Below are positions 1 through 64,000 of a stretch of DNA of 64,000 bases, piece after piece. A program made the position numbers and the translations under genes. The notes beneath the pieces were generated by a model. It saw nothing but the letters and a program-made list of their open reading frames with translations. It had not been told where the DNA came from and searched no databases. Position 1 is the stretch's first letter; the number at the start of each line of letters is the position of its first letter. This stretch comes from Planctomycetota bacterium (GTDB taxonomy: Bacteria > Planctomycetota > PLA2). The DNA is taken from contig JAPUHK010000024.1 in the NCBI GenBank assembly GCA_027297745.1, forward strand, positions 994-64,993, read 5' to 3'.

Positions 1-1004
1 CGCCGCCAGCAGCAGGTCCGTCGACTCGACGCCGATGCGGGAGGCGACGGAGCCCAGCTCGACCCAGGTGACGACCAACGCCTCGCCCCGCCCGAGATCC
101 AAATGCCGGCGCTCCAGGGCGTCGGGCTCGCGCACGCGGATGCCGAGGCCGGCGATGCGCACCTCCTGTAGCTCGTCGCCGTACAGCGCGTCTCCGAAGG
201 AGAACGAGCTTCGATCTTCGTCTTGCGGCGCCGCAACCGCGACGATCTCATCGGTAGGCCAGGGCTCGCGCGCAACCCGGTCGCGTTCACGCAACACGGC
301 CGCCACGTCGATGTCGAGCGGACGGCCGCGCCGCACGACGCGCAGTACGACGTCGTCGTCCCGCAACTCGTCCTCGAGACCGTTCAGCCTGTCGATCGTG
401 TCCCTCAGCGGTCCGGCGGGCTGCAGCAGGAGGTCGCCGGGCTCGAGGCCGATCCTGCGCGCCAGTGTGGATCCCGCGTCCAATTCCGTGACGAGCAGCG
501 CGGTCTGCTTCAGCCGCAGTTGCTTGATCAGCACGGGACTCACCTCACGCGTGACGATCCCGAGCCCTTCGATCTCCCAGGACCCTGGGTGGCGCCTCTC
601 CTTTTGCGCCAGCTTGTTGCGCCTGTTCTCGGCCCAACGCAGGATGCCGAACCGCCGCCGCGCGTCCATGGACCGGTAGCGTTCCGGAGGCTCGGACACG
701 GCCTGTGCGCCGTCCGCCAGCAGCACGTGGCGTTGTGCGGCGGCCACGAGCCTGTACACGCGCCGGCGCACCTCGACGTCCTCGTGGCCGGCCGCGTGTT
801 TCAGGCGCGGCAGCGCGCTCTTGCCGAGGCGCTGGAGCGCCTGCTCGGCTGCGCTGCGTTGCGCGGGTTCCGCATGTCCCAGGCGCTCGATGAGGGCGTC
901 GATGCGCGCCCCTCCGGACTCCTGGGCGCTTGCGACGGTAGCCGCCGGCAGCAGCAGCAGCGCGGCCACGAGCGGCCGCAGGAAGGTCTGGCTGCAGGGG
1001 CGCA
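1..1004 (-). CDS. Secreted PDZ/HEAT-repeat protein, paralog C. It runs off the window edge, so the 3' end is missing.
   Basis: Manual reverse-strand translation from the ATG at 1004 gives MRPCSQTFLRPLVAALLLLPAATVASAQ (signal peptide). A HEAT-like HxxxxVRRRV motif follows. The frame stays open to position 1. It is absent from the ORF track because no stop codon lies inside the window. It parallels the genes at 1048-2109 and 2162-3109. Confidence 0.6.
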
Positions 1005-1047
1005 TCCGTCGCTTTCACGCGGACGCGGATCGCGCCCGCAACGCCCC

Positions 1048-2109
1048 CTAGTTTCCCTGCTTTTGCCGGTCCCGCAAGACCGCACCCACATCGATGCGCA
1101 CGGGCGCCCCGTCGCGCTGCAGGACGAGCATCACGTCCTCCGTCTCGGCCAGCAGCAGCAGTTCGTCGAGGTCGGCCGCGTTTCGGAGGGGCTTGCCGTT
1201 CAAGCGGCGCAGCAGGTCCCCCTTGCGCAGGCCGATGCGCTCGCCGAACGACCCCGGCTCGAGCTTGTCGACGACCCACCCGTGTCCGCCGAGGATGCCG
1301 ACGGGCGTCGACGGGCTGCGCAGCCAGACGCCCACGGCGGGCGCCCGCACGGTGGCGGCCGGGTCGTTCGCACCGACGAGGACCCACTTGATCGCGGCCT
1401 TGCCGCCCGCTTGCCGCATCACGATGCGGAATTGCTGCGGTGCGGGTTGCGCCGGGAACTTCACATCCTTCAGGAACGGGTACTGCGTCTTGAGCTGCGC
1501 TTCGGTGCCTCGCGCCTTCAGGCGACGGTTCGCTTGCGGGCCGGCGCCGGCGGGCGTGCGCGTGCCTGTGAGCGCGAACTGACCCCCGCCCACGCTGCGC
1601 AGCGCGTACTTCGTACGGGCGCCGTTCTCGTCTTTGTGCACGCCGCGCACGTTCCCCGCCAGAACCCCAAGCGCAAGCGCAGCTGCACCCCGCACGCCTA
1701 CCTGCTGGACGATTTCCAGGCGGACGCGCGCCTGATTGATCTTGTTCGGCACGCCCTGCACGATCTGCGGCCGGATGACGAGGACCATGCCGTTCCCGCC
1801 CACCTGCAGGACGGTGTCGGGGTCCCGTTGCGGCTGCGGCCGGGGGTAAGGAGGCTCACCGTCGATGAGCGTGATCAGGCGTTGCACGCGGCGGCGCACT
1901 TCGGCGTCCCTGTGGTGCAGCGCTTTGCGCAGGGCGGGCAGCGCTTCCTCGCCGCGCGCCAGCAGCCGGTCCTCGGCCGCGCCGCGTTCGGCGGGATCGG
2001 GGTGGCCCAGGGCCGCGATCAGATCTTCGGGGGGGGCGTCCTTGCCTGCCGCGTCCGCGACGCCGGTTGCGAGCAGAAGCGCCGGCGCCAACGCGAACAG
2101 GAAACGCAT
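1048..2109 (-). CDS. Secreted PDZ-domain protein with an N-terminal HEAT-like repeat, paralog B.
   Basis: MRFLFALAPALLLATGVADA is a signal peptide. A HEAT-like segment (HHRDAEVRRRVQRL) follows. The C-terminal PDZ-like region reads GILGGHGWVVDKLEPGSFGERIGLRKGDLLRRLNGKPL. The ATG at 2109 is an internal Met of the track ORF. Confidence 0.65.
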   Translation of the reverse strand: MRFLFALAPALLLATGVADAAGKDAPPEDLIAALGHPDPAERGAAEDRLLARGEEALPALRKALHHRDAEVRRRVQRLITLIDGEPPYPRPQPQRDPDTVLQVGGNGMVLVIRPQIVQGVPNKINQARVRLEIVQQVGVRGAAALALGVLAGNVRGVHKDENGARTKYALRSVGGGQFALTGTRTPAGAGPQANRRLKARGTEAQLKTQYPFLKDVKFPAQPAPQQFRIVMRQAGGKAAIKWVLVGANDPAATVRAPAVGVWLRSPSTPVGILGGHGWVVDKLEPGSFGERIGLRKGDLLRRLNGKPLRNAADLDELLLLAETEDVMLVLQRDGAPVRIDVGAVLRDRQKQGN

Positions 2110-2161
2110 GCCATCTACCTCCCGGCCTGCCGAGAGGCCTGGGCCGAAGGCTCTAGTTTCC

Positions 2162-3109
2162 CTAGTCTTGCGACTTCCGCAAGGCTGCGGCCACATCGAT
2201 CTTGCGAGGCCTTGCGCGGCGTACGATTTCGAGCTCGAGGCCCTTGCGCATGATGCGCTCGTCGTTGAGGTCGAGCGCCCTGGAGTCGTCCAGCGTCTCG
2301 CCGTTGAGCCTGACGATCACGTCGTGGCGGCGCAGGCCCGCGCGCGCGGCCGGAGAGCCGCGCAGGACCTCCGTGACGATGTAGCCGGCGCCTTCCGGGA
2401 GCTCCAGGTGGTAGGCCAGCTCCCGGGAGGGCCGTTGCAGCCGCACGCCGAAGTGTCCCAGCGCGAGCCCCCTCGGCAGTCGGCCCGTGATGCGGATCAG
2501 CCCCTCGCCCTCGAAGCGCTTACCCCCATCCGCCACGCGGGCGGGCCGTTCCAGGCCGATGCCCAGAAAGCTGAAGCGCTTCAGGAACGGGTGCTTTTTC
2601 TGCAGCGCTGCCAGCGTGCCCGAGTCGGTGATGCGGCGCGTCTTACCGTCACGGCCGGCCACGCCGGCGTCGAGCTTGTAGACGCCGCCGCCGTCGCTGA
2701 TCAGGCGGTAGTCGATGCGCTCGCCGGACTCGGGGTCGCGGAAGCTGCCTTCCATGGTCTCCGCCGTGACGCCCGGCTTGTTCCCGATCACGATGCGCAC
2801 GCCACCGCTGAAGACGTGCGTGCCTACGGGGCGGAAGCCGCGCAGGATGCGTTCGATCTGGGTGCGCTCCTCCGGGCTCGCCTCGCGCAACGCCGCGCGC
2901 AGCGGTTTCAGCGCAGGGCGGCCGATGGCGGCCAGCCTGCGTTCGGCTTCCGTGCGCTTGAGCGCATCGCGGTGCCGAAGCTGCTCGATCAGCGTGCGGA
3001 TCTCCTCGGTCTTTGCAGCCGCGGGGTCCGGCGCGGGTTGCGGTTCGTCCTGGGCCAGCGCGGCGTGCGCGGTCCAGAGGATCAGGAGCAGAAGAATGGG
3101 ATAGCGCAT
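2162..3109 (-). CDS. Secreted PDZ-domain protein with an N-terminal HEAT-like repeat, paralog A.
   Basis: Signal peptide MRYPILLLLILWTAHAALA. HEAT-like segment LRHRDALKRTEAERRLAAIG. C-terminal PDZ GAGYIVTEVLRGSPAARAGLRRHDVIVRLNGETL. Its ATG lies 1 nt downstream of the anti-sigma stop codon. Confidence 0.7.
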   Translation of the reverse strand: MRYPILLLLILWTAHAALAQDEPQPAPDPAAAKTEEIRTLIEQLRHRDALKRTEAERRLAAIGRPALKPLRAALREASPEERTQIERILRGFRPVGTHVFSGGVRIVIGNKPGVTAETMEGSFRDPESGERIDYRLISDGGGVYKLDAGVAGRDGKTRRITDSGTLAALQKKHPFLKRFSFLGIGLERPARVADGGKRFEGEGLIRITGRLPRGLALGHFGVRLQRPSRELAYHLELPEGAGYIVTEVLRGSPAARAGLRRHDVIVRLNGETLDDSRALDLNDERIMRKGLELEIVRRARPRKIDVAAALRKSQD

Positions 3110-3110
3110 G

Positions 3111-3911
3111 TCAATCGTTCCTGATGAAGGTGATGCCCTCGTGCTTTTTCCGGAGCTCTTCCAACGTACCCTCGTCCTCCCGGATCACGGGAGGGCCTCC
3201 CTCCAGGTTGACGAGCACGAGCTTGAAGCGGCCGTTGCCGAGCCTGAACGTGCTGGCGTAAAAGCGGGTGCCCGCGGGAAGCGCGCGCGGGAAGCTGCCG
3301 TCCTCCAGGTTTCCGCGCGCGATCGAGGAAACCACCACGCTCAGAAAGCCCGGGTCGCGTACGTTCTCAAAGGCCAACTCGAGCTGCGCGATTGTGTCGC
3401 GCACCCGGTTCAGCTGCCGGCGCTCGGAGTCCGTCAGGCGAAGGTGCTGCAGGTCGTCGAGGCGCCGTGCGAGGTCGGTCCGGTGGATGCCCGAACGCAG
3501 ATCGATCAGCTGCCCGTTGAGCTTCTCATACGGTATGGCCGGCCCGAGCTCCGCCGCCCGGCGCAAGAGCGCCTCCGTCTCTGCGAGAGTGATGGCGACT
3601 TCCGTCGGCGGAGTGTCGCCGCGTCCGAACCAGAACGCGGCAGCGTGGGTCAGCAGCAGGATCGCCGCCGCAGCCGCCAGGCCACGTACCGACCAACCGC
3701 GCAGGTTCACCGGCGGGCGTGCGCGCACCTGATCCGCCGTAAACGCCGCCTGCGTCGTCGGGAGCGCTGCGCTGAGCCGCTGCAATGCTTGCAGCTGCTC
3801 CAGCCGCTGCTGCAGCGAGGGTTCCTTGCGCAGGCGTTCCTCGAGCCGCGCGCGATCGGCGCCGGCCAGGCGTCCGTCCAGATGCAGGGAGAGCAACAGA
3901 TGATCGTTCAC
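3111..3911 (-). CDS. Anti-sigma factor with a single transmembrane helix, partner of the upstream ECF sigma factor.
   Basis: A GTG start (VNDHLLLSLHLDGRLAGADRARLEERL) overlaps the sigma stop codon as GTGA. The N-terminal LSxxLDGxL motif is typical of anti-sigma factors. There is one TM helix (GLAAAAAILLLTHAAAFWF) followed by a periplasmic domain. Confidence 0.7.
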   Translation of the reverse strand: MNDHLLLSLHLDGRLAGADRARLEERLRKEPSLQQRLEQLQALQRLSAALPTTQAAFTADQVRARPPVNLRGWSVRGLAAAAAILLLTHAAAFWFGRGDTPPTEVAITLAETEALLRRAAELGPAIPYEKLNGQLIDLRSGIHRTDLARRLDDLQHLRLTDSERRQLNRVRDTIAQLELAFENVRDPGFLSVVVSSIARGNLEDGSFPRALPAGTRFYASTFRLGNGRFKLVLVNLEGGPPVIREDEGTLEELRKKHEGITFIRND

Positions 3912-4513
3912 AGCCACTTCCTCATGCGTTCGAGCACCTTGCGCCGCGCGCGGGCCAGCCGCGTGCTCACGGTCTTCGAGCCGCAGCCGCAAACCACCGA
4001 GGCCTGCTCGTAGCTCAGGCCCTGCACGGCGCACAGCACGTAGACCTCGCGGAACTTGCGCGGCAGCGCGGCCACGGTGGCGCGCAGCGCCTCCTGCGCT
4101 TCCGACAGCACGGCCTGCTCGGCCGGACTCGGCAGCGGCGCGGGGCCGAACTGGTGCTGTTGCGCAGCGCGCTTCTGGTACTTGTCGCGCGCCGCGCGGC
4201 GCCGATAGCCGTCGAGGCACAGGTTGCGCGTGACGGCCCGGATCCAGGCGCGGAAGGGCCGCGTGGGATCGTAGGCCTCAGGCTTACGCAGCAGGCGGAA
4301 GAAGACTTCCTGCCCGATGTCCTCGGCCTGGTCGCGGTCACCCGTCATGAGCCGGGCGAGATCTACGACGCGGTCCCGCCAGCGTTCCACGAGCTCGTCG
4401 AAGGCGGAGCCGTCCCCCTGTGCCACGCGGGCGGCCAGGAACTCGTCCGGGACCGCCGGGGTGGCGTCCGACTCGCGCGCAGCCTGCATCCAGGGACTTA
4501 CGCGCCCCGGCAC
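3908..4513 (-). CDS. ECF (sigma-24 family) RNA polymerase sigma factor.
   Basis: Region-2-like FDELVERWRDRVVDLARLMTGDRDQAEDIGQEVFFRLL. Region-4 helix-turn-helix LSYEQASVVCGCGSKTVSTRLARARRKV. About 200 aa. Confidence 0.85.
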   Translation of the reverse strand: MPGRVSPWMQAARESDATPAVPDEFLAARVAQGDGSAFDELVERWRDRVVDLARLMTGDRDQAEDIGQEVFFRLLRKPEAYDPTRPFRAWIRAVTRNLCLDGYRRRAARDKYQKRAAQQHQFGPAPLPSPAEQAVLSEAQEALRATVAALPRKFREVYVLCAVQGLSYEQASVVCGCGSKTVSTRLARARRKVLERMRKWL

Positions 4514-4526
4514 GGTACTGCTCCCG

Positions 4527-5369
4527 TTACTTTTGGGCCGCCTCGAGGCGCTCCAGGAGCTGCTCGAAGCGCTTCTCGAGCCGGTCCAGGCGCTTCGTCA
4601 ACTCGCGCTCGCGCTCGGTCACCACGGCCGCCGGCTCGAGGAGGACCACCTCCCACCTGCTTGGCTTCAGCTCCCGGAACTTCCAGTGCTGCGGGCGCGA
4701 CGGTTCGCGGTCGCCCGCCTTGCGCATCTCCTTCAGCAACTCCAGGCGGTGTTCGCTGCGCAGCACGGCGGGCTCGTCGCCGGCCTTGCGCGCCTCGACC
4801 AGCGCCGCTTCTTCGCGCGCGATCCAACGCTGCAAGGGCTGGCCCCCAAAGCCGCTGTGCAGCCTGAGGCGCATGCGCGTCACCTGCTCCTGGGCCTTCT
4901 CGAGCCGGCGGCCGATGTCGTCGTAGTCGCGCCGGGGGCGCACGGGTCGCGGCGGAGCGCCCGGCTCCACCTCGACCAGCTCCATATCGACGCGCTCCTC
5001 ACGCCGCCCGCCGAGCTTGATCTCGTCCGAGATCTCCCGGGAGCCGCGGATCAGCTTGTAGCGCACGACGTCGCCCTCGTGGAAGCGGCGCACCGCCTCC
5101 ACCAGCCCCTCCGGACCCTCGATGCGGGTGCCGCCGAACTCCACCAGCACGTCGCCGGTCTTGAAGCCGGCGGCGGCTGCGGCCGATCCCTCGACCACCT
5201 CCTGGATCACTGCGCCGGACTTGACCTTCTCAGGCAGTCCGTACAGTTGCCGCAGCTCGTCGCTGGCAGGCGCGACGCTCACGCCCAAGAAGCCGGTCCG
5301 CTGCTCCTTGGCCGCCGCGGGGGCGATGGCCAGGGCCAGGATGAATAGGGGCAGGGCTCTTCCGATCAT
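4527..5369 (-). CDS. Secreted PDZ-domain protein with a C-terminal coiled coil; first gene of the sigma/anti-sigma operon.
   Basis: Signal peptide MIGRALPLFILALAIAPAAA. PDZ GAVIQEVVEGSAAAAAGFKTGDVLVEFGG. A GGAGAG ribosome-binding site precedes the ATG. It ends 14 nt upstream of the sigma start codon. Confidence 0.7.
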   Translation of the reverse strand: MIGRALPLFILALAIAPAAAKEQRTGFLGVSVAPASDELRQLYGLPEKVKSGAVIQEVVEGSAAAAAGFKTGDVLVEFGGTRIEGPEGLVEAVRRFHEGDVVRYKLIRGSREISDEIKLGGRREERVDMELVEVEPGAPPRPVRPRRDYDDIGRRLEKAQEQVTRMRLRLHSGFGGQPLQRWIAREEAALVEARKAGDEPAVLRSEHRLELLKEMRKAGDREPSRPQHWKFRELKPSRWEVVLLEPAAVVTERERELTKRLDRLEKRFEQLLERLEAAQK

Positions 5370-5529
5370 GACGCTCTCCTTCTGACCTCTCTACGACGGA
5401 AGGCCGGGGCGGAGCTAGTGATTCCCGGGGGGCAATCGCCCGCGCCCGGCGCCTCACAACGAGAGGGCCGGCCGCGGGTAAGCCATAGGGAGGTTGGAAG
5501 CGGGTTGTTAGACTCCTAGCCCCGTGAGC

Positions 5530-7149
5530 ATGACGATCCACGTTCGCAGCCCCGATCAGGACGACCGGCGCCTCGAGTTCCACAAGGCGAAGATCACGGT
5601 CGGGAGCAGCCCCATGTGCGACATCACCATCGCCGGGGACGCCGTGGCCGACGAGCAGGCGGTCCTGGTTCAGCGCGGCGACCACTTCGAGATCTTCGAT
5701 ATCGGGCGCGACGGGGCGGTGCTGGTGGGGGGCCGCCCGTGCCGGCACGGCGACGTCCTGGCGGGGCAGGAGATCTGGATCGGCGACGCGGTCTTGATGC
5801 CGCAGGCGCCCACGAAGGGAGTAGCGTTCGTGGACCGGGGAGAGGGACGCGTGACGGCCACCGTCTCGTCGACCCTCTCGAGCGTCGGCGGGACGTCCGG
5901 CGCGCCCGCCGAGCCGCGCCTGCGCCCGCTGCTCAACGAGGTCGTACGCCTGATCCACTCCATCGGCCGCAGCGAGAACATCTTCGAATCGATCCTCGAC
6001 TCCGTGTTCAGCAGCGCGCCGGTGCTGCGCGCCTTCCTCGCGCTGCGCGATCCCGAAGGCGAGCTGGTGGTCAAGGCGCACCGCAACCGGGAGCACGACG
6101 CGGACGACCAGCCGATCCAGGTCAGCCAGACGCTGGTGGGCAAGGTGCTCGACAGTGGAGAGGCGCTGCTCACCTCGGACGCGGAGGGGGACCCCAACCT
6201 GAACCTGGCGCAGTCGATCCAGAGCCTGCGCATCAAGGCCGCCATCTGCGTACCGCTGGTGGTCGACGGCAAGGTGATCGGGCTTCTGTACGGCGACAAC
6301 CGCGAGCAGCCGGGGATCCTCAACCGCGAGAACCTCGCTTTCCTGAGCGCCCTGGCCGGAGTGGCGGCCGTCGCCGTCGAGAAGTTCCGCTTGCTCGAGG
6401 AATACGACCAAAAGCTGCAGATCGAGCAGGCGCTGGCCATCGCGCGCTCCATTCACCGCAACTTCCTGCCCGCGGGACCGCCGCAGATAGAGGGCTTCGA
6501 CGTCTACGGCGACAGCGAGTCGTGCGACGCGACGGGCGGCGACTATTACGACTTCTTCCCGCTGAGCGAGGACCGCCTGGGCGTCGTGATCGCGGACGTG
6601 GCCGGGCACGGGATCGGCCCCGCCCTGCTGATGGCCAGCGTGCGCGCCACGCTGCGGGCGCTGCTGGTGGACGGGGCGTCGCTGAACGACCTCATGTTCC
6701 GCCTGAACGAGCTGATCAGCGCCGACGTCCGGGACGGCCGCTTCATCACGCTGTTCTTCGGCCTCTTCGACCGCAAGGAGGGGCGGCTGCAGCACATCGG
6801 CGCGGGCCACACGCCCACGATCTGGGTTCGCGGCGGCGGCGGCGCGCCGCGGCAGATCCGCAGCGGGGGCCCCCCGCTGGGCGTTATGAGCGGCGTGCGC
6901 TACGAGGTGGGCGAGGAGATCGCCTTCGAGCCCGGCGACGTCTTCCTGTTCTCCACGGACGGCATCCACGAGGCCATCGATCCGGCCGGCAAGCATTTCG
7001 GCCTGGAGCGGCTGGAGCAGAACCTCAAGGATCACGCGTCAGAGAGCGCTCAGGAGATGGTGGCCGCGGTCCACACGGAGCTGAACGTCCACGTAGACGG
7101 CGAGCCCCTGCGCGACGACACGACATTGGTGGTCGTGAAGATCGTCTGA
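5530..7149 (+). CDS. FHA-GAF-PP2C protein: a serine/threonine phosphatase of the SpoIIE/RsbU type.
   Basis: N-terminal FHA domain (RLEFHKAKITVGSSPMCDITIAGDAVADEQAVLVQRGDHFEIFD). Central GAF-like region. C-terminal PP2C motifs GGDYYDF, VIADVAGHG and DGRFITLFFGLFD. A GTG alternative start lies at 5524. Confidence 0.8.
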   Translation: MTIHVRSPDQDDRRLEFHKAKITVGSSPMCDITIAGDAVADEQAVLVQRGDHFEIFDIGRDGAVLVGGRPCRHGDVLAGQEIWIGDAVLMPQAPTKGVAFVDRGEGRVTATVSSTLSSVGGTSGAPAEPRLRPLLNEVVRLIHSIGRSENIFESILDSVFSSAPVLRAFLALRDPEGELVVKAHRNREHDADDQPIQVSQTLVGKVLDSGEALLTSDAEGDPNLNLAQSIQSLRIKAAICVPLVVDGKVIGLLYGDNREQPGILNRENLAFLSALAGVAAVAVEKFRLLEEYDQKLQIEQALAIARSIHRNFLPAGPPQIEGFDVYGDSESCDATGGDYYDFFPLSEDRLGVVIADVAGHGIGPALLMASVRATLRALLVDGASLNDLMFRLNELISADVRDGRFITLFFGLFDRKEGRLQHIGAGHTPTIWVRGGGGAPRQIRSGGPPLGVMSGVRYEVGEEIAFEPGDVFLFSTDGIHEAIDPAGKHFGLERLEQNLKDHASESAQEMVAAVHTELNVHVDGEPLRDDTTLVVVKIV

Positions 7150-7329
7150 CCGCGTCGCAGGCTCGCGACGGGAGTGGGAGCGGGATCGGGAGAGGAAGCG
7201 AGCGATGGTTCGGGCAGACGTGCGGCCCTGCCGGCGCCCGACGAGGCGTGGAGACGAACGGGCCCGGCTGGGTCTACGCTCCCGTTCCCCCTCCTGCTCC
7301 CGGGCCAAGCCCTCTTCAGAGGCGCGGCC

Positions 7330-7560
7330 CTACTTCTTCGCCTTGGTCTTGGGAGCCTGCTTGGTGGGGGCCGGCTCCTGCTTTTCGGGGCACTCGCACC
7401 AGCCCACGAGGTACCCGCAGTCCAGGCAGAGATCGAAGAGCTCGTGGTCGCAGACGACGCAGCGATAGACGGAGCCCGGGTCCTCATACGCGGTGGCGCC
7501 GCAGTCCTCGCACCGCATCTTCGGGCGGGCAGTCAAACGACGGTAATTGATTTCGTCCAT
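7330..7560 (-). CDS. Small cysteine-rich, zinc-ribbon-like protein.
   Basis: Four metal-ligand pairs (CEDC, CVVC, CLDC, CEC) within 76 aa, followed by a Lys-rich tail. There is no clear SD sequence. The first codons are AT-rich for this genome, so an internal start at MRCEDC is possible. Confidence 0.4.
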   Translation of the reverse strand: MDEINYRRLTARPKMRCEDCGATAYEDPGSVYRCVVCDHELFDLCLDCGYLVGWCECPEKQEPAPTKQAPKTKAKK

Positions 7561-7621
7561 AGGAGTTAGGGCGACGCGGCCCAGCCGCGGCGAAACATTC
7601 TATTCTACCGCCTGGGGGCGT

Positions 7622-8479
7622 TCAGTGCGAGGCCTTCCGGGTCGCCGCGGCGGCCCGGTCGACCAACCTCGCGTCCTTTTCCAGCCCCTGGCCGCGCAGG
7701 TAGCGGGCCCATGCCCCGTAGCGCTCGTGTGTGTCCAACTGCAGGGCCCACAAGAGCTTGGAGCGACAAACCGGGCACAGCAACAGGGGCCGCCGATGCT
7801 CCTCGTCACGGGTCGCCACCCCGTTCATGAGGCAGCGGTAGAAGGTGCAATGTTTCATCGCCAGAACGTGCCCGGCTTCATGGACCGCCATGGCCAAGAG
7901 CCGGCGGCGGGAGCCCGCGGGATCTGCGCTCTGCCAGACCCGGGCCGTGCTGACGATGGCCACCCCCAAGCGCTCCGACCCCCAGCCTTGGACGTAGTTC
8001 AGTCCCTTGGAGTAGAGGTCCCGGTCAGTCACGGCCACCGTGATCAGGGCGTCCTTGGGTCGGCGGGCGGCCACCGCGCGGGCCAGGCCGGTGATGTGCA
8101 CCTGGCGGCGCCGGCGGTTGTACGCGCGCAGCGGGATCGCCCGTGGCTCGAGCAGCTTGGCGGGCCGGCCGTAGAAGGCCGCCAGGCTCGCGCGCACTCG
8201 TTCAGGTAAGCCGGGATCTGTGGCCGGGCGGGTCAGCATGGGCACGACATAGAGCGTCGTGCGGGCGGCGGGCGGCCGGGCCGCGGACGCCTTGTATTCG
8301 GCAAAGGTCTGGCCCTCCTCGCGGTACTGGTCGAGCCACTCGCCGTCCTTCGGCTGGCCGAGGTGCTTCCAGACGCCCGGCGGCACAGGCACGTCCGCGC
8401 GCTTCCCGCCGTACGGGACGAGGAGCAGGAGGCACACTGCGACCGCCTTCATGAGCTGCCCGCGCGCGCGGGCGCTCAT
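7622..8479 (-). CDS. Secreted archaemetzincin-like zinc metallopeptidase (M54 family).
   Basis: HEAGHVLAMKHC followed by CTFYRCLMNG and CPVCRSKL matches the archaemetzincin signature HExxHxxGxxHC plus a Cys4 site. Signal peptide MSARARGQLMKAVAVCLLLLVPYGG. An alternative ATG lies at 8452. The remainder of the 956-aa track ORF is antisense noise. Confidence 0.75.
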   Translation of the reverse strand: MSARARGQLMKAVAVCLLLLVPYGGKRADVPVPPGVWKHLGQPKDGEWLDQYREEGQTFAEYKASAARPPAARTTLYVVPMLTRPATDPGLPERVRASLAAFYGRPAKLLEPRAIPLRAYNRRRRQVHITGLARAVAARRPKDALITVAVTDRDLYSKGLNYVQGWGSERLGVAIVSTARVWQSADPAGSRRRLLAMAVHEAGHVLAMKHCTFYRCLMNGVATRDEEHRRPLLLCPVCRSKLLWALQLDTHERYGAWARYLRGQGLEKDARLVDRAAAATRKASH

Positions 8480-8512
8480 GGTACCCGGCGTACCCGTCCG
8501 GGGGCCCTCCGT

Positions 8513-9658
8513 ATGATCGGTGGCTTGGCCAAGTTGCAAGCGTGTCCCCGCTGCCGCGCGCTGTTGGAGGCGGGCACCAAGAAGTGCCCGTACTGCAGCA
8601 CGCAGGTACAGAAGGCGGCCGTTCTCACGGCCCACGTCCCCGGCGACCTGGGCGACGCCGGCGCCGCGTATCCGCGCGCCGGCCGTGTGCTGATCGGCGT
8701 GTTCGTGGCGCTGTACCTGCTCATGCTCTACTTCGACCCCAACCGGGATGCGGGGATCCAGGGATGGACCACGCGGCCGTCGCATGCGGCCACATACGCC
8801 TTCGGAACGAGCAACCTGTTCGGCATCCGCGCATGCGGCCAGTCCTGGCGCCTCGTGTCGGCTCTGTTCATGCACCTGAGCTTGCTGCACCTGGCCATGA
8901 ACTCGGTCGCCGTGCTGATCCTGGCGCCGCTCGTGGTAGCGGTGCTCGGGCTCAAACGTGCGGGGGTGTTGTTCCTGTTGACCGGCCTGGCGGGCGCGGC
9001 GGCAAGCCATCTGGCGGGCTACGGCGGCGCGGGCGCATCCGGGGCGGTGTGCGGCGCCATAGGAGCGCTGTTGGCCTTCGGCAAACGGGAGGCGGGCCTG
9101 CGCGGCGCGGTCCTGATGCGCGCGATGAAGCAGTGGGTCATGATCCTGGTGCTGTGGACGGTGGTGGCGCTGGCCGCCAACATGAACATCGACCACATCG
9201 CCCACTGGGTCGGATTCGCCGCCGGGCTGGCGCTGGGTTGGTGGGGTGAAGGCGGCAGGGCCGGGCGGCTCAGCGGCGCGCCGCTCTGGAACGCGCTTTT
9301 CTACGCGGGCGCCGCGGCCGTCGTGGCCACGGCGTTCTTCGTGGGCGTGCAGGTGCAGCGCAGCTTTCACGCCCGGGACGTGGCGTTCTACAACCGGGGC
9401 TCCTTCCAGGCCTTGCAGAGGATCCAGCTCAGGCTTCACGGTGGGGGGGAACCTCTCGCGGCGAAGCTGGATCTGCCCGACCCGCCTCCGGGTTCGGAAG
9501 AGCTCGACCAGGCCTTGCGCGAGGCGTGGCAGGCCGTCCGCGAGAGTCCTTCGGCCGCCGCGGCGGTCTCCTCCTTCGACGCCGCCGAGCTGCTCTGGCA
9601 AGCTTGGAGAATCGAGAGCATGTGCCGGTACGGCCCGTGCGCCAACCCGGCGTCGTAA
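8513..9658 (+). CDS. Rhomboid-family intramembrane serine protease with an N-terminal zinc ribbon.
   Basis: N-terminal CPRCRALLEAGTKKCPYCS. Multiple TM helices. Catalytic-type GASGAVCGAIGAL (GxSG) and a downstream His in a TM segment (IAHWVGFAAGLALG). Start taken at the internal Met MIGGLAKLQ. Confidence 0.75.
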   Translation: MIGGLAKLQACPRCRALLEAGTKKCPYCSTQVQKAAVLTAHVPGDLGDAGAAYPRAGRVLIGVFVALYLLMLYFDPNRDAGIQGWTTRPSHAATYAFGTSNLFGIRACGQSWRLVSALFMHLSLLHLAMNSVAVLILAPLVVAVLGLKRAGVLFLLTGLAGAAASHLAGYGGAGASGAVCGAIGALLAFGKREAGLRGAVLMRAMKQWVMILVLWTVVALAANMNIDHIAHWVGFAAGLALGWWGEGGRAGRLSGAPLWNALFYAGAAAVVATAFFVGVQVQRSFHARDVAFYNRGSFQALQRIQLRLHGGGEPLAAKLDLPDPPPGSEELDQALREAWQAVRESPSAAAAVSSFDAAELLWQAWRIESMCRYGPCANPAS

Positions 9659-9754
9659 CGCCTCCGGCCGCTGAGGGGCGTTCATCCGCACCACACAGAG
9701 GCGTATACTGGCGCGCGGCGTCCGAGAGCCGCGTTGCCGGCAAGGGAGGGAAGC

Positions 9755-10612
9755 ATGAGTGAGTATGCACACCCCGGGATGATCGTCTCTACGCAGTGGT
9801 TGGCGGATCATCTCGACGACCCGGGCCTGCGCGTGATCGAGTCGGACGAGGACATCACGCTCTACCACTCCGGGCACATTCCCGGCGCGGTCATGGTCGA
9901 TTGGCAGAGCGAGCTGCAGGACCCCGTCGTGCGCGACTACGTCAACAAGGAGAACTTCGAGAAGTTGATGCGTGCGAAGGGGATCGGGCGCAACGACACG
10001 CTCGTGTTCTACGGCGACAACAGCAACTGGTGGGCCTGCTACGCGCTGTGGGCCTTCAAGATGTTCGGCCACGAGAACATGAAGATCCTCAACGGCGGGC
10101 GCCGGAAGTGGATCGACGAAGGGCGGCCGACATCGACGGACGAACCCGCCTATCCCGCCACGGACTACGAGGCGACGGGTCCGGACTACACGTGGCGCGC
10201 CTTCGCCGATGAGGTTCGCGAGTACGTCGAGGCGGACGGGCAGCTCGTGGACGTGCGCTCGCCCGGCGAATACACGGGCGAGCTGTTGCACATGCCCAAG
10301 TACCCGCAGGAGGGCGCGTTGCGCGCCGGACACATCCCCGGCGGCCGCAGCTGCCCGTGGTCGCGCGCCTGCAACGAGGACGGGACCTTCAAGTCCGCCG
10401 AGGAGCTGAAAGCTCTCTACGAGGGTGAGCTCGGGTTCGACGGCAAGCAAGAAGTGATCGCCTACTGCCGCATCGGCGAGCGCTCCAGCCACACGTGGTT
10501 CGTGCTGAGCTACCTGCTCGGCTACGGCAACGTGCGTAACTACGACGGTTCGTGGACCGAGTGGGGTAACCGCGTCGGCGCTCCCATCGTCAAAGGCGAT
10601 CAGATCCGCTAG
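9755..10612 (+). CDS. Two-domain rhodanese: thiosulfate / 3-mercaptopyruvate sulfurtransferase.
   Basis: A GGGAGGG ribosome-binding site precedes [11 protein letters not shown]. Tandem rhodanese domains. Active-site Cys in CRIGERSS (CRxGx[R/T] loop). Confidence 0.85.
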
Positions 10613-10623
10613 GCCAGCGGGTC

Positions 10624-11028
10624 ATGGACCGCAAGGCGATCATCGAGCGCATCCTGGACCATGCGGAGAGGCCGCGCGGAAAGGCCAAGCTGGATGACCC
10701 GGACCTGGTGCAGGCGGGCGGCAACCCCGGCTGCGGCGACGTGATCATCTGGATGGCGCACCTTGACGCGGAGGGGCGTATCCGCGACGTGGGTTGGGTA
10801 GGCCAGGGTTGCAACCTGAGCCAGGCGGGCGCATCGATGCTCAGCTCCCGGCTCGAGGGGCTCAGCCTGGACGAGATCCTGGAGCTGCCCGCCGACCTGC
10901 TGATCGAGGAGATCGGACCGCAGATGGCGTTGACCCGTCCGGCCTGCAGCAGCCTCGCGCTGAACACGATCAAGACGGCCGTCTACCGCTACAAGCAGGA
11001 GCGGGAGAAGGCCGCGCGGGAGACGTAG
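10624..11028 (+). CDS. SufU/IscU-like Fe-S scaffold protein (NifU N-terminal family).
   Basis: Three conserved Cys in NPGCGD, GQGCNLS and RPACSSL contexts. 134 aa. Confidence 0.7.
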   Translation: MDRKAIIERILDHAERPRGKAKLDDPDLVQAGGNPGCGDVIIWMAHLDAEGRIRDVGWVGQGCNLSQAGASMLSSRLEGLSLDEILELPADLLIEEIGPQMALTRPACSSLALNTIKTAVYRYKQEREKAARET

Positions 11029-11150
11029 GGGGGGCGTTGTCAGAACGAGAACCAACCTACCCCTACCTCTACCCCTGCCTCCGACACTTGCCCCTCCCCT
11101 CGCCCAGGGGAGACGGGCTAGGGGGCAAAGGTAGGGTAGGGGCGGAACAC

Positions 11151-11465
11151 CTACATCAACCCGAGCTGCAGCTTCGCGCCCTCGGACATGCGAGTCATGT
11201 CCCAGGGCGGGTCCCACACCAGCTCGACGGTCGACTTGGTGACGCCTTCGACCCCTTTCACCTTCGTCTCGACCTCGGGCGGCAGCGTGCCGGCCACCGG
11301 GCAGGCGGGCGACGTGAGCGTCATCTTGATCGTGACCTCGTTGTCGTCGTTGATGGCGATGTCGTAGATCAACCCGAGCTGATAGATGTCGACGGGGATC
11401 TCGGGGTCGTAGCAGGTCTTCAGGGCGTCGACCACGCGGTCGTGGAGCGTCGTTTCTTCTGCCAT
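11151..11465 (-). CDS. sufT: SufT / DUF59 (MIP18 family) Fe-S assembly protein.
   Basis: 104 aa. YDPEIPVDIYQLGLIY and TLTSPACPVAG motifs are typical of DUF59/SufT. Confidence 0.75.
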   Translation of the reverse strand: MAEETTLHDRVVDALKTCYDPEIPVDIYQLGLIYDIAINDDNEVTIKMTLTSPACPVAGTLPPEVETKVKGVEGVTKSTVELVWDPPWDMTRMSEGAKLQLGLM

Positions 11466-11469
11466 CGTC

Positions 11470-11919
11470 TCACTCCGTGGTAACGGGAGTCTTCTTCTCG
11501 TTGAGCGCCGCCTGGAGGGTGTGCCAGGGCAAAGTAGCGCACTTCACACGCACCGGGAAGGCGCGCACGCCGAGCAGCACCACGAGCTTGCCGACCTTGT
11601 TGCGGGACTCCTCGTCGTCCTTCCGGCCCGTGACCAGGTCGTGGAAGGTCTGAAACAGCTCCGTCGCCTCCGTCACGGTCTTGCCCTTCAGCATCTGCGT
11701 CATGAGCGAGGCCGACGCGGTGGAGATGGCGCAGCCTTGGCCCTGGAAGCTGACATCCTCGACGACGTTCCCGTCCAGCTTCACGAACACGTGCACCTCA
11801 TCGCCGCACAGGGGGTTGTAGCCGTCGGCGCTGCGCGCGTCCGGGAGCGCGCGGTAGTTGCGCGGCTTGCGGCCGTGATCCAGGATCAGCTCCTGGTAGA
11901 GCTCGCGCAGGTCGCTCAT
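11470..11919 (-). CDS. sufU: SufU (NifU-family) sulfur-acceptor scaffold.
   Basis: MSDLRELYQELILDHGRKPRN. GYNPLCGDE, GQGCAISTA and KCATLPW motifs. Overlaps the sufS stop codon by 4 nt. Only the 3' 450 nt of the 428-aa track ORF is real. Confidence 0.8.
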   Translation of the reverse strand: MSDLRELYQELILDHGRKPRNYRALPDARSADGYNPLCGDEVHVFVKLDGNVVEDVSFQGQGCAISTASASLMTQMLKGKTVTEATELFQTFHDLVTGRKDDEESRNKVGKLVVLLGVRAFPVRVKCATLPWHTLQAALNEKKTPVTTE

Positions 11920-13181
11920 GCGCCGAAGAACTCTCGGGAGGCTTCCAGCGCCCGCACGAACGTGTCGACCTCCTCGAGCGAGTTGTAGAAGGCGAAGGAG
12001 GCGCGCGTCGTGGCCGGCACGCCGAACCGCTTCATCAGGGGCTGCGTGCAGTGGTGCCCCGTGCGCACGGCGATGCCTTCCTGGTCGAGGAAGGTGCCGA
12101 GGTCGTGCGGGTGCGCCCAGTCGGTGACGAAGGAGAGCACCGCCGCCTTGCATGTGGACGTGCCGAACAGCCGCACGCCGCCGATCTGCTGCAGGCCGTG
12201 CGTCGCGCGCGCCAACAGGCTCGTCTCGTGGGCGATGATGCCGTCGAAGCCGCCGAATCCCTCCAGATACTCGAGCGCCGCCGCGAAGCCGACGGCGGCC
12301 GCGACCGACGGCGTGCCCGCCTCGAACTTGCCCGGCGGCTCCCGGAACGTGGACTTGTCGAGCTGCACCGAGAGGATCATCTCGCCGCCGCCCTGGTAGG
12401 GGGGCATGCTCTCCAGCCACTTGTGCTTGCCGTACAGCACCCCCGTTCCCATCGGGCCGAACGCCTTGTGGCTGCTGAGCGCGTAGAAGTCGCAGTCGAG
12501 CTCCTGCAGGTCGACCTTCATGTGCGGCACCGCCTGCGCGCCGTCGAGCAGCACCGGGATGTCGCGCTCGTGGGCCAGCGCGACCATGCCCTTGACCGGG
12601 TTGACGGTGCCGAGCGTGTTCGACACGTGTACGAGCGCCACCAGCTTGGTGCGCTCCGTCAGCAGGTTGCCGTACGCCTCCAGGTCGAGCTGGCCGGAAT
12701 CGGTCACCGGCACGACCGTCAAGTGCGCCCCCACTGACTCGCACAGGAGCTGCCACGGCACGATGTTGGAGTGGTGCTCCATGGTCGTGATCAGCACCTC
12801 GTCGCCCGCGCCCACGTGCTGGCGGCCGAAGCTGGACGCGACCAGGTTGATGGCTTCCGTAGCGCCGCGCACGAAGACGATCTCGCTCACGTCGCCGGCG
12901 TTCAGGAAGCGCCGCACGGTCTCGCGCGCGCCCTCGTAGGCCTCGGTCGCCGCCTGGCTGAGCGCGTGCACGCCGCGATGCACGTTCGAGTTGATCTCCG
13001 TGTAGAAGCGCTGCAGGCGCTCGAGCACCACGCGCGGCTTCTGCGCGCTGGCGGCGTTGTCGAGGTAGACCAGCGGCTTCCCGTGCACGCTGCGTTCGAG
13101 CAGCGGGAAGTCGGCGCGCACGCGCTCGACGTCGATCGGCGCCACGGGCGAGCTGGCCCGGACTTCCTCGAGCGTGCTCAT
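11916..13181 (-). CDS. sufS: Cysteine desulfurase SufS (class II aminotransferase, group II).
   Basis: PLP-binding Lys in ALSSHKAFGP. Conserved active-site Cys in RTGHHCTQP. About 420 aa. Confidence 0.9.
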   Translation of the reverse strand: MSTLEEVRASSPVAPIDVERVRADFPLLERSVHGKPLVYLDNAASAQKPRVVLERLQRFYTEINSNVHRGVHALSQAATEAYEGARETVRRFLNAGDVSEIVFVRGATEAINLVASSFGRQHVGAGDEVLITTMEHHSNIVPWQLLCESVGAHLTVVPVTDSGQLDLEAYGNLLTERTKLVALVHVSNTLGTVNPVKGMVALAHERDIPVLLDGAQAVPHMKVDLQELDCDFYALSSHKAFGPMGTGVLYGKHKWLESMPPYQGGGEMILSVQLDKSTFREPPGKFEAGTPSVAAAVGFAAALEYLEGFGGFDGIIAHETSLLARATHGLQQIGGVRLFGTSTCKAAVLSFVTDWAHPHDLGTFLDQEGIAVRTGHHCTQPLMKRFGVPATTRASFAFYNSLEEVDTFVRALEASREFFGA

Positions 13182-13188
13182 CTCGCGC

Positions 13189-14429
13189 CTAGCCCTCCTC
13201 GTTCCCCGGCAGGCGGCTGTCTAACAGCCGGTCCGCCCGTTCGCGCACCGCAGCAACGTCGAGCCGCTTCGTGATCTCGCCCGCGAAGGCCCGGATCAGC
13301 AGGTTGCGCGCGCGGTCCTTCGTCAGCCCGCGGCTGCGCAGGTAGAACAGCGCCTGCTCGTCGAGCTGTCCGATCGTGGCGCCGTGCGAGCACTTCACGT
13401 CGTCGGCGTAGATCTCGAGCTGCGGCTGGGTGTCCATGACCGCGGTGTCGGTCAGGAGCAGGTTGGCGTTCGACTGGAACGCGTCCGTCTTCTGCGCATC
13501 CTCGTAGACGTGGATGCGCCCCGTGAAGACGCCGGACGACGCGTCGTCCAGAATGCCCTTGTACAGCTCGTGGCTTTCGCAGTGCGGCACCCGGTGCTCG
13601 ATGAGCGTGTGGTTGTCGACGTGCTGCGAGCCGCGCGTCATGAACAGGCCGTTGAGGGTGCCGAGGCTGCCCTCGCCACGTAGCGCGGCGGTGATGTCGT
13701 TGCGCGTGAGCCGGCCGCCGAGCGTCACGACGTTCGACGTGTAGCGGCTGTCGCGCGCCTGGCTCACCCAGACGTTCGACGTGTGGAAGGCGGACTCGTT
13801 CTCGAGCTGCAGGCGCGTGTGCTTCAGCGCGGCGTTTTCCGAGACCAGGACGACACCGACCGCGTTCGTCCAGTGCTCGCCGGTGCCCAGCGAGACGTAG
13901 GTCTCGACGATCTCGGCGCGCCCGTTGCGCTTGACGTGGTAGACGTTGCGCGGATGGCAGGCCTTGCCGTCCGTCCCGATGAACAGGACGTGCAGCGGCT
14001 CCGCAAGCTCGCCCTCCACCTCGACCACGGCCCCGTCCTCGAGGAACGCGGTGTTGAGCGCGACGAACGCCGGGGCGTCGTCCTTCAGCTCGAAGTCGAT
14101 CGTGTCCCGGATGCTGGCCAAGCTGACGCCGACCTGCGCGTCCGAGAGGTCGGCGCGGTAGTGGCCGTCCACGAAGACGAGACTGCCGCCGAAGCCGAGG
14201 CGGGCGACGTCGTCCGGAGTGACGCCGTTCGTGGACGGCCGCCCGAGCGTCAGGTCGCTCTTGGCGATCGGCGCCACGTTGGTGAAGCGCCAGTCCTCCA
14301 GATGCGTGTCGGGGAACCCGAGCTCCTTGAAGCGCGCGATGCCCTCGGTGCGCAGCGCGTGCAGCGCATCGGCCCCGCGCTCCTGCACGAGCGCCTCGTG
14401 GTCCCGAAGGATGCGTTCCATGGTGTCGG

Positions 14430-14433
<4 letters not shown>
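13189..14433 (-). CDS. sufD: Fe-S cluster assembly protein SufD.
   Basis: Position between sufC and sufS. C-terminal SufBD signature (QLEIYADDVKCSHGATIGQLDEQALFYLRSRG). Confidence 0.85.
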
Positions 14434-15185
<752 letters not shown>

Positions 15186-15236
15186 GTCTTTCGTTCTTCC
15201 TCTTCGCGCTTTCGCGTTCGTTGTCTCAGGGTTTCT

Positions 15237-16700
<1,464 letters not shown>

Positions 16701-16702
16701 GC

Positions 16703-17140
16703 CTATTGCACCTTTTCGAGGGGGGGAAACGTGACCGTGGTGGCCATATCGCTGAGCGGGATGTTGCGCAGCGCGTCGCGCACGGCCTGGTTGATGCGCT
16801 GCCAGTTCGTGCGCACGGGGCAGCAGAACTCGATGCCGCACTCGTCGGTGGCGGTGTCGAGGCACTCGGTCAGCGCGATGGGGCCCTCGGTAGCTTCGAT
16901 GATCTCCGCCACCGTGATCTCCTCGGCGGGGCGCGGGAGGCTGTAGCCGCCCTTCACGCCGCGGTACGAGACCAGCAGCCCCGCGCGGCCGAGCGCCTTC
17001 AGCGTCTTGCTGACGGTGGGCAGCGGCAGGCCCGCGCACTTGGCCAGGTCGCGGGCGTTCTGGACCTTCTTCTCGGGCGCGCCCGCGAAGTGGGTCATCA
17101 GAACGATGGCGTAGTCGGCCTGTCGGGTGAGTCTCAGCAT
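16703..17140 (-). CDS. Rrf2-family transcriptional regulator (IscR/SufR-like) with Cys ligands for an Fe-S cluster.
   Basis: N-terminal winged HTH ([39 protein letters not shown]). Cys cluster [17 protein letters not shown]. It sits 2 nt upstream of sufB and is the first gene of the suf operon. Confidence 0.85.
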
Positions 17141-17154
17141 GGGGCCCTCTCAAA

Positions 17155-17175
17155 ACAGGACTCTCGCGGTCCTGT
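17155..17175. promoter_or_regulatory. Perfect 7-bp inverted repeat ACAGGAC-N7-GTCCTGT, 15 nt upstream of the rrf2 start codon; candidate autoregulatory operator of the Rrf2 regulator.
   Basis: Seen directly in the sequence. Rrf2 regulators such as IscR bind palindromic sites overlapping their own promoters. A second palindrome, AGAGTACTCT, lies at 17184-17193. Confidence 0.45.
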
Positions 17176-17370
17176 ATGAAGAAAGAGTACTCTACAGACC
17201 CTATTTAGCTCGGTCAATCTTTCGCGCCCGCTCCCCGTCGGTTGCTCCGATCCCCTGCAAATCGTTGATCGGTAGGGCGTTGCGCGCCTCGGGGCGCGGC
17301 GCGTCTGCCACGCCTCCAGGGGTCTACATGGTTGCTCTGCCGCCGGTCGCGGACTGGGGGTGCCCCATCG

Positions 17371-18525
17371 CTACCGGCCGGTGCGGAGGGCCTGGACGGC
17401 CTCAACGACCCGGTCGGCGGCACGGTCGACCTCGGCCTCAGTCGTCGGGCGGCCGATGCCGAAGCGAAGGGCTGCCAGGGCCAGCTGCCGCGAGATCCCC
17501 ATGGCCTGCAGCACGTGGGAGGGGTCGACCTTGTCGGAGTGGCAGGCGGAGCCCGTGGAGAGCGCCAGGTCGGGCAGCGCCAGCAGCAGCGACTCGCCGT
17601 CCACGCCGTCGAAGCAGACGTTGAGGTTGCCGGGCAGCCTGGCCTCGCGGCAGCCGTTCACGTGCACGCCGTCGAGCCGCTCGAGCAGCGCGCCTTCGAG
17701 CCGGTCGCGCAACCGCGCCGTGCGTTCCGCCTCCTGCCCGGGCTCCTGCCGGCACAGCTCGCAGGCCATGCCGAGACCGACGATGCCGGGCACGTTCGAG
17801 GTGCCGGAGCGCATGCCGCGTTCGTGTCCTCCGCCGTGCATCTGGATCGTGATCTTCACCTCGGGGTCACGGCGCCGCACGTATAGCGCGCCGCAGCCCT
17901 TCGGCCCGTAGAACTTGTGCGCCGTCAACGAAGCCAGGTGTACGTGGTCCTTGCGCACGTCGAAAGGCACGCGGCCGACGGCCTGCGCCGCGTCCGTGTG
18001 GAACAGGATGCCGCGCGCCTCGGCCAGCTGGCCGATCTTGCGGACGCGATGTAGCGTGCCGACCTCGTTGTTGGCGGCCATCAGCGTGATCAGGACCGTC
18101 TGCTCCGTGAGCGCCGCCTCCACGTCCTCGATCCGCACGCGCCCGTCGGGCCCGACGGGGACCCATGTCACCTGCGCGCCGCGCGCCTCGACCTCGGCGA
18201 GCGAATCGAGCACCGCCGAGTGCTCCGTGCGGGCGGAGACGATGTGCGTGCCCGCGCCGCCGCATGCCTCGAAAACGCCCTTGATGGCCAGGTTGTCCGA
18301 TTCCGTGGCACCGGAAGTGAAGACGATCTCACGGGCCTCCGCCCCGATCAGCGCCGCAACGCGCTTGCGGGCCACCTGGACCGCCTCCTCGGCGCGCCAG
18401 CCGTAGGCGTGCCGGCTGGCGGCGTTCCCGAAATCGGCCTCGAAGAAGGGCAGCATCTCCTTCAGCACGCGGGGGTCCACCGGCGTGGTCGCGTGGTAGT
18501 CGAGGTAGATAGGGGGCTCAGCCAC
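17371..18525 (-). CDS. iscS: Cysteine desulfurase of the IscS/NifS type (class I).
   Basis: PLP-Lys in LASLTAHKFYGPKG. Active-site loop SSGSACHS-like (LSTGSACHSDKV). GTG start preceded by AGGATAAGG. Confidence 0.88.
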   Translation of the reverse strand: MAEPPIYLDYHATTPVDPRVLKEMLPFFEADFGNAASRHAYGWRAEEAVQVARKRVAALIGAEAREIVFTSGATESDNLAIKGVFEACGGAGTHIVSARTEHSAVLDSLAEVEARGAQVTWVPVGPDGRVRIEDVEAALTEQTVLITLMAANNEVGTLHRVRKIGQLAEARGILFHTDAAQAVGRVPFDVRKDHVHLASLTAHKFYGPKGCGALYVRRRDPEVKITIQMHGGGHERGMRSGTSNVPGIVGLGMACELCRQEPGQEAERTARLRDRLEGALLERLDGVHVNGCREARLPGNLNVCFDGVDGESLLLALPDLALSTGSACHSDKVDPSHVLQAMGISRQLALAALRFGIGRPTTEAEVDRAADRVVEAVQALRTGR

Positions 18526-18596
18526 GGGGCCTTATCCTAGCTTTCCAGCTCTGAGTACTGCTCGGACAGCAGATATGGGGGATATACTGACTAGCA

Positions 18597-18932
18597 ATGT
18601 CCAAGCTGGCCATGACCGACAAGGCGGCGGAGAAGATCCTCGAGTTCGTCGCCAAAGACTCCAAGAAACTCCAGGAACCCGGCCTGCGCGTGCGCCTGAC
18701 CGGCGGCGGCTGCTCCGGCTACATGTATCAGTACTCGCTGGACGACGGCCCCGCCGAGGGCGACGAGGTTATCGAGCACAACGGCGCCAGGCTGTTCGTG
18801 GACAAGAAGTCGCTCTTCTTCTTGGCGAACTCGGTCGTGGACTACGCAGAGTCGCTCATGAACTCCGGGTTCCGCGTTCAGAACCCGAACGCCAAGGGCG
18901 CCTGCGGCTGCGGCGAGAGCGTCTCTTTCTAG
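18597..18932 (+). CDS. A-type Fe-S carrier protein (HesB/IscA/ErpA family).
   Basis: 111 aa. C-terminal CGCGESF signature. Conserved Cys in GGGCSG. Confidence 0.85.
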   Translation: MSKLAMTDKAAEKILEFVAKDSKKLQEPGLRVRLTGGGCSGYMYQYSLDDGPAEGDEVIEHNGARLFVDKKSLFFLANSVVDYAESLMNSGFRVQNPNAKGACGCGESVSF

Positions 18933-18960
18933 CTCTCAGCTGAGAGCTGACAGCTCTAGA
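18927..18960. terminator. Nested perfect palindromes between convergent genes; candidate bidirectional terminator.
   Basis: TCTAGCTCTCAGCTGAGAGCTGACAGCTCTAGA contains the 18-bp perfect palindrome AGCTCTCAGCTGAGAGCT. It spans the stop codons of the A-type carrier gene (+) and the divergent nuoB paralog (-). It is not followed by a classic T-tract. Confidence 0.4.
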
Positions 18961-19489
18961 TGAGCGTGTCCTTGACCTGCGCGACGAGCTCCGCGGCGGG
19001 CTGCTCCTCGGAGATCTTGTCTTGCAGCTCCATGAGGCCCTTGAGCACGGCCTCAGGGCGCGGCGGACAGCCCGAGATGTACAGGTCGACGGGTATCACC
19101 TCGTCGATGCCCTGGACCACGGGGTAGGAGCGGAACATGCCGCCCGAGGAGGCGCAGGCCCCCATGGCGATGCACCACTTGGGCTCCGACATCTGGTCCC
19201 ATACCCGCTTGACGACGTCGGCCATCTTGTAGGTCAAGGTGCCGGCTACGACCATCACGTCCGCCTGGCGCGGGCTGAAACGGGCCACCTCGGCCCCGAA
19301 GCGGGCCAGGTCGTAGCGCGAGCAGGCAACGGCCATGAACTCGATGGCGCAGCAGCTCAAGCCCATCGGGAGGGGCCAGAGGGAGTTCTTCCGGCTCCAG
19401 TTGATGAGCGCGTCGAGCCGTGAGAGGAAGAAACCGCCTTCCTGCTCGTGCTCGGTGACCTGGAGGTCCAGCGTGGTCGGGTTGGTCAT
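18956..19489 (-). CDS. Stand-alone NuoB-like protein (complex I 20-kDa / hydrogenase small-subunit family); second nuoB paralog.
   Basis: MTNPTTLDL... with the N2-cluster ligand pattern [13 protein letters not shown] and GCPP. It is divergent from nuoA and shares a 160-bp intergenic region with it. Start chosen at an internal ATG. Confidence 0.75.
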
Positions 19490-19650
19490 GGCCACGGAAA
19501 GTGTACCCCGCGACTCGTGCGGGGGCACCCTCGGGGGGCCGGGGCCGTCCGCGAATCTGGAAAGCCCTTGGTGCCACTGGAATAATCCCCTCTTTCGCGC
19601 CCAGGTATACGCACCCGATCGTGACACTCCAACTGCTCTTGGCCTCGACG

Positions 19651-20124
19651 ATGTTCCACAACTTGGGGAACGTGCTGATCTTCGCCCTGTTCGGCGGGGT
19701 CTTCGTCTGGGTGAACCTGTTCGTGATCGGCAAGCTCCTGCTGCGCCGGCCGCACAAGCCCAAGTTCGGCGAAAAGGAAGAGACCTACGAGTGCGGCGAG
19801 CCCACGATCGGCGACGCCTGGATCCGCTTCGACATCCGCTTCTACACGCTGGCGCTCATCTTTCTGATCTTCGACATCGAAGTGGCGCTGCTCTTCCCGT
19901 GGGCCGTGGCGTACGACGAGTTCATCGCCGCCGGCTTCGGGGCCGGCGCCTTTTTCGAAGTGCTGATCTTCCTGGTCGTGCTGGGCGTGGGCCTGGCCTA
20001 CGTCTGGTTGCGCAAGGACCTGAATTGGACCAGCACGCTGCCCGGACCGGCGGTGCCCGAGGAGGCGCTCGCAGGGGACGCAGTGGAAGAGAGCAAGCCC
20101 GCACAGGAGGAGGTCTCGGCATGA
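19651..20124 (+). CDS. nuoA: NADH-quinone oxidoreductase subunit A.
   Basis: Three TM helices. Conserved YECGEP and [12 protein letters not shown] motifs. A GTG alternative start lies at 19621. Confidence 0.85.
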
Positions 20125-21065
20125 CGCAGCAAGCACCCTCACGCCCGGGCCGCCCGGCGCACATGGCGCCGCCGGAGCGCTTCGACCCCGAGCTCGAGCG
20201 CACGATCCTCGTGACCAAAGCGGAGTGGCTGATCGACTGGAGCCGCAAGTCCGCCCTCTGGCCGCTCGGCTTCGGTCTCGCCTGCTGCGCGATCGAGATG
20301 ATCTCGACCGCTATGACGCGCTTCGACATCTCGCGTTTCGGCGCCGAGGTGTTCCGCGCCACGCCGCGTCAGGCCGACGTGATGATCGTGGCCGGCACGG
20401 TCACCCACAAGATGGCGCCCCGCGTGCGCCGGCTCTACGACCAGATGTCGGAGCCCAAGTGGGTGATCGCGATGGGCGCCTGCACCGTGGGCGGCGGGCC
20501 CTACTTCGTCTACGGCTACCACGTCGTGAAGGGCGTGGACAAGATCGTCCCCGTCGACATCTACCTGCCCGGCTGCCCGCCGCGCCCGGAAGCCCTGCTC
20601 GAGGCCATCATGCGCCTGCAGGAGCTGGTGCTCTCGCGCAGCAAGCGCATCCAGGGCAAGGATCCGCAGTACACGCCCCCCGAGCCCGGCTCGCGGCAGG
20701 CGGTAGCGGACAACGTCTCGCCCGCCGAGCCGTGGGAGACCGAGAAGGCGCACAAGTTCGACGACCCGAAGCGCGAGCGCGAGGCCCAGGTGCAGGCCGC
20801 GAAGGCGGAAGTCGCCAAGAAGCGCGCCGAGGCTGCTAAGAAGAAGGCCGAGGCCGAGGCCGCCGAGACCGAAGGGGCGCCGAAGCCGGAGGCAAAGGCG
20901 GCCGAAGAGCCCGCAGCGCCCCCGGCGCAACCGGCACCCGCCGAAGAGGGGCCTGCCGCCGAAGCGCCTCCCGCGGCAGAGCCGCAAGGGGAGCGCGAAG
21001 GCGACGCTCCCGAGCAGCCTGATGTGGGGGCCGGCGGCGACGAAGGAAAGGGCGCAGGCGAATGA
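20121..21065 (+). CDS. nuoB: NADH-quinone oxidoreductase subunit B with a roughly 130-aa Ala/Glu/Lys/Pro-rich C-terminal extension.
   Basis: [14 protein letters not shown] and PGCPP motifs. ATGA overlap with nuoA. The tail reads [50 protein letters not shown]. Confidence 0.88.
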
Positions 21066-21547
21066 CCGTGGCCGAGGCTCTGAAGCAAGCGCTGGGCGAG
21101 GCCGTCGAGGAAGTCGTCGACGAGGGGCCGAACCCCTTCGTGCGCGTCAAGGCTCAGAGCATCGTCGAAGCCTCGCGCGTGCTCAAGGACCAGTGCGGCG
21201 TCGAGATGCTGCACCTGATCAGCGGCGTCGACTACGCCGACCGCATGGAGGTCGTCTACCACTTCGCGACGCTGGGCGCCGCGGGCTCGTCGGATTCCGG
21301 CGTCCCCGCGTCGTTCCCCTGCGTGAAGGTGACGCTGCCGCGCGACAACCCGGTCGTGCCCACGCTGAGCGGCGAGTGGCGCTCCGCCAACTGGATGGAG
21401 CGCGAGACCTGGGACCTGCTCGGCATCCGCTTCGAAGGCCACCCGCATCACTACCGCATCCTTTGCCCCGAGGACTGGGTGGGGCACCCGCTGCGCAAGG
21501 ACTACGTGTTCCCCACCGAGTACCACGGGATCGACTGCACGGAATGA
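21062..21547 (+). CDS. nuoC: NADH-quinone oxidoreductase subunit C (30-kDa subunit).
   Basis: [17 protein letters not shown] motif. ATGA overlaps at both ends. Confidence 0.88.
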
Positions 21548-22716
21548 CCCCTGACATCAAGATCGACCACGACGAGCGGGCGGCTCCGGCGATCCCGCGC
21601 GACGTCCAGACCGAGGAGATGATCTTCAACCTCGGTCCCCAGCACCCGGCTACGCACGGCGTGCTGCGCGTGGTCGTGCGTACCGACGGCGAGATCGTGC
21701 TCGGTTGCCAGCCGCTGATCGGCAACCTGCACCGCTGCGCCGAGAAGATCATCGAGTCGCTCAGCTACGTGCAGGGCCTGCCCTACGTGGACCGCATGGA
21801 CTACCTGGGCTCGCTCAACAACGAGCTGGGCATCGCGCTGGTGGTGGAGAAGGCGGCGGGCATCGAGGTGCCCAAGCGCGGCCAGTACCTGCGCGTGATC
21901 ACCTGCGAGATCAACCGCGTCATCAGCCACCTGTTCAGCGCCGGGCAGTTCGGCCTCGACATGGGCGCTTTCACGCCCTTCCTGTACATGTTTCGCGAGC
22001 GGGAGGAGGGCATCCTGCTGCTCAACGAGATCACGGGCGGCCGGCTCCTGTACCACTACATCCGCTACGGGGGCGTCACGCGCGACGCGCCGGAGGGCTG
22101 GCTCGGGCGGGTCGTGAAGTGGTGCGACGTGGTCGACGGGCACCTCGACGAATACAACAACCTGCTCACGTACAACCGCATTTTCCTGAACCGCACCTGC
22201 GGCGTGGCCCTGTTGCAGAAGGATGTTTGTCTGAAATACGCCGCCACGGGGCCGATCCTGCGCGGCGCGGGCATAAAGCGCGATCTGCGCAAGGACATGC
22301 CCTACTCGAGCTACGAGGACTTCGACTTCGAGATCCCCGTGGGGCCCTTCGAGCACGGCGTGGCCGGCGACAGCTGGAACCGGCACCGCCAGCGGCTGTA
22401 CGAGATCGAGGAGAGCCTGAAGATCATCCGCCAGGCGTGCGCGAACCTCCCCGACGGCGACGTCGGCAACCGCAAGGTGACGCGCGCCTGGAAGGCGCCC
22501 CCGGGTGAGGCCTACGTGGCCACGGAAGCGCCGCGCGGCGAGCTGTCGTTCTATTTCATCTCCGACGGCGGCCGGAAACCGTACCGCATGAAGGCGCGCG
22601 GGCCGTCCTTCAACAACATCGCCGTTCTGGAGACGGAGGCGCGCGGCCTGATGCTGGCCGACCTGATCGCGCTGATCGGATCGGTCGACATCACGCTGGG
22701 GGAGGTGGACCGGTGA
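21544..22716 (+). CDS. nuoD: NADH-quinone oxidoreductase subunit D (49-kDa subunit).
   Basis: [14 protein letters not shown] and C-terminal RSYDPC-like region. 390 aa. Only the 3' part of the 564-aa track ORF is coding. Confidence 0.9.
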
Positions 22717-23813
22717 TCGCCGCGGCGCAGCCGGTCAGCACCGCCATCGCGGACTTCCTCGCGGAACTGGTCGGCATGCCGCCCAACTGGTTCTTCAGCG
22801 CGATCGCCATGCTGCTCGTGGCGACGGGGGTGCTGATGCTGGTGGTCACGCCCGTGGGGCTTGGCGGCGTGTACATCGAGCGCAAGTTCGCCGGGCGCAT
22901 GCAGAACCGCCGCGGCCCGAACCGTGTCGGTCCTTACGGGCTGCTGCAGACGCTGGCCGACGGCGTGAAGCTGCTGGCCAAAGAGGACATCATCGCGCCG
23001 AGCACGGATGCGCCGCTGTTCCGGCTGGCGCCCTACGTGGTGTTCATCGGCGCCTTCACCGGGTTCGTGGTGCTGCCGTACGCGCCGGGCATCGTGGCCG
23101 GGCCGCTGGACGTCGGCGTGCTCCTCTTCCTGGCGTTGATCGCCTTCGAGACGATCGGCATCGTCATGGCGGGCTGGTCCAGCAACAACAAGTGGAGCCT
23201 GCTCGGCGGCATGCGCGAGGTGGCGCAGGTCGTCAGTTACGAGTTGCCGCTCGGCATCGCCGCCATGTGCCCCGTGATCGCGGCCGGCACGATGTCCTTG
23301 AACGGCATCACGGATTACCAGGGCGGCGGCGGCATCTTCGGCTGGCTGATCCTGCGTAACGGGTACTGGGCTGTGGTGATGGTCCCGGCCTTCCTGATCT
23401 TCTATGTCTCCGGCCTGGCCGCCGCCAAGCGCGCGCCCTTCGACCTTCCGGAGGCGGAGTCGGAGCTGGTCGCCGGCTTCCACACCGAGTACTCGGGCAT
23501 GCGCTTCGGCATGTTCTTCCTGCCCGAGTACGCGCTGATGCTGTCCATATCGGGTGTGACCAGCGTGCTGTTCCTCGGCGGCTATCACGATCCCTTCGGG
23601 CTGAGCGGCCCCGGCGGCACGTTCCACGACGTGTGGTGGTGGGGCCTTCTGTGGTTCTTCCTGAAGACCACGTTCCTGTTCCTGAGTCAGATCTGCCTGC
23701 GTTGGACGCTGCCGCGCATGCGCATCGACCAGGTTATGTACCTCTGCTACAAGGTGCTGCTTCCCGCAAGCCTGGCGTGCCTGGTCGGGACCGCAGCGCT
23801 GAGGTTGCTGTAG
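22713..23813 (+). CDS. nuoH: NADH-quinone oxidoreductase subunit H. It directly follows nuoD; no nuoE, nuoF or nuoG is present.
   Basis: Polytopic. Conserved RKFAGRMQNRRGPNRVGPYGLLQ and EYSGMRFG motifs. Confidence 0.9.
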   Translation: MIAAAQPVSTAIADFLAELVGMPPNWFFSAIAMLLVATGVLMLVVTPVGLGGVYIERKFAGRMQNRRGPNRVGPYGLLQTLADGVKLLAKEDIIAPSTDAPLFRLAPYVVFIGAFTGFVVLPYAPGIVAGPLDVGVLLFLALIAFETIGIVMAGWSSNNKWSLLGGMREVAQVVSYELPLGIAAMCPVIAAGTMSLNGITDYQGGGGIFGWLILRNGYWAVVMVPAFLIFYVSGLAAAKRAPFDLPEAESELVAGFHTEYSGMRFGMFFLPEYALMLSISGVTSVLFLGGYHDPFGLSGPGGTFHDVWWWGLLWFFLKTTFLFLSQICLRWTLPRMRIDQVMYLCYKVLLPASLACLVGTAALRLL

Positions 23814-23815
23814 TC

Positions 23816-24283
23816 ATGAAAAACTGGTTCGCACGCATCTGGCACGGTCTCAAGACGACGCTGATCGGGCTGAGCATCACGGTGCCCTACCTGTTCCGCA
23901 AGCCCTACACGCTGCAGTACCCCGAAGAGGTGCCCGACATCCCGGAGACGGAGCGCGGGCTGCACAACTTCGAGATCGACAAGTGCATCGCGTGCTACCA
24001 GTGCGCCAAGATCTGCCCCGTCGACTGCATCGCGATCGAGGACGAGATCAAGGGCAAGAACGCGGTACTGCTCAAGTTCGAGATCGACTACACGAAGTGC
24101 CTGTTCTGCGCGCTGTGCTGCGAGCCCTGCCCGACGGAGTGCATCCTCATGGGGCCCACGTTCGACCTCGTCGGCTACACGCGGGACGAGGTGATCATCG
24201 ACTACGCGGATCGCGAGAATCCGCGCACCTGGAGCGCGGGGGAGCAGATCCCCTATCCGATCGCGTCGTTCGCGAGGAAGTGA
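23816..24283 (+). CDS. nuoI: NADH-quinone oxidoreductase subunit I (2x[4Fe-4S]).
   Basis: CIACYQCAKICP and CLFCALCCEPCP ferredoxin motifs. Confidence 0.9.
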   Translation: MKNWFARIWHGLKTTLIGLSITVPYLFRKPYTLQYPEEVPDIPETERGLHNFEIDKCIACYQCAKICPVDCIAIEDEIKGKNAVLLKFEIDYTKCLFCALCCEPCPTECILMGPTFDLVGYTRDEVIIDYADRENPRTWSAGEQIPYPIASFARK

Positions 24284-24287
24284 TCCG

Positions 24288-24785
24288 ATGAGCCCGGAGC
24301 CGCTTCTCTTCTGGATCTTCGCCTCCGTGTGCGTCGTCGGCGGCCTCATGGCCGTGCTGCTGCCGCGCATCGTGCACGCCGTCTTCAGCCTGTTCCTGTG
24401 CTTCTGTGGCGTGGCCGCGATCTACGCGGTGGCGGGCGCCGACTTCCTGGCCGTCGCGCAGCTCGTGATCTACGTCGGCGGCGTGATCATCCTGTTCAGC
24501 TTCGGCATCCTGCTCACGGGCCGCACGGCGACCTCGCTGGGCCCGAAGGAGGTGCGCAACCGCCCGTTCGGCGTGGCGCTGGGCGCGGCGCTGTTCCTCG
24601 GGCTCATGTCCGCCATCTCCGCCGGCGGCTTCAAGGTGGGCACAGCGGACGTCGGCGAGCCCACGACCGAGAGCATCGGCAAGCTGTTGCTCGGCGACTA
24701 CATCATCGCCTTCGAGTTCGCCTCGGTGTTGCTGCTCGTGGCGCTGGTGGGGGCCGCCTTCCTGGTGCGGAGGACGCAGACGTGA
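24288..24785 (+). CDS. nuoJ: NADH-quinone oxidoreductase subunit J.
   Basis: 165 aa. Five TM helices. Position in the operon. Confidence 0.8.
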   Translation: MSPEPLLFWIFASVCVVGGLMAVLLPRIVHAVFSLFLCFCGVAAIYAVAGADFLAVAQLVIYVGGVIILFSFGILLTGRTATSLGPKEVRNRPFGVALGAALFLGLMSAISAGGFKVGTADVGEPTTESIGKLLLGDYIIAFEFASVLLLVALVGAAFLVRRTQT

Positions 24786-25087
24786 GCATCAGTCTCTACC
24801 ACTACCTCGGCCTCGGCGCAGCGCTGTTCGCGATCGGCGTGATCGGCGTGGTCACGCGCCGCAACGCGATCGGCCTGCTGATCGGCGTCGAGCTGATCCT
24901 CAACGCCGCCAACATCAACCTGGTCGGCTTCAGCCGTTTCAGCGGAAAGCTGGAGCCCCAGGTCTTCGCCCTGTTCGTCATCGTCCTGGCCGCCGCGGAG
25001 GCGGCTGTGGCCCTGGCCATCGTTCTGCAGCTGTTCGACAAGCGCAAGGACGTGGACGTGGACCGCGCCAGCGCGCTCAAGGGGTGA
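24782..25087 (+). CDS. nuoK: NADH-quinone oxidoreductase subunit K.
   Basis: GTG start overlapping the nuoJ stop codon (GTGA). About 100 aa with three TM helices. Conserved GVELILNAANINL. Confidence 0.82.
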   Translation: MSISLYHYLGLGAALFAIGVIGVVTRRNAIGLLIGVELILNAANINLVGFSRFSGKLEPQVFALFVIVLAAAEAAVALAIVLQLFDKRKDVDVDRASALKG

Positions 25088-25097
25088 CGCCGAAGTC

Positions 25098-27056
25098 ATG
25101 ATGCACGCCCTTCCCTCCTACGCCGTCTGGATCGTGCTGGCGCCCGCGCTGGCCGCGCTCTTGCAGAACTTTTGCGGCAAGCTGCTGCCGCGCAAGGGCG
25201 ACTGGCTCGTCGTGGGCGGCATGGGCGTCTCGCTCGCGCTGTCGCTGATGGTGCTGATGGAGTGGAGGGCCCTCGATCCGGGCCACTACTTCGAAGGCAG
25301 CGTCACCTGGTTCCAGTTGACGGGCGGCATCTCGTTCTCCGTCGGCATCGTGATCGACGGCCTGACCGCGGCCATGCTGATCGTGGTCACGCTGGTCTCG
25401 CTGCTCGTGTTCGTGTTCTCGATGGGCTACATGAAGGGCGACCGGCACTACGACCGCTTCTTCTTCTGGCTCTCGTTCTTCAGCACCTCGATGCTGATCC
25501 TGGTGGTGGCCGACAACCTGCTGCTGCTGTTCGTCGGCTGGGAGCTGGTGGGGCTTTGCAGCTACAAGCTGATCGGCTTCTGGGGCCAGGACCTGGCCAA
25601 CGCGGAGGCGGCCAAGAAGGCCTTCATCACCACCCGCGTGGGCGACGTCGGGATGCTGATCGGCATCCTCATGATGTACAAGGCCTGCGGCACGCTCTCG
25701 TTGCAGGGCGTGTTCGCGCAGGTGCAGGCCGGAGCGATCCAGGGCAGCGCGCTGACCTGGGCCGGCATCGCGCTGTTCCTCGGCGCGGTCGGCAAGTCGG
25801 CGCAGTTCCCGCTGCACGTCTGGCTGCCGGACGCCATGGCGGGCCCGACGCCTGTCAGCGCGCTGATCCACGCGGCCACGATGGTGGCGGCGGGGGTCTA
25901 CTTCGCGGCGCGCATGTTCCCGATCTTCACGCCGCAGGCGCTGTACTTCATCGCCTGGACGGGCGGTGTGACCGCGCTGCTGGCGGCGCTCATCGCGGTC
26001 ACGCAGACGGACATAAAGAAGGTGCTGGCCTACTCCACGATCAGCCAGCTCGGCTACATGATCCTCGGCGTCGGCGTGGGCGCTCCGTGGGCGGCCATGT
26101 TCCACCTGTGCACGCACGCCATGTTCAAGGCCTGCCTGTTCCTCGGCTCCGGCTCCGTGATCCACGCCATGCATCACACCCAGGAGCTCGAGGACATGGG
26201 CGGCCTGCGCAAGAAGATGCCGGTCACCTTCTGGACCTTCGTGGTCAGCACGCTCGCGCTGGCCGGCATCCCCTTGTTCAGCGGCTTCATGTCGAAGGAC
26301 GCAATCCTGTTCGAGGCGTTGCACAGCGGGCAGACGGCGCTGTTCGCGATCGGGCTCGGTGCCGCCTTCCTGACCGCTTTCTACATGACGCGCATGCTGT
26401 GGCTGTGCTTCATGGGCGAGCCGCGCAACCGGGAGAAGCACGACCACGCGCACGAGTCGCCCGTGAGCATGACGCTGCCGCTGGTCGTGCTGGCACTGCT
26501 CTCGATCGGGATCTTCTGGGGCGGGTTCGCGGACGACTATTTCACGACGCCCGCCTACCACGCGGACTACCCGCAGACGGCGGAGGTGGCGGCGGCTTAT
26601 GCGCCAGCGGGAGAGGTGCGCGCTCATCCACACCACCCGGTGTGGTTCCTGCTGCTGGCGAGCGCGATGGGTCTCGGCGGCATCGCGCTGGGCATCGCGC
26701 TGTTCCGCTCCGGCAAGCGGGACCAGGACACGGTGCTCTTGCCCGAAGGGCTGCACCGCACGGCGAAGAACAAGTACTACCTCGACGACCTCTACCTGGG
26801 CTGGGGCTTCGTCGGGCTCGGTGACACGCTCAGCCGTTGGAGCCGCGTGGCCGACGACCGCGCGGTCGACGGCGCGGTCAACGGTGTCGGCAGCGCGGGC
26901 GTGACCGTCGCCGAGATCAGCGGGGACGCGGACCAGGTCATCGTGGACGGCGCTGTCAACCTGGTCGCGGACGCCACGGACGCGGTAGGCGGCGTGGCCA
27001 GTAGCGCGCAGACGGGGCGCATTCGGAACTACCTGGGAGCAGCACGACGGTCGTGA
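25098..27056 (+). CDS. nuoL: NADH-quinone oxidoreductase subunit L (antiporter-like).
   Basis: 652 aa, polytopic. WLPDAMAGPTPVSALIHAATMVAAGVY motif. Confidence 0.9.
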   Translation: MMHALPSYAVWIVLAPALAALLQNFCGKLLPRKGDWLVVGGMGVSLALSLMVLMEWRALDPGHYFEGSVTWFQLTGGISFSVGIVIDGLTAAMLIVVTLVSLLVFVFSMGYMKGDRHYDRFFFWLSFFSTSMLILVVADNLLLLFVGWELVGLCSYKLIGFWGQDLANAEAAKKAFITTRVGDVGMLIGILMMYKACGTLSLQGVFAQVQAGAIQGSALTWAGIALFLGAVGKSAQFPLHVWLPDAMAGPTPVSALIHAATMVAAGVYFAARMFPIFTPQALYFIAWTGGVTALLAALIAVTQTDIKKVLAYSTISQLGYMILGVGVGAPWAAMFHLCTHAMFKACLFLGSGSVIHAMHHTQELEDMGGLRKKMPVTFWTFVVSTLALAGIPLFSGFMSKDAILFEALHSGQTALFAIGLGAAFLTAFYMTRMLWLCFMGEPRNREKHDHAHESPVSMTLPLVVLALLSIGIFWGGFADDYFTTPAYHADYPQTAEVAAAYAPAGEVRAHPHHPVWFLLLASAMGLGGIALGIALFRSGKRDQDTVLLPEGLHRTAKNKYYLDDLYLGWGFVGLGDTLSRWSRVADDRAVDGAVNGVGSAGVTVAEISGDADQVIVDGAVNLVADATDAVGGVASSAQTGRIRNYLGAARRS

Positions 27057-27073
27057 TTCTGCTTTAGGAAACG

Positions 27074-28624
27074 ATGAACGAACTCACGTATGCGATCTTC
27101 CTCCCGCTGGTCGGGATGCTGGCGGTGCTCTTGACCAACAAGGAGAAGCCGCAGCAGGCGCGCGTGGTCGGCTTCCTGTTCACGCTCGTCACCTTCGGGC
27201 TGTGCACCCTGGTGGCGCTGCAGTGCTTCAACGCGGGCGACGTGGACGGCTACCACTACCGCGTCCAGGCAGTGTGGATCGACCTCGGCGGCAGCTTCCA
27301 GGTGCACTACTCGATCGGCGTGGACGGCCTCAGCGGCATGCTGATCTTCCTGACGGGGCTGCTGGGCGTGTGCGCCGCGCTGGCGTCGTGGAACATCAAG
27401 CAGGGCACGCGCGGCTACTGGGCCATGTTCCTGCTCTTGCACACGGGCGTGATCGGCACCTTCGCCTCGCTGGACCTGTTCCTGTTCTACGTCTTCTGGG
27501 AGATCGTGCTCCTGCCGATGTACTTCCTGATCGGCGTGTGGGGCGGCCCGCGGCGCAGGTACGCGGCGATCAAGTTCTTCCTGTACACGCTGTTCGGCTC
27601 GGTCTTCCTGCTGGCCGGCATCCTGGTCACCTACTTCGCGCTGACGGCCACGGGGTCCGGCTTCGCCGGCAACCCATTCAGCATTCCAGAGATCACGGCC
27701 TACGCGAGGGTGACGGACAACATCATGGCGCCCTTCGGCGAGAGCGCGCACACGATCGCGACGCTCGTGTTCTGGGGCCTGTTCGTCGCCTTCGCGATCA
27801 AGGTGCCAGTCTTCCCGTTCCACACGTGGTTGCCGGACGCCCACGTCGAGGCGCCGACGCCCATCTCCGTGATCCTGGCGGGCATCCTGCTGAAGCTCGG
27901 CGCGTACGGCATGCTGCGCATCGGGTTCCCGTTCTTCCCAAAGATCTTGCACGAGATGGCCTTCTATCTCGGCGTGCTGGGAATGATCAACATCATCTAC
28001 GGCGCGCTGGTGGCCATGGCGCAGACCGACTTCAAGCGGCTCGTGGCCTACTCGTCGGTCTCGCACATGGGCTTCGTCATCCTCGGCTTCGCCGCGATGA
28101 CGCCGGAATCGCTGAACGGCGCGATCCTGATGATGTTCAACCACGGCACGATCAGCGGCCTGTTGTTCCTGGTGGTGGGCGTCGTGTACGACCGCGCGCA
28201 TCACCGCGACCTGGGACGTTTCGGCGGGCTGATGTGGAACATGCCGATCTACGCCGCAATCAGCGGCGTGGCAATCTTCGCCTCGCTCGGCCTGCCCGGC
28301 TTGAGCGGTTTCATCGGCGAGATACTGACCCTCCTCGGGTCCTTCAAGACGACCTTCTACGAGCACGCCGGCCTGATCACGGTCGTGTGCACGATCGGCC
28401 TGGTGTTGACCGCGGCCTACTACCTGCGGGCGCTGCAGCGCGTCTTTTTGGGCGAGACCAACCCTGAGTGCGAGTCGTTCCCCGACGTCGACACGCGCGA
28501 GATCGGCTCGATGGTGCCGCTCCTGGTGCCGACGATCGTCTTCGGCATCTATCCCGCGCCGCTGATCGACCTGATCCAGGGTCCCGTGAGTAGCCTCGTG
28601 CTGATGGTGAAGAGTCTGGGCTGA
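27074..28624 (+). CDS. nuoM: NADH-quinone oxidoreductase subunit M.
   Basis: 516 aa. WLPDAHVEAPTPISVILAGILLKLGAYG motif. Confidence 0.9.
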   Translation: MNELTYAIFLPLVGMLAVLLTNKEKPQQARVVGFLFTLVTFGLCTLVALQCFNAGDVDGYHYRVQAVWIDLGGSFQVHYSIGVDGLSGMLIFLTGLLGVCAALASWNIKQGTRGYWAMFLLLHTGVIGTFASLDLFLFYVFWEIVLLPMYFLIGVWGGPRRRYAAIKFFLYTLFGSVFLLAGILVTYFALTATGSGFAGNPFSIPEITAYARVTDNIMAPFGESAHTIATLVFWGLFVAFAIKVPVFPFHTWLPDAHVEAPTPISVILAGILLKLGAYGMLRIGFPFFPKILHEMAFYLGVLGMINIIYGALVAMAQTDFKRLVAYSSVSHMGFVILGFAAMTPESLNGAILMMFNHGTISGLLFLVVGVVYDRAHHRDLGRFGGLMWNMPIYAAISGVAIFASLGLPGLSGFIGEILTLLGSFKTTFYEHAGLITVVCTIGLVLTAAYYLRALQRVFLGETNPECESFPDVDTREIGSMVPLLVPTIVFGIYPAPLIDLIQGPVSSLVLMVKSLG

Positions 28625-30183
28625 TGCTGCTGGGTGCGGAAGCCTTTATCCCCGACGTCTCGGCGTTGTTCAGCCACTTCGGCGCGGAAGTCGTGCTGGC
28701 GTTGGGGATCCCCTTGCTCCTCGTGGCGGACCTGTTCACCCGCCGCAACAAGGAGTCGGTCACCGGCGCTCTCTCGCTGGTGCTGTTGACCGTCGCCCTC
28801 GTGCTCGGGCTCTGGCAGGACTCCTCCAGCAGCGTCGGTCTGACGAGCCTCTTGCGCGCGGACGGGCTGGCCAAGGGCTTCCGCGTGATCGCGCTGGCCA
28901 GCGGCGTGATCACCGCGGTGGCAGCACTGCGCGGCGGTGACGCGGTGCGCCACCGGACGGAGTTCTTCGTGCTCCTGATGGGGGCCGTACTCGGCGCCTG
29001 CCTCACGGCGGCCGCGAACGAGATGGCCATGCTGTACCTCGCGATCGAGACGCTGTCGATCGCCGGGTACCTGCTGGCCGGCTTCAAGCGGCGCGATCCG
29101 CAGGGCTCGGAGGCCGCGCTGAAGTACATCATCTTCGGCGCCATCTCCTCCGGCATGATGCTGTACGGCCTGACCTTGCTGTACGGCTTCGGCGGGACGA
29201 GCCTCTTGACCACGCCGCCGGGCGCCCCTGAAGGCACCGTTTCGCTGCAGTCCTATCTGCAAGAGAACGCCTCGGCGCTCGCCATGAAGCCCGCCTTCAT
29301 CGCCGCCGTGGTGCTGGTGTTCGCGGGCCTGGCCTACAAGATCGCCGCGGCGCCGTTCCATTTCTGGTGCCCCGACGTCTACCAGGGCGCGCCCACCTCG
29401 GTGGCGGGTTTCCTGGCCGTTGCCGGAAAGGGCGCCGGGCTGGCCGCCTTCATCCGCATCGTGCAGGCCGTCACCGGCGGCGCCGGCGACCACATCACGG
29501 ACCTCTTGGCCAGGCACAACGACGTGATCCGCACGGTGCTGATCGGCATGTCGATCGCGACCATGACGATCGGGAACGTAGCCGCGCTGCGCCAGCGCAA
29601 CGCCAAGCGGATTCTGGCCTACAGCGCCATCGCGCACGCGGGCTACATCCTGATGGGTCTCACGGTCACCAGCCGCGCGGGCGCGACGGCCATGCTCTTC
29701 TACATGGGCGTCTACGTGTTCATGACGTTCGGCGCCTTCTTCATGGTGGCGCTCGTGGAGCGCGAAAAGGGTAGCTGCGACCTGTCGGCCTTCGAGGGGC
29801 TCGGGTTCCGTGCGCCCTTCTTCGCCGTGTCCTTCGCGATCGTGCTGATCAGCCTGACGGGCCTGCCGCCGACCGGCGGCTTTTGGGCCAAGGTGTTCCT
29901 GTTCGAGGGCGTGTTCAGCTACGGCGGCGCGCACTCCTCGAGCCTGTACCTGTGGTTCGGCGTGATCGGCCTGCTCAACGGGGTCATCTCGCTGGTCTAC
30001 TACGCCCGCTTCCTGAAGGCCATGTACCTGGCCGACCCGGAGCACAACACCGGCTCCGGGCTGGAGCTCGGCCTGGCGGACAAGAGCATGGTGTTCGCCA
30101 TGACGCTGCCGCAGCTGGTGCTCGGCGTGATGTTCGCTGGGCTCTACGAGACGGCGCAGCTTCTGGTCGTGGATCTCTTCTGA
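28624..30183 (+). CDS. nuoN: NADH-quinone oxidoreductase subunit N.
   Basis: 519 aa. WCPDVYQGAPTSVAGFLAVAGKGAG motif. TGATG overlap with nuoM. Confidence 0.88.
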   Translation: MLLGAEAFIPDVSALFSHFGAEVVLALGIPLLLVADLFTRRNKESVTGALSLVLLTVALVLGLWQDSSSSVGLTSLLRADGLAKGFRVIALASGVITAVAALRGGDAVRHRTEFFVLLMGAVLGACLTAAANEMAMLYLAIETLSIAGYLLAGFKRRDPQGSEAALKYIIFGAISSGMMLYGLTLLYGFGGTSLLTTPPGAPEGTVSLQSYLQENASALAMKPAFIAAVVLVFAGLAYKIAAAPFHFWCPDVYQGAPTSVAGFLAVAGKGAGLAAFIRIVQAVTGGAGDHITDLLARHNDVIRTVLIGMSIATMTIGNVAALRQRNAKRILAYSAIAHAGYILMGLTVTSRAGATAMLFYMGVYVFMTFGAFFMVALVEREKGSCDLSAFEGLGFRAPFFAVSFAIVLISLTGLPPTGGFWAKVFLFEGVFSYGGAHSSSLYLWFGVIGLLNGVISLVYYARFLKAMYLADPEHNTGSGLELGLADKSMVFAMTLPQLVLGVMFAGLYETAQLLVVDLF

Positions 30184-30674
30184 TGAATCGCGAGGCACGC
30201 ATCACCTACTTGAACCGCGTACTGGCGGCGACGTCGAACTCGCTCTTGCAGTACATCTCTGTGGCCACGCCGTACGTGCCGCCCGAGTGCGAGGACCAGA
30301 TGGAAGAGGTCACGCGCCTGATCGACGAGGAAGCGCAGCAGGTCGCGCGCATCGTGGATCTGATCGAGGAGCGCGACGGCGTGCCGTCGGCGGGCATCTT
30401 CCCGTTCTGGAACGTCGACCTGAACTACCTCGACTTCCGCTTCCTGGCGCGCTTCGCCGCACAGAAGCAGGGCGAGATCGTGGACGGGCTCGAGCGCGAC
30501 CTCGACAACCTGCGCGGCGACCCCGACGCCTTCACCGCGGTGGGGGAGATCCTGAAAGAGAAGCGCGCGCACCTCGACGTGCTGCGCTCGTTCGCCGGCA
30601 TGGATCAGCCGGAACCCGAAGCCGCCGCGGAAGAAGCTCCCGCCGAAGCGCCCGCCGAACCCGCAGGCGAGTAG
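30184..30674 (+). CDS. Hypothetical acidic protein co-transcribed with nuoN; possible accessory subunit.
   Basis: Its ATG immediately follows the nuoN stop codon (TGATG). 163 aa with no TM helix. The Pro/Ala/Glu tail resembles the NuoB tail. No family recognised. Confidence 0.5.
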
Positions 30675-30682
30675 CCGAGCTC

Positions 30683-32320
30683 CTAGCCTGACCCTGGCGG
30701 CTTGATGCCGGCCCACCGCTCCAGGTAGGGCAGCACGACCTCACTCACCTCTTCCCGCGGGCGGCTGCCGAGGTAGCGTGCCGCCTCGCGCGAGCCCGCC
30801 TCGGGGTCGATCTGCACGAGCGCGCCGATGGCGAAGAACTGATCCCCGGCCCTCGGATGGGCGAGGAAGTCGAGCAGGATCCGTTCCGCCCTTGGGCCGC
30901 CCATCTTGCCCAGCGCGCCCAGAAGATACGGCCGCACGCCGTCCCACCCGGGGCGCAGCAGCTTGTCCTCGAAGTGAGGCGCGCCCGCGGGCTCCCGCAG
31001 TTCCCCAAGCGCGCCGGCGGCGCTATAGAAGAGACCGGCGTCCTCCGACTCCGCGACGAGGTCGAGCAGGTAGCGGCGCGTCTCCGGCGTGTCCGCAGCG
31101 CCCATGGCGCGCAGGATCGTGTAGCGCGCGGAGCGGGGGAATGCCGGATCACCGGCCGCCGTGATGAGGTGCGCCTCGTACCCGGGCGACCAGGCCTCGC
31201 GCAGGAGGCGCTCGAACCACGCGCCTTGCCTGCCTCCGCGCAGCAAGGCCAGCAGCGCGAGCAAGCCCTGCTCGCCGTGGCCGTTCAGCTTCTCGATGGC
31301 TTCGAGCGCCTCCTCGTCCAGCTTGTCTTGCTGATGCTGGTTGCGCACGGCCTCCTCTGCCTCGAGCGCTGCCTGGAGCGCCGGCGCGGGGACCTTCAAG
31401 GCCGCCGCGGCGCGCTGAAGCTTCGAGTCCCGCGTGCGCGGGCGGCCGCGCTGCTTGGCCGCTTGCTGTTTTGCAACCGGCCTCTCAGCCGAGGCGGCAC
31501 GCGCGGCGGCGAGCTGCTCGACTAGAACACGTTCGCGCTCCCGCGCCGCCTCCAGTTCCCGGTGCAGGTCAGGGCCGTGCGGCGCGCGCGCGACCCGCTG
31601 CGCCGGCTCCGCGTCCGACCTTCCGGGCAACGCGGCGCCAATGCCCACGCCGACGATTCCCGTGGCGGCGACGGCGGCGGTAACGATGGCGGCGGTCTTG
31701 TACTTCATGACTTCTCCAAGGATGAGCTGGGACGACGCGTGCGCGCAGTCGGCCAGGAACCAGGGCACCGCGAGCAGGGGAAGGGCGAGCCAGGGTGCGA
31801 GCGAGCCGAGCAGGAGCGTGCGCGCACGCTGGAGCCGCTTCTTGACGGCGGACTGCGTAATGCCGAGCAGCCCGGCTACCTCGTTTGTCGTGAGCCCTTC
31901 GAAGTAGTGCAGCACGACCGGGTCGCGGTAGCCTGCCGCAAGCCGGTCCACGCCGTCGCGCAGGCGACGGAACTCCTCGGCGCGCATGGCCGCCGCCGCG
32001 GGCGTCGGCGCCTGCGGCAAGTGTGCGAGCCGCCGGGAAAGCTCGTGTTGCCGCCGGTGTTGCGCCTTGTGCCGGTACGCGATGCGCACGACCGCCGTGA
32101 CGAGCCAGGGCATGACCGGGGCGTCGAGCGGCCCCCCGCGTTTGTGCAGTAGCGAGAGGTAGGCGGTGTGGACCGCGTCCTCAGCCTCGTCCGGCGAGCC
32201 GATGCGGCGCGCCACCGCGAGCAGCTTCGGCCGCGTCCGGCGCACGACCTCCTCGGCCGCCTCCTCGTCCGCGTCCCGCAGGTAGCGGTCGACGAGATCT
32301 TCCAGCGTCTCCCTGGCCAT
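30683..32320 (-). CDS. ECF sigma factor fused to a transmembrane segment and a C-terminal HEAT/armadillo-like repeat domain.
   Basis: N-terminal sigma regions 2 and 4 (DAVHTAYLSLLHKRGG..., LTTNEVAGLLGITQSAVKKRLQRART). A TM helix (AAIVTAAVAATGIVGVGIGAAL). A coiled coil and HEAT-like repeats. It is a single uninterrupted 545-aa frame. Confidence 0.65.
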   Translation of the reverse strand: MARETLEDLVDRYLRDADEEAAEEVVRRTRPKLLAVARRIGSPDEAEDAVHTAYLSLLHKRGGPLDAPVMPWLVTAVVRIAYRHKAQHRRQHELSRRLAHLPQAPTPAAAAMRAEEFRRLRDGVDRLAAGYRDPVVLHYFEGLTTNEVAGLLGITQSAVKKRLQRARTLLLGSLAPWLALPLLAVPWFLADCAHASSQLILGEVMKYKTAAIVTAAVAATGIVGVGIGAALPGRSDAEPAQRVARAPHGPDLHRELEAARERERVLVEQLAAARAASAERPVAKQQAAKQRGRPRTRDSKLQRAAAALKVPAPALQAALEAEEAVRNQHQQDKLDEEALEAIEKLNGHGEQGLLALLALLRGGRQGAWFERLLREAWSPGYEAHLITAAGDPAFPRSARYTILRAMGAADTPETRRYLLDLVAESEDAGLFYSAAGALGELREPAGAPHFEDKLLRPGWDGVRPYLLGALGKMGGPRAERILLDFLAHPRAGDQFFAIGALVQIDPEAGSREAARYLGSRPREEVSEVVLPYLERWAGIKPPGSG

Positions 32321-32418
32321 GGCACCCCCATAGTGCCTGCCGCGGGCGCGCGGTGACACACGTTAAGGGTCGCCTCCCCGGGCCGGACGCCGCGAGGCGA
32401 AGTCCAAGGGGCTAGGAG

Positions 32419-33474
32419 CTACGCGTCCCAGGTCAGGTTGACGGTGCCGGCGGATGCGGAGGCGAGCTCGTCGAGGCGCGCCATCATCTTGTCCGCGCAG
32501 GCGGCGAAGGCCTTGGCTGGGGCGCCGTCGGGCTGCGAGAACACGATCGGCGTGCCCTCGTCGCCGCTGGGCGTGATCGACGTGTCGATCGGAAAGCTGC
32601 CGAGCAGCGGCAAGTTGAACTTCTTGGCTGCCTTCTCCCCCGCGCCCTGCAGGAAGATGTGCGTCTCGTGGCCGCACTCGGGGCAGACGAAGCCGGCCAT
32701 GTTCTCGATCACGCCCGTCACCGGCACGCGCACCGACTGGAACATCTCGACCGCCTTCTCGACGTCGAGCAGCGCCACGTCCTGCGGCGTCGTGACCACC
32801 AACGCGCCCGACAGCGGCACGGTCTGCGCCAGGCTCAAGACCGCGTCACCGGTGCCCGGCGGCAGGTCGACCACAAGCAGGTCGAGCTCGCCCCACGCGA
32901 CGTTGGTCAACAGTTGCGTGACCATGCGCCCGACCAGTGGGCCGCGCCAGACGACGGCTTGCTGGCCCGGAGGCGTCAGGAAGGCGATCGAGATCACCTT
33001 CAGGCCGTGCGCGTTGGCGGGGATCACGCGCCGCTGCTCGTCGGCGGCCGCGCGGTGGTTGCGCGTGCCCGTCATGATGGCCGCGCTCGGCCCGTGGATG
33101 TCCGCGTCCAAGAGGCCGATCTTGAGCCCCTTGCGCACGAGCGCCGCGGCCAGGTTGACGGCGACGGTGGACTTGCCCACGCCGCCCTTGCCGCTGCCCA
33201 CGGCCAGAATGCGCTTCACGCCCTCGAGCGGCGCCGGTCCCTGCGGAGCGTCGGCCTGCGCCGGCGCCTGGAACGCTACGAACACTTCTTTCACACCGTC
33301 CAGCGTGCCGACGCGCCGCTTCACCTCTTCGGCGAAGCCCGGCTTCTGTCCCATGGGGACGTCGGTCACGACGCTGACCGTGATCCGGCCCTCCGATTCC
33401 TTGATCTCGGGGACCTGCTCGGGCTTGAGGATGTCCGCCAGCGTGGAGCGGACCTGCTCGATGCGCGTCTTCAT
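32419..33474 (-). CDS. apbC: Mrp/ApbC/NBP35-family Fe-S cluster carrier ATPase.
   Basis: Walker A GKGGVGKST. CPECGH (CxxC) cluster-binding motif. N-terminal DUF59-like domain. ATGA overlap with the upstream MBL-fold gene. Confidence 0.88.
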   Translation of the reverse strand: MKTRIEQVRSTLADILKPEQVPEIKESEGRITVSVVTDVPMGQKPGFAEEVKRRVGTLDGVKEVFVAFQAPAQADAPQGPAPLEGVKRILAVGSGKGGVGKSTVAVNLAAALVRKGLKIGLLDADIHGPSAAIMTGTRNHRAAADEQRRVIPANAHGLKVISIAFLTPPGQQAVVWRGPLVGRMVTQLLTNVAWGELDLLVVDLPPGTGDAVLSLAQTVPLSGALVVTTPQDVALLDVEKAVEMFQSVRVPVTGVIENMAGFVCPECGHETHIFLQGAGEKAAKKFNLPLLGSFPIDTSITPSGDEGTPIVFSQPDGAPAKAFAACADKMMARLDELASASAGTVNLTWDA

Positions 33475-34307
33475 CAGATGGTGACCTCCTCGCCCTTGCC
33501 GAACCCGCCCTCCTCGACGACGCGGCAGGCCGTGCAATTCACGTCGTGCTCGAAGAAGAGCGTCCAGCCCTCACGCGCGGCCTGCGACAGGATGCGCTGC
33601 TTCTCCTCCAGCGTCGACAGAGGGTTGTTGTCGTAGGCCATCACATACGGCAGCCGCAGGTGCGTCGTCGTCGGCACCAGGTCGGCCGTGTAGAGCAGCG
33701 TCTGTTCCCCGTCGCTCAGCTTCGGCAGCTGCATGCCGGGCGTGTGCCCGTCGACGACCACGACTTCGAGCCCGTCGTCCAACTTCCCGGGGCCGTCCAT
33801 CAGCCGAAAGCGGCCTTCGCGGTACAGCGGCAGGAAGTCGTCGGGGCGGAAGCTCCCGCGGTCCTTGGCCGTGGGGTCGCGCGCCCATTCCAGCTGCGAG
33901 CGCTGCACGTGGTAGCGCGCGCGCGGGAAGGTGGGGGAGCCGTCGGTGCGCGTGGCGCCGCCGGCGTGGTCGAAGTGCAGGTGCGTCAGCAGCACGTCCG
34001 TGATGCCGTCCGGATCGACGTCGGCCGCGCGCAGCGCCTCGTCGGGCATCATCCCGTCGTAGGCGTAGATGGCGTTCTTCTTGGCGTCGAACTTGTCACC
34101 GAGGCCCGTATCCACGAGCCACGTGCGCTCCGGTCCGCGCAAGACCAGCAGGCGCGCGCACATGGCGATGCGGTTGTGGTCGTCGGGCGGGTTGGTGCCC
34201 GCCCACAGCACCCGCGGCACGACTCCGAACATGGCGCCCCCGTCCAGGCCGAACGTCCCGGCTTGCACTGCGATCACTTCGTACGCGCCGATTCTCATGG
34301 GGGACAC
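33474..34307 (-). CDS. MBL-fold metallo-hydrolase.
   Basis: THLHFDHAGG (HxHxDH) metal-binding motif. The GTG start at 34307 can be replaced by the ATG at 34298. Confidence 0.8.
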   Translation of the reverse strand: MSPMRIGAYEVIAVQAGTFGLDGGAMFGVVPRVLWAGTNPPDDHNRIAMCARLLVLRGPERTWLVDTGLGDKFDAKKNAIYAYDGMMPDEALRAADVDPDGITDVLLTHLHFDHAGGATRTDGSPTFPRARYHVQRSQLEWARDPTAKDRGSFRPDDFLPLYREGRFRLMDGPGKLDDGLEVVVVDGHTPGMQLPKLSDGEQTLLYTADLVPTTTHLRLPYVMAYDNNPLSTLEEKQRILSQAAREGWTLFFEHDVNCTACRVVEEGGFGKGEEVTI

Positions 34308-34398
34308 ATTCTCTCAGCATGCTCAAACTCTCCCCCGTGCGCGTCGGGCTCGGGCACGTGTGGCGGACTCGGACTCGGGCTCGGGTTGGGCGGGGAGG

Positions 34399-35853
34399 TC
34401 AGTCCACCAGGATCCGCACCACCCGGCGGGAGTGCGGACCGCCCGCCTCGCCGACGCCGCCCATGAGCAGGATCGAGCCGTCCAGCGGCTTCTCGGAGAC
34501 GTGCCCCGCGAACGGCACGGGCAGGCGCGGGCTGAAGATGTAGTGCACGCGCGCGTCGGGAATGGGACCCGGCAGATACTCGACGATCTCGCACGAATCC
34601 AGCGCGGGGTCGCCCGGCAACGCGACATTGAAGCCGCCCACGGCCAGGAACAGGTTCGGGCCGATGGACGAGAACGTGTGCTCCCCGCGGCGCTCGAAGA
34701 ACAGCTCCGTCGCGAAGTAGGTGAAGCCCACCCGCGAGTCGACGATGGAGACCGTGCGCTGGTCGCCCGACGCCACGAGCAGCCGGTCGCTGCTGAGCTG
34801 GACGGCCGCGGCGCGCCAGCGGAAGGCGCCCTCGTTGTGGGACGCGAGATGCACTCCATCGTAGAAGGCCCCGATGCCTTGCAGGTTGCCCACGCCGATG
34901 TAGGTGATGTCGAAGTTCATCTGCACCTGTACGTGCTGCGCGGTGGGCACGGTGAGCTGGCCCACGGGAATCCACGTCGCGCCGATGAGCCGCTCCACGC
35001 TCGCAATGGGCGCGCCTCCCGCGCCGAAGCCGCCCGAGACCAACACGTGCTCGGCGCCGAACAGCGGGCTGGCGGCGTGCCAGCGCCGGGCTTCGAGCAT
35101 GGGGGGCGCGGGCGTGAAGGTCTCCGTCGCGGGATCGTAGTACTCGGTGGTTGCCAGCGGCGGCCCGCCCACCGTGCTGATTCCGCCGGCGATCAGCACG
35201 CGGCCGTCGCGCAGCACCGTGACCGTGTGTTCGGCGCGCGGCTCCAGCATGGTCGAGTTGGCGAAGCGGAACGTGCTCGTCGCCTCGTCGTAGATCTCGA
35301 CCGTGTCGGTCGCCGTCTGCGCGTCGCTGTAGCCGCCGAAGACCATGATCACGCCGTTGATCGACAGCGAGCGCGCCCGGAAGCGGCCCACAAGCAGCCT
35401 CTCGCCCAGGTCGACGATCTGATCCGGCCGCAGCGTCGGGGTGGGGTTGTCGGTGATGAAGGTGAAGACGTAGTCCGCGCCGAGCGCTTCGCCGCTCGCG
35501 CTCTGCACGCTCCCGCTCAAGACCACGCGGTAGACCGTGTTCTGGATGAGAGGAACGCTGGGCACGAAGCGCACCAGGACGTTGTTGCCGGCGCTCTTCT
35601 GCACGACGCCCGGCACGGGCACGCCCGCGGCCGTCTCCACGCGGAACGTATTGCCGTTCACGGACGCGAGGTTGGCGGGGATGTTGAAGATGATCGAGAT
35701 CGGCGCGCCGACGGCGACGTCTATGCCGCCCGGCGCAGGCAGGCTGCCGGTAACCGCGAAGCCGGTCCCGACGGCCGCACCGCCGTCCCCGCCTCCGCCG
35801 CCGCAAGCCGCGAGGCAGGCAACCACCACCAACCACAACACACGCACGCCCAT
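34399..35853 (-). CDS. Lipoprotein with an Ig-like N-terminal domain and Kelch-type beta-propeller repeats.
   Basis: Signal plus lipobox LAACGGGGG. An SbsA-Ig-like segment. Repeated GGxxxxGxxxxxxEYYD / GG..y motifs typical of Kelch blades. GGAG ribosome-binding site before the ATG at 35853. Confidence 0.65.
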   Translation of the reverse strand: MGVRVLWLVVVACLAACGGGGGDGGAAVGTGFAVTGSLPAPGGIDVAVGAPISIIFNIPANLASVNGNTFRVETAAGVPVPGVVQKSAGNNVLVRFVPSVPLIQNTVYRVVLSGSVQSASGEALGADYVFTFITDNPTPTLRPDQIVDLGERLLVGRFRARSLSINGVIMVFGGYSDAQTATDTVEIYDEATSTFRFANSTMLEPRAEHTVTVLRDGRVLIAGGISTVGGPPLATTEYYDPATETFTPAPPMLEARRWHAASPLFGAEHVLVSGGFGAGGAPIASVERLIGATWIPVGQLTVPTAQHVQVQMNFDITYIGVGNLQGIGAFYDGVHLASHNEGAFRWRAAAVQLSSDRLLVASGDQRTVSIVDSRVGFTYFATELFFERRGEHTFSSIGPNLFLAVGGFNVALPGDPALDSCEIVEYLPGPIPDARVHYIFSPRLPVPFAGHVSEKPLDGSILLMGGVGEAGGPHSRRVVRILVD

Positions 35854-35920
35854 ACGTGCTCCAGTCTTCAGGCCCAACCGGCAGCCATCCTACCCCGAGG
35901 CGAAGAGGGCGGGGGCGCAG

Positions 35921-36202
35921 CTATTCGTCGGCCTGCGCGGCCTCGTCTTCGGGGCGCAAGCCGGTCTCGTGGAACTCCTTGCGGGCGGCGGCGTAGGCGT
36001 CCGGGTCCAGCTCCTCCAGCACGAAGGCGTCGGGGTCCCTGGCGATGCGCTCCAGGTAGGGGATGCACCAGCCGCAGCCGGTGCCCGCGTCCAGGCAGTT
36101 GCTCATTTGCGACACCCGCTGCGGCCTCTCACGGCGCGCGAAGTTCACCAGCTTACGCAGCGAGACCTTGAAGCAGTAACAGACCTTGTCGTCGAGTTGC
36201 AC
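35921..36202 (-). CDS. BFD-like [2Fe-2S]-binding domain protein (bacterioferritin-associated ferredoxin-like).
   Basis: 93 aa. The CYC...C..C pattern (VCYCFKVSLRKL ... GTGCGWC) is typical of the BFD domain. GTG start assumed. The remainder of the 324-aa track ORF is non-coding. Confidence 0.55.
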   Translation of the reverse strand: MQLDDKVCYCFKVSLRKLVNFARRERPQRVSQMSNCLDAGTGCGWCIPYLERIARDPDAFVLEELDPDAYAAARKEFHETGLRPEDEAAQADE

Positions 36203-36338
36203 GGGCCGGGCGGCGAGTCTACCACCGTACGACCGTGCGGGAGCAGGCGCAGGACTCCAGGGCGCCTCGCGGGGCGCCGATAGTGGAATAGAATTACGGC
36301 GTCCGTTTTCGGACGGGACGGCGTTAAGCAAGGCAAGC

Positions 36339-37379
36339 ATGCGGTTCTGGCTCCCTCTTCTGTGCCTGCTCTTGGCAACGCACCCCGCCCAGGCCGGCAA
36401 GGCCGATCGCCTCGCGGGTGAAGCGCGCAAGCTGGCCGAGTCCGTCGACGAGATCTGGCAGGCATTGCTGGATGACCACGAGGAGGTCTCGGACGAGGAT
36501 CTGCAGAAGCTGATCGATGTGTCCGGCAAGGCCGCCGACTTGTACGGCGAGGTGCTGGAGCTCGAGGACCGCGCCGGCATCGACGAGCGCATCGTGCGCC
36601 TGAGCAGGCGCATCCAGGCCGCCCTGCAGCTGCGTGCGCAGCGCGCGGCCGCCGCGGGGGGCGAGGTCGACCCGACGGCGCCGCCGGAGCAGGCCGGCCC
36701 CACGGCTGCAGGGACGGCCCCGAAGCCGCCCGGCTCCGGGGTCAGCGAGCGGGACCGCCAGCGGCAGGAACGCGGCACGCGCACGCAGAAGCTGCCGCCG
36801 ACGACGGCGGAGGCCTTCGCCAAGGTGCCGGTGCCGGAGGAGACCAGGCGGCAACAGCTGCGCCACGAGTCCGACCTGCGCAAGTTCATTCTCAACTACG
36901 CCGCCGCCCGCAGGTTAGGCACGCTCGTCACGCGTTGCACCAACTGCAACGGCTCGGGCCGCATTGGGCTCGGCAAGCGCGGCAGGGACGGCAAGGCCAT
37001 CTACCTGGCCTGCCGGCAGTGTTACGGCGAGGGCGCGCACCTGAACTCCCACGCCGCCCGCAAGGCCTTCTGGCTCTCGAAATCGCCCTACTACCGCGCC
37101 AAGGAGATCAATCGCGCCCGGTTCGAGGAGAAGCTCAAGAAGTGGGGGCGCAAGCCCACGAGCATCCGCGAGTTCCTGCGCAAGGTGAAGCTGGAGTCGG
37201 TCGAGTACCACGGCCTGTGGGCCATGGCGAGCTACACCGAGTACGTGCGCAAGGTCCATCCGCGCAAGAAGAAGCTCACGCGCGAGGTGAACGCGTACTT
37301 CATCCGCATCGGCCGGCGCTGGTTCTTCTTCGACGCGCGCGCGGATCGCGAGTTCCTGGAAGCGCACACGCCGCACTAG
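36339..37379 (+). CDS. Secreted hypothetical protein with DnaJ-type CxxCxGxG zinc-finger-like motifs.
   Basis: Signal peptide MRFWLPLLCLLLATHPAQA. CTNCNGSGRIG and CRQCYGEGAH motifs. Basic C-terminus. Confidence 0.6.
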   Translation: MRFWLPLLCLLLATHPAQAGKADRLAGEARKLAESVDEIWQALLDDHEEVSDEDLQKLIDVSGKAADLYGEVLELEDRAGIDERIVRLSRRIQAALQLRAQRAAAAGGEVDPTAPPEQAGPTAAGTAPKPPGSGVSERDRQRQERGTRTQKLPPTTAEAFAKVPVPEETRRQQLRHESDLRKFILNYAAARRLGTLVTRCTNCNGSGRIGLGKRGRDGKAIYLACRQCYGEGAHLNSHAARKAFWLSKSPYYRAKEINRARFEEKLKKWGRKPTSIREFLRKVKLESVEYHGLWAMASYTEYVRKVHPRKKKLTREVNAYFIRIGRRWFFFDARADREFLEAHTPH

Positions 37380-37587
37380 GCGCTCGGGCCTCGGCGGCCC
37401 TGGTTATCGGACGCTGCTTGCGCGGGCTCCTGCGATCCTTGTAGAATCCGCGCGGCCGGACGATTCACCCCTTCTGGTGAGGGCGAACGGACTGAGAATA
37501 GGGGTGATGGTGTCAAGGGCCTGAGAACGGAAGGGGGAGCGCGTTCCGGCGAGGAGGCTTGCGCCGGGCTCCCCCTTTCCCACAAAA

Positions 37588-37618
37588 GAAAACGCGCCGG
37601 AAGTCCGGCGCGTTCCTC
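37588..37618. terminator. Bidirectional rho-independent terminator.
   Basis: Hairpin GCGCCGGA-agt-TCCGGCGC. On the minus strand it is followed by TTTTCTTTTGTGG, downstream of the EEP gene. A T-rich run also follows on the plus strand. Confidence 0.6.
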
Positions 37619-37636
37619 TTTCGGTCGCGGTGAACG

Positions 37637-38665
37637 CTAGTCGTTGTCGGTCTCGGGCACGCGCAGCGTGATCCATACCGGGCGATGGTCGCTGACCGCG
37701 CGGGCCGCCGCCGCATCGTTGCCGCCGTAGATCGTCTCGTCGAACTTGCGCGTTCCGGACGTTCCGGTCCACTCCGTCGTGTGCTTCGGATGGATGAAGA
37801 TCTGATCGAAGTTGGTGCGTCCCCGCACGCCGGTGAACGTCAGGTCGTCGACGGTCGGCCTCAGGCCGGAGTTTTGGAGCAGCGCCTCGAAGGCCGGGTC
37901 GCCGCTGTCCAACTTGAAGTCGCCCATCAGGATCACGTCGCGGTCACCGGGCGTCGCCGCCTGGATACGGTCCCAGGCCGCGGCCAGCGCGCTCACCTCG
38001 GCCTTGCAGTGCGCCAGCGTGTGGCCGGGGTAGATGTGCACGGCCGCCAGCGTGAAGTCGAAGCCGCCGCCGGTCGTGAAGCCGGCGAAGACTACGTCGC
38101 GCGTCAGCTCGTTGTCCGGGTCGGCATCGACCTTCAGCCCGCCGGCCATGCGGATCGCGGAGGAATCCCACAGGAGCCCGATGCGCTGCCGGTGGCCACT
38201 GGCCTCTCCCAGCTCCGGGCTGGCCGCATGTTTCCAGGAGGAGCCGAACTCGCTCGCCAGGCGCTCCAGCGACTGCTCGCTGCGGACACCCGCCAGAACC
38301 ACGATCTGCATGCCCTCGACGGTCCGGGCGATGGCGCTGCGCGCTTCCGCGCTGCTCATGCGCTGCACGTTCCACCACATGACGCTCACGGTCGGGCCCG
38401 GAGTGGGCTGCGAGGGCAAGACCACCTTGGGGGTGGGCTGCACTTTGGCCACCGGCTCCACCCCGGCCACGGGCTCTTCCCGAGGGGGCGGGGTCATGAC
38501 CGTGGCCGGCGTCGGCTCTTCCGTGGGGACGTCCCTGATCATGGGGACAGCGCCGGGCTCGCCCGCCACGGCGGTGCCGAGGGTCGGCTCACGGTAGTCG
38601 GGGCCGGTCCCCTGGCAGGCCGCCAAAGCAGCGGCCAAGGCGGCGGCGACGAAGACTCTGGGCAT
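37637..38665 (-). CDS. Exo/endonuclease/phosphatase (EEP) family lipoprotein.
   Basis: Lipobox LAACQG. A Pro-rich linker. An EEP core (VMWWNVQ ... ILMGDFKLD ... SDHRPVWITL). Confidence 0.75.
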   Translation of the reverse strand: MPRVFVAAALAAALAACQGTGPDYREPTLGTAVAGEPGAVPMIRDVPTEEPTPATVMTPPPREEPVAGVEPVAKVQPTPKVVLPSQPTPGPTVSVMWWNVQRMSSAEARSAIARTVEGMQIVVLAGVRSEQSLERLASEFGSSWKHAASPELGEASGHRQRIGLLWDSSAIRMAGGLKVDADPDNELTRDVVFAGFTTGGGFDFTLAAVHIYPGHTLAHCKAEVSALAAAWDRIQAATPGDRDVILMGDFKLDSGDPAFEALLQNSGLRPTVDDLTFTGVRGRTNFDQIFIHPKHTTEWTGTSGTRKFDETIYGGNDAAAARAVSDHRPVWITLRVPETDND

Positions 38666-39142
38666 GTTCTCCTCCTAGCTTGGGCTAGTGTCGCCACGGC
38701 CGCTGGTGGCGTCCAGACCTTATTCGGCCCCTCGAGGGCGATTCGGGCCGCTTGTCCCAGAGCGACGCAACCGCCTGACAGATGGGGCCCCCTTTGTCGA
38801 TTTCGGTCGACGACGGGACCCGTCCCTGGCCTGAAAGCCGGCCTTCCAGAAGTTCGCTCTGTGGGTGTGCGGCGCCCCGCTGCGGCGGGTCCGGGCACGC
38901 CCGTTGCGGTCGGGACGCGGCAGTAATCGACGATTCCCGAGCCGGCGCTCCGCACACACCCGCAGTAGCCGCGGCTAGTGCATTCGGACGCCGGCCGGGG
39001 CGGGGCTTCGACACCTGGACGGCGGTGCGAGGGGCGCGGGCCGGGGCCCGACTTGGGGCCTTCATGCCCTAAATGCGCCAAGCGCTCGCTGACACCGCGG
39101 CCGAGATGCCTGAGAATGCATGACCAGAGAGAGGAGATCTTC

Positions 39143-39889
39143 ATGACGAGAGTTGGTTTGGGTGTGTTCGTGGTTGCGTTGGTGACTCTGGGGTTGGTCG
39201 GCGTCGGCTGCAAGGGCACGACCAGCGGCGACTCGGGGTGCGGCGCCTGTGGAGACGGGTGCGCTGCATGCGGTGCGTGCGGCGCCTGCGGCGCTTGCGG
39301 CGACGGTTGCGGTGCAGGTTGCGGTGCGTGCGGCGGCTGTGCAGGCTGCGGCGACGGTTGCGGCGGCTGTGGCGGTAAGAGCGGCTGTGGCACTTGCGGC
39401 GACGGTTGTGGCGGATGTGGCGGCAAGAGTGGTTGTGCCTCCGCGTGTGGTTGCGGTGGCTGTGGCTGTGGCGGTTGCGGTTGCGGCGGCGGGGCGAGCA
39501 CGTCCAGCTCCGACCAAAAGCACGCCAAGGAGTTGTTCGCCTCCTACAAGAGTTGGCGCAAGATGACCGACGCGCCCTTCAAGAGCAAGGGCCACGGCAA
39601 CATGATGGTGCACGACTGGGTCAACTCGCGTGCGCTGGCCACCTTCCGGGCCAAAAAGGGCAGCTACGTGCCCGGCGCGGCCCTGGCCAAGACGGGCTGG
39701 AAGGGCGATACGCTCAAGAAGGTGTGGCTCATGGAGAAGCGCGGCAGCGGCTACGACAAGGAGAACGGGGACTGGTGGTACGCACAGCTCAACGCCGCCG
39801 GCAAGGTGGAGAAGGCGGGCAAGGCCTCGGGCTGCATCGACTGCCACGGGGGCGCCGACAACGACTACGTCTTCGGCCTGAAGAAGTAG
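39143..39889 (+). CDS. Lipoprotein with a metallothionein-like Cys-Gly repeat linker and a C-terminal CxxCH domain resembling cytochrome P460 / c'-beta.
   Basis: A GAGAGGAG ribosome-binding site precedes the ATG. Lipobox LVGVGC. About 26 Cys occur in roughly 95 aa of [18 protein letters not shown] repeats. The C-terminal domain of about 120 aa ends with [10 protein letters not shown], the single heme-binding motif. Confidence 0.7.
39238..39500 (+). repeat. Imperfect tandem TGCGGC(G/A)(C/G)NTGYGGC repeat encoding the Cys-Gly stretch.
   Basis: Seen directly in the DNA. Its antisense strand gives a spurious Pro/Gln-rich ORF (38539-39528). Confidence 0.8.
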
Positions 39890-39920
39890 ACCGTGTTGCC
39901 CCAGCGGGGGCCCGCCCCTG

Positions 39921-40823
39921 CTAGAGCTTCCTTACGGCCCGCACCAGAGCCGCGGCGGTCGCCGCTGGGAGCGGTCGCGTGCGCCAGTCGGGTTCTCCCG
40001 CCCACGAGCCCAAGATCTTGTAGGCGCAGCCGTAGGGCTGTGTGGGGCCGAGGCCGCATGCCAGGTCGAACCAGAGCACGCCGCGGCGCTCGCCGCCGCC
40101 CATGTCCCTGAAGTGTTGGCCCGCGTCTTCGTCGTGCAGGCGCACAAGCCCGGGGCGCTCCCGCAAGAACTCCCCGATGTGCCAGCGCAAGGGACCGTAG
40201 GACACGTCGTGCTGCATCTCGAGGCTCGCCTCTACGAGACGCAGGATGCCGCCCTGCGTCTGGTAGGTCTTGCGCCACTCGAACAGATGTGCGGGCGAGT
40301 CGGCCAGGCGCCGGGCGTCCTTGCCGTCGATAAGCGGATCGCCGGCATCGTAGAAGCTGGCCTCGATGGTAAAGCAGCGTCCGGGCAACGCCGGACGCGG
40401 GTAGTGCTTGACCAGAACGCGCAGCGGCCGCGTCTCCGCGGCACCGCGGGCGGCAGCCTGCACGGTCCGCCAGCCGTCAACGATGCGACCGGTCGTGTCC
40501 TTGACGAACAGGTCGTCCGTTTGCGCCGGCAACCCGAGCGCACCCAGCGCCTCCACGAAGGCCGCCGCCTGGCCGGCCCCCGGACGCACGACCAGCTCCG
40601 GCGGGCAGCTTGCAGGCACGCGTTCGTGCTCGCGCGTGGACAGTAGGAGCGGCGTCATGCGCCGTACGGGCACGACACCCCTGCGGTAGGTGCCCAGGTA
40701 GTAGGAGTCCGGGTCCACCGGGGGCGGCTCGGGCCCCGTGGCCGGGCCGAGCGGCTGGCCTACGACGGCGCCGCTGATCCCACCGAAGAGAGCCGCGAAG
40801 GCCAGTACCGCCGCTGTGCGCAC
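39921..40823 (-). CDS. Secreted hypothetical protein.
   Basis: Signal peptide MRTAAVLAFAALFGGISGAVVG. 300 aa. No recognised family. Confidence 0.55.
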   Translation of the reverse strand: MRTAAVLAFAALFGGISGAVVGQPLGPATGPEPPPVDPDSYYLGTYRRGVVPVRRMTPLLLSTREHERVPASCPPELVVRPGAGQAAAFVEALGALGLPAQTDDLFVKDTTGRIVDGWRTVQAAARGAAETRPLRVLVKHYPRPALPGRCFTIEASFYDAGDPLIDGKDARRLADSPAHLFEWRKTYQTQGGILRLVEASLEMQHDVSYGPLRWHIGEFLRERPGLVRLHDEDAGQHFRDMGGGERRGVLWFDLACGLGPTQPYGCAYKILGSWAGEPDWRTRPLPAATAAALVRAVRKL

Positions 40824-40858
40824 GCCTGGAAGACGTACGAGACGCGCCGGGAGTTCCG

Positions 40859-41434
40859 CTAGGCGCTAACCGACTCTTCGGGGGCCTCGACCACTTCGGG
40901 CTCGTCCGACGTCTTGGCAGGCTCGTCGCGCAGCAGGCGCTGCACCAGCTCGCGCGCCGCGGACACGTCCGGCTCCTGCAGGCAGCGGTCGAGATCTTGG
41001 AGCAGTTCCTGCCGGTCGCGCATGCTCTGCGCGAGGGTGTTTACTTCGGTCGCCATCGTCTTCAGGTAGTCGCGCTTGCGCAGCGAGAGCCGCTGGTCGA
41101 GGTTGCCGGTGTTGATGCCCTTGAGCGCGCGCTCGATGACGAAAGCCGGGCCCGCCACGCGGTGGCTGACCAGGATGATCACGGTGAACAGGATGCAGGC
41201 CGCCAGCACGAAGTAGATCAGGTTGGCGCGCAGCATCACCTCGCGCGTCTCCTGCGCGTTGAGCTGCTCGATGGTGCCCTGGCCCGGCAGCAGGAACAGT
41301 GCTGCGAGATACAGCCCCGCCACGCCGAGCAGCACGGCCAACATGTAGAAGGCCATCGTCAACTGCATGCGGTTGTTGACGAGGTATGAGAGCCGGCGGA
41401 AAGACCGGCGTTCCTTCGGCTTGGATTCCGACAC
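40859..41434 (-). CDS. Small membrane protein with two TM helices and a HAMP-like linker.
   Basis: Two TM helices (AFYMLAVLLGVAGLYLAALFLL, LIYFVLAACILFTVIILV). An amphipathic HAMP-like helix follows (AGPAFVIERALKGINTGNLDQRL). Confidence 0.55.
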   Translation of the reverse strand: MSESKPKERRSFRRLSYLVNNRMQLTMAFYMLAVLLGVAGLYLAALFLLPGQGTIEQLNAQETREVMLRANLIYFVLAACILFTVIILVSHRVAGPAFVIERALKGINTGNLDQRLSLRKRDYLKTMATEVNTLAQSMRDRQELLQDLDRCLQEPDVSAARELVQRLLRDEPAKTSDEPEVVEAPEESVSA

Positions 41435-41623
41435 GTACGCACCTCCTGGCCCGAGCGGGGCTACCCATGGCCCATCGACCAGATGGGGCGCCCAGCCTTA
41501 GCCCGCTGCAACGCCCCGAATCTCGGGCCTGGGGCCGCTCCGGAGCGTCCCCGGCGCGCGCCGTAAACCGCTCGACGTGCCCTGCTCGTGCGGGATTTGA
41601 GGTAGATACGGAGCACCAGGAGG

Positions 41624-42979
41624 GTGCCCATGAGCTACGACGTGATCGTTTTCGGGGCCGGCAACGCAAACGACGTGGTGCGCATGGCCGGGAAGGCGGG
41701 CCTGCGGGTGGCTGTGGTGGAGAAGGGGCCGCTCGGCGGCACCTGCGCCAACCGCGGCTGCATCCCCTCGAAGCTGATGATCGCGTACGCGGATCGCGCC
41801 GGCCAGGTGCGCTCTGCGGGCCGCTTCCACATAGAGGCGGAGCTGCGTTCGATCGACGGCGGCAAGATCATCGAGGAGACCTTCGGCTACACGCGCCGCT
41901 TCGACAAGCTGGTGGAGGACGGCTATCCGGAAGGCGTCGAAGTGCACCGCGGACACGGGACCTTCGTCGACAACCACACGGTCGCCGTCAACGGCACGGA
42001 GCTGCGCGGCGACAAGATCGTGCTGGCGACGGGCTCGCGCCCGCGCCGGCCCGACATCCCCGGGCTGCAGGGCACGCCGTACTGGACCAGCGACGAGGTG
42101 TTCGAGATGGAGCGCCTGCCGGCCTCGCTCACGATCGTCGGCGGCGGCTACATCGGCTGTGAGCTGAGCCACTTCTTCAACGGTGTGGGCGTCGAGACGA
42201 CCCTCCTGGTGCGCACCGAGCACCTCCTGGGCCGCGAGGACGAGGAGGCCTGCGCCGTCATGCAGAAGGGCTTCACAGAGCGCGTCCCGACACGCTTCAA
42301 CGTGTTCGTGGAGGCCGTGGCCCACGAAGACGGGAGCTTCCTGCTGACGCTCAGCGACGGGAGCGAGCACACCTCCGAGGCGCTGTTGTTCGCCATCGGC
42401 CGCATCCCCAACAGCGACCAGATCGCCATCGAGAACACGGACTTGAAGCCGAACGCGCATGGCTACGTCGAGTCCGACGACCACCTGCGCACATCGGTGC
42501 CGCACATCTATTCGCTGGGCGACGTGGCAGGGCGCTACTTCTTCACGCACACGTCCAGTTTCGAGGCGGCCTACCTCGGCCGGCAGATCGTCGAGGGGCT
42601 CGACGAGCCGATCGACTACGGGCCTGTAGGGCATGCAATCTTCACGTCGCCGGAGATCGCCGGCGTGGGGGCGACCGAGCAAGAGCTGAAGGAGCGCGGG
42701 GAGGACTACGTGGCGGCATCCGTGCCCTACTCGTCCTACACGAAGGGGCGCGCGCTCAAGGAAGAGCATGGGCTGTTCAAGCTCATCCTCGACCGCGAGG
42801 GCAAGATCCTCGGCTGCCACGTCGTCGGGCACGAGGCGTCGGTGCTTCTGCACGAGGTCTTGCCCGTGATGAAATGGCGCAACCACGTCAGCTCGATCAC
42901 GGACGTGATCCACGTGCACCCGTCGCTGCCGGAGATCGTGCGCGGCGCCGCGGGCAAGGCCGCGGCGCTGCTGAAGTAA
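41624..42979 (+). CDS. Class I pyridine nucleotide-disulfide oxidoreductase (Lpd/Gor/MerA-like flavoprotein disulfide reductase).
   Basis: FAD motif VIVFGAGNAN. Redox-active GGTCANRGCIPSK. NAD(P) Rossmann IVGGGYIGCE. C-terminal dimerisation His-Pro motif HVHPSLPE. Confidence 0.85.
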   Translation: MPMSYDVIVFGAGNANDVVRMAGKAGLRVAVVEKGPLGGTCANRGCIPSKLMIAYADRAGQVRSAGRFHIEAELRSIDGGKIIEETFGYTRRFDKLVEDGYPEGVEVHRGHGTFVDNHTVAVNGTELRGDKIVLATGSRPRRPDIPGLQGTPYWTSDEVFEMERLPASLTIVGGGYIGCELSHFFNGVGVETTLLVRTEHLLGREDEEACAVMQKGFTERVPTRFNVFVEAVAHEDGSFLLTLSDGSEHTSEALLFAIGRIPNSDQIAIENTDLKPNAHGYVESDDHLRTSVPHIYSLGDVAGRYFFTHTSSFEAAYLGRQIVEGLDEPIDYGPVGHAIFTSPEIAGVGATEQELKERGEDYVAASVPYSSYTKGRALKEEHGLFKLILDREGKILGCHVVGHEASVLLHEVLPVMKWRNHVSSITDVIHVHPSLPEIVRGAAGKAAALLK

Positions 42980-43038
42980 CTGTTACCCGATGTAACGGCC
43001 GCAACACGTTTAGCAGAACGGACTTGGGGATCGAGGCT

Positions 43039-43101
43039 TGCGGCATGCGTGCCGCATCGCTGACAACGCTACGAACAAGGATCTGCGGCAGCCGTGCCGC
43101 A
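43039..43101. promoter_or_regulatory. Two tandem TGCGGCA-N4-TGCCGCA palindromes, flanked by two copies of the 11-mer palindrome GTAACTGTTAC; candidate operator sites.
   Basis: Seen directly. The palindromes are at 43039-43056 and 43084-43101. The 11-mer copies are at 42976-42986 and 43154-43164. All lie between the disulfide-reductase gene and the hypothetical/DUF488/radical-SAM operon. Confidence 0.4.
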
Positions 43102-43167
43102 TGCTGGTAGTCGTAATCTCTACGTGTGAAGGACATTGCGACTGTTAGAAGCGGTAACTGTTACTTC

Positions 43168-43473
43168 ATGGACGGTGACTTCATGGACGGTGCTCAGGCC
43201 AGGCTCGCCGCGTTGCGCGTGATGCAGGACGTGCTGGACGGGAGCGTACGGCGGGTGGGGGAGCTGCGCCGGGCGTGGCCGCCGGCCGAAGCTGATTTCC
43301 TGCTGAAGCGGGCGCGCCAGGAGGCGGAGCACTACCTGGTCACGGGCGGGGAGCTCGAGCGCCGTTTCGTGGCCATGCTGCGCTCGTTTCTGGAACGCGG
43401 CGGCACGGCCGGGGAGCTCGAGCAGGCCTACGATGAGGTGATCCGAGTCCACAACGAGGAGACGGGTGACTAG
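43168..43473 (+). CDS. Hypothetical protein.
   Basis: About 100 aa. The start is ambiguous (ATGs at 43126, 43168 and 43183). The 3' end overlaps the DUF488 start by 8 nt. No family recognised. Confidence 0.4.
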   Translation: MDGDFMDGAQARLAALRVMQDVLDGSVRRVGELRRAWPPAEADFLLKRARQEAEHYLVTGGELERRFVAMLRSFLERGGTAGELEQAYDEVIRVHNEETGD

Positions 43474-44011
43474 CCCGAAGCTCTTCACCGTCGGCCACAG
43501 CAACCGCACGGCGCCGGATCTCGTGCGGCTGCTGCTTGCGCACGGCATCCGCACCGTGTGCGACGTGCGCGCCTTTCCGAAGTCGAGCCGCTGGCCGCAT
43601 TTCGACCGCGAGGCGCTGGAGCCTGTGTTGCAGGACGCCGGGATCGAGTACGTCTGGCTCGGCGAGCCGCTCGGCGGCTACCGCAAGGGCAAACGCACGG
43701 ACTCGGTGCACACGGCGCTGGACAGCTTCCGCAGCTACGCGGATCACATGGAGAGCGACGAGTTCCGTGCAGGGATCGCGCGCTTGCTAGCGCTCGCGTG
43801 CGAGACGCCGACGGCCTACCTGTGCGCCGAGAAGGACTGGCGCCGCTGCCACCGGCGCCTGATCTCAGACCACCTCGTGGAGCTCGAGGGCGCCGCAGTG
43901 GTCCACCTGCTGGCAGCGGACGCCTGTGAGGCCCACGCGCTGGACCCGCGTGCCCGCGTCGTGGCGGGGCGCCTGGTGTACGACCGGGGCGCGCAGGCCG
44001 AGCTCTTCTGA
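43466..44011 (+). CDS. DUF488-family protein.
   Basis: LFTVGHSNRT ... CAEKDWRRCHRRLI is characteristic of DUF488. GTG start. Confidence 0.7.
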   Translation: MTSPKLFTVGHSNRTAPDLVRLLLAHGIRTVCDVRAFPKSSRWPHFDREALEPVLQDAGIEYVWLGEPLGGYRKGKRTDSVHTALDSFRSYADHMESDEFRAGIARLLALACETPTAYLCAEKDWRRCHRRLISDHLVELEGAAVVHLLAADACEAHALDPRARVVAGRLVYDRGAQAELF

Positions 44012-44051
44012 CGCCGCGCTGTCCCGGGCTTCTGTTAGGCTTTTGTTAGGT

Positions 44052-45077
44052 ATGCTGACAAGGGTCGAGAACCCGCCGAACCCGTGGCACTCCCAGCACC
44101 AGGAGTGGGTTGGACCGCCGCCGCCTGCACGCCTGCAGGTCTACGAAGAGAGGGCCAGGTCGATCGTGGTTGAGAACCGGAGCCCAGACGTGGGCTTCGG
44201 TTTCTCCATCAACCCCTACAGGGGGTGTTTTCACGGGTGCTCCTACTGCTACGCGAGGCCCACGCACCAGTACCTCGACTTCGGCGCGGGCACGGACTTC
44301 GAGCGCAAGATCGTCGTGAAGGTCAACGCGCCGGAGCTTCTGCGCGAGCGCTTTCTCAAGCCTTCGTGGCGGGGCGATCTGATCGCACTTTCGGGCAACA
44401 CCGATTGCTATCAGCCGCTCGAAGCCACCTACGGGATCACCCGCCGCATCCTCGAGGTCTGCGCGGAGTTCCGCAATCCAGTGGCCGTGATCACGAAGGC
44501 GGCGCTGATCCGGCGCGACGTCGACGTGCTTTGCGAGCTGGCGCGCCGGGCGCAGCTGTCGGTCTCTTTCAGCATCCCGTTCGTCGACGAATGGATGGCG
44601 CGGCAGATCGAGCCTTACGCGCCGTCCCCGGACATGCGCTTTGGGGCCATGCGCGTGCTGGCCGAGGCCGGGATTCCGGTCGGCGTGGCCGTGGCTCCGC
44701 TGATCCCCGGACTGAACGACAGCCAGGTGACCGCGATCCTGGAGCGGGCGCGCGATTGCGGCGCGCGCAGCGCGTTCAAGATCCTGCTGCGCCTCCCCGC
44801 GGAGGTGAAGGACGTGTTCATCCCCCGCCTGCGGCGCTCCTACCCGGGGCGTTCGAAGCGTGTGCTGAACGCGCTCAAGGAGATGCGCGGCGGCGCCCTG
44901 TACACCGCGCAGTTCGGCAGCCGCATGCGCGGCCGCGGACACCGCTGGAAGGCGCTCGAGGACCTGTTCGAGGTCACCTGCCGACGGCTCGGGCTCAACG
45001 CGCGCCGCACGGAGGAAGAGCCGACGACCTTCCGCCGGCCGTGCACGCAGCTCTCGTTGCTCGACCCTACGCCGTGA
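44052..45077 (+). CDS. Radical SAM protein (SPL / DNA-photolyase-like radical SAM family).
   Basis: CFHGCSYCYA (CxxxCxxC) near the N-terminus. About 340 aa. Start taken at the internal Met MLTRVENPP. Confidence 0.75.
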   Translation: MLTRVENPPNPWHSQHQEWVGPPPPARLQVYEERARSIVVENRSPDVGFGFSINPYRGCFHGCSYCYARPTHQYLDFGAGTDFERKIVVKVNAPELLRERFLKPSWRGDLIALSGNTDCYQPLEATYGITRRILEVCAEFRNPVAVITKAALIRRDVDVLCELARRAQLSVSFSIPFVDEWMARQIEPYAPSPDMRFGAMRVLAEAGIPVGVAVAPLIPGLNDSQVTAILERARDCGARSAFKILLRLPAEVKDVFIPRLRRSYPGRSKRVLNALKEMRGGALYTAQFGSRMRGRGHRWKALEDLFEVTCRRLGLNARRTEEEPTTFRRPCTQLSLLDPTP

Positions 45078-45635
45078 AGATGCCCGGCGGGGCGTCCAGG
45101 TGTCCGCCGCTCGCGCCCGTGGCGACCACCTCCGCCGACAACTGGCCGCAGCCCATACCCTCCCGCTTGCCGGCGCTGTAGCGGGTCTTGACGGGGCAGC
45201 GCAACGCGCGCAGCCGTGTCGTGAACCGCTTCACCTCGTCCCACGACGGGGGCCGGAAGGCGCTGTCCGTGTCGTTGTAGGGGATCACGTTGAGGATGTA
45301 GCGCGAAGGCGCAGCCGAACGCGCAGCCCGCCTGCGACGACAGGCAGAGCGTGACCGCCCGCGCGTTCCGGATCAGGACGGTCTCGACGATCTCGCCGGG
45401 AGCGGTGCGGAAGAGCAGCTTGCGCGTGCCGTCCTCGGCCCGGCGTACGGCAACGGTCTCGAGCAGCGGTCCGAAACGCGCGCGGTCCCGCAGCCGCAGC
45501 CCGCGGTCGAGCCCGTCCCAATCTAGCGCCCCTCTTGTGCACGGCGAGCGCGATGCGGCGTGCGACTTCGTCGGCCACGCCGAGCGTCTCCGCGAGTGCG
45601 GGGATGGGGACGTCACGCAGGTGCGGCCTGTGCAC
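45067..45635 (-). pseudogene. rlmN: Decayed remnant of rlmN (23S rRNA m2A2503 / tRNA methyltransferase, radical SAM), with about 600 nt deleted internally and frameshifts.
   Basis: Three frames each carry a recognisable RlmN segment. N-terminus: LRDVPIPALAETLGVADEVARRIALAVHKRGA. Cluster region: VETVLIRNARAVTLCLSSQAGCAFGCAF. C-terminus: IPYNDTDSAFRPPSWDEVKRFTTRLRALRCPVKTRYSAGKREGMGCGQLS. The radical-SAM core between the CxxxCxxC motif and the C-terminal domain is missing. Only about 20 nt separate the two segments. Confidence 0.7.
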
Positions 45636-45673
45636 GGGGGCACGAGCCTACCAGTCTCATCCCGCCTTGGACG

Positions 45674-46318
45674 CTACGCGCGCACGGTGCGCACCGCGCG
45701 CTTCGCTCCCCACGGCTGCGGCACCCAGCCCGAAGCCGTGATCCAGCAGAACGTGAGCGCAGCGGAGATGCCTACCGTGTAGACGGCCGCCGTGGCCAGG
45801 AGGCGGCTCTGCAGCGCCGCAGCCAACAGGCCGACGGTGCTGAGCAGCGTCACCGCGTACATGGCGAGCATGACCAGCGACGCGAAGATGCCGCCGAGCA
45901 CCGCCGTCACGCAGCGCCTCTGCTGAGGGGAGAAGTCGAGCGGGCCCGTGAGCGTGATGGTCACGACGCAGGCAAGCGCCAGGCCCATCAGCAGAGCCGC
46001 GTAGCCGATCAGGTGCGGCACGGCGAAGCCGGCCAGCAGCGTCACGCCCGCCATGCGCCAGGCCACCCAGCCGACGCGGGCACAGCTCTCCGCCAGTTGG
46101 GGCCGGGGACAGACGCCTGAGCTCAGGGGCCTGAGCGGCATGTGCTGCGCGATGCCGTTGATCAGCTCGCGGAAGCAGGCCGCCTCGATGCGGATGCGGG
46201 AAAGGCCCTGCTCCCGCAAGGCGCGCCGTGTCTCCAGCAGGTCCTCCCGGAACTGGGGCCGGATATCGCCCGGCACCGCGCACGAGAGGAGCTTCACCCA
46301 TACCTGTGCGTGCGACAT
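45674..46318 (-). CDS. Membrane protein with a cytoplasmic N-terminal domain and four or five TM helices.
   Basis: MSHAQVWVKLLSCAVPGDIRPQFREDLLETRRAL is followed by hydrophobic helices. No family recognised. Confidence 0.5.
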   Translation of the reverse strand: MSHAQVWVKLLSCAVPGDIRPQFREDLLETRRALREQGLSRIRIEAACFRELINGIAQHMPLRPLSSGVCPRPQLAESCARVGWVAWRMAGVTLLAGFAVPHLIGYAALLMGLALACVVTITLTGPLDFSPQQRRCVTAVLGGIFASLVMLAMYAVTLLSTVGLLAAALQSRLLATAAVYTVGISAALTFCWITASGWVPQPWGAKRAVRTVRA

Positions 46319-46528
46319 TGGTGGTTGAACCTCCGTGTTGCACCTTGGCACGAAACCGTGCAGGGGCAAACCGGTTTACAGGGATGAAGCCTCTCTGTGG
46401 CCCGGATGTCCTCCAACGACACAGCTCCGGCCCGATTCGATACAGAAGGGACCTGGACCGATACACCGGAGCGGGACCCGGGCCTGGTCTACAATCACAG
46501 CGCCCGAAAACCCCGATCGGAGCCCGCC

Positions 46529-48169
46529 ATGTACCAAAACCGCATCCGCCCCCGGCACGGCGTAGGCCTCACGCTGCTGTGCCTCGCGCTCCTCGCCGCG
46601 CCCGTCTGGGCAACCTGTGGCGGCGGCGGCGGCGGCGGCCGCGGCGGCGCCGGGCAGGCCTACAAGACGAACTGGATGACCAGCTGGAAAAAGACGCTGT
46701 CGGACGCGGAGCTCAAGGAACAGGGCGTCCTGTTGTACTTCCAGCCCCGCAGCTCGTCGGAGCACCGCTTCTTCAAGACGAAGTGGCCCAACGACGTCTC
46801 CAAGGAGCGTTTCTTCTACAAGGTCCGCGGCACGAGCGAAGAGGCCGAGAAGATGCGCGCACAATACCGCGTGGAAGGGAAGAAGCACCACGTCTTCATC
46901 TGCGACTGGCACGGCAACGTGTTCAAGTCCTTCGCGACCACCGACCGCGCCAAGTTCCGGAGCGGCGCCCTGAAGGGTCCCCTGTACGGCATACAGCGCT
47001 CGGTCAAGCGCTTGCGCAAGAAGATCGCGCAGAACACCGCGAAGGCTGAAAAGGCCCTCGAAAGGAAATCGTACCCCACGGCCATCAAGGCGCTGAAGTC
47101 CGCGCAGGAGTACACGGGCTATCCCGAGGTCGAGCAGTCCAAGAAGCTGTGGCAGCAGTTGGAGAAGGAGGGCCTGAGCCAGTTGGAAGCCGCCCTGCAA
47201 CTCGAGAATCCCGAGCGCCGCAAGAAGCTCAACGCGCTCAAGCGGACCTTCAAGCGGACGGGCGTCGAGAAGGCGGCGGCCAAGGCGCTGGCCAAGGAGA
47301 ACGGCAAGCGCGAAGCCTCCGTGCCGGCGGAGCGCGCGCATGACGACGCCACGATGAAGGCGCCGTCGCTGGCGGAGCGCATCTGCGCCGAGCTGTTTGT
47401 GGACGACGGCTCCACCACGATCGCGGAGCTCGTCGACGCGGCCGTCCAGGAGGGCCTGCGGCACGAGAACGCGGCTCGCTACGAGGACGCGCTGCGCGCC
47501 TACGAGCGTGCCGTGCGGCTCGATCCCAAGGACCCCGTCCCGCTCGTCTACCTCGGTGAGCTGCACCGGCATCACATGGGGCGCTGGGATGACGCCGAGC
47601 GGGCCTTCCGCCGCGTGCTGGAGCTCGACGGTCAGGACCACGCGGTCGCCGTCGCGCTGCACGGCATCGGCAAGATGACCATCTGGCGCGGCGACAACGA
47701 AGCCGGCCTGAAGCTGCTAGCGGGCTCCATCGAGCGTTCGCCGACGGCGTTGTGCTACCGCAACCTGGCCGTCTACTGGAACACCGAGGGCGACGCCGGG
47801 AAGGCCTTCGCCTACGCCACCAAGGCCTACGAGCTCGAGCCGCGTGACTCCTACAACCAGGTCTTCTACTCCGTGTACCTGCTCCTGAACGGGCGTGGGG
47901 AGCAGGCGCAGCGCCTCATGGCCGCCGCCGAGTTCGATCCGTCCATGTCGTACAACTACGCCTGCTATCACGCTGTGCGCGGGGATCGCGACCAGGTGTT
48001 GGCGTACCTGAAGCGCCACTTCTACGAGTACGAGAAGTACGCCGCGGTACGTTCCTTCGAGATGGCGGAGGCGCGCATGGACAGCTTCTTCGCGCGCTGG
48101 TTGGAGGATCCGGAGTTCAAGCAGGTCACGAAGCTTGCCGGCAAGACGCCCTGGCTGCGCGAGGGCTAG
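46529..48169 (+). CDS. Secreted TPR-repeat protein with a thioredoxin-fold-like N-terminal domain.
   Basis: Signal peptide MYQNRIRPRHGVGLTLLCLALLAAPVWA, then a Gly run. TPR-like repeats in the C-terminal half (YEDALRAYERAVRLDPKDPVPLVYLGELH...). Confidence 0.65.
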   Translation: MYQNRIRPRHGVGLTLLCLALLAAPVWATCGGGGGGGRGGAGQAYKTNWMTSWKKTLSDAELKEQGVLLYFQPRSSSEHRFFKTKWPNDVSKERFFYKVRGTSEEAEKMRAQYRVEGKKHHVFICDWHGNVFKSFATTDRAKFRSGALKGPLYGIQRSVKRLRKKIAQNTAKAEKALERKSYPTAIKALKSAQEYTGYPEVEQSKKLWQQLEKEGLSQLEAALQLENPERRKKLNALKRTFKRTGVEKAAAKALAKENGKREASVPAERAHDDATMKAPSLAERICAELFVDDGSTTIAELVDAAVQEGLRHENAARYEDALRAYERAVRLDPKDPVPLVYLGELHRHHMGRWDDAERAFRRVLELDGQDHAVAVALHGIGKMTIWRGDNEAGLKLLAGSIERSPTALCYRNLAVYWNTEGDAGKAFAYATKAYELEPRDSYNQVFYSVYLLLNGRGEQAQRLMAAAEFDPSMSYNYACYHAVRGDRDQVLAYLKRHFYEYEKYAAVRSFEMAEARMDSFFARWLEDPEFKQVTKLAGKTPWLREG

Positions 48170-48185
48170 CGTTTTCAGATAGACC

Positions 48186-48725
48186 CTAAGCGCCCGGCCG
48201 TGCGCGCATCGACGCGTTGAACGCCTTGCTGCCGCCGGGCGGGATGCTGAGGAAGCGCCAAGCGGGTCCCGCGAACGTGCGCGCGATGAGCAGGATCTGT
48301 CCCGTGTGGTAGCCGTAGTGGCCGACCTGGCGCACGAGCGCGCGCGAGACGGTCACCGGCTGCGTGCGGATCGTCACCGTGGCCTCCAGGTCGGCCTCGC
48401 GCAGGCCGCGCAGCGTCTCGAACAGCGTCTCCCAGGCCTCCTCCCAACGCCCCATGAGCTCGTCGCGGCCGGCGAGGTCGTTGATGAACTCCTGCTCCCG
48501 GTTGCGCCAGGGCTTCTCGCCGTCGCTGGTGAGGAAGTCGGTCCAGCGCGAGCGCAGATTACCGGCCATGTGCTTCATGATCACGGCGATGGAGTTCAGG
48601 CCGCCTGCGGGCGCCTCCTGCATGTGCTGCCAGCTGATCTGGCCGATCGCGTCTTCGGCGATCTTCTTGTAGTAGCGGAACTCGGCTTCCACGGCGTCGA
48701 GGAGCTTGTCTTTCAACGGGTTCAC
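48186..48725 (-). CDS. DinB/YfiT-like (DUF1572-type) four-helix-bundle protein.
   Basis: 179 aa. H-x-H pattern (MKHMAGNLRSRW..., GHYGYHTGQI) typical of DinB_2. Confidence 0.6.
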   Translation of the reverse strand: MNPLKDKLLDAVEAEFRYYKKIAEDAIGQISWQHMQEAPAGGLNSIAVIMKHMAGNLRSRWTDFLTSDGEKPWRNREQEFINDLAGRDELMGRWEEAWETLFETLRGLREADLEATVTIRTQPVTVSRALVRQVGHYGYHTGQILLIARTFAGPAWRFLSIPPGGSKAFNASMRARPGA

Positions 48726-49066
48726 GGACCCACCTTATCCTCCGCGGCGGCGGCGTGGCTCAACACAGGGTCTTGGTCTTGGGTACCTTGGCCCGCACGA
48801 GGTCGTCGAGCCGCGCGCGCTGCTCGCCGACGCCCGCACCGGTACTGTTGCGGCGTAAGGAACAGCAGTACGCCCTCAGGCGCGATGACTGCCTTGCAGA
48901 ATGCGTTCCAGCCCATCTCCGAGCTGGCCATGCCGACCGTCGCGGCCTTCAGGCCGTCTTCGCGCATGACCATTTCGACTTCGTGCCGCGCGTCGCCCTT
49001 GTGGGCGCGGACGAACTCCTCCGTGGTCCACTGGTAGCGGATGTGGATGGGCGCCTCGTCGTTCAT
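48722..49066 (-). CDS. Small hypothetical protein; possible frameshift in the 3' third.
   Basis: The N-terminal 70 aa look protein-like. The C-terminal tail (RCGRRRAARAARRPRAGQG) looks like out-of-frame translation. An alternative frame gives GAGVGEQRARLDDLVRAKVPKTKTLC*. Confidence 0.35.
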   Translation of the reverse strand: MNDEAPIHIRYQWTTEEFVRAHKGDARHEVEMVMREDGLKAATVGMASSEMGWNAFCKAVIAPEGVLLFLTPQQYRCGRRRAARAARRPRAGQGTQDQDPVLSHAAAAEDKVGP

Positions 49067-49078
49067 GGCGCGGGCACC

Positions 49079-49450
49079 TTACCCGCCCGGGCTGCGCTCT
49101 TCGAGCGCGACGCGCCGCCCGTCCGGGTCCTGCAGCTCGGCCACGCGGATCCCCGGACCCGGTTCGTGCGGGGTGCCGACGCACACGCCGTTGCGCTCCA
49201 GCGCCGCAACGGCGGCGGCCAGGTCGTCGACGCGGAACAGGAGCTCGTCGGGTGAGCGGCCGAAGTCCTCCGGCGCGTACTCCATGCCCTCCCAAGGCCC
49301 ACGCAGGCAGAGCAGCGCTTCGCCCGTGTCGAAGACCGCCCAGCCGGGGTGCACGGCCTGCGCCGTCAAACCCAACGTGTCGCGATAAAACTCTACGGCG
49401 CGCTCAAAGTCGCGCACCAGCAGCACGATGCGGCCGACGTGCATTCCCAT
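49079..49450 (-). CDS. Glyoxalase / bleomycin-resistance (VOC) family protein.
   Basis: MGMHVGRIVLLVRDFERAVEFYRDTLGL ... about 123 aa. Only the 3' portion of the 246-aa track ORF. Confidence 0.7.
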   Translation of the reverse strand: MGMHVGRIVLLVRDFERAVEFYRDTLGLTAQAVHPGWAVFDTGEALLCLRGPWEGMEYAPEDFGRSPDELLFRVDDLAAAVAALERNGVCVGTPHEPGPGIRVAELQDPDGRRVALEERSPGG

Positions 49451-49455
49451 GCGGC

Positions 49456-50649
49456 CTAGTCTCCCGCGAGGATCTCCTCGAGCTGTTCCACGCTGCGGAA
49501 GGCCGTCGTCCTGACGTCGCGCAGGGTCTCGGTCAGAAGCCCCCGGTGGACCTGCGCGGGGCCGCACAGCACGGCCACCCGCGGCCCGGCGCGGGCGCTC
49601 TTCGTGCTGCCGAGCAGCTTGCGGAAGCGCACGGCGGACGCCTCGTCGTCCCACACCGTCCACACGACGACCAAGAACCGCTCGCCGTCCTGGTAGACCT
49701 GCGCCTGGTCGCCGCCCCAGCGCAGGTCGTCGGGCAGGCCGCCGCCGATCTGCTCCACAGACAACGGCTTCGGCGCGGTGTCCGGACGTAGCGCCCAGAC
49801 CCAGTCCGCGATCGTCCACTCCCCGAGCACCGTGCGCGCGGCGAGCTTCCAGCCCGCGCCGAGGCGGTCGGACAAATCCGGCACGATCACGGCCAGCGGC
49901 GGATCGTTGCGCTCCGGATGCAGGACCTGCTCGGTGCTGACGGGAGGGTTGAGGTACAGCGCGTCGCAGGCGTCGCGCAAGCCGCCCTTCGCGTGCGCGA
50001 GCAGGTAGCGCGCTCCCGCGACGTAGGGATGGTAGGTCCAGCGCACGGCGTACGGCTCGCAGCCCTCGATGTCCAGCCGCTCCGGCAGCGCCTCGATCTT
50101 GTCCCGCATGCCGTCGAGCGATCCCGTGGGCCAGGACAGCTCATGCAACACGGCCTCGCCCTCCTTGGCCGCGGCGCGCGCCCAATTCACGTCGTCGAAG
50201 TAGCCGTCTATGGCGGGCGGTGCGTTGAAGAGGCGGCTGTGGCGCGCTTGCACGGCGTGCATCAGCGCGTGCGCCAGCTGCGGCTCGCGCAGCTCCGCCG
50301 GCGTGTCCGTGAAGTAGACCAGCCGGTCATCGCTCAGGTGGTAGTAGCCGCGGTAGCGCCTGCGAACCTCGTCGTACGCTTCGTCCGCATCTTGTCCGGC
50401 CGGAACAATGCCGAGCGTGCGCCACAGCACCGCGTAGGGCTCGTTCGTCTTCGTGGGTTGTGCGGCGACGCGCTTGTGCCACTCGGTGCGGGGGATCACT
50501 TCGAGTTGCAGGCGGTCGTCGAGCTTCAGGCCGCGCAACTCCTGCAGCCGCGTCGCTACCTTGCGAAAGCCCTCTTGCGGCGTCCACGAGTCCGCGCGGG
50601 CGCTGAAGGCGAGTGCACAGAGCAGTGCCGTGGGTAGGCGGACGCTCAT
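49456..50649 (-). CDS. Secreted hypothetical protein.
   Basis: Signal peptide MSVRLPTALLCALAFSARA. 397 aa. No recognised family. Only the 3' part of the 573-aa track ORF. Confidence 0.55.
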   Translation of the reverse strand: MSVRLPTALLCALAFSARADSWTPQEGFRKVATRLQELRGLKLDDRLQLEVIPRTEWHKRVAAQPTKTNEPYAVLWRTLGIVPAGQDADEAYDEVRRRYRGYYHLSDDRLVYFTDTPAELREPQLAHALMHAVQARHSRLFNAPPAIDGYFDDVNWARAAAKEGEAVLHELSWPTGSLDGMRDKIEALPERLDIEGCEPYAVRWTYHPYVAGARYLLAHAKGGLRDACDALYLNPPVSTEQVLHPERNDPPLAVIVPDLSDRLGAGWKLAARTVLGEWTIADWVWALRPDTAPKPLSVEQIGGGLPDDLRWGGDQAQVYQDGERFLVVVWTVWDDEASAVRFRKLLGSTKSARAGPRVAVLCGPAQVHRGLLTETLRDVRTTAFRSVEQLEEILAGD

Positions 50650-50801
50650 CGGCGTCCAGCCTACCCGGCGCGTTACCGCAGCGCATGGGCCCGCAGGCGA
50701 CCCTCGCGTACGACGAACGCACGCCCGCGCCCCGCCGCCCGGTTGGCGGCCCGGTCGTACGGAACGGCAGAGCATCGGGCGCCGTGATACCGCGGCGCGG
50801 C

Positions 50802-51329
50802 CTACGGGTCGTAGAAGACCTGGGTCCACCAGGGGCCGCCCGAGGCGTTGTGCACACCCACGCCGAGCCGCGTGAAGGACGCGCTGAGGATGTTGGCGCG
50901 GTGGCCGGCGGAGTTCATCCAGGCGATCATGACCGACACCGGGTCCGGCTGGCCGCGCGCGATGTTCTCGCCCGCCGCGCTCCAGGTGATGCCGGCCAGC
51001 GAGAGCCGGTCCCACGGCATCTGGCCGTCCGGGTTCTGGTGATCGAAGAAGGCGCGCAGGTCCATGTCGACGCTGTGGTCGTAGGCCACCTGGGACGTGG
51101 GGTCGTGCCAGGTCAGGGGCGCGACTCCCGCATTGACCCGCTCGACGTTCGTGAGGTCGAAGACCTGCATCGCCCAAGCGAGTTCCTGAACGGACATCTG
51201 CCCGCCGCCGCCGCCGCCGGTGCCGATCGAGGTGGTCCCGGAATCGCTGCTGCCGGTGCAGGCGGGAACCAGCAGCAACAGCGCGGTCAGTGCGGCGGTG
51301 AGGAAGGGAGTCCGTTTCAGCATGGACAT
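50802..51329 (-). CDS. CAP/SCP/PR-1-like domain lipoprotein.
   Basis: Lipobox LLVPACTGS. A Gly-rich linker. CAP signatures HYTQVVW-like (GHRANIL, WWTQVFYDP). Confidence 0.7.
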   Translation of the reverse strand: MSMLKRTPFLTAALTALLLLVPACTGSSDSGTTSIGTGGGGGGQMSVQELAWAMQVFDLTNVERVNAGVAPLTWHDPTSQVAYDHSVDMDLRAFFDHQNPDGQMPWDRLSLAGITWSAAGENIARGQPDPVSVMIAWMNSAGHRANILSASFTRLGVGVHNASGGPWWTQVFYDP

Positions 51330-51401
51330 TACGCTGCCTAATCTTCGTCGCCCCCGGCCGGGGCTTGAGGCGGCGCCCAAAGGCCCCATTCTGGAGGGCT
51401 T

Positions 51402-52745
51402 TCAGGGCTGCCGCGGAGCGCGCATCGCGCGCCCGTGCTGGTGCAGCGTCAGGGCCACGACCCTGCCGTCCTGCTTGTGGAAGGTGATGCGCGCGTCGAC
51501 CACTTTGTAGAAGAAGCTCGTCTCCGACTCGGGAAAGACCTGCAGCTTGGCCTGGCCTGTGGCCTGCACCATGAGCTTGTCGCCCTCGCGGGTGACCGTC
51601 AGCACAAACTGCGGCGTGAGCGCGTACGCGCCCGCGTAGGCGTCGTAGATCTTCGGGTCGACCTGCGCCTCCCGGGGCGGCTGCTCTCCACGCAGCAGCT
51701 TCATGATCCGCCGGCCGACGCTGTCGATCACGCCGTCGGCCGTGTTGCTGAGAATGACGAGAGCGTGCCCGCGCTGCGTGTCCACCGCTGCGAAGGAGTG
51801 GTAGCCGCCGGTCTGGCCGTTGTGCCTACGGTAGCCGAGCGGGTCGATGTGCCAGCCGAGCCCGAGCTTTTGCGCCTGGGGCGCGCCGGGCTTGTGGTGT
51901 ACCTTGCGCGCCAGCGCCAGGGCCGCGTGCATGCCGCCGTCCTTCTCTGCCAGATTCGCCTGCAGGAACGCCAGCATGTCGCGCACGGAGGAGCGAATGC
52001 CGCCCGCTCCGGCCAGCGTGGGGATGTCCCAGGTGGAGGACGGCACCCCGTTGGCCCGGTAGGGGGGTGCGAGCCGCTTGCGCATGTCCTGCGTGTACAC
52101 GATGCGCGTGCTCGGCATACCGAGCGGCTCCGTGATGCGCTCGACGAGCAGCGCCTCGTAGCTCTTGCCCGCCTTGCGCGCCAGCGCATGCCCTAGCAGG
52201 CCTGCGCCGAGGTTGCTATACGCGCTCTTCAGCCCTGGAGCGCGCTTCAAGGTGCAGCCGGACAAGAAGGCGTACATCAGCGCCGGCGTGTAGTCCGCGT
52301 AGGGATTGTTGGGATCCTTCGGGGCGAAGTTGCTCGGCATGCGCGGCAAGGCCGAGGTGTGCGTGGAGAGATCGACCAACGTGATCTTGCGCCCCCCGTG
52401 CGCCGGCACCTGCACCGTGTCGGGCAAGAGCTGCTCGAGCGGCTGGTCGAGGCGGACGCTGCCGTCCTGCACGAGCGCCGCCAACAGCACGCCCGTAAAG
52501 ACCTTGCTGATCGATCCGATCTCGTAGACGGTGTCCTGATCGGGCACGTCTTTCTCGCCCACTGTGACCTTGCCGTACCCGCGCACCCACGGCTGCTTGT
52601 CGCGCGCCTCGATCACGCCGATCGTCATCCCCACGACGCTGCCGCTCCCGATTACCGGCTGCGCGAGGGCGTCGACCTCCCGCGCGAGGTCTTTGGCGGC
52701 CGCGCACGGCAGGGCCACGAGCAAGATGAGCAGAACGCCTCTCAT
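51402..52745 (-). CDS. Secreted serine hydrolase of the beta-lactamase / penicillin-binding-protein family (class C-like).
   Basis: Signal peptide MRGVLLILLVALPCAAA. SxxK motif in YEIGSISKVF. A YxN-type motif (YSNLG). About 447 aa. Confidence 0.8.
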   Translation of the reverse strand: MRGVLLILLVALPCAAAKDLAREVDALAQPVIGSGSVVGMTIGVIEARDKQPWVRGYGKVTVGEKDVPDQDTVYEIGSISKVFTGVLLAALVQDGSVRLDQPLEQLLPDTVQVPAHGGRKITLVDLSTHTSALPRMPSNFAPKDPNNPYADYTPALMYAFLSGCTLKRAPGLKSAYSNLGAGLLGHALARKAGKSYEALLVERITEPLGMPSTRIVYTQDMRKRLAPPYRANGVPSSTWDIPTLAGAGGIRSSVRDMLAFLQANLAEKDGGMHAALALARKVHHKPGAPQAQKLGLGWHIDPLGYRRHNGQTGGYHSFAAVDTQRGHALVILSNTADGVIDSVGRRIMKLLRGEQPPREAQVDPKIYDAYAGAYALTPQFVLTVTREGDKLMVQATGQAKLQVFPESETSFFYKVVDARITFHKQDGRVVALTLHQHGRAMRAPRQP

Positions 52746-52990
52746 GACCACCCTCCAAGGGTAATCGACGGCGCGCCCACGCACGACGCTGCCGTCTGCG
52801 CACGCGCGCAAGCGCGTAGGCGCACGGTGGCGATTGGACGAATGCGTGCAGTCGTTCCAACCACGCCGCCCGTGCGCCGGATCCCCGTTGGAGCGCTCGA
52901 ACCTTATCGTGCACCGCGAGCGGCACCCGTGTTGCGTATGCGGAGGCGGGCTAAGGGACGAGCGGAGCCTCAACCGAGAGAGGAGAGCTC

Positions 52991-53496
52991 ATGCGTAAGG
53001 GAACGATCGCCCTGTGTCTACTCGTCTGTGCTGCAGGCACCTACGCGGCAGTCGAGTGGACCGTCGGCAACGGAGACGCAGGCGGGGCCAATCTGCATCA
53101 GATGGGCAAGTCCGGCATCAAGGCTCGCATCCGTATCGTGGATCACGGTGACCCGGCCGCGGGTCTCGAGGTGACGGGCACGGCCACGGGCCTCGACCCG
53201 GGCCAAGCCTATTTCTCGCTGTTTTACGACAGCAGGGCCAAGCCCTCCGGTCCTTCGGCCTGCGCGCCCAACGTGCCGGGCGCCCTGACCCCGCCTCAGA
53301 TGTTCATCTCCTTCTGGCAGGTGGACGGCAACGGCAACGGCACGCTGCACGTGACCAAGACCGGCCCCTCCTACGCCGCTCTGGGCGCCCTGGGGGGGCC
53401 ATGTCGATCCGTCTGGGCGCCACCGGCGCGCTGCAGGCCTGCGGTAAGGTCACTCCCGCCGACGAGTCCGCGCGCACCTGCCGCCTCCAGCGTTGA
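52991..53496 (+). CDS. Secreted Cu/Zn-SOD-fold (CHRD-like) protein interrupted by a frameshift at a G7 homopolymer.
   Basis: Signal peptide MRKGTIALCLLVCAAGTYAA. LEVTGTATGLDPGQAYFSLFYD resembles the SodC beta-barrel, but the His ligands are replaced. After the G-run at 53392-53398 the shifted frame reads MSIRLGATGALQACGKV, matching the SodC C-terminal (SRLACGVIG) motif, and stops at 53496. Confidence 0.45.
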
Positions 53497-53566
53497 CCCA
53501 CGATCCCAACGAAAAGCGGGGCGCCCGTTTCAGGGCGCCCCGCGCTGTTGGCTGTGAGTCCGTGGA

Positions 53567-56395
53567 CTAGGGTCCGCTGACGTAGTTGCCGGCGTTGCCC
53601 CCGATGTTGCCGTTGGCGTCCAGCCAGGAGTCCAGGTGGATTCCGATGGCCGGGTCGGGGTTGGTCAGCCTGTCGATCAGCGTGCCCGTCAGCGGTCCCG
53701 CCATGGTCGGGTTGGGCGTGCCCGTGCGCAAGCTCGGGCCCGTCCCCGGCATGAGCGGGTGGTTGCTGGAGCTCGTCGGAGTTCCGTCCGCGAGCACGAT
53801 GCTGTCCAGGTTGTAAGCGATGCGGGTCATGAACGTGGCCGGGTCGAAGGCCGTCGCCGGCGCGACCGTCACGTTCTGGATGCCCGGATCGGCGAAGATG
53901 CCGTACCGGTTCGGGTTCTGGTCCAGCGGGTTGATAGCGCCGCCGTTCCCGTCGAACAGGAACAGCCCCGTACCCAGGCCGGCCACCATGTGCACCCAGA
54001 AGGGTGAGTTCATCTGGTTGCCGGAGTTCTGGCCGAAGTGCTGCCTCAGCTCCGTGAAGTCCAGTTGATCGTAGCTTCCGCTCGCCATGGCGGAACGGAA
54101 GGCCACGTACTCGGTCCCGTACTGCTGCATACCCGCCTCGGTGATGTGGCACGCGACGCAGTAGCGCGGGCCCTCCATGGTGGAGGTGACGCGGCCGCGG
54201 ATCGAGTGGGCCATCATCGCGTTGTGACCGAGCGAGGGCGTTTGGTTGGGGTCGCTCCCCTGCGCCTTGCGGTCGGAGAACGTGAAGATGCTGGACAGCT
54301 GGTTGTTGCGGTCCTCCCACTGGAAGAACATCTTCGTGTTCGAGCTGACCTGCGTGATCTCGTTGTGCGGGCTGATGCCCAGCGCCATGAACACGGGCGA
54401 CTGGTACACGAACTCGGCCTCGTCCTCCTCGAAGACGATGCGCTCGCCCGTGATGTTGCTGAAGTCATTCGAGTACTCGCCCTTCAGGTGACAGCCCATG
54501 CACGTGTTCGTCCACGAAGCGTGGCAGGACGCGCAGTCCAGGTCGTCCGTGTGGCTGAAGTTGCTCGGGACCGCGTTGTTCGCCTGGATCGGACCTATGC
54601 CGGTCGTGCCCAGGCCGTCGTCACGGCCCATCGCATAGGAGGCCTTGTCGCTGTACAGGGGCGCCCCGCTGAACGGGTGCGTCCGGCCCGTGTTCACGGT
54701 GACGTCCAGCGTCTGCGGGACGAAGTGACGCGCGCCCGTGAGACGGCTGTACAGGTAGAAGTGGCCGTCGCTCTCCAGCACGACGTGCGCCAGGGTGTTC
54801 CCCTCGCCGTCCACCGCCAGCTCCTGGGTGGTGTTGTCGTAGGCCGTGCCTTGAGCCGTCTGGGCATAGGCCGCGACGCCGCCGTGGCAGCTCTCGCAAC
54901 GGATCCCCACGGCGTGCTCCATGCGGCTCACGATCTTGCCGCCGCTCGGGGAGGTCACGTCGCCGCCGTGCAGGTCGAAGCTGCCGTGGCAGTCGATGCA
55001 GCCCATGCCGGCCTCGTAGTGCACGTCGGGCGGGGTGTCGTCGCGGCCGTCGTCGTCGTAGTCCTCCTCGAGGAGGTACTGGTTGCGGTTGCGCCCGTTG
55101 AACTCGCGGTTCCCCAACCGGATCAGGACGCCGTTCTGGTCGTAGATCGGCAGGTTGGGGTCGAACAGGCGCGTGTCGCCGGAGGTCGTCCGGTAACTTC
55201 CCGGCTGCGACGGGTACTGGAAGCCGCGCCGCACGTCCTGGTTCTGGTCGAGGCGGATGCCCCAGTACTGCATGACCGTGCGGTTCGAGCCCTGGTGGCA
55301 GCCGGCGCAGGCGTAGTCGTCGATGCCCTGGACGAACTCGCCGCTGGACAACGTCTTGGCCACGGTGCGGATCAGGTGGCGGGCGACGTGCGGCAGCTCG
55401 GGCTCGTCGATGTCGTCCGGATCGTACGGCTCCATGCGGTTGAGGTTCGGATCGTTGCTGGTGGAGCGCCCGCTCAGGCTGTGGCGCATGTGGCACGCCG
55501 AGCAACCCGAGCCGCGGTAGTCGCCGTAGCGGTTGTTCGCGCCGGCGCTGCCGAGGTGGCAGTCTCCGCAGGTGTAGGCGATCTGCTCGTGATAGAGCTT
55601 CGCCAGCGGGGAGTCCGTGATCGCCTGGCCCGTCAGCGGATCGATGTCGTCATCGAGCTCGGCGGCGTCGAAATCCGGGTTGTTGCGGATGTCGTTCGGG
55701 CCGTTGTTGAAGCGCCGGCTGTAGACCGGGAACTCCATCAGGTTTTGCACCGAACCGAAGGTCGTCGGGTCGAAGCTCTGGTCCGTGACGGCGCGAATGC
55801 CCAGGTCGGCGGCCGTGTCCTCGTAGCCCGTGTACCCCATCTGGTTGTCCACGCCGGCCGCGAACATCGCGCCGGAGAAGATGCCCATCTCGGTGGCGAT
55901 CGGGCTCTGGGACACGATCTGCGCGTGGTTCGCGTGGCACTGGCCGCAGCTGCGGTTCTGCGTGACCACGCGGATGTCGGCCGGGCTGACGAACTGCAGC
56001 CAGTCCAGCGCGCTGTAGGTCTGCCCGTTCGCGGCCGTGTAGTCCGGGAACTTGTCCGGACCGGCCAGGGTCAGCCGGTTGAAGTAGGCGTGGTCGTTGT
56101 TGATCCAGTTCTGCCGGTCGCCGATCTCGGGCGGCGCCGGGACGTGGCTCGAGGCCCTGTCCGTCCCGTTCGGGTTTCCGCCGTGGCAGGTGGTGCACAG
56201 CAGGTTGCTGGCGCCCGTGAAGGGGTGTGGGTTCTCGAGGCCCGGGCCCCCGTAGTTGTTGTCCACGGAGCCGTTGTGGCAGGTCATGCACGACTGGGCC
56301 GACGCTGTGATCGCGCGGCCGCTGGAGTCGACGCAGCCCGTCACGACGAACGCCAGTAGGAAGATGACTGAGAGGAGACCTCTGTGATGAGTCAT
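53567..56395 (-). CDS. Undecaheme c-type cytochrome lipoprotein (outer-membrane / extracellular multiheme cytochrome candidate).
   Basis: Lipobox LAFVVTGC. Eleven CxxCH motifs (CMTCH, CTTCH, CGQCH, CGDCH, CSACH, CAGCH, CIDCH, CESCH, CASCH, CMGCH, CVACH) in about 940 aa. The ATG at 56395 has an alternative GTG at 56407. Confidence 0.85.
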   Translation of the reverse strand: MTHHRGLLSVIFLLAFVVTGCVDSSGRAITASAQSCMTCHNGSVDNNYGGPGLENPHPFTGASNLLCTTCHGGNPNGTDRASSHVPAPPEIGDRQNWINNDHAYFNRLTLAGPDKFPDYTAANGQTYSALDWLQFVSPADIRVVTQNRSCGQCHANHAQIVSQSPIATEMGIFSGAMFAAGVDNQMGYTGYEDTAADLGIRAVTDQSFDPTTFGSVQNLMEFPVYSRRFNNGPNDIRNNPDFDAAELDDDIDPLTGQAITDSPLAKLYHEQIAYTCGDCHLGSAGANNRYGDYRGSGCSACHMRHSLSGRSTSNDPNLNRMEPYDPDDIDEPELPHVARHLIRTVAKTLSSGEFVQGIDDYACAGCHQGSNRTVMQYWGIRLDQNQDVRRGFQYPSQPGSYRTTSGDTRLFDPNLPIYDQNGVLIRLGNREFNGRNRNQYLLEEDYDDDGRDDTPPDVHYEAGMGCIDCHGSFDLHGGDVTSPSGGKIVSRMEHAVGIRCESCHGGVAAYAQTAQGTAYDNTTQELAVDGEGNTLAHVVLESDGHFYLYSRLTGARHFVPQTLDVTVNTGRTHPFSGAPLYSDKASYAMGRDDGLGTTGIGPIQANNAVPSNFSHTDDLDCASCHASWTNTCMGCHLKGEYSNDFSNITGERIVFEEDEAEFVYQSPVFMALGISPHNEITQVSSNTKMFFQWEDRNNQLSSIFTFSDRKAQGSDPNQTPSLGHNAMMAHSIRGRVTSTMEGPRYCVACHITEAGMQQYGTEYVAFRSAMASGSYDQLDFTELRQHFGQNSGNQMNSPFWVHMVAGLGTGLFLFDGNGGAINPLDQNPNRYGIFADPGIQNVTVAPATAFDPATFMTRIAYNLDSIVLADGTPTSSSNHPLMPGTGPSLRTGTPNPTMAGPLTGTLIDRLTNPDPAIGIHLDSWLDANGNIGGNAGNYVSGP

Positions 56396-56630
56396 TTCTG
56401 ATCTCACTTTGCCCGACCCCTCCGGCGGCGACCGCCGGAGTCCGAGCGAGAGGGCGTGAGAGCCGGCCCCACGAGGGAGAGACCAACACGCGGTAGTCCG
56501 ATGCTAGGAACGGGTATCACTTGGAGGGGGGCCTGAGAGACGCAACTTGAGACTTCAGCCGGAGCGTCTCGTTGTGAGGCGGCTCGATCGGAAACGCCGG
56601 CGGTCTGCCCCACAAACCGTGCGGGGCCGC

Positions 56631-57278
56631 TCAATTGACGGCCGGCACCCATGCCGTGGGCACGTGGCACTCGTGGCAGTTGTCGACGAAGCCCAGCGGG
56701 ATGTGGGGGGGATTGGTGGTGTTGTTCCGGTCGTCCACGTGGCACGTGACGCACTCGGTGTCCACGGGGATGAAGTTGCCGACCCGCGCGCCCGGGTGGC
56801 AGCGGTAGCAGGCCACCAACGTGTGGGCGCCGAGCAGCGGGAAGCGCGTCCGGTCGTGGAGCGCGATCTGGCCCACGGGGCGCCAGGTCTGCTCGGTGTG
56901 GCAGCGGGTGCAGTCCTTGTCCAGGTCGCCGTAGTGGTAGTCCTCGTGGCAGCCCGTGCAGCCCTGCGAGTGGAAGATCGCCACAGGCCCGCGGTCGTTG
57001 TGGCAACGCAGACATTGCGCCTGCTCATGAGCCCCGTTGAGAGCGAAGCCGGTGTTGGCCAGGTGGTTGAACTTGAAGTCGCTCTTGAGCTTGTTCCAGT
57101 CACCGCCCACGTGGCACAGCTGACAGTCGGCCGGGAACGAGTCGTGCGGCAGGACCGGTCCGAAACCCGCCCACCAACGGTGCTGCTTGCCGGTCAGCGG
57201 GCGCGCGGCGGCGCAGGCCAACAGGATCGCGCTCAGGAGCGCGATCGCGATCGGGCGTCTACGGAATCGGAATCGCAT
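56631..57278 (-). CDS. Periplasmic heptaheme c-type cytochrome.
   Basis: Signal peptide MRFRFRRRPIAIALLSAILLACAAA. Seven CxxCH motifs (CQLCH, CLRCH, CTGCH, CTRCH, CYRCH, CVTCH, CHECH) in about 215 aa. A GAGAG ribosome-binding site lies 12 nt after the OMP stop codon. Confidence 0.85.
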   Translation of the reverse strand: MRFRFRRRPIAIALLSAILLACAAARPLTGKQHRWWAGFGPVLPHDSFPADCQLCHVGGDWNKLKSDFKFNHLANTGFALNGAHEQAQCLRCHNDRGPVAIFHSQGCTGCHEDYHYGDLDKDCTRCHTEQTWRPVGQIALHDRTRFPLLGAHTLVACYRCHPGARVGNFIPVDTECVTCHVDDRNNTTNPPHIPLGFVDNCHECHVPTAWVPAVN

Positions 57279-57290
57279 GGGTATCAACTC

Positions 57291-59081
57291 TCAAAAGCCC
57301 TTCTGCCAGGTGAACCCAGCGGACCACGAGATCTCCTTGTCGTAGGCGACGACCTCCCCGAACACGTAGACGTCCCAGTTTCCGACGCGATAGACGCTCA
57401 AGCTGCCGCGCAGACGTTGCTGCACCAGGTCGTCCCGGTTCGCGTTCAGGCCGTGGATGTGGTGGAAGGCAAGCTCGTACATCAGGTCCCACCTGCCCTT
57501 GGCCGTCGTGCGGCCGTAGAGGAGACGCACGCCCGCCACGCTCTCGTACTGGCCGATGTTGCCGTAGCCGACGAGGTCCAGGTGCGCCTGGCGCCGCAGC
57601 GTCTGTTCGACGCCGATGTCGAACGCGCCGCCGCTGCCGTCCTCGTCGACCCAGCCGCTGACGTGCCCGTGCAGGCGCCTGTCGGCGCCCAGCATCTTCC
57701 AGAGGTTCAGCGCCAGCCGGTCGAACTCGTTGTTCGCCAGGTCGGCGGCGAAGACGATGGGACGGTATTCGCCCTCCCGCAAGAGCTCTGCGAACGCCCA
57801 GTGCTGATAGAGGAACTGGATGCCGCCCCGGGCGAAGGTGCGGTTCAGGGAGGCGATGGCCTGCGTGATCTCTATGCCTGAGCCCTTGATCGGGTCGCTG
57901 GCGGAGTAGAAGTCGACCCAGATCGTGGCGTGGAAGGCCCAGCCGTCCACCGGCAGAACGTGCATGCGGGCCACCAGGAGGTCGCGGTCCGGGTTGCCGT
58001 TGTTCCAGGTCTTCTGGAAGCCGCCGGCGATCAGGAAACGCTCGTTCGGGTCCTGCACCCACTCGTACCAGCCCGCCAGCTGGAAGTCCTCGAAGGTGTC
58101 GAAGTCGTCGTTCAGCTCCGGCATGTAGCCCATGCTCACGCCGTAGCGGTGCCCGTTGTCGCCCCTATGCGCCCACTGCAGGCCGTCCAGCACGCCGAAC
58201 TCGGGCATGCCGTGCTGCAGGAAGCGGCCGACCTCCCAGCGGTTGCTGTTGAAGCGATTTCCGCCGCGGAAATAGGAGAGGCGGCGCAGCAGGAAGTCCC
58301 CCGTGAGGTCGCTGTTGTACTTGTAGTTCGCCAGGTAGGCCGCCTCCGCGTTGAGGCGGAAGCCGCCGCCCTTGCCGAAGGGATTCGAGTAGGTCAGGTC
58401 CGTGCCGACTCGCAAGTAGGAGCTGGTGAAGTCGCTGTCGGGGTTGTCCGTCACCGCGGCGCTCACATAGGTGAAGCCGGCGAGCCCCTTCCGGCGGTTC
58501 TTGGGGCGCACGGCTCCGGTCTCGGCCAGCAGCGACTTGCTCGTGGACCACTCCTCGTCCTTGTTCTTCCAGGGCGGGTGTTCCGGAGTCTCGCCCTCGG
58601 TGCCCGCGGCAGCAGCGCCTCCGGCTGCCGCTGCACCTGCGGCGACTCCGGCGCCGTCTTTGTCCTTGTCTTCCGGCTCGCCTTCGCCTTCCGGCTTGGT
58701 GCCTTCCCCTTCAGGCTGTCCGCCTTCGGGTTCCGGTTGCAGTTCGGGCTCCGGCTCAGGATCGGGTTGCGTGAAGCGCGAAGCCGGGATCAGCACTTCG
58801 CCGCGCGTGCCCGCTTCGGGAACGAACTTGGCGTCGCGCATCTCGACCACCGCGCTGCGCGCGCGGACCGAGAGCACGGTTCCGGAATAGGTGCCGCCCT
58901 GGCGCGGGAAGAAGGACACGACGTCGCCGATGGCGAGGCCGTCCCGCTTGCCGCGGTCGATGGTGACCGAGGCTCCGGGTCCCGCGGAGCTCACGCGCAG
59001 GGACACACGTTCCAGCTCTTCCTGCGCCCATGCGGACACGCAGGTCCACAGGACCATGGAGAGCAGAATTACAAGCCTCAC
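57291..59081 (-). CDS. Outer-membrane beta-barrel protein (porin-like), candidate sheath of a porin-cytochrome conduit.
   Basis: A GTG start overlaps the upstream stop codon (GTGA) and is preceded by GGAAGGAAGA. Signal peptide MRLVILLSMVLWTCVSAWA. An acidic PEPE/Gly-Ala low-complexity linker. Alternating amphipathic beta-strands. C-terminal aromatic residues FTWQKGF. Confidence 0.75.
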   Translation of the reverse strand: MRLVILLSMVLWTCVSAWAQEELERVSLRVSSAGPGASVTIDRGKRDGLAIGDVVSFFPRQGGTYSGTVLSVRARSAVVEMRDAKFVPEAGTRGEVLIPASRFTQPDPEPEPELQPEPEGGQPEGEGTKPEGEGEPEDKDKDGAGVAAGAAAAGGAAAAGTEGETPEHPPWKNKDEEWSTSKSLLAETGAVRPKNRRKGLAGFTYVSAAVTDNPDSDFTSSYLRVGTDLTYSNPFGKGGGFRLNAEAAYLANYKYNSDLTGDFLLRRLSYFRGGNRFNSNRWEVGRFLQHGMPEFGVLDGLQWAHRGDNGHRYGVSMGYMPELNDDFDTFEDFQLAGWYEWVQDPNERFLIAGGFQKTWNNGNPDRDLLVARMHVLPVDGWAFHATIWVDFYSASDPIKGSGIEITQAIASLNRTFARGGIQFLYQHWAFAELLREGEYRPIVFAADLANNEFDRLALNLWKMLGADRRLHGHVSGWVDEDGSGGAFDIGVEQTLRRQAHLDLVGYGNIGQYESVAGVRLLYGRTTAKGRWDLMYELAFHHIHGLNANRDDLVQQRLRGSLSVYRVGNWDVYVFGEVVAYDKEISWSAGFTWQKGF

Positions 59082-61156
59082 CGCTTTTCTTCCTTCGCGC
59101 CCCGGCGGAACGGGTTCTCGTCCTCGCCGTGGCAATCGGCGCACCTGCCCCCCATCGGGCGATAGCGGATGAAGTCTTTACCGTTCTCGCGAACTGGTAA
59201 ATGGCAGGCGGAGCAGGCCAGGGGGGTGTGGGCCTCCCCGAGCTGGAAGCTCGAGTCCAGGTCGTGGCGGAAGCTCAGGTCCGTGAAGGCCGCAGCGGCA
59301 GGCCTGTGGCAGCTCCGGCAGTCGGTCAGCCCCTTCACCTCGAACTGCCCGGCATGGGAATCCTGGTGGCAATCCGAGCAGTGGCCGCCCTTGGCGCGGG
59401 CCCAGGTGCGCCCGGCCTCGTCCGGCTCCCGCAGGGGGGTGTGGCAGTCGGCGCAGTCGACTTTCTTGTGCTGGCCGACCAGGGCGAAGCCGGTCCAGCG
59501 CTTGTGGTCGAAGCCGTTCGGGAAGGTCCGGAACGAGCTCTCGCCGTGGCAGCGCTCGCAGCCGGTCTTGCCCTTGAAGGTGCGCGGCATGCCGGGCTTG
59601 TCGAAGTCGTTCTTGTGCGGATCGATGTGGCACGTGTCGCACCCCTCGTACACGCCGAAGCGATCCGAGACGCGGCCGAACGTGCGGCCGAAGCGGTCGG
59701 GTTCCGGGGTGCGCGGGTGGCAGGCCTCGCACTCCTCCTGCGCGTGGGCCGCGACTAGCGGGAACCCCGTCCACGGGCCGTGGTCGAAGGCCTCGGGCGG
59801 GATGTCCCGGAAGTCCGTGGCCAGGTGGCAGTCGGCGCAGCGGCCGTACGTGCTCGCCGATGTCTCCGGCGCGAACTGCTCGAAGAACCCCTCGTGCGGG
59901 TCCGGATGGCATCCGGCGCACTTGACGGGAGTCCCGTGGAACACGCGCGGGCTGCCCTCGATGGGCGCCGCCTCGTGGCACGCGTTGCAGTCGGTCTCGA
60001 TATGGCTGCCGATCAAAGGCAGGGACGTCTCCGCGTGCATCTCGACGCTGAAGATGTGCGGCTCGAAGTAGAGCGTCCCGTGGCAGGCGACGCACGCGCC
60101 GCTCTTGAACGAACCCTCGCCGAACTGGCCGCCGTGGGGATCCTCGTGGCACGCGGCGCAGTCGTCGGCCGCGCGGGCCGGGTAGCGGGCCTTGAAGTCC
60201 TCGTGGTTGAGATCGTGGCAGTCCGCGCAGCCCACTTCGTGATGCGGATCGGTGAGCGAGAACCCGGAGCTTTCGTGCTGCTCCACGGTCATCTCCCCGA
60301 GCTGCCTGTCGTTCCAGGTCGTGTGCTCCGCGCGATGGCACACGTCACAGGCGGCGCCGGTGGGGCGGGAGACCTGCAACGCGACGCCGTCGACGAAACC
60401 CTCGGCGTGCGAGTTCGCGTGGCAGTCCACGCACATGCGCGCGGCCGGGGCGCGATTCTCGCCTAGCGCCTCGAGCGTGTAGGGCTCGTTCGCGTGGCAG
60501 GAGCGGCACTCCATGTTGCTGTGGCCGCCGATCAGCTGCAGGTAGTCCTCGTGGCCGCGCGACTCCAGCTCCGCCCAGGCGCGTTGCCCGTGGCACTGGA
60601 CGCAGCTCAGCGCCGCGTAGCGGCCCTCGTGCACATCCCCGTGGCACGTCGTGCACTCCTGGTCGAGCCCGATGTAGCGCGTCGCGCCCTCCGGCAGGAT
60701 CTCGATGTTCACCTGCAGGTGGCACTCGTTGCAGGCCAGCTCGATGTGCCGGCCGTCCATGGGGAAGCGGATCATGTTGTGGTCGAACTCCGCCGGGTCG
60801 GGCACGCCCGCGGCCGCGAAGCTCTGCCGGTTGACGATGGCGAAGCCCGCGCCGTGGTGCTCGCTGTGGCACAACGCGCACAGCATGGCCTTGTTCCCAA
60901 TCACGCCGTGGAGTCCGTTTCCGGCGGCGATCTGCGCGTCGATCGTCTTGTGGCACTCGAGACACGCATCCGACATGCTCAGGAACAATCCGCCGTGGCA
61001 CGCGGAGCAGCTCTCGCCGCGGTTCAGGTCGCCCACGCGCGCGTGGACGGCCGTGACCTCTCCCGGTGACTTGCGCCCGAGGTGGCCGATCACGACGTAG
61101 AGCACCGCCGCAGCCGAGGCCAGGCCGATCCAGAGGCCGGGACGTCCCAGCTTCAA
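59078..61156 (-). CDS. Membrane-anchored 23-heme c-type cytochrome.
   Basis: N-terminal signal-anchor (LWIGLASAAAVLYVVIGHL). 23 CxxCH motifs counted by eye in 692 aa, about one per 30 residues. A TTG start overlaps the upstream stop codon. Confidence 0.85.
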   Translation of the reverse strand: MKLGRPGLWIGLASAAAVLYVVIGHLGRKSPGEVTAVHARVGDLNRGESCSACHGGLFLSMSDACLECHKTIDAQIAAGNGLHGVIGNKAMLCALCHSEHHGAGFAIVNRQSFAAAGVPDPAEFDHNMIRFPMDGRHIELACNECHLQVNIEILPEGATRYIGLDQECTTCHGDVHEGRYAALSCVQCHGQRAWAELESRGHEDYLQLIGGHSNMECRSCHANEPYTLEALGENRAPAARMCVDCHANSHAEGFVDGVALQVSRPTGAACDVCHRAEHTTWNDRQLGEMTVEQHESSGFSLTDPHHEVGCADCHDLNHEDFKARYPARAADDCAACHEDPHGGQFGEGSFKSGACVACHGTLYFEPHIFSVEMHAETSLPLIGSHIETDCNACHEAAPIEGSPRVFHGTPVKCAGCHPDPHEGFFEQFAPETSASTYGRCADCHLATDFRDIPPEAFDHGPWTGFPLVAAHAQEECEACHPRTPEPDRFGRTFGRVSDRFGVYEGCDTCHIDPHKNDFDKPGMPRTFKGKTGCERCHGESSFRTFPNGFDHKRWTGFALVGQHKKVDCADCHTPLREPDEAGRTWARAKGGHCSDCHQDSHAGQFEVKGLTDCRSCHRPAAAAFTDLSFRHDLDSSFQLGEAHTPLACSACHLPVRENGKDFIRYRPMGGRCADCHGEDENPFRRGAKEEKR

Positions 61157-63378
61157 CTTTTGCCCCCGAAGAAGAAGGGGTAGTACGCGAGCGCGTAGAC
61201 GATGTGGATTACCACCAGCAGCACCATCAGCGCCGCCATCCAGCGGTGCAACCAGCGCCAGGTGCCGAGCACCGCGCGCAGGTCCTCATAGTGCGCCGCC
61301 ATGAGCGCCGTGCGGTGTGCCTTGCGCGCGAGCTGCATCGTTTCCTTGATCTGCTCCTCGTCGATGCCCTCTTCACGCCCTTCGTCCTCCAGGCGTGTGA
61401 GCAAGCGCTTCAAGCCGCCCCGGCCGGTCAGCATGGACAGCACGCGCCCAAGGAACCCCGAGCCCCATTGCTTCTTCTCGATCAGCTCATCCACCGCGCT
61501 GCGCGCCCGTTCGCGGTACTCCCGTTGGCCCTGGTCCCACTCCTCGGACATGCGGCCGAGGCGGGCCTTGACCTCCTGCAGCTCCAGCTCGCGTCCGTTC
61601 GCGGCGCGCGGCACGCAGGCGTAGAAGTAGCGTCCGATGGCGCCGGTGACCAACAGCACCGCCAGCGCCCAAAAGGCGTGCCCCGCGACGGTGTTGCCGG
61701 GCGCCATGGCGCCGTGCAGCGTCGCCAGCAAGAGCGCCAGGATGCCCGTGGCGACGTGGCTCGTCATCCAGATCTGCAGGGAGCCGACGTTGAGCCGGAA
61801 GCGCGGCGAACGCCGCACCAGATAAAGGAGGTTCACGAGGATCAGCGCGGTCGCGCCGATGCCCAGCCACAGGCCGAGGCCGAGGCCCGGGCGCAGCAGC
61901 GCATGCTTCGGGTGCGCGGCGCGCGCGGAGGCCGGCAGGCCGTAGTAGTCCGCGTGCACCATGACCCAGACCAACGCGGCCAGCGAGAGTGTGAAGCCGA
62001 TGCCGAGCGCGTGGACCAGGCCCGTGCCCTGCTCGCCGAGCTGGGGCGCCGCCTTGCGCAGCGACGGGTCGAAGGACACGCCCGAGCGTTCGAGCAGCTC
62101 CAGCGGCGCGCTGCCGCCCGCCATCACGAACACCTCGTCGTTCGGCAACGTGCGCGTCGCCGTGCCGTAGCCGCTCTGCACCGTGAGCTCGACCGAGTCC
62201 GGACGGATCGCCCGCACTTCGCTGTTGAACAGGACCTCGAGCTTGCCCTCGCGCAGGCATTCGTCCAGGCGCTCCTGGTTCTTGGGTCGAATGCGGAAGA
62301 AGCTCTCCTTGCGGTACGAGAGCGTCACCTGGTTCCCCGGTTGCTCCGCGAGACCCATGGCCGCCTCGACCGCGCTGTCGCCGCCGCCGACGACCAACGT
62401 GCGCCGGTGCTGGTACGAGTGGGCGTCCAGCAGGCTGTAGGCCACCTTGGACAGGTCTTCGCCTTCCACGCCGAGCTTGCGCGGCGAGCCGCGGCGGCCC
62501 ACCGCCAGACAGACGTTGCGCGCCGTGTAACTGCCGGTCTTGGTGCGCACGACGTAATTGCCGTCGTCGTCCCGGCTAAGACCCACGAACGTCTCCTGGG
62601 AGCGGATCGGCAGCTGCTGCTCCTCCGCGATGTGCGCCCACAGCTCGACCAGCTCTTCCTTCGTGTAACTGGACTTCAGGCGGCCGTAGAGCGGCAGGTC
62701 GACCGGCTGGCTCATGATCAGCTTGCGCCGCGGGTACTTCGCGACCGTGCCGCCGGGCCCGCTCTCCTGGTCCAGCGTCACGAACTTCAGGCCGTGGCGC
62801 TTGGCCTCGAGCGAACACGCCAGGCCGGCGGGGCCGGCGCCGACCACGCACAGGTCCAGCGTGCCGTTGGGGTTGGGCTCGTGCTCCAGGCGCCGCGCGA
62901 CTTCGCCCGCTACGGCCGTTCCGTGGTCGACGGCGGTCTTGATCAGCGAGTGCGCGGTCACCTCACCCGCGAGGAACAGCCCGGGCGAGCCCACGGCCTC
63001 GAGCTGTTCGGTCAGGACCGGGATGTCCCGGCGCTCGGCGATGTCGCTCAGCGTGACCTTGATCGCGCCGACGGGGCACTCGCGCTCACACAGGGCATGG
63101 CCGACGCAGCGCGCGCCGTGCACGACCATGGCCTGGCCGTGCACGAGCTTCAGCACCTGGTCCTCGGGACAGACGTCGACGCACGTGCCGCAGCCCAGGC
63201 AGCGGGACAGATCGACGACGGGTTGGGCGAGCTGGGCCTTGTCACTCCCCTGACGGACCGCCTGCTCACGGTCGCCCAGCGCGCGGCGCATGCGCCGGAG
63301 CTCCAGGCGCCGCGCGATCGCCACCATGAGGGATAGGCCTAGGGCGACTACGACTCCAATAAGGAGGGGCCAACTCAT
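61153..63378 (-). CDS. Membrane-bound fusion oxidoreductase: N-terminal TM helix + 2x[4Fe-4S] ferredoxin + FAD/NAD(P)-binding (TrxB/GltD-like) domain + C-terminal polytopic domain with His-bearing TM helices (putative cytochrome b).
   Basis: CLGCGTCVDVCP and CVGHALCERECP. Rossmann motifs VVGAGPAGLA and VVGGGDSAVEAA. Five or six C-terminal TM helices with conserved His (MVHADYYG, TSHVATGILALLLATLHG, GHAFWALAVLL, VVIHIVYAL). GGAG ribosome-binding site before the ATG at 63378. Confidence 0.75.
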   Translation of the reverse strand: MSWPLLIGVVVALGLSLMVAIARRLELRRMRRALGDREQAVRQGSDKAQLAQPVVDLSRCLGCGTCVDVCPEDQVLKLVHGQAMVVHGARCVGHALCERECPVGAIKVTLSDIAERRDIPVLTEQLEAVGSPGLFLAGEVTAHSLIKTAVDHGTAVAGEVARRLEHEPNPNGTLDLCVVGAGPAGLACSLEAKRHGLKFVTLDQESGPGGTVAKYPRRKLIMSQPVDLPLYGRLKSSYTKEELVELWAHIAEEQQLPIRSQETFVGLSRDDDGNYVVRTKTGSYTARNVCLAVGRRGSPRKLGVEGEDLSKVAYSLLDAHSYQHRRTLVVGGGDSAVEAAMGLAEQPGNQVTLSYRKESFFRIRPKNQERLDECLREGKLEVLFNSEVRAIRPDSVELTVQSGYGTATRTLPNDEVFVMAGGSAPLELLERSGVSFDPSLRKAAPQLGEQGTGLVHALGIGFTLSLAALVWVMVHADYYGLPASARAAHPKHALLRPGLGLGLWLGIGATALILVNLLYLVRRSPRFRLNVGSLQIWMTSHVATGILALLLATLHGAMAPGNTVAGHAFWALAVLLVTGAIGRYFYACVPRAANGRELELQEVKARLGRMSEEWDQGQREYRERARSAVDELIEKKQWGSGFLGRVLSMLTGRGGLKRLLTRLEDEGREEGIDEEQIKETMQLARKAHRTALMAAHYEDLRAVLGTWRWLHRWMAALMVLLVVIHIVYALAYYPFFFGGKS

Positions 63379-63435
63379 GCCTTCACTCCGGCCTCAGTGC
63401 TATGCCCTCCTGCCCGACCTCCCAGACCCGCCCGT

Positions 63436-63978
63436 CTACTTGCCGCCGGCGCTTCGCGCCCTGAGCTCCCGGTCCCGGGAGCTGCCGCTGACGTTCATGG
63501 ACGTGGCCTTGCGTCGCGTCTCGCCCTGGCTGAAGGCCGGGGCAGGCGGGCCCTCGACGGGCTGGGCGGCGCTCACGGGCAGGGCGGCCGACTCGACATA
63601 CGCGCGAGCAGCCTTCAGGCAGGCGTCGAACTCGCCGTCGAGATCAGAGACCCGCTTGGCCAGCGCGCGCGCTTCGCCCTGGATCTCGGACACGGCCACG
63701 GGGTTGAGGTCGTTGCCCAGGAAGAGCGCGTGGTCGCGCAGGCTGTTGTTGACCGCATCATAGGACGCCAGGGCGGGCTCCGCGGCCGCGACGATGGCGT
63801 GGTAACGCTCGCGAGTCTCCACCAAGCGGTTGCGGCTGCGCTGGCGCAGCTCCACGCTGCTGATGTCCTTGAGGTCATCGGCCCACTGATCGAAGACCGG
63901 ATCGCTCGAGTCCTTCATGTTCTCGATGCTGTCCCGAAGCTTTTCGGCCTGCTCCTCGGAGTTCTCGATGGCCGTCAT
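63436..63978 (-). CDS. Hypothetical protein (coiled-coil rich), possibly N-terminally truncated by the window edge.
   Basis: 180-aa track ORF ending 57 nt upstream of the oxidoreductase gene. No family recognised. Confidence 0.4.
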   Translation of the reverse strand: MTAIENSEEQAEKLRDSIENMKDSSDPVFDQWADDLKDISSVELRQRSRNRLVETRERYHAIVAAAEPALASYDAVNNSLRDHALFLGNDLNPVAVSEIQGEARALAKRVSDLDGEFDACLKAARAYVESAALPVSAAQPVEGPPAPAFSQGETRRKATSMNVSGSSRDRELRARSAGGK

Positions 63979-64000
63979 GAACTCCCCGTAGGCCGTAACC

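Follow-up and report, generated by a model that had tools for sequence, protein, structure and literature searches.

Results

An uninterrupted reading frame at the locus

The gene described here occupies positions 30683..32320 on the minus strand of the window, that is, of the whole 64-kb stretch of planctomycetal DNA that was analysed, and its stop codon lies at 30683-30685. It encodes a predicted protein of 545 amino acid residues (59.4 kDa), in which a sigma domain, a PW..D motif, a transmembrane (TM) helix, a long helix and a HEAT-like domain follow one another. The original prediction had placed an open reading frame (ORF) at these coordinates without stating a strand; the frame does exist there, on the minus strand. 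An upstream GTG, taken as the start, would extend the ORF to 30683..32359. The ATG start (MARETLEDL...), which gives 30683..32320, is common to the closest homologues P0001 and P0002, and the P0003 orthologue (locus L130) has a GTG at the same position. The 545 codons are free of in-frame stops, and the GC content at third codon positions (GC3) stays at 0.80-0.92 throughout the junction (residues 160-240). Because GC3 is continuous over the sigma/membrane junction, nothing points to a frameshift or to intergenic DNA being translated, and the passage from sigma domain to hydrophobic helix without a stop codon, as first read from the sequence, is confirmed.

The neighbouring genes are apbC, an MBL-fold gene, a Kelch/Big_5 gene and nuoL/M/N. 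The gene had been described as lying downstream of a complex I-like operon and upstream of apbC; this has to be corrected, since the gene and the nuo operon are transcribed towards each other, and apbC precedes the gene on the same strand. A functional tie to complex I or apbC was considered and is unsupported: synteny is limited to orthologues that are 89-94% identical, which retain nuoN and a small ORF beside the gene, and the more distant family members examined lack the nuo/apbC linkage. Neither a site-2 protease gene nor a partner gene is linked to this locus or to the relatives' loci examined. Similarly, no separate anti-sigma gene or anti-sigma domain was found in a domain search of the protein and among the neighbouring genes. 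A search for an intrinsic terminator at the locus returned two terminator-like matches only, both inside the coding sequence and at chance level.

The N-terminal part is an ECF sigma domain

Residues 20-170 (31811..32263, minus strand) match the TIGR02937, Sigma70_r4_2 and Sigma70_ECF models. The score over these residues is 68.6 bits for TIGR02937 (sigma70-ECF; cutoff 42.9), and the other two models score 48.5 bits (cutoff 25.7) and 26.5 bits (cutoff 21.1), respectively; Sigma70_r2, at 22.7 bits, falls slightly below its own cutoff of 24. These matches bear out the sigma regions 2 and 4 recognised originally. Sigma-2 spans approximately residues 26-90 and sigma-4 approximately residues 119-170, with the recognition helix ...SAVKKRLQRAR; the linker between them is only about 30 residues long, and the domain search gave no match to Sigma70_r1 or Sigma70_r3 at E<=1. 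With sigma-2 and sigma-4 present and regions 1.1 and 3 absent, the domain belongs to the ECF (group 4) sigma-70 factors. Its sequence matches in the PDB are AlgU, CnrH, SigL, SigJ and SigK, and its Foldseek matches are to sigmaE/RseA.

Sigma-4 and the TM helix lie only about 35 residues apart. The sole cysteine of the protein, C192, lies outside the sigma domain, and none is found within residues 1-190. The arrangement had been called sigma/anti-sigma-like. As an architectural analogy this stands, while an anti-sigma domain as such (ZAS, RskA or FecR) was not detected in the domain search of the protein.

The C-terminal part is predicted to be a HEAT-like solenoid

Beyond the membrane segment, the AlphaFold2 model contains a long juxtamembrane helix (residues 250-277; 31490..31573, minus strand; pLDDT about 72-82), which is possibly a coiled coil; an equivalent charged helix is seen in the alignment of other subfamilies. 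Residues 299-540 (30701..31426, minus strand) are assigned by AlphaFold2 and Foldseek to a HEAT-like alpha-solenoid, predicted to be extracytoplasmic. Residues 300-540 are modelled with pLDDT 89-98 as 13 stacked helices, and the best Foldseek matches in the PDB are alphaRep/PBS-HEAT proteins, importin-alpha, CpcE/F and PP2A-A. The top match, alphaRep 7p0h_A, has an E-value of 4e-4 and a TM-score of 0.38, and other alphaRep chains reach about 0.6, both normalised to the target. In sequence the HEAT signal is weak, with HEAT_2 scoring 25.7 bits (below the Pfam threshold of 27.7) and HEAT_PBS 12 against 20.9. Thus, the HEAT-like domain proposed originally is upheld by its fold, the paired antiparallel helices of an alpha-solenoid, and does not reach the Pfam threshold for HEAT. 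Its role is presumably that of a sensor.

Relatives of the C-terminal domain were collected by an exhaustive profile search; a word-indexed search gave close relatives only. The HEAT-like domain also occurs behind N-terminal signal anchors in two stand-alone genes, P0044 (L133) and P0039 (L134), neither of which is beside any sigma gene. In P0080 it occurs behind a signal peptide and FG-GAP-like repeats, without a TM helix.

The fusion is conserved in a planctomycetal family

All close relatives with taxonomy come from metagenome-assembled genomes (MAGs) of Planctomycetota, and the family, having been seen only there, is specific to this phylum in our data. There are several paralogues per genome, at least three in MAG OFTM341. 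The in-frame fusion is kept at 94, 89, 69, 53, 50, 37 and 36% identity and was found in about 30 non-redundant related loci from independent assemblies; a stop codon or sequencing error separating two genes, which had been named as what could overturn the prediction, was not found. Throughout the family the sigma core, PW..D motif and TM helix are retained and the C-terminal domain is exchangeable, being HEAT-like, TPR or of an uncharacterised type of about 600 residues.

Three candidates for a natural unfused form were rejected. P0005 (336 residues, starting with MKYK) comes from L001, in which the sigma part is internally deleted and frameshifted. P0034 and P0058 lie on contigs of 1.2 kb, where the ORF continues up to the contig edge and includes PWFLAD...GG.M. 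All three are deleted or truncated fusions, and no unfused pair of a sigma gene and a membrane-protein gene of this family was found. Taken together, domain searches, structure prediction, fold search and the conservation of the fusion agree with the earlier proposal of a membrane-tethered sigma factor on a single polypeptide.

A putative autoregulated promoter adjoins the start codon

Upstream of the gene, a -35-like element TGTCAC (32353..32358, minus strand) is followed after 16 nt by a -10-like element GCACTAT (32330..32336, minus strand). TGTCAC is kept in L128, L129 and L130, although DNA further upstream is unalignable, and a promoter block of about 45-50 nt is conserved in four orthologues between unalignable flanks. 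The arrangement extends to the family. The motif GCA[CT][CTG]AT adjoins the start codon in 28 of 36 family loci, with about 0.06 occurrences expected per 170-nt window; 23 of these 28 loci carry a pentamer (GAAAC, GTCAC, GAGAC or GTAAC) 16-17 nt before it, and an in-frame GTG lies exactly 6 nt past it in 16 loci. No sigma-70-type promoter-like site was found at the locus. The conserved motifs argue strongly that the gene has its own ECF-type promoter, TGTCAC-N16-GCACTAT; its end, 9 nt before the ATG, implies an mRNA with little or no leader.

The -35 element and the recognition helix of sigma-4.2 vary together: TGAAAC pairs with TVRTR (11/11), GTCAC with AV[KR][KQ]R (7/7) and TGAGAC with TVTTR (2/2), a pattern that follows clades, so that the loci are not independent observations. 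TGAAAC is also the -35 element of Bacillus subtilis SigW. The co-variation suggests that the gene's own sigma factor probably recognises the promoter, i.e. that the gene is positively autoregulated. Further copies of TGTCAC-N16-GCAC were sought as regulon targets and none was found in the window, where the promoter of this locus is the only occurrence of GTCAC-N15-17-GCACYAT; the window thus yielded no candidate regulon target. Both leaderless ECF promoters and a specificity code between sigma-4 and the -35 element have been described (PMC7776599).

A conserved putative internal ribosome-binding site precedes the membrane segment

The original prediction had suggested a check for an internal start at MKYKTAAIV that would yield two in-frame products. 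The internal ATG (31706-31708, minus strand) lies directly before the TM-coding segment, and the Shine-Dalgarno (SD) core GGAG (31714..31717, minus strand; codons GGA GAA) is 5 nt upstream of it. The predicted product, M205-G545 (30683..31708, minus strand; 341 residues, 36.6 kDa), would consist of MKYK, the TM helix, the long helix and the HEAT-like domain, without the sigma domain. In an unbiased window comparison with other windows of the same ORFs as controls, an SD core with an in-frame ATG or GTG was present in 25/30 target windows and in 594/3013 (19.7%) control windows (p 1.2e-13). When an SD of at least 5 nt with an in-frame start was required, the figures were 22/30 loci and 7.4% (p 4e-19). 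Five of the 30 loci have no SD at the chosen threshold, and the M/V-K motif is absent in P0022, P0024 and P0026; M205 is not universal.

Codon usage at the site points in the same direction. The first glycine codon is GGA in 25/29 loci, against 11.4% of all glycine codons (p 4e-20) and 12.2% of first glycine codons in other Gly-Gly pairs (p about 1e-19 to 1e-20 over the two comparisons), and the nucleotides GGAG are retained even at loci with E or V in place of the second glycine. In loci with a valine and no methionine at the start, the codon is GTG in 7/7 cases, against a background of 39% (p 0.0014; the seven sites were counted by hand). The spacing from SD to start is 4-7 nt across the family, which is appropriate for an SD, and other genes in the window have AGGAGG or GGAGG before their starts. 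Gene callers chose the internal start on the truncated contigs of P0034 (L131) and P0058 (L132). The codon-level comparison strongly supports a conserved internal ribosome-binding site, and we infer from these patterns that the SD with its ATG or GTG very probably drives synthesis of a second, sigma-less product of 341 residues. Release of free sigma by a programmed frameshift to the TGA that is conserved in the +1 frame of the internal start was also considered; it was rejected, as the 3-9 nt between SD and start vary freely and there is no slippery site.

The SD-like motif could serve another purpose, either as a translational pause or as a rare-codon cluster before the TM helix. The gene would then make a single product, and the GGAGG-like motif, through an anti-SD interaction or its rare GGA codons, would slow or pause ribosomes so as to allow sigma folding or membrane targeting of the nascent chain ahead of the TM helix, or would be the relic of a two-gene operon. 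All members do carry the motif shortly before the part that encodes the TM helix, and the family genes seldom use GGA. Read in the +1 frame, the [M/V][K/N/T] codons form xTGA in 26/29 loci, as is usual where two genes once overlapped at ATGA. However, a pause needs no start codon, yet ATG or GTG is found at 4-7 nt (with GTG at every valine-only site); as a mere relic, synonymous GGA would not have persisted to this extent among sequences that are just 30-50% identical; and gene-finding software scores the site as a start. Weighing both sides, we consider a single product unlikely.

The literature searched contained no account of a sigma/anti-sigma fusion with an internal start; its coverage was incomplete, so that this is weak evidence of novelty. 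Within the same literature, the family-wide internal SD and start and the ECF-type promoter abutting the gene appear to be undescribed.

Topology of the membrane segment

Two hydrophobic stretches lie between sigma-4 and the long helix, where the original prediction had one. The first, residues 168-191 (TLLLGSLAPWLALPLLAVPWFLAD; 31748..31819, minus strand), is the post-sigma-4 hydrophobic motif defined by a 24-sequence alignment, in which W187 and D191 are invariant and P186 is near-invariant; in the present protein it contains three prolines and no charged residues and has a Kyte-Doolittle (KD) value of 1.71. The second, residues 209-232 (TAAIVTAAVAATGIVGVGIGAALP; 31625..31696, minus strand; KD 2.01), is the helix originally predicted; it is Gly-rich, and its G224 is invariant in the same alignment. 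This helix is TM-grade in 31/31 family loci and is preceded by K or R within 8 residues in 30/31, as predicted for a single TM helix that joins a sigma domain in the cytoplasm to a domain in the periplasm. The first stretch is TM-grade in only 2/31 loci, one of which is the present sequence. The AlphaFold model is uninformative over residues 196-248 (pLDDT <50). The hydropathy and charge patterns strongly indicate an N-in/C-out topology, in which the sigma domain would be cytoplasmic and the HEAT-like domain periplasmic.

Since the first stretch is TM-grade here, a two-helix hairpin is possible for the clade of the present sequence. If both stretches spanned the membrane, the HEAT-like domain would be cytoplasmic and could act as a covalently linked anti-sigma factor that clamps sigma, similarly to the soluble C-terminal extensions of ECF41 and ECF42 but anchored in the membrane. 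The hydropathy and lack of charge of the first stretch in this protein fit such a hairpin, HEAT and TPR repeats often serve for interactions in the cytoplasm, and a TPR extension regulates ECF42 (reviewed in PMC8999054). On the other hand, 29/31 relatives have a first stretch that falls short of TM grade (median KD 1.01, with R, H or Q inside) despite its invariant W and D, and the lysines directly before the second helix in 30/31 loci are consistent with the positive-inside rule. The HEAT-like domain is also found elsewhere behind signal anchors, or behind a signal peptide and FG-GAP-like repeats without a TM helix. A hairpin thus seems improbable.

Discussion

A probable one-component membrane-tethered sigma factor

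On balance, we think it probable that the product of the gene is an ECF sigma factor that works as a one-component, membrane-tethered system, and that the promoter, the internal start and the topology belong to one joint explanation with it. The tethered sigma would remain inactive until a periplasmic signal was sensed through the HEAT-like domain. By analogy with known pathways, the signal would lead to trimming of the ectodomain, followed by intramembrane cleavage by a site-2 protease within the Gly-rich TM helix, which would free a sigma domain of about 23 kDa, as in IutY of Pseudomonas putida. The sigma-less short form could be a co-expressed partner or a decoy that sets the activation threshold, either by pairing through the long helix or by competing for the ligand or the protease.

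More tentatively, and with rather more doubt than belief, we propose that a leaderless autoregulated mRNA yields the tethered sigma factor from its 5' end and a sigma-less copy of the receptor from the internal SD, that the short form is a negative regulator or co-receptor, and that the whole cassette is a portable chassis. If two products are made, the short form might replace the missing anti-sigma factor, for example through mixed oligomers that resist proteolysis, and the product ratio might be set by the capacity of the cell for leaderless versus SD-led initiation. As a chassis, the cassette of promoter, sigma, PW..D motif, internal ribosome-binding site and TM helix could accept grafted periplasmic sensor domains, and the variants of the -35 element and of sigma-4.2 could insulate paralogues from each other.

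The sigma factor might also be active while tethered, guiding RNA polymerase to membrane-located promoters in the manner of ToxR or CadC, with the HEAT-like domain modulating it allosterically or by oligomerisation and without proteolytic release. We give this little chance. A sigma factor must fit the RNA polymerase holoenzyme, with which a tether about 35 residues from sigma-4 is hard to reconcile. The TM helix, moreover, is Gly-rich with an invariant glycine, and helix-destabilising residues favour cleavage by site-2 proteases. Activity in the tethered state would be in line with the lack of a protease gene linked to the locus and with the recovery of planctomycetal ECF sigma factors from detergent-soluble (membrane) fractions (PMC8567305), whereas IutY, the only characterised hybrid of sigma, TM helix and ectodomain, needs Prc and RseP and is activated by truncation (PMC5411451).

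Finally, the idea that adjacent sigma and membrane-protein genes were joined by a sequencing or assembly error or by a recent pseudogenising mutation, which the gene-like internal SD and ATG and the damaged copy in L001 might suggest, is effectively refuted by the recurrence of the fusion in independent assemblies, the continuous GC3, the strong purifying selection on the PW..D junction motif and the lack of any unfused pair of the family.

Significance of the family

Among sigma factors, membrane-tethered ECF proteins are the counterpart of one-component systems. To our knowledge, IutY is the only one of them that is understood mechanistically, and we know of no characterised member among the dozens of planctomycetal ECF sigma factors with C-terminal extensions. 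The present family offers a signature that can be searched for and manipulated: a promoter abutting the start, a sigma core, the PW..D motif, an internal ribosome-binding site, a Gly-rich TM helix and an exchangeable ectodomain. If the internal start is used, the family would represent a new way of balancing a sigma factor and its regulator, in which a single ORF with two in-frame products takes the place of two genes, and automated annotation would systematically miss one protein per family member. If it is not used, the locus would be a further example of a known architecture. Synthetic biology could also draw on the matched variants of the -35 element and of sigma-4.2 as a natural source of orthogonal sigma/promoter pairs.

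Comparison with known systems

The general kind of protein is already described, in IutY of P. putida and in planctomycetal ECF sigma factors with variable C-terminal extensions. In IutY, a member of the FecI-like group ECF243 and the best-studied case of activation by regulated proteolysis, successive cleavage by Prc and RseP frees a sigma fragment of about 23 kDa (PMC5411451, PMC8999054). As in IutY, a cytoplasmic ECF sigma domain, one TM helix and a periplasmic domain are predicted to be combined here in one polypeptide, with no separate anti-sigma gene, and the part predicted to be released is 22.8 kDa. The periplasmic domain of IutY, however, is of the FecR type, whereas here it is a HEAT-like solenoid with no FecR match at E<=1. 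IutY works with the adjacent TonB-dependent receptor IutA, and no receptor gene is adjacent here; neither an internal start nor a leaderless promoter has been reported for iutY in the literature searched.

Planctomycetal ECF cores joined to unrelated C-terminal extensions have been described previously (Pinto & da Fonseca 2020, PMC7671368). The present family resembles these extension-bearing factors (ECF57 in the 2021 reclassification; PMC7826278, PMC8999054) in its phylum, in the several paralogues per genome, in the conserved sigma-2/sigma-4 core with unrelated extensions and in a genomic context that is not conserved between paralogues. ECF57 proteins, as summarised in PMC8999054, mostly carry WD40-like extensions, and two conserved cysteines link their sigma-2 to sigma-4; the present protein, with no WD40 match and no cysteine in residues 1-190, is set apart from ECF57 by this description. 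In the published planctomycetal model the sigma core inserts at random. Here the shared module reaches through the PW..D motif, the internal SD and start and the TM helix, which places the exchange point outside the membrane.

The actinobacterial groups ECF48, ECF52 and ECF53 (e.g. SCO4117 of Streptomyces coelicolor), for which proteolytic activation has been proposed (PMC8999054, PMC5826349), likewise carry one or two TM helices and an extracytoplasmic domain C-terminal to an ECF sigma domain. They differ in phylum, in their proline-rich or carbohydrate-binding ectodomains and in a ZAS-like zinc finger between sigma-4 and the membrane; in the present protein, with its single cysteine, that region lacks an HxxxCxxC motif, and there is no zf-HC2 or RskA match.

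The family resembles the classical two-gene systems RpoE-RseA and SigW-RsiW in its putatively autoregulated ECF-type promoter, with an AAC-type -35 element in most members, and in the proposed logic of a membrane-spanning regulator combined with intramembrane proteolysis. Descent from an operon of two translationally coupled genes would fit the xTGA seen at the internal start. In contrast to those systems, there is no stop between the two parts and no cytoplasmic anti-sigma domain; by this comparison, inhibition would be achieved through tethering of the sigma factor and not through occlusion of its surfaces.

Architecture and conservation of the sigma factor fusion

On the minus strand, a frame open without interruption spans window positions 30683 to 32359 (ORF scan). 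The ATG at 32320, a start common to the closest homologues P0001 and P0002, yields a 545-residue protein (MARETLEDL...); the P0003 orthologue (locus L130) has GTG there. The upstream GTG at 32359 lies inside a conserved promoter-like block and is an unlikely start codon. GC3 stays at 0.80-0.92 in all 25-codon windows spanning residues 160-240; therefore, the sigma/transmembrane (TM) junction is normal coding DNA in a single frame, neither a translated spacer nor a frameshift, and the sigma part does run into hydrophobic sequence without a stop codon, as originally predicted. The possibility that an internal stop codon or a sequencing error separates two genes is effectively excluded, since the frame is uninterrupted and the same full-length architecture occurs in homologues at 94, 89, 69, 53, 50, 37 and 36% identity.

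Residues 20-170 form an ECF sigma factor (TIGR02937 at 68.6 bits, cutoff 42.9). The predicted region 4 is clearly matched (Sigma70_r4_2, 48.5 bits), and only region 2 falls slightly under its cutoff (Sigma70_r2, 22.7 against 24). Matches to PDB were AlgU, CnrH, SigL, SigJ and SigK by sequence and, for the N-terminal half in Foldseek, sigmaE-RseA, SigK and AlgU. The original prediction also proposed one hydrophobic helix followed by a HEAT-like domain. There are in fact two hydrophobic stretches (residues 168-191 and 209-232), and the HEAT_2 match at residues 396-463 is sub-threshold (25.7 against 27.7 bits); the HEAT-like assignment is supported by the predicted fold. AlphaFold2, given the family alignment of 24 sequences, models residues 300-540 as 13 stacked helices (pLDDT 89-98) and residues 250-277 as a single long helix, with no reliable model for residues 196-248. 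Foldseek matches of the C-terminal half to PDB include alphaRep (designed PBS-HEAT repeats, E 4e-4), importin-alpha, CpcE/F and the PP2A A-subunit.

Further relatives have sigma cores 45-72% identical and different C-terminal regions: one group carries TPR repeats, and another, of ~600-residue proteins, has a domain that is uncharacterised. In the 24-sequence alignment, conservation extends beyond sigma-4 through the motif L.PW....LL..PW[FL]L.D (hereafter PW..D); W187, D191 and G224, the last in the second hydrophobic stretch, are invariant, P186 and G202 are near-invariant, and subfamilies diverge entirely after about residue 260. Scans of species-representative genomes and metagenomes added ~35 loci with the same junction. 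All loci carrying taxonomy are from uncultured Planctomycetota MAGs, one of which has at least three paralogues, and no unfused version was present among the family loci scanned. The fusion is real and defines the family.

Three candidate unfused genes were rejected. P0034 and P0058 are fusions cut by contig ends, and P0005 is a copy in a relative (L001, GCA_044240405.1, 1-1621) whose sigma domain has an internal deletion and a frameshift. Its part from PW..D to HEAT is intact and begins at the internal Shine-Dalgarno (SD) sequence and ATG; this copy reflects either a natural loss of the sigma domain or an artefact of assembly. A second sigma-HEAT fusion of 733 residues at L003 (12218-13485, minus strand) shares its contig with the TPR-type P0007, ~5 kb away; thus, paralogous tethered sigma factors can cluster. 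Directly downstream of the distant member P0016, the minus strand of L002 (6921-9148) encodes two distinct proteins with HEAT repeats, of 464 and 276 residues, which could be its partners or targets.

Membrane topology

The second hydrophobic stretch is TM-grade in 31/31 loci (median Kyte-Doolittle 2.12), with K or R within the eight preceding residues in 30/31. The first is TM-grade in only two of the 31, the gene studied among them; elsewhere it holds R, H or Q (median 1.01). Searching exhaustively with a profile of the C-terminal domain returned 119 representatives at E<=1e-30, and full-domain matches fell into two main classes, one of 530-610 residues (sigma-fused) and one of 320-365. Some short-class proteins come from true stand-alone genes and bear a signal anchor at the N-terminus, such as P0044 (after a SIR2 gene) and P0039 (after a CarboxypepD_reg gene). 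The domain also follows a signal peptide and FG-GAP-like repeats in P0080 (721 residues, no TM helix) and an unrelated ~450-residue N-terminal region in P0059 (689 residues). On these last two contexts, the domain is a mobile extracytoplasmic module that is not confined to sigma factors.

The hydrophobicity and K/R pattern, together with the signal-anchored or secreted copies of the domain, favour a protein that crosses the membrane once, N-in/C-out, and places its HEAT-like domain in the periplasm. Since the first stretch of the gene studied is TM-grade, a hairpin with a cytoplasmic HEAT-like domain is still formally conceivable for its clade. Given the N-in/C-out topology, the PW..D segment would be a cytoplasmic or interfacial element. 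This motif (31748-31819, minus strand, residues 168-191), whose Trp and Asp are invariant in every member, is mostly too weakly hydrophobic to span the membrane; its role could be that of an autoinhibitory helix, of a helix at the membrane interface, or of a determinant for a protease or for targeting.

A probable internal ribosome-binding site

An internal start at MKYKTAAIV had been raised in the original prediction. Before M205 the DNA reads CTT GGA GAA GTC ATG AAG, that is, GGAG, 5 nt and ATG; divergent relatives have GGA GGA, 3-9 nt and ATG or GTG, followed by an A-initial codon. Within the 35 codons after W...D, an SD core with an in-frame ATG or GTG at proper spacing occurs in 25 of 30 non-redundant loci, compared with 19.7% of 3013 control windows from the same ORFs (binomial p 1.2e-13); for an SD of at least 5 nt the figures are 22/30 and 7.4% (p 4e-19). 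This conserved signal is not a by-product of a conserved Gly-Gly, because GGA encodes the first Gly in 25/29 loci (compared with 11.4% of all Gly codons and 12.2% of first codons in other Gly-Gly pairs of the same genes, p ~1e-19 to 1e-20), the GGAG nucleotides are kept where the second residue is E (the gene studied) or V, and Val-for-Met sites use GTG in 7/7 loci (background 39%, p 0.0014). In 26/29 loci the start codon is followed by an A (background 15%). Several window genes carry canonical AGGAGG or GGAGG before their starts; hence, the organism uses SD-led initiation. Gene callers picked the internal start wherever the upstream part was missing.

A rival explanation takes the SD-like motif as a pause signal or a relic, with one product only. 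The simplest interpretation is a second translation start at codon 205, giving a predicted product of 341 residues (36.6 kDa) that would run from MKYK through the TM helix and the long helix to the end of the HEAT-like domain. The signal is common and not universal in the family, since a minority of members (P0022, P0024, P0026) lack the Met and the SD is below threshold in 5/30 loci.

A putative promoter adjoining the start codon

Just upstream of the start codon, a ~45-50-nt block is common to the four closest orthologues; farther upstream their DNA is unalignable and the genes differ. In the gene studied the block reads TGTCAC, 16 nt, GCACTAT, 9 nt, ATG. The motif GCA[CT][CTG]AT adjoins the start in 28/36 loci (~0.06 expected per window), 23 of which have GAAAC, GTCAC, GAGAC or GTAAC 16-17 nt upstream; in 16 loci an in-frame GTG lies exactly 6 nt after this -10-like motif. 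This arrangement is that of an ECF-type promoter whose -35 is of the AAC type, and the transcript would start at the start codon or within a few nucleotides of it. Co-variation of the -35 with sigma-4.2 is the principle behind the derivation of the ECF specificity code. Here, as autoregulation would predict, -35 variants track the sigma-4.2 recognition helix (TGAAAC with TVRTR, 11/11; GTCAC with AV[KR][KQ]R, 7/7; TGAGAC with TVTTR, 2/2), in pairs that follow clades and are not independent observations. Among Actinobacteria, ECF promoters of the leaderless kind are known (PMC7776599). The 64-kb window holds no second copy of the promoter.

In the TGAAAC subfamily, an extra conserved element, CGGAAT(c/t)(g/c)T, directly precedes TGAAAC, ~10 nt upstream of the -35 (loci L008-L011, L088, L092, L094-L098 and L101); it may be an extended -35, an UP-like element or an operator.

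Genomic neighbourhood

The gene was first placed downstream of the complex I-like operon and upstream of apbC. It lies instead on the minus strand and converges with nuoL/M/N and a coupled small ORF; on its 5' side are apbC/Mrp, an MBL-fold gene and a Kelch/Big_5 gene. Beside it, nuoN and the convergent small ORF are retained only in orthologues of 89-94% identity, and the neighbourhood is not kept in the more distant family members examined; therefore, the link to complex I or apbC is functionally uninformative.

The small ORF (30183-30674, plus strand; 163 residues, MNREARITYLNR...) has no Pfam match. Its ATG overlaps the nuoN stop codon (TGATG) and its stop codon is 8 nt from that of the sigma gene. 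In L128 and L129, both close relatives, a gene of 161-163 residues without a Pfam match has the same place beside nuoN. The small ORF may belong to the complex I-like operon as an accessory that is so far uncharacterised. For apbC/Mrp (32419-33480, minus strand), the best start is the ATG after AGGAGG (MKTRIEQV...), not that of the longer TTG ORF; 98 nt separate its stop codon from the ATG of the sigma gene, a gap that contains the putative sigma promoter.

Proposed mechanism and comparison with known systems

The analysis establishes the domain architecture, its conservation and the conserved nucleotide signals, and from those signals we infer an N-in/C-out topology, a near-leaderless autoregulated transcript and two in-frame products. 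By analogy with IutY only (PMC5411451, PMC8999054), the tethered sigma factor would be inactive; a periplasmic event sensed via the HEAT-like solenoid would lead to ectodomain trimming, intramembrane cleavage within the Gly-rich helix would follow, and the freed ~23-kDa sigma domain would then boost its own synthesis. More speculatively, the sigma-less form might set the threshold, acting as a partner or decoy in place of the missing anti-sigma factor. A rival view is that the sigma domain is active while tethered.

We found no description, in the literature searched, of a shared module reaching through PW..D and the TM helix, of a family-wide internal ribosome-binding site, or of a start-abutting promoter with matched -35/sigma-4.2 variants. 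The extent of the module, the predicted internal site and the putative promoter appear to be what is new here, and the functional side is a proposal. The general kind is known: IutY is a sigma/anti-sigma hybrid (PMC5411451, PMC8999054), planctomycetal ECFs combine conserved cores with unrelated C-terminal extensions (PMC7671368, PMC7826278), and actinobacterial ECF48/52/53 belong here as well. Despite its proposed likeness to IutY in mode of action, the gene studied is not a member of the IutY group; it lacks both the FecR domain and the receptor neighbour. It differs from ECF52/53 in having no ZAS motif and is set apart by description from ECF57, for which WD40 repeats and a cysteine pair are described, whereas the gene studied has neither.

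Follow-up and report, generated by a model that had tools for sequence, protein, structure and literature searches.

Nearly all work on cytochromes P460 and c′-β has concerned nitrifiers and methanotrophs, where they were examined as soluble haem proteins that handle hydroxylamine or NO. The signature of cytochrome P460 is a covalent bond between a lysine and the haem, with a Soret band at 435-460 nm; the lysine joined to the haem γ-meso carbon is Lys70 in NeP460 of N. europaea and Lys78 in McP460 of M. capsulatus. A distal carboxylate (Glu96 in NeP460, Asp102 in McP460) is the proton relay required for NH2OH oxidation in both enzymes, and the catalytically inactive NsP460 of Nitrosomonas sp. 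AL212 has Ala at that position. The cytochromes c′-β (McCP-β, TtCP-β, NeCP-β) are small periplasmic haem proteins that bind NO and CO, soluble and without any Cys-rich extension, in which Phe or Met takes the place of the cross-link lysine (Table 2 of PMC11928373). Whether the lysine-haem bond forms also depends on residues of the distal loop and on peroxide (PMC10411619). Planctomycetota, lipoproteins and fusions are all absent from the 2025 review of the superfamily.

Here we analyse a 64,000-nucleotide stretch of a Planctomycetota contig (the window) that contains a gene for a P460-type haem domain preceded by a cysteine-rich tether. A literature search combining P460 with cysteine-rich, metallothionein, Rieske or lipoprotein returned no description of this architecture.

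Results

A predicted lipoprotein with a single-haem domain

The open reading frame at 39143-39889 on the forward strand encodes 248 residues, laid out as a lipoprotein signal, a 95-residue disordered tether and a single-haem domain of about 130 residues. Its 28 cysteines comprise the lipobox Cys23, 25 between residues 33 and 114, and Cys231 and Cys234 of the haem attachment motif. The following features bear on its start and export:

39089-39117, forward strand: sigma-70-like promoter match, CTGACA-17-GAGAAT (consensus match only)
39132-39136, forward strand: Shine-Dalgarno AGGAG, read from the sequence; the ATG at 39143 begins 6 nt further on
39143-39211, forward strand: lipoprotein signal peptide of 23 residues; the codon for lipobox Cys23 is at 39209-39211

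The Shine-Dalgarno sequence supports a start at 39143 rather than at the upstream GTG at 38978, and one sigma-70-like site was found upstream of the gene against 0.1 expected in shuffles. Three further reading frames over the repeat (39062-39847 and 38539-39528 on the reverse strand, 39249-39566 on the forward strand) were rejected as mirror or frame artefacts of the repeat because homologues exist for the frame of 39143-39889 only.

The signal peptide consists of M-T-R, a 17-residue hydrophobic stretch and V-G-V-G-C23, in agreement with the PROSITE-type lipobox rule. Cys23 is found in every one of the 30 aligned clade sequences, always after G, A or S (position -1), and the protein is thus predicted to be a lipid-anchored bacterial lipoprotein. 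Since the signal has no twin-arginine motif, export by Sec is expected, as for c-type cytochromes.

The haem domain belongs to the P460/c′-β superfamily

39497-39886, forward strand: haem c domain of cytochrome P460/c′-β fold, residues 119-248 (Pfam, PDB profile search, AF2, Foldseek)
39593-39595, forward strand: His151, candidate residue at the distal capping position (conservation and spacing)
39689-39691, forward strand: Lys183, haem cross-link position (profile alignment with McP460 Lys78)
39833-39847, forward strand: CIDCH haem c attachment motif (Cys231, Cys234, proximal His235)

Residues 134-244 match positions 3-124 of the 125-position Pfam profile PF16694 (Cytochrome_P460) at 33.6 bits, above the gathering threshold of 27; the lipoprotein has no NCBIfam match. 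Sequence similarity to the characterised cytochromes P460 is low (profile E=1e-3): a single-sequence search of the PDB returned only noise, and a profile search of PDB sequences matched 7ead and 6hiu/9hrk. The AF2 model of residues 120-248 (pLDDT >90) has the predominantly β-sheet P460/c′-β fold, and its top four Foldseek matches in the PDB were 7ead, 8gar, 7zqz and 2je2 (TtCP-β, NeP460, McCP-β), with the next match at E=0.9. The closest structure was 7ead, TtCP-β (Foldseek E=2e-5, TM-score normalised to the target 0.66). Within the 248 residues, the CIDCH motif occupies positions 231-235 and does not vary across the clade; one CxxCH close to the C-terminus of an exported protein is likewise the P460/c′-β arrangement.

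At the cross-link position, Lys183 aligns with Lys78 of McP460 (‘GAILVKLSW’ versus ‘GAALAKTGW’); the same position is Phe61 in TtCP-β, so the residue that sets the cytochromes c′-β apart is not found here. Lysine occupies this column in 185 of 209 related domains (89%) and is at least 90% conserved within the clade. The planctomycete protein therefore shares with the cytochromes P460 a Pfam family, a β-sheet fold, the single C-terminal CxxCH, the lysine and, by prediction, a periplasmic location, and its haem may be cross-linked in the same manner. It differs in its predicted lipid anchor and 25-Cys tether, in a source that is neither nitrifier nor methanotroph, and in an invariant His151 and a Met197-Glu-Lys-Arg strand that are family-specific.

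His151 is invariant in the clade and is His in 164 of 186 related domains. Its offset of -32 from Lys183 equals the spacing of Phe29 and Phe61 in TtCP-β (Table 2 of PMC11928373), which suggests that it lies at the distal capping position. The position of the distal carboxylate, taken as four residues before the conserved Lys of the ‘VKD’ strand, is occupied at the level of the alignment by Trp195, in a column that holds T, F or W in relatives; Glu198 is close by on the same strand. In having another residue here the protein resembles the inactive NsP460. Classical hydroxylamine oxidase activity is therefore doubtful, as judged from the alignment.

The preliminary description of this DNA, made from its letters, had proposed a lipoprotein joining a Cys/Gly repeat to a C-terminal CxxCH domain of P460/c′-β type, and had pointed to the cross-link lysine as the residue to look for. 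The reading frame, composition and Pfam match agree with the architecture, the profile and structure searches bear out the family, and the lysine is present. Two of its figures need adjusting: the globular domain is about 130 rather than 120 residues long, and the count of about 26 Cys in the repeat holds only if the lipid-modified Cys23 is included, the tether itself having 25.

The tether is disordered, cysteine-dense and free of aromatics

39212-39496, forward strand: Cys/Gly-rich disordered tether, residues 24-118, 25 Cys (composition, spacing, low pLDDT)
39239-39437, forward strand: imperfect 48-51-nt tandem repeat (TRF: 2.5-3.2 copies, 74-81% matches, scores 153-171)
39449-39496, forward strand: 6-nt GGTGGC-like array (TRF), coding for the CGCGGCGCGG block

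Residues 24-114 comprise 39 Gly, 25 Cys, 11 Ala, 5 Ser, 5 Asp, 3 Lys and 3 Thr, with no aromatic or large hydrophobic residue among them, and the final block, CGCGGCGCGGCGCGGG, adjoins the haem domain. The tether is 27% cysteine; the figure for the remaining genes of the window is 1.5%. Cysteine recurs at roughly every third or fourth residue in CxxC, CxxxC and CxC motifs: 22 of the 24 intervals are 2, 3 or 4 residues long (spacings of 3, n=13; 4, n=6; 2, n=3), the other two being 6. Two CxxCxxCxxxC runs (C46-C56 and C63-C73) have exact ferredoxin-type spacing. The AF2 model gives the tether a pLDDT of about 40, indicating disorder, and docks none of its segments onto the haem domain.

The two TRF arrays correspond to the DNA repeat that had been placed at 39238-39500, the longer-unit one coding for most of the tether. 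The otherwise rare TGT and GGT codons are enriched in the tether (40% versus 8.9%, p=1e-4), which argues that the DNA is not a simple slipping microsatellite and that its amino-acid content is preserved.

In composition the tether falls within the metallothionein range (about 20-30% Cys in CxC and CxxC motifs, few or no aromatics), and to this extent the earlier label of metallothionein-like is apt. It does not extend to homology, as the tether belongs to no described metallothionein family, with no Pfam match at E up to 1 and no NCBIfam match. A search with the tether alone drew 5905 word-sharing candidates and none at E<=10; this reflects HMMER's composition correction, so that the prevalence of such segments outside the P460 family is not measurable in this way. 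Across the ~190 kb scanned, made up of the window and the retrieved loci, a comparable Cys repeat occurs in no other gene.

Cysteine density is kept while tether length drifts

The repeat is present in three independent assemblies of near-identical strains and about 35 Planctomycetota homologues carry a Cys tether, so that an assembly artefact, which had been a concern at the outset, can be rejected. The expectation that copy number might vary was borne out: in-frame indels are the only differences between these assemblies, and +G and +CG indels are the sole differences between strains with identical domain proteins. Strains L017 and L018 carry their +CG indel in the 6-nt array.

In all but one of the about 35 homologues the tether contains 19-33% Cys over a length of 30-132 residues. 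Among aligned clade members, whose domains are 45-94% identical, 29 of 30 have 9-31 tether cysteines, the exception being P0029 with about 4. Length may change rapidly, as two proteins with 94% domain identity have 9 and 14 Cys. Cys counts are odd about as often as even, which disfavours a fixed all-disulfide fold. Judged from these alignments, the Cys content of the tether is a selected feature whose density is kept while length drifts.

The wider P460-like branch comprises 875 cluster representatives at E<1e-3, and most of the best 150 of these are lipoproteins with the cross-link Lys. About 90% of the related P460-like lipoproteins carry ordinary tethers of S, T, P, A and G. Cys-repeat tethers precede P460-like domains in three clades, with domain identity between clades of <=35% and a distinct style in each (CG-rich, NPCxx pentapeptides and CGACGAKK), and two of the three include close relatives without Cys. 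In the NPC-type repeats cysteine comes once per 5 residues and forms no CxxC pairs, and the Cys-repeat proteins of Alphaproteobacteria are not lipoproteins. Other relatives have two P460 domains fused to a plastocyanin/azurin-type or class I cytochrome c domain. A scan of GTDB species genomes found only distant relatives with ordinary tethers (Sericytochromatia, Myxococcales). The Cys-tethered P460 lipoprotein, first described as highly unusual, is thus better called undescribed but clade-wide, given the parallels in other P460 clades.

Related genes adjoin a Rieske/cytochrome b operon

At seven related loci the P460 lipoprotein gene lies directly upstream of, and on the same strand as, genes for a Rieske protein and a cytochrome b that carries a CxxCH domain at its C-terminus, the genes being 84-361 nt apart. 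Most other lineages of the clade have the gene beside a respiratory operon; the adjacency is absent in the window and in 3 other lineages. Together with the fusions found in relatives, this synteny supports a link between P460 lipoproteins and the respiratory chain.

The neighbours in the window encode an unannotated lipoprotein, two hypothetical proteins, a generic flavoprotein disulfide reductase that scores below every NCBIfam cut-off, a PA0069-type radical SAM protein and a DUF488 protein. None is conserved beyond the closest strains or points to a functional link with the P460 gene, and we set them aside as clues, as we did the uninformative contexts of alphaproteobacterial homologues (Usp, TRAP transporter, FGE-sulfatase, rhodanese). 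Neither metal-resistance or metal-trafficking genes nor sox, dsr or other sulfur-oxidation genes were found near the P460 gene in the window or at the related loci.

Discussion

Our tentative reading is that the gene encodes a periplasmic, respiratory-chain-linked haem lipoprotein of P460 type, with a tether that selection maintains as a thiolate array of variable capacity for soft metals. According to this reading, the protein would be exported by Sec, anchored by lipid and loaded with a single haem c, and the disordered tether of about 95 residues would hold the haem domain on the membrane's periplasmic side. Judging from the P460s that have been characterised and from the fusions and synteny of relatives, the domain is probably a small-ligand-binding or oxidoreductase module with NH2OH- or NO-type chemistry. 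Its haem may exchange electrons with c-type or cupredoxin partners, and the probable partner in most clade lineages is the Rieske/cytochrome b-c complex whose genes follow directly, although the gene in the window does not lie beside one. Selection would keep the tether at 20-30% cysteine and let its length drift freely, so that the array could chelate Cu(I), Zn, Cd or Hg with a high capacity tuned through gain and loss of repeat units.

For the tether itself, soft-metal binding is the likeliest candidate role, one that we would still stop short of calling probable. The CxxC, CxxxC and CxC spacing, the lack of aromatics and the disorder all fit a metal-thiolate peptide, and low-complexity Cys-, His- or Met-rich tails of bacterial proteins have mostly proved to be metal sites where studied (SlyD, HypB, the CxxC of NlpE). 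The tether would in effect be a gene-encoded, membrane-tethered analogue of metallothionein or phytochelatin. Like SmtA/BmtA, MymT and the engineered surface-displayed (Glu-Cys)nGly peptides, with about 25-30% Cys in CxC and CxxC motifs, it lacks aromatics and a fixed fold without metal, and its Cys-Gly and acidic-Gly-Cys units recall glutathione and phytochelatin. The likeness is one of composition only, as the tether has no sequence homology to metallothioneins and far more Gly, and metallothioneins are free cytosolic proteins whereas this array is the N-terminal tether of an exported lipoprotein. Against metal binding stand the absence of metallothionein homology in Pfam and of metal genes nearby, and the expectation that CxxC pairs in an oxidising periplasm would be disulfides rather than thiolates.

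A serious rival to metal binding, if a somewhat unlikely one, is that the tether partners the haem through redox-active or nucleophilic thiols, making the protein a self-contained NO/NH2OH detoxifier or an electron buffer for the respiratory chain. CxxC dithiol/disulfide pairs, at roughly -200 mV, might exchange electrons with a low-potential P460-type haem; alternatively, thiolates might attack an electrophilic haem {FeNO}6 to give an S-nitrosothiol and then a disulfide with HNO or N2O. In favour of such a partnership, P460 haems titrate at -300 to -420 mV, and a nucleophile attacks {FeNO}6 during P460 catalysis (PMC11928373). The quinol oxidoreductase encoded next door at the seven loci could re-oxidise or re-reduce the array. 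The recurrence of thiol repeats, differing in style, before P460-like domains in three divergent clades, two of them with Cys-less close relatives, together with their absence from all other genes in the DNA scanned, also speaks for a thiol partner, and it is this recurrence that favours direct cooperation with the haem over a pure metal sink. On the other side, the NPC-type repeats offer no CxxC pairs, transfer from haem to disulfide is kinetically awkward in requiring a one-electron to two-electron step, and AF2 places no tether segment against the domain. We also know of no natural precedent for a poly-CxxC electron store.

A broader version, which we regard as rather unlikely, is that the Cys array is no passive chelator but takes an active part in a new respiratory accessory module. 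The P460-type haem would use its tethered thiols as nucleophile, electron store or substrate carrier (for NO/HNO, sulfane sulfur, or metal or Fe-S clusters) and would be electrically connected to the Rieske/cytochrome b-c quinol oxidoreductase, and this solution would have arisen separately in three or more P460 clades.

It is unlikely that the tether is simply the structural leash of a membrane-anchored electron shuttle serving the Rieske/cytochrome b-c complex, in the manner of Rhodobacter cytochrome cy or the lipoprotein cytochromes c of Gram-positive bacteria (Firmicutes). In that case disulfides within or between molecules would set its length or stiffness, or staple the protein to the cystine-rich planctomycete envelope. 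The layout of anchor, long flexible linker and single haem is indeed shared with these cytochromes, a bc-type operon adjoins at the seven related loci, if not in the window, tether length varies freely, and His151 near the distal capping position could give a six-coordinate electron-transfer haem. Nevertheless, Foldseek places the domain with P460 and not with the class I cytochromes c, the linker is rich in Cys rather than Ala and Pro, and the conserved Lys speaks for a haem that is cross-linked and binds ligands, not for a plain carrier. Ordinary tethers suffice for most related lipoproteins, the lack of any preference for even Cys counts fits poorly with disulfide struts, and the alphaproteobacterial Cys-repeat proteins are neither planctomycete nor lipoproteins.

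A sulfur or cluster carrier is very unlikely. The Gly-flanked cysteines might serve as tandem versions of the SoxY ‘GGCGG’ swinging arm, loaded with sulfane or thiosulfonate adducts made at the haem, or the CxxCxxCxxxC runs might bind Fe-S or metal-sulfide clusters and wire them to it. The GCGGCGG units do resemble the SoxY arm, whose Cys bears the pathway intermediates (PMC5336275, PMC6067878) and which likewise presents a Gly-flanked Cys on a flexible peptide to a c-type haem enzyme, SoxAX (PMC5336275), and a rhodanese gene lies ~3 kb from one alphaproteobacterial homologue. SoxY, however, has one such Cys at the C-terminus of an Ig-like domain against 25 in the planctomycete tether, and sulfur-oxidation genes are not linked to the latter. 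As for clusters, the exact ferredoxin-type spacings are expected by chance in a peptide with 27% Cys, and Sec export of an unfolded haem apoprotein, without a Tat motif, is incompatible with cytoplasmic Fe-S insertion. Least credible of all is that a GC-rich (TGC GGC)n tract expanded neutrally into low-complexity sequence, tolerated but unused in a lipoprotein linker: the disorder, the hypervariable sequence and length and the sparse cysteines of P0029 would suit it, but the Cys frame and density persist down to 45% domain identity, every indel seen is in frame, codon choice has diversified away from a perfect repeat, and 25 periplasmic thiols are costly for a protein that also needs a reduced CxxCH for haem attachment.

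Whichever role the thiols have, the analysis reveals a large uncharacterised branch of P460 proteins that includes lipoproteins, fusions to cupredoxin and cytochrome c domains, and one clade syntenic with Rieske/cytochrome b-c genes. If the thiols cooperate with the haem, the protein would represent a new coupling of haem-NO/hydroxylamine chemistry or metal handling to the quinone pool, and also a natural, gene-encoded phytochelatin-like peptide displayed on a membrane.

A minor observation concerns annotation. The window protein has no exact database record because the gene calls of its closest cluster omit the tether; gene callers cut it off in 11 of 11 entries, and architectures of this kind are therefore systematically under-reported.

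A P460 lipoprotein with a cysteine-rich tether

Read from the window sequence, the ORF at 39143-39889 encodes a protein of three parts, whose features are as follows.

39143-39889, + strand: ORF of 248 aa, ATG at 39143, stop codon at 39887-39889
6 nt 5' of ATG 39143, + strand: AGGAG
39089-39117: sigma-70-like match upstream of the ORF
Residues 1-23: lipoprotein signal ending V-G-V-G-Cys23
39212-39496, residues 24-118: tether (39 Gly, 25 Cys, 11 Ala, 5 Ser, 5 Asp, 3 Lys, 3 Thr)
39239-39437: imperfect 48-51-nt repeat (Tandem Repeats Finder)
39449-39496: hexanucleotide array (Tandem Repeats Finder)
Residues 119-248: C-terminal part of ordinary composition, with CIDCH at 231-235, near the C-terminus

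Cysteine makes up 27% of the tether versus 1.5% across the window's other genes; most of these residues lie three or four positions apart, and aromatic residues are absent. The preliminary description of a lipoprotein in which a Cys-Gly repeat of about 95 aa precedes a CxxCH domain was right in all essentials, as judged from the ORF composition, Cys23 and CIDCH, and the DNA tandem repeat that it placed beneath the tether is recovered by Tandem Repeats Finder. Other long ORFs over the repeat (38539-39528 and 39062-39847 on the - strand, 39249-39566 on the + strand) were rejected as frame artefacts of a (TGC GGC)-like repeat rather than genes; off-frame and opposite-strand translations across it are Pro-Gln-rich, Ala-Thr-rich and Ala-Val-rich strings.

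The domain family is already known, and the gene is automatically annotated as a 'cytochrome P460 family protein'. Nothing that we found in the searchable literature, including a 2025 superfamily review, describes the Cys-dense lipoprotein tether, parallel Cys tethers in other P460 clades or a P460 link to a Rieske/cytochrome b-c operon. As an observation, the Cys tether on a P460 lipoprotein is well supported.

The haem domain

Residues 134-244 score 33.6 bits with the Pfam model Cytochrome_P460 (PF16694), above its gathering score of 27, in agreement with the family first proposed for this domain; NCBIfam gave no match to the window protein. A profile of the clade (Planctomycetota P460 lipoproteins with CG-rich tethers) found Thermus thermophilus cytochrome c'-beta (7ead) and Methylococcus capsulatus cytochrome P460 (6hiu, 9hrk) among PDB sequences. 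In an AlphaFold2 model built with 30 homologues, pLDDT exceeds 90 for residues 120-248 and is about 40 for residues 24-113, and the best four Foldseek matches to the fold in the PDB are 7ead, 8gar (cytochrome P460, NeP460), 7zqz (cytochrome c'-beta, McCP-beta) and 2je2 (NeP460), with the fifth at E=0.9.

The cross-link lysine sought as a further mark of the family is also in position: K183 ('GAALAKTGW') pairs in the clade profile alignment with Lys78 of McP460 ('GAILVKLSW'), the residue cross-linked to haem, where c'-beta proteins carry Phe or Met (PMC11928373), and 185 of the 209 wider-family domains have Lys in this column. The distal carboxylate (NeP460 Glu96, McP460 Asp102) is essential for NH2OH oxidation, and NsP460 is inactive (PMC11928373). 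Trp195 aligns with this position, which suggests a likeness to inactive NsP460 on that criterion. His151, invariant in the clade, lies 32 residues N-terminal of K183, a spacing equal to that from the distal capping Phe29 to Phe61 in the cytochrome c'-beta TtCP-beta (PMC11928373), and on this basis may sit in the distal pocket. We therefore assign the domain to the P460/c'-beta superfamily and, because of its Lys, count it as P460-like, with a putative cross-link and chemistry.

The tether in strains and homologues

The closest database cluster (P0038) shares 97% domain identity with the window protein, and all 11 of its entries are truncated to 108-129 aa, since gene callers placed the start inside the gene, past the Cys repeat (L016 449-838, L017 2536-2862 and L018 1019-1345). 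Read directly, the contigs contain a full lipoprotein ORF in each case; protein databases therefore under-represent Cys-rich tethers. L017 (Logan) and L018 (ENA) encode a domain identical to the window's and differ in the tether only by in-frame insertions of Gly and Cys-Gly, giving 26 tether Cys; in L016 (NCBI) the domain is 96% identical and the tether is rearranged, with 23 Cys as compared with 25 in the window. The repeat is thus reproduced by independent assemblies rather than collapsing, as had been feared, and its copy number varies among strains without ever shifting the frame. A metagenome contig 99% identical to the window gene (L019 1-505) breaks off inside the repeat and shows where short-read assemblies tend to fragment.

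Searching 5.8 billion proteins yielded 29 close homologues, called 'cytochrome P460 family protein [Planctomycetota bacterium]' in those entries that have a name, and a second group of seven from Alphaproteobacteria. The lipobox Cys is invariant in all 29; their tethers span 30 to 132 aa and, in all except P0029, carry 9-31 Cys at a density of 19-33%, with 9 versus 14 in proteins sharing 94% domain identity. P0029 stands alone in the clade both in having almost no Cys in its tether and in replacing the cross-link Lys with Ala; as a single case, this pairing could be coincidence.

Cysteine tethers in the wider family

When 1.84 billion cluster representatives were scanned in full with HMMER, using only the domain as query, 875 matched at E<1e-3. 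Of the best 150, most are lipoproteins whose tethers have the ordinary S/T/P/A/G/D make-up, as in a Sericytochromatia relative that was read directly. Every representative tested scores above the PF16694 threshold. Cys-repeat tethers come in three sequence styles: the planctomycete CG-rich one; pentapeptide repeats of 'NPCGE', 'NPCAA' or 'DPCGG' in 2-7 copies (lipoproteins P0054, P0060, P0061, P0063, P0070 and P0123, with NPC-type tethers also at L025 3083-3841, L056 and L063); and alphaproteobacterial repeats of up to 30 Cys, either 'CGACGAKKG' (P0030-P0035, P0037) or 'NPCAAKNPC...CAPCGPC' (P0169 and P0172, which reach 29 Cys). Domain identity between the three groups is at most about 35%. 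The NPC and alphaproteobacterial groups have Cys-less relatives at 51-61% identity, and the CG clade, P0029 apart, is uniformly Cys-rich, its closest Cys-less relative being at most 35% identical. In the roughly 190 kb of DNA covered, from the window and the fetched loci, no other real gene holds a Cys-dense segment. The recurrence of Cys repeats on P460-like domains suggests that the thiols have some connection with the haem domain.

Possible roles of the tether

The likeliest single role, which we favor only tentatively, is that the tether would act as a metal-thiolate array. Its composition is that of metallothioneins and phytochelatins, it has no fold of its own, and the number of sites varies as would that of a capacity trait. 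Low-complexity Cys/His/Met tails in bacteria are, by base rate, metal sites. Moreover, Cys parity is random across tethers, so a defined disulfide fold is unlikely. The main alternative, possible but less probable than a metal-thiolate array, is that the tether thiols would work with the haem, as redox partner or as nucleophile; this best accounts for Cys repeats recurring on P460 domains and suits both the electrophilic chemistry of {FeNO}6 and the very low potentials at which P460 haems titrate (PMC11928373). That the tether is a leash, adjustable through disulfides, for an anchored electron shuttle seems unlikely, and a SoxY-like or Fe-S carrier more doubtful still.

Codon usage bears on what is being maintained. 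TGT accounts for 40% of tether Cys codons versus 8.9% in the background, and GGT/GGA for 36% of Gly codons versus 13.5% (p about 1e-4); none of these rare codons is used in the domain 3' of the tether. The DNA is therefore not a homogeneous microsatellite, and what selection appears to keep is the peptide's richness in Cys and Gly, not the DNA repeat itself. The rare codons may reflect selection against a GC repeat that is perfect, prone to slippage or able to form structures. We consider it highly improbable that the tether is neutral low complexity.

Genomic neighborhood

The window gene is monocistronic. The gene on one side, for an unannotated lipoprotein, is divergent, and that on the other, for a hypothetical protein, is convergent; no functionally informative neighbor lies nearby in the window. 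At seven other loci (L001, L006, L020, L022, L023, L024 and L026) the P460 lipoprotein gene is followed on the same strand by Rieske and then cytochrome b genes, with 84-361 nt between the first two; purM lies upstream in three of the seven. Where complete, the adjacent cytochrome b has a C-terminal CxxCH cytochrome c domain and is thus a cytochrome b-c fusion (CxxCH extensions at L001 11593-13032, L006 6092-7333, L020 1530-2870 and L026 from 834), and no separate c1-type gene was found beside it in L001, L006, L020 or L026. This synteny is absent from the window lineage (L016-L019), the P0014/P0016 lineage (L002-L004, L021) and L005.

Some relatives carry 2-8 tandem P460-like domains (P0044, P0048, P0050, P0052, P0055, P0062, P0072 and P0085), with two fused to a plastocyanin/azurin-type cupredoxin in P0050 and P0062 and to class I cytochrome c domains in P0048 and P0055. 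Together with the Rieske/cytochrome b synteny, these fusions make P460-like domains appear to be redox modules exchanging with high-potential electron carriers, and the cytochrome b-c complex is the likely partner in the CG clade. Planctomycete Rieske/cytochrome b complexes are known to take on extra subunits of unusual kinds (PMC5600118), which offers a loose precedent.

Downstream of the P460 gene by 3.6 kb, a DUF488 gene precedes one for a PA0069-family radical SAM protein (43466-45077, + strand). The closest strain keeps both genes in synteny (L017 6439-8050), the other clade loci lack them, and no connection between the pair and the tether emerged in the window, L017 or the clade loci. 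Elsewhere in the window, a cluster at 53567-63378 (- strand) encodes large multihaem cytochromes of 946, 218 and 692 aa with 11, 7 and 23 CxxCH motifs, respectively, which match c7/c3 and MtrC/MtrF-like Pfam families, along with a 617-aa protein with no Pfam match and an Fe-S flavoprotein of 741 aa; the cluster has the look of a module for electron transfer outside the cell or in the periplasm.

Follow-up and report, generated by a model that had tools for sequence, protein, structure and literature searches.

A young pseudogene of an RlmN/Cfr-family radical SAM gene, probably formed in place, in an uncultured Planctomycetota lineage

RlmN is a dual-specificity radical SAM methylsynthase that modifies C2 of A2503 in 23S rRNA and A37 in tRNA (E. 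coli structures PDB 3RF9, 3RFA and 5HR6; also 6FZ6), while Cfr is the radical SAM methylsynthase for C8 of A2503 and confers antibiotic resistance. The 64-kb stretch of DNA analysed here, henceforth called the window, matches a contig from a Planctomycetota MAG at NCBI, the proteins of which include MCZ6571809 to MCZ6571813, and in it a sequence-only reading had recognised a broken rlmN at 45067-45635. The locus raises the question of what gene was broken, by which lesions and how recently, and whether the organism lost its RlmN along with it.

Layout and surroundings of the remnant

Translation of the minus strand at 45067-45635 revealed three collinear pieces, each in another frame, that together preserve both termini of an RlmN/Cfr-family gene and part of its radical-SAM cysteine motif. 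Segment 1 (45530-45635, minus strand) opens with a GTG start codon at 45635-45633 and covers some 35 codons from the beginning of the N-terminal domain (VHRPHLRDVPIPALAETLGVADEVARRIALAVHKRG); in alignment it is collinear with the intact allele described below and with the proteins of its clade. Segment 2 (45305-45529, minus strand), identified by translation and alignment, comprises 75 codons ending in ...TRKLLFRTAPGEIVETVLIRNARAVTLCLSSQAGCAFGCAF / ...AVTLCLSSQAGCAFGCAF; it retains the equivalents of E. coli Cys118, Cys125 and Cys129, and stops one codon short of the third cluster cysteine. It is followed by an orphan G at 45304 (minus strand), which is the last base of a Leu CTG codon, and then by segment 3 (45067-45303, minus strand), which holds the last 78 codons at 45303-45070 (RYILNVIPYNDTDS...GMGCGQLSAEVVATGASGGHLDAPPGIFTA, i.e., RYILNVIPYND...GMGCGQLSAE...PPGIFTA), including the Cys355 equivalent, and a TAG stop codon at 45069-45067. 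By alignment, both mechanistic cysteines, equivalent to E. coli Cys118 and Cys355, are present in the remnant within LCLSSQ and GMGCGQL, and they are mutually out of frame in the window. The CX3CX2C motif, on the other hand, is incomplete, ending as GCAFGCAF with the third Cys deleted, where the intact allele has GCAFGCAFC. In GenBank, the region 45067-45288 (minus strand), which is all of segment 3 except its first five codons, appears as a hypothetical protein of 73 aa, MCZ6571813.1 / MFB3065538.1 (the latter with locus tag ACE10D_03390).

The similarity of these pieces to the RlmN/Cfr family is far beyond chance. When the joined fragments were compared with NCBIfam, only RlmN/Cfr models matched, with E values of 1e-20 to 4e-10 (1e-20 to 5e-18 for the RlmN-family models). 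The scores were far under the model cut-offs because most of the protein is gone; on TIGR00048, the NCBIfam RlmN equivalog with a curated whole-protein cut-off of 290 bits, the joined remnant scored 65 bits. Comparison with an intact relative by phmmer gave E = 9e-47, and tblastn with an intact clade protein as query matched the remnant at 5e-34 and 7e-18. Alignment of the fragments with E. coli RlmN and with the intact clade proteins was collinear as well, its gap opening at the third Cys and closing immediately ahead of RYILNV. The three-frame remnant of an RlmN-family gene, with the coordinates and motifs originally read from the letters, was thus upheld by translation, NCBIfam, phmmer and tblastn alike.

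The flanking genes were likewise as first described, namely a radical SAM gene and a membrane protein. The convergent neighbour (44052-45077, plus strand) encodes a PA0069-family radical SAM protein (NF033668, 392 bits versus a cut-off of 360), in agreement with its NCBI name (MCZ6571812.1), and its 3' end overlaps that of the remnant by 11 nt. The upstream neighbour (45674-46318, minus strand), on the same strand as the remnant and 38 nt from its start codon, encodes a 214-aa hydrophobic protein that had no match in Pfam or NCBIfam; it has 3-4 predicted transmembrane stretches, and its hydropathy peaks lie at approximately residues 109-208 of a longer, 231-aa ORF (45674-46369). It is to be noted that, at 43466-44052 of the window, a DUF488 gene gives way to a long upstream extension of the PA0069 ORF, with an overlap of 86 nt; a different NCBI metagenome contig has DUF488 and PA0069 joined as a single 537-aa ORF (P0062), with a frameshift as the probable cause.

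The wider surroundings are those of a core chromosome. Regions 11919-17204, 24897-30180 and 53570-56503 encode SUF iron-sulfur assembly proteins (SufS-like, SufB/D), three membrane subunits of the NADH:quinone oxidoreductase / Mrp-antiporter type (Pfam Proton_antipo_M), a planctomycete-type ECF sigma factor (PF07638) and a 978-aa multihaem cytochrome. Scans of the whole 64-kb window for tRNA genes and Rfam families found none, nothing in these surroundings suggested a mobile element, and a promoter and terminator scan of 44800-46500 returned nothing. A repeat search of 44500-46500 found short chance repeats only, with no IS-like long inverted repeats or other long repeats.

The intact allele and the lesions of the window copy

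The nature of the lesions became clear from a sister sequence, L025 (NCBI metagenome GCA_044345325.1), which is 95.4-95.7% identical to the window in nucleotides and carries an intact 352-codon RlmN-like ORF at the same locus. The gene order is common to both, the PA0069 gene and the 214-aa membrane gene flanking the RlmN-like gene in L025 as they flank the remnant in the window. At least six distinct intact 352-aa sequences, including the representative, were found in the 90% identity cluster of L025 among ENA and NCBI contigs. The window copy is a unitary pseudogene, its reading frame being disrupted relative to the intact orthologue at the same locus.

Global alignment of the window with L025 left one 488-nt gap, one 2-nt gap and 11 substitutions. 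The larger gap equals 162 codons plus 2 nt, and not the approximately 200 codons that had been estimated earlier; it extends from the third Cys codon of GCAFGCAFC, i.e., the third Cys of CX3CX2C, through the 'CT' of the Leu codon that precedes RYILNV. At the resulting junction (45303-45305, minus strand), TTC ends at 45305, the orphan G follows at 45304, and the CGC of RYILNV starts from 45303. This deletion removes the third CX3CX2C cysteine, the MGxGEP segment and most of the radical-SAM core up to just before RYILNV, and it puts the C-terminus with its Cys355 equivalent out of frame. The secondary, 2-nt deletion (45525-45530, minus strand) changes the intact GGCGCGCT to GGCGCT in the window, one GC unit of a GCGCGC run being gone, and is the source of the frame change between segments 1 and 2. 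Alignment of the fragments, which had been proposed as the way to find the breakpoints, has therefore placed them and has in addition separated the 2-nt loss that splits the first two frames.

Both breakpoints of the 488-nt deletion fall, in the intact allele, within TGCGCC(TT/CG)CTGCGC, an imperfect direct repeat with 12/14 matches and with its copies at a distance of 487 nt. Compared with a clean repeat-to-repeat deletion, the junction is shorter by one base, reading TTCGCGCTAC and not TTCTGCGCTAC; the mechanism therefore requires either that one more nucleotide was lost or that the ends were joined imprecisely. The breakpoint repeat is also not unique, since the GC-rich gene contains 15 pairs of 14-mers with at least 12 matches. 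It had been suggested that the deletion may mark a past rearrangement; the unchanged gene order and the position of the breakpoints in two neighbouring repeat copies identify it instead as a local event.

Independent assemblies, drift and probable gene death in place

The same locus was retrieved from three other public assemblies at approximately 99.7% identity, namely L001 (Logan ERR10503120), L019 (Logan SRR18078966, 9.6 kb) and L020 (NCBI GCA_041931445.1). The junction of the 488-nt deletion is identical in all four assemblies, the window included. The 2-nt loss is found in the window and L019 and is absent from L001 and L025; the L020 contig spans the junction and not the 2-nt site, as it stops at window position 45427. 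L001 has its own loss of 7 nt at 45131-45137. Its lesions happen to leave an ORF of 187 codons, which was considered as a conserved 'mini-protein'; this candidate was rejected, as the 2-nt deletion breaks the 187-aa ORF after about 36 codons in the window and in L019. The ORF is an accident of the 7-nt loss in that one strain, and a residual N-terminal peptide might, judging from this frame, still be made in some strains.

These assemblies also offered a measure of constraint. Variation among them is about sixfold denser in the remnant than in the surrounding 9 kb, with 10 events in 569 nt versus 26 in 9043 nt (Fisher p = 3e-5), and the indels are of 2 and 7 nt in the remnant and of 3 and 6 nt outside it. 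The remnant thus acts as unconstrained DNA, its constraint having relaxed after inactivation. Relative to the intact allele, it has 9 synonymous and 2 non-synonymous differences (pS 0.05-0.07, pN 0-0.008), similar to the flanking genes, and it follows that the inactivation is recent and that most of the divergence predates it. The deletion postdates the split from the L025 lineage and predates the spread of the four deleted assemblies. As a separate observation, the window, L019 and L020 are polymorphic for in-frame indels of 3 nt and 6 nt at approximately 39434 and 39470 of the window; these sites fall within a small gene that matches Cytochrome_P460 weakly, or immediately upstream of it.

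Two explanations would deny that a resident gene has died at this locus. According to the first, the organism has an intact gene, and errors of assembly or sequencing produced both the deletion and the frameshifts; the end of the L020 contig inside the remnant would agree with it, as would the many broken genes in some related long-read metagenome contigs, e.g., L023. However, the four assemblies that share the junction come from different read sets and assemblers, and the 2-nt deletion recurs in two of them; the flanks of the window and L001, moreover, are identical over 600 nt, so that the window is not error-prone here. The common junction excludes mis-assembly, no intact frame emerges in this lineage upon correction of errors, and the probability left to an artefact is negligible. 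The other explanation, already raised by the sequence-only reading, is that of a decaying duplicate, i.e., a redundant second copy, with an intact clade copy elsewhere in the genome. Such a copy might sit, for example, in the conserved neighbourhood that surrounds the intact gene in six more distantly related MAGs (Dus, RlmN-like, AAA16/TPR and THUMP-like methyltransferase), none of which genes is in the window. Against it, the nearest lineage has its intact 352-aa allele at this very locus and between the same two genes, which makes the window copy the resident one. Furthermore, database searches found the 73-aa fragment as the only clade member in the two NCBI MAGs of the lineage (MCZ65718xx and MFB30655xx), and none of the six NCBI-source clade matches with shown accessions falls in either series. 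A redundant duplicate is therefore considered highly improbable. A related idea, that of a translocated copy, had arisen from the lack of synteny, in either direction, between the window and 15 homologue loci, and was overturned by L025.

The best explanation, to which we assign a probability of about 0.9, is that of a young pseudogene that formed in place from an RlmN/Cfr-family gene by a repeat-associated 488-nt deletion and then drifted. The comparisons document directly which lesions arose and in what order, that independent assemblies carry them, and that an intact allele occupies the same locus in L025. The ancestor would have had a 352-codon gene for an RlmN/Cfr-family radical SAM methylsynthase between the small membrane-protein gene and the convergent PA0069-family gene. 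A single 488-nt deletion would then have joined the two copies of the 14-nt imperfect direct repeat (TGCGCCNNCTGCGC), 487 nt apart, probably through slipped mispairing or illegitimate recombination along with the loss of one extra base. The product should be unable to bind the 4Fe-4S cluster or SAM, and hence the enzyme would be lost, presumably leaving no useful product. In the later drift, the sub-lineage of the window and L019 lost the GC unit of the GCGCGC run, and L001 its 7 nt.

Identity of the parent clade and consequence of the loss

Whether the dead gene was 'the' rlmN depends on the clade to which it belonged. The best 120 database matches are mostly full-length proteins (344-390 aa, 51-99% identity), every organism name shown among them is Planctomycetota or Planctomycetes, and a profile search of genome contigs with the clade alignment retrieved 15 intact homologues, all of them in Planctomycetota MAGs. 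These matches place the parent gene in what appears to be a Planctomycetota-specific clade, the intact members of which retain the full cysteine set and show evident purifying selection. On TIGR00048, the intact L025 allele scored 223 bits and eleven other intact members 218-268 bits, so that 12/12 are below 290, whereas a canonical planctomycete-type RlmN (L022), used as control, scored 365. The RlmN_N domain (Pfam PF21016) was found neither in the five intact clade proteins scanned nor in the precomputed domain lists of the best 120 clade matches; canonical RlmN matches do carry it, and the clade aligns with a degenerate N-terminal counterpart only. Scores on the Cfr models NF000424 / TIGR04432 / NF011024 were lower than on the RlmN models (137-187 bits in intact clade members versus cut-offs of 468-550), and the best NCBIfam and PDB matches of the clade are RlmN (PRK14470, TIGR00048 and 6FZ6). 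NCBI names for clade members alternate between 'RlmN' and 'radical SAM protein'. The Dus and THUMP-like methyltransferase neighbours in several MAGs would fit an RNA-modifying role of the clade. Taken together, the remnant may be regarded as a member of the RlmN/Cfr family. Since the clade members tested score below the RlmN cut-off and no RlmN_N domain was found in those scanned, the label of 'the' rlmN is unproven; of the original identification, the truncated, non-functional RlmN-family gene has stood, and the housekeeping rlmN was not established.

Several relatives offered observations of their own. L018 and L021, which rank among the sequences next closest to the remnant (80% and 77% nucleotide identity, respectively), are also disrupted, and both lesions (L018, 160-175; L021, 380-400) lie at the same Ser codon of ...GP(C/H)I-S-(K/R)KRI(S/T)IS. 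In L018, TCG has become TAG; in L021, a 5-nt tandem duplication (TCTCG) splits the gene into ORFs of 172 and 166 aa. The shared site could be due to chance or to a mutational hotspot. The gene is intact in close relatives of L021 (identity of 90% or more), e.g., in P0089. Downstream of its frameshifted gene, L021 has a cluster (L021:3903-9931) encoding UQ_con (E2-like), Trypsin_2, Prok-RING_1, FHA and JAB proteins, which looks like a bacterial ubiquitin-like conjugation system. In L002 (8637-9962), the Dus gene upstream of an intact RlmN-like gene was called at 441 aa; its Arg-rich tail appears to be read in the wrong frame, and the call overlaps the RlmN-like start by approximately 135 nt; a 368-aa RlmN-like ORF from 9827 suits the homologues better than the called protein of 310 aa.

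Two readings of the consequence are compatible with a gene that died in place. In one, the clade is a dispensable RlmN-like paralogue with an RNA target of its own, and a canonical rlmN elsewhere in the genome keeps m2A2503, so that little would change with the loss. The sub-threshold TIGR00048 scores of all twelve intact members tested, the lack of PF21016 in the five scanned, the inconsistent NCBI names and the disruptions in L018 and L021 all point this way, as do the RlmN/Cfr paralogues already documented, which include additional Cfr-branch members in Planctomycetes (PMC2836569, PMC5062987) and make the earlier description of rlmN as normally single-copy too strong. Speaking against it, no genome was shown to have both the clade type and the canonical type, the canonical-looking RlmN matches P0031 (L023), P0040 (L024) and P0044 (L022) all being from unrelated samples; the clade scores higher on RlmN than on Cfr models, keeping both mechanistic cysteines and a degenerate N-terminal domain; it adjoins other RNA-modification genes in several MAGs; and sporadic loss is known for true rlmN too (PMC5062987, PMC13158455). 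We lean, modestly, towards this reading. In the other, the clade is a fast-evolving RlmN orthologue, and the lineage, having lost its sole RlmN, is now without m2A2503 in 23S rRNA and m2A37 in tRNA. This would agree with the preference of the clade for RlmN among NCBIfam and PDB entries (6FZ6 at 6.5e-52 versus Cfr at 3e-32), with its wide distribution in full-length form, with the purifying selection and with the window itself, in which tblastn with E. coli RlmN, a canonical planctomycete-type RlmN and an intact clade protein found no second RlmN/Cfr-family member within the 64 kb. Nevertheless, the scores lie under the curated RlmN cut-off, family paralogues are known in the phylum, and some 64 kb of a multi-megabase genome is silent on the rest, which leaves loss of the sole RlmN as a tentative, if serious, possibility. 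That the clade is the only RlmN-type enzyme of the group, and the lineage has recently become naturally free of both m2A2503 and m2A37, would on present sequence comparisons be rather unlikely.

The young pseudogene matters mostly for annotation, as the GenBank 'hypothetical protein' entries MCZ6571813.1 and MFB3065538.1 should carry a pseudogene flag. It also documents a clean, datable gene death in one species-level population of uncultured Planctomycetota, complete with the intact allele, the 488-nt deletion and the lineage-specific small indels. Its importance would be greater only if the clade is the sole RlmN, in which case the lineage would be a natural m2A2503-free organism that can be compared with an intact sister. 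The independent lesions in L018 and L021 would then point to a recurrent, possibly selected, environmental loss of ribosome modification. Loss of RlmN gives low-level resistance to antibiotics of the peptidyl-transferase centre (PMC5062987).

Among known systems, RlmN is matched by the intact allele in length class (352 aa), in the motifs LCxSSQxGCxxxCxFC and GxGCGQL, which hold the equivalents of Cys118, Cys125/129/132 and Cys355, in an identity of approximately 29-36% to the E. coli enzyme, and in PDB matches to 6FZ6 (E = 6.5e-52) and 3RF9, the E. coli RlmN (2.3e-34). It differs in the sub-cut-off TIGR00048 scores of its clade and in an N-terminal domain that Pfam does not recognise as RlmN_N, and the window copy differs further in being a remnant from which the catalytic core and the third cluster cysteine are missing. 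Cfr is of the same family and fold, and its PDB match is comparable (9P0P at 3.1e-32); unlike Cfr, however, the clade favours the RlmN models, and the window locus is core chromosome, with SUF and Nuo genes nearby and no mobile or resistance context seen. As rlmN is dispensable and natural loss-of-function alleles of it have been described (PMC5062987, PMC2883592, PMC13158455), the closest parallel is found in the natural rlmN loss alleles of S. aureus and M. tuberculosis and in those from laboratory selection, in which, as here, a non-essential RlmN-family gene is inactivated by frameshift or deletion within a population; alleles of this sort are readily generated (same three sources). Those alleles concern canonical rlmN in clinical isolates under selection by linezolid or other antibiotics, whereas the window gene is a member of a divergent clade, its host is an uncultured bacterium from the environment, and no selective agent is known. 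Whether or not it was the sole RlmN, this gene loss is an event of an already known kind.
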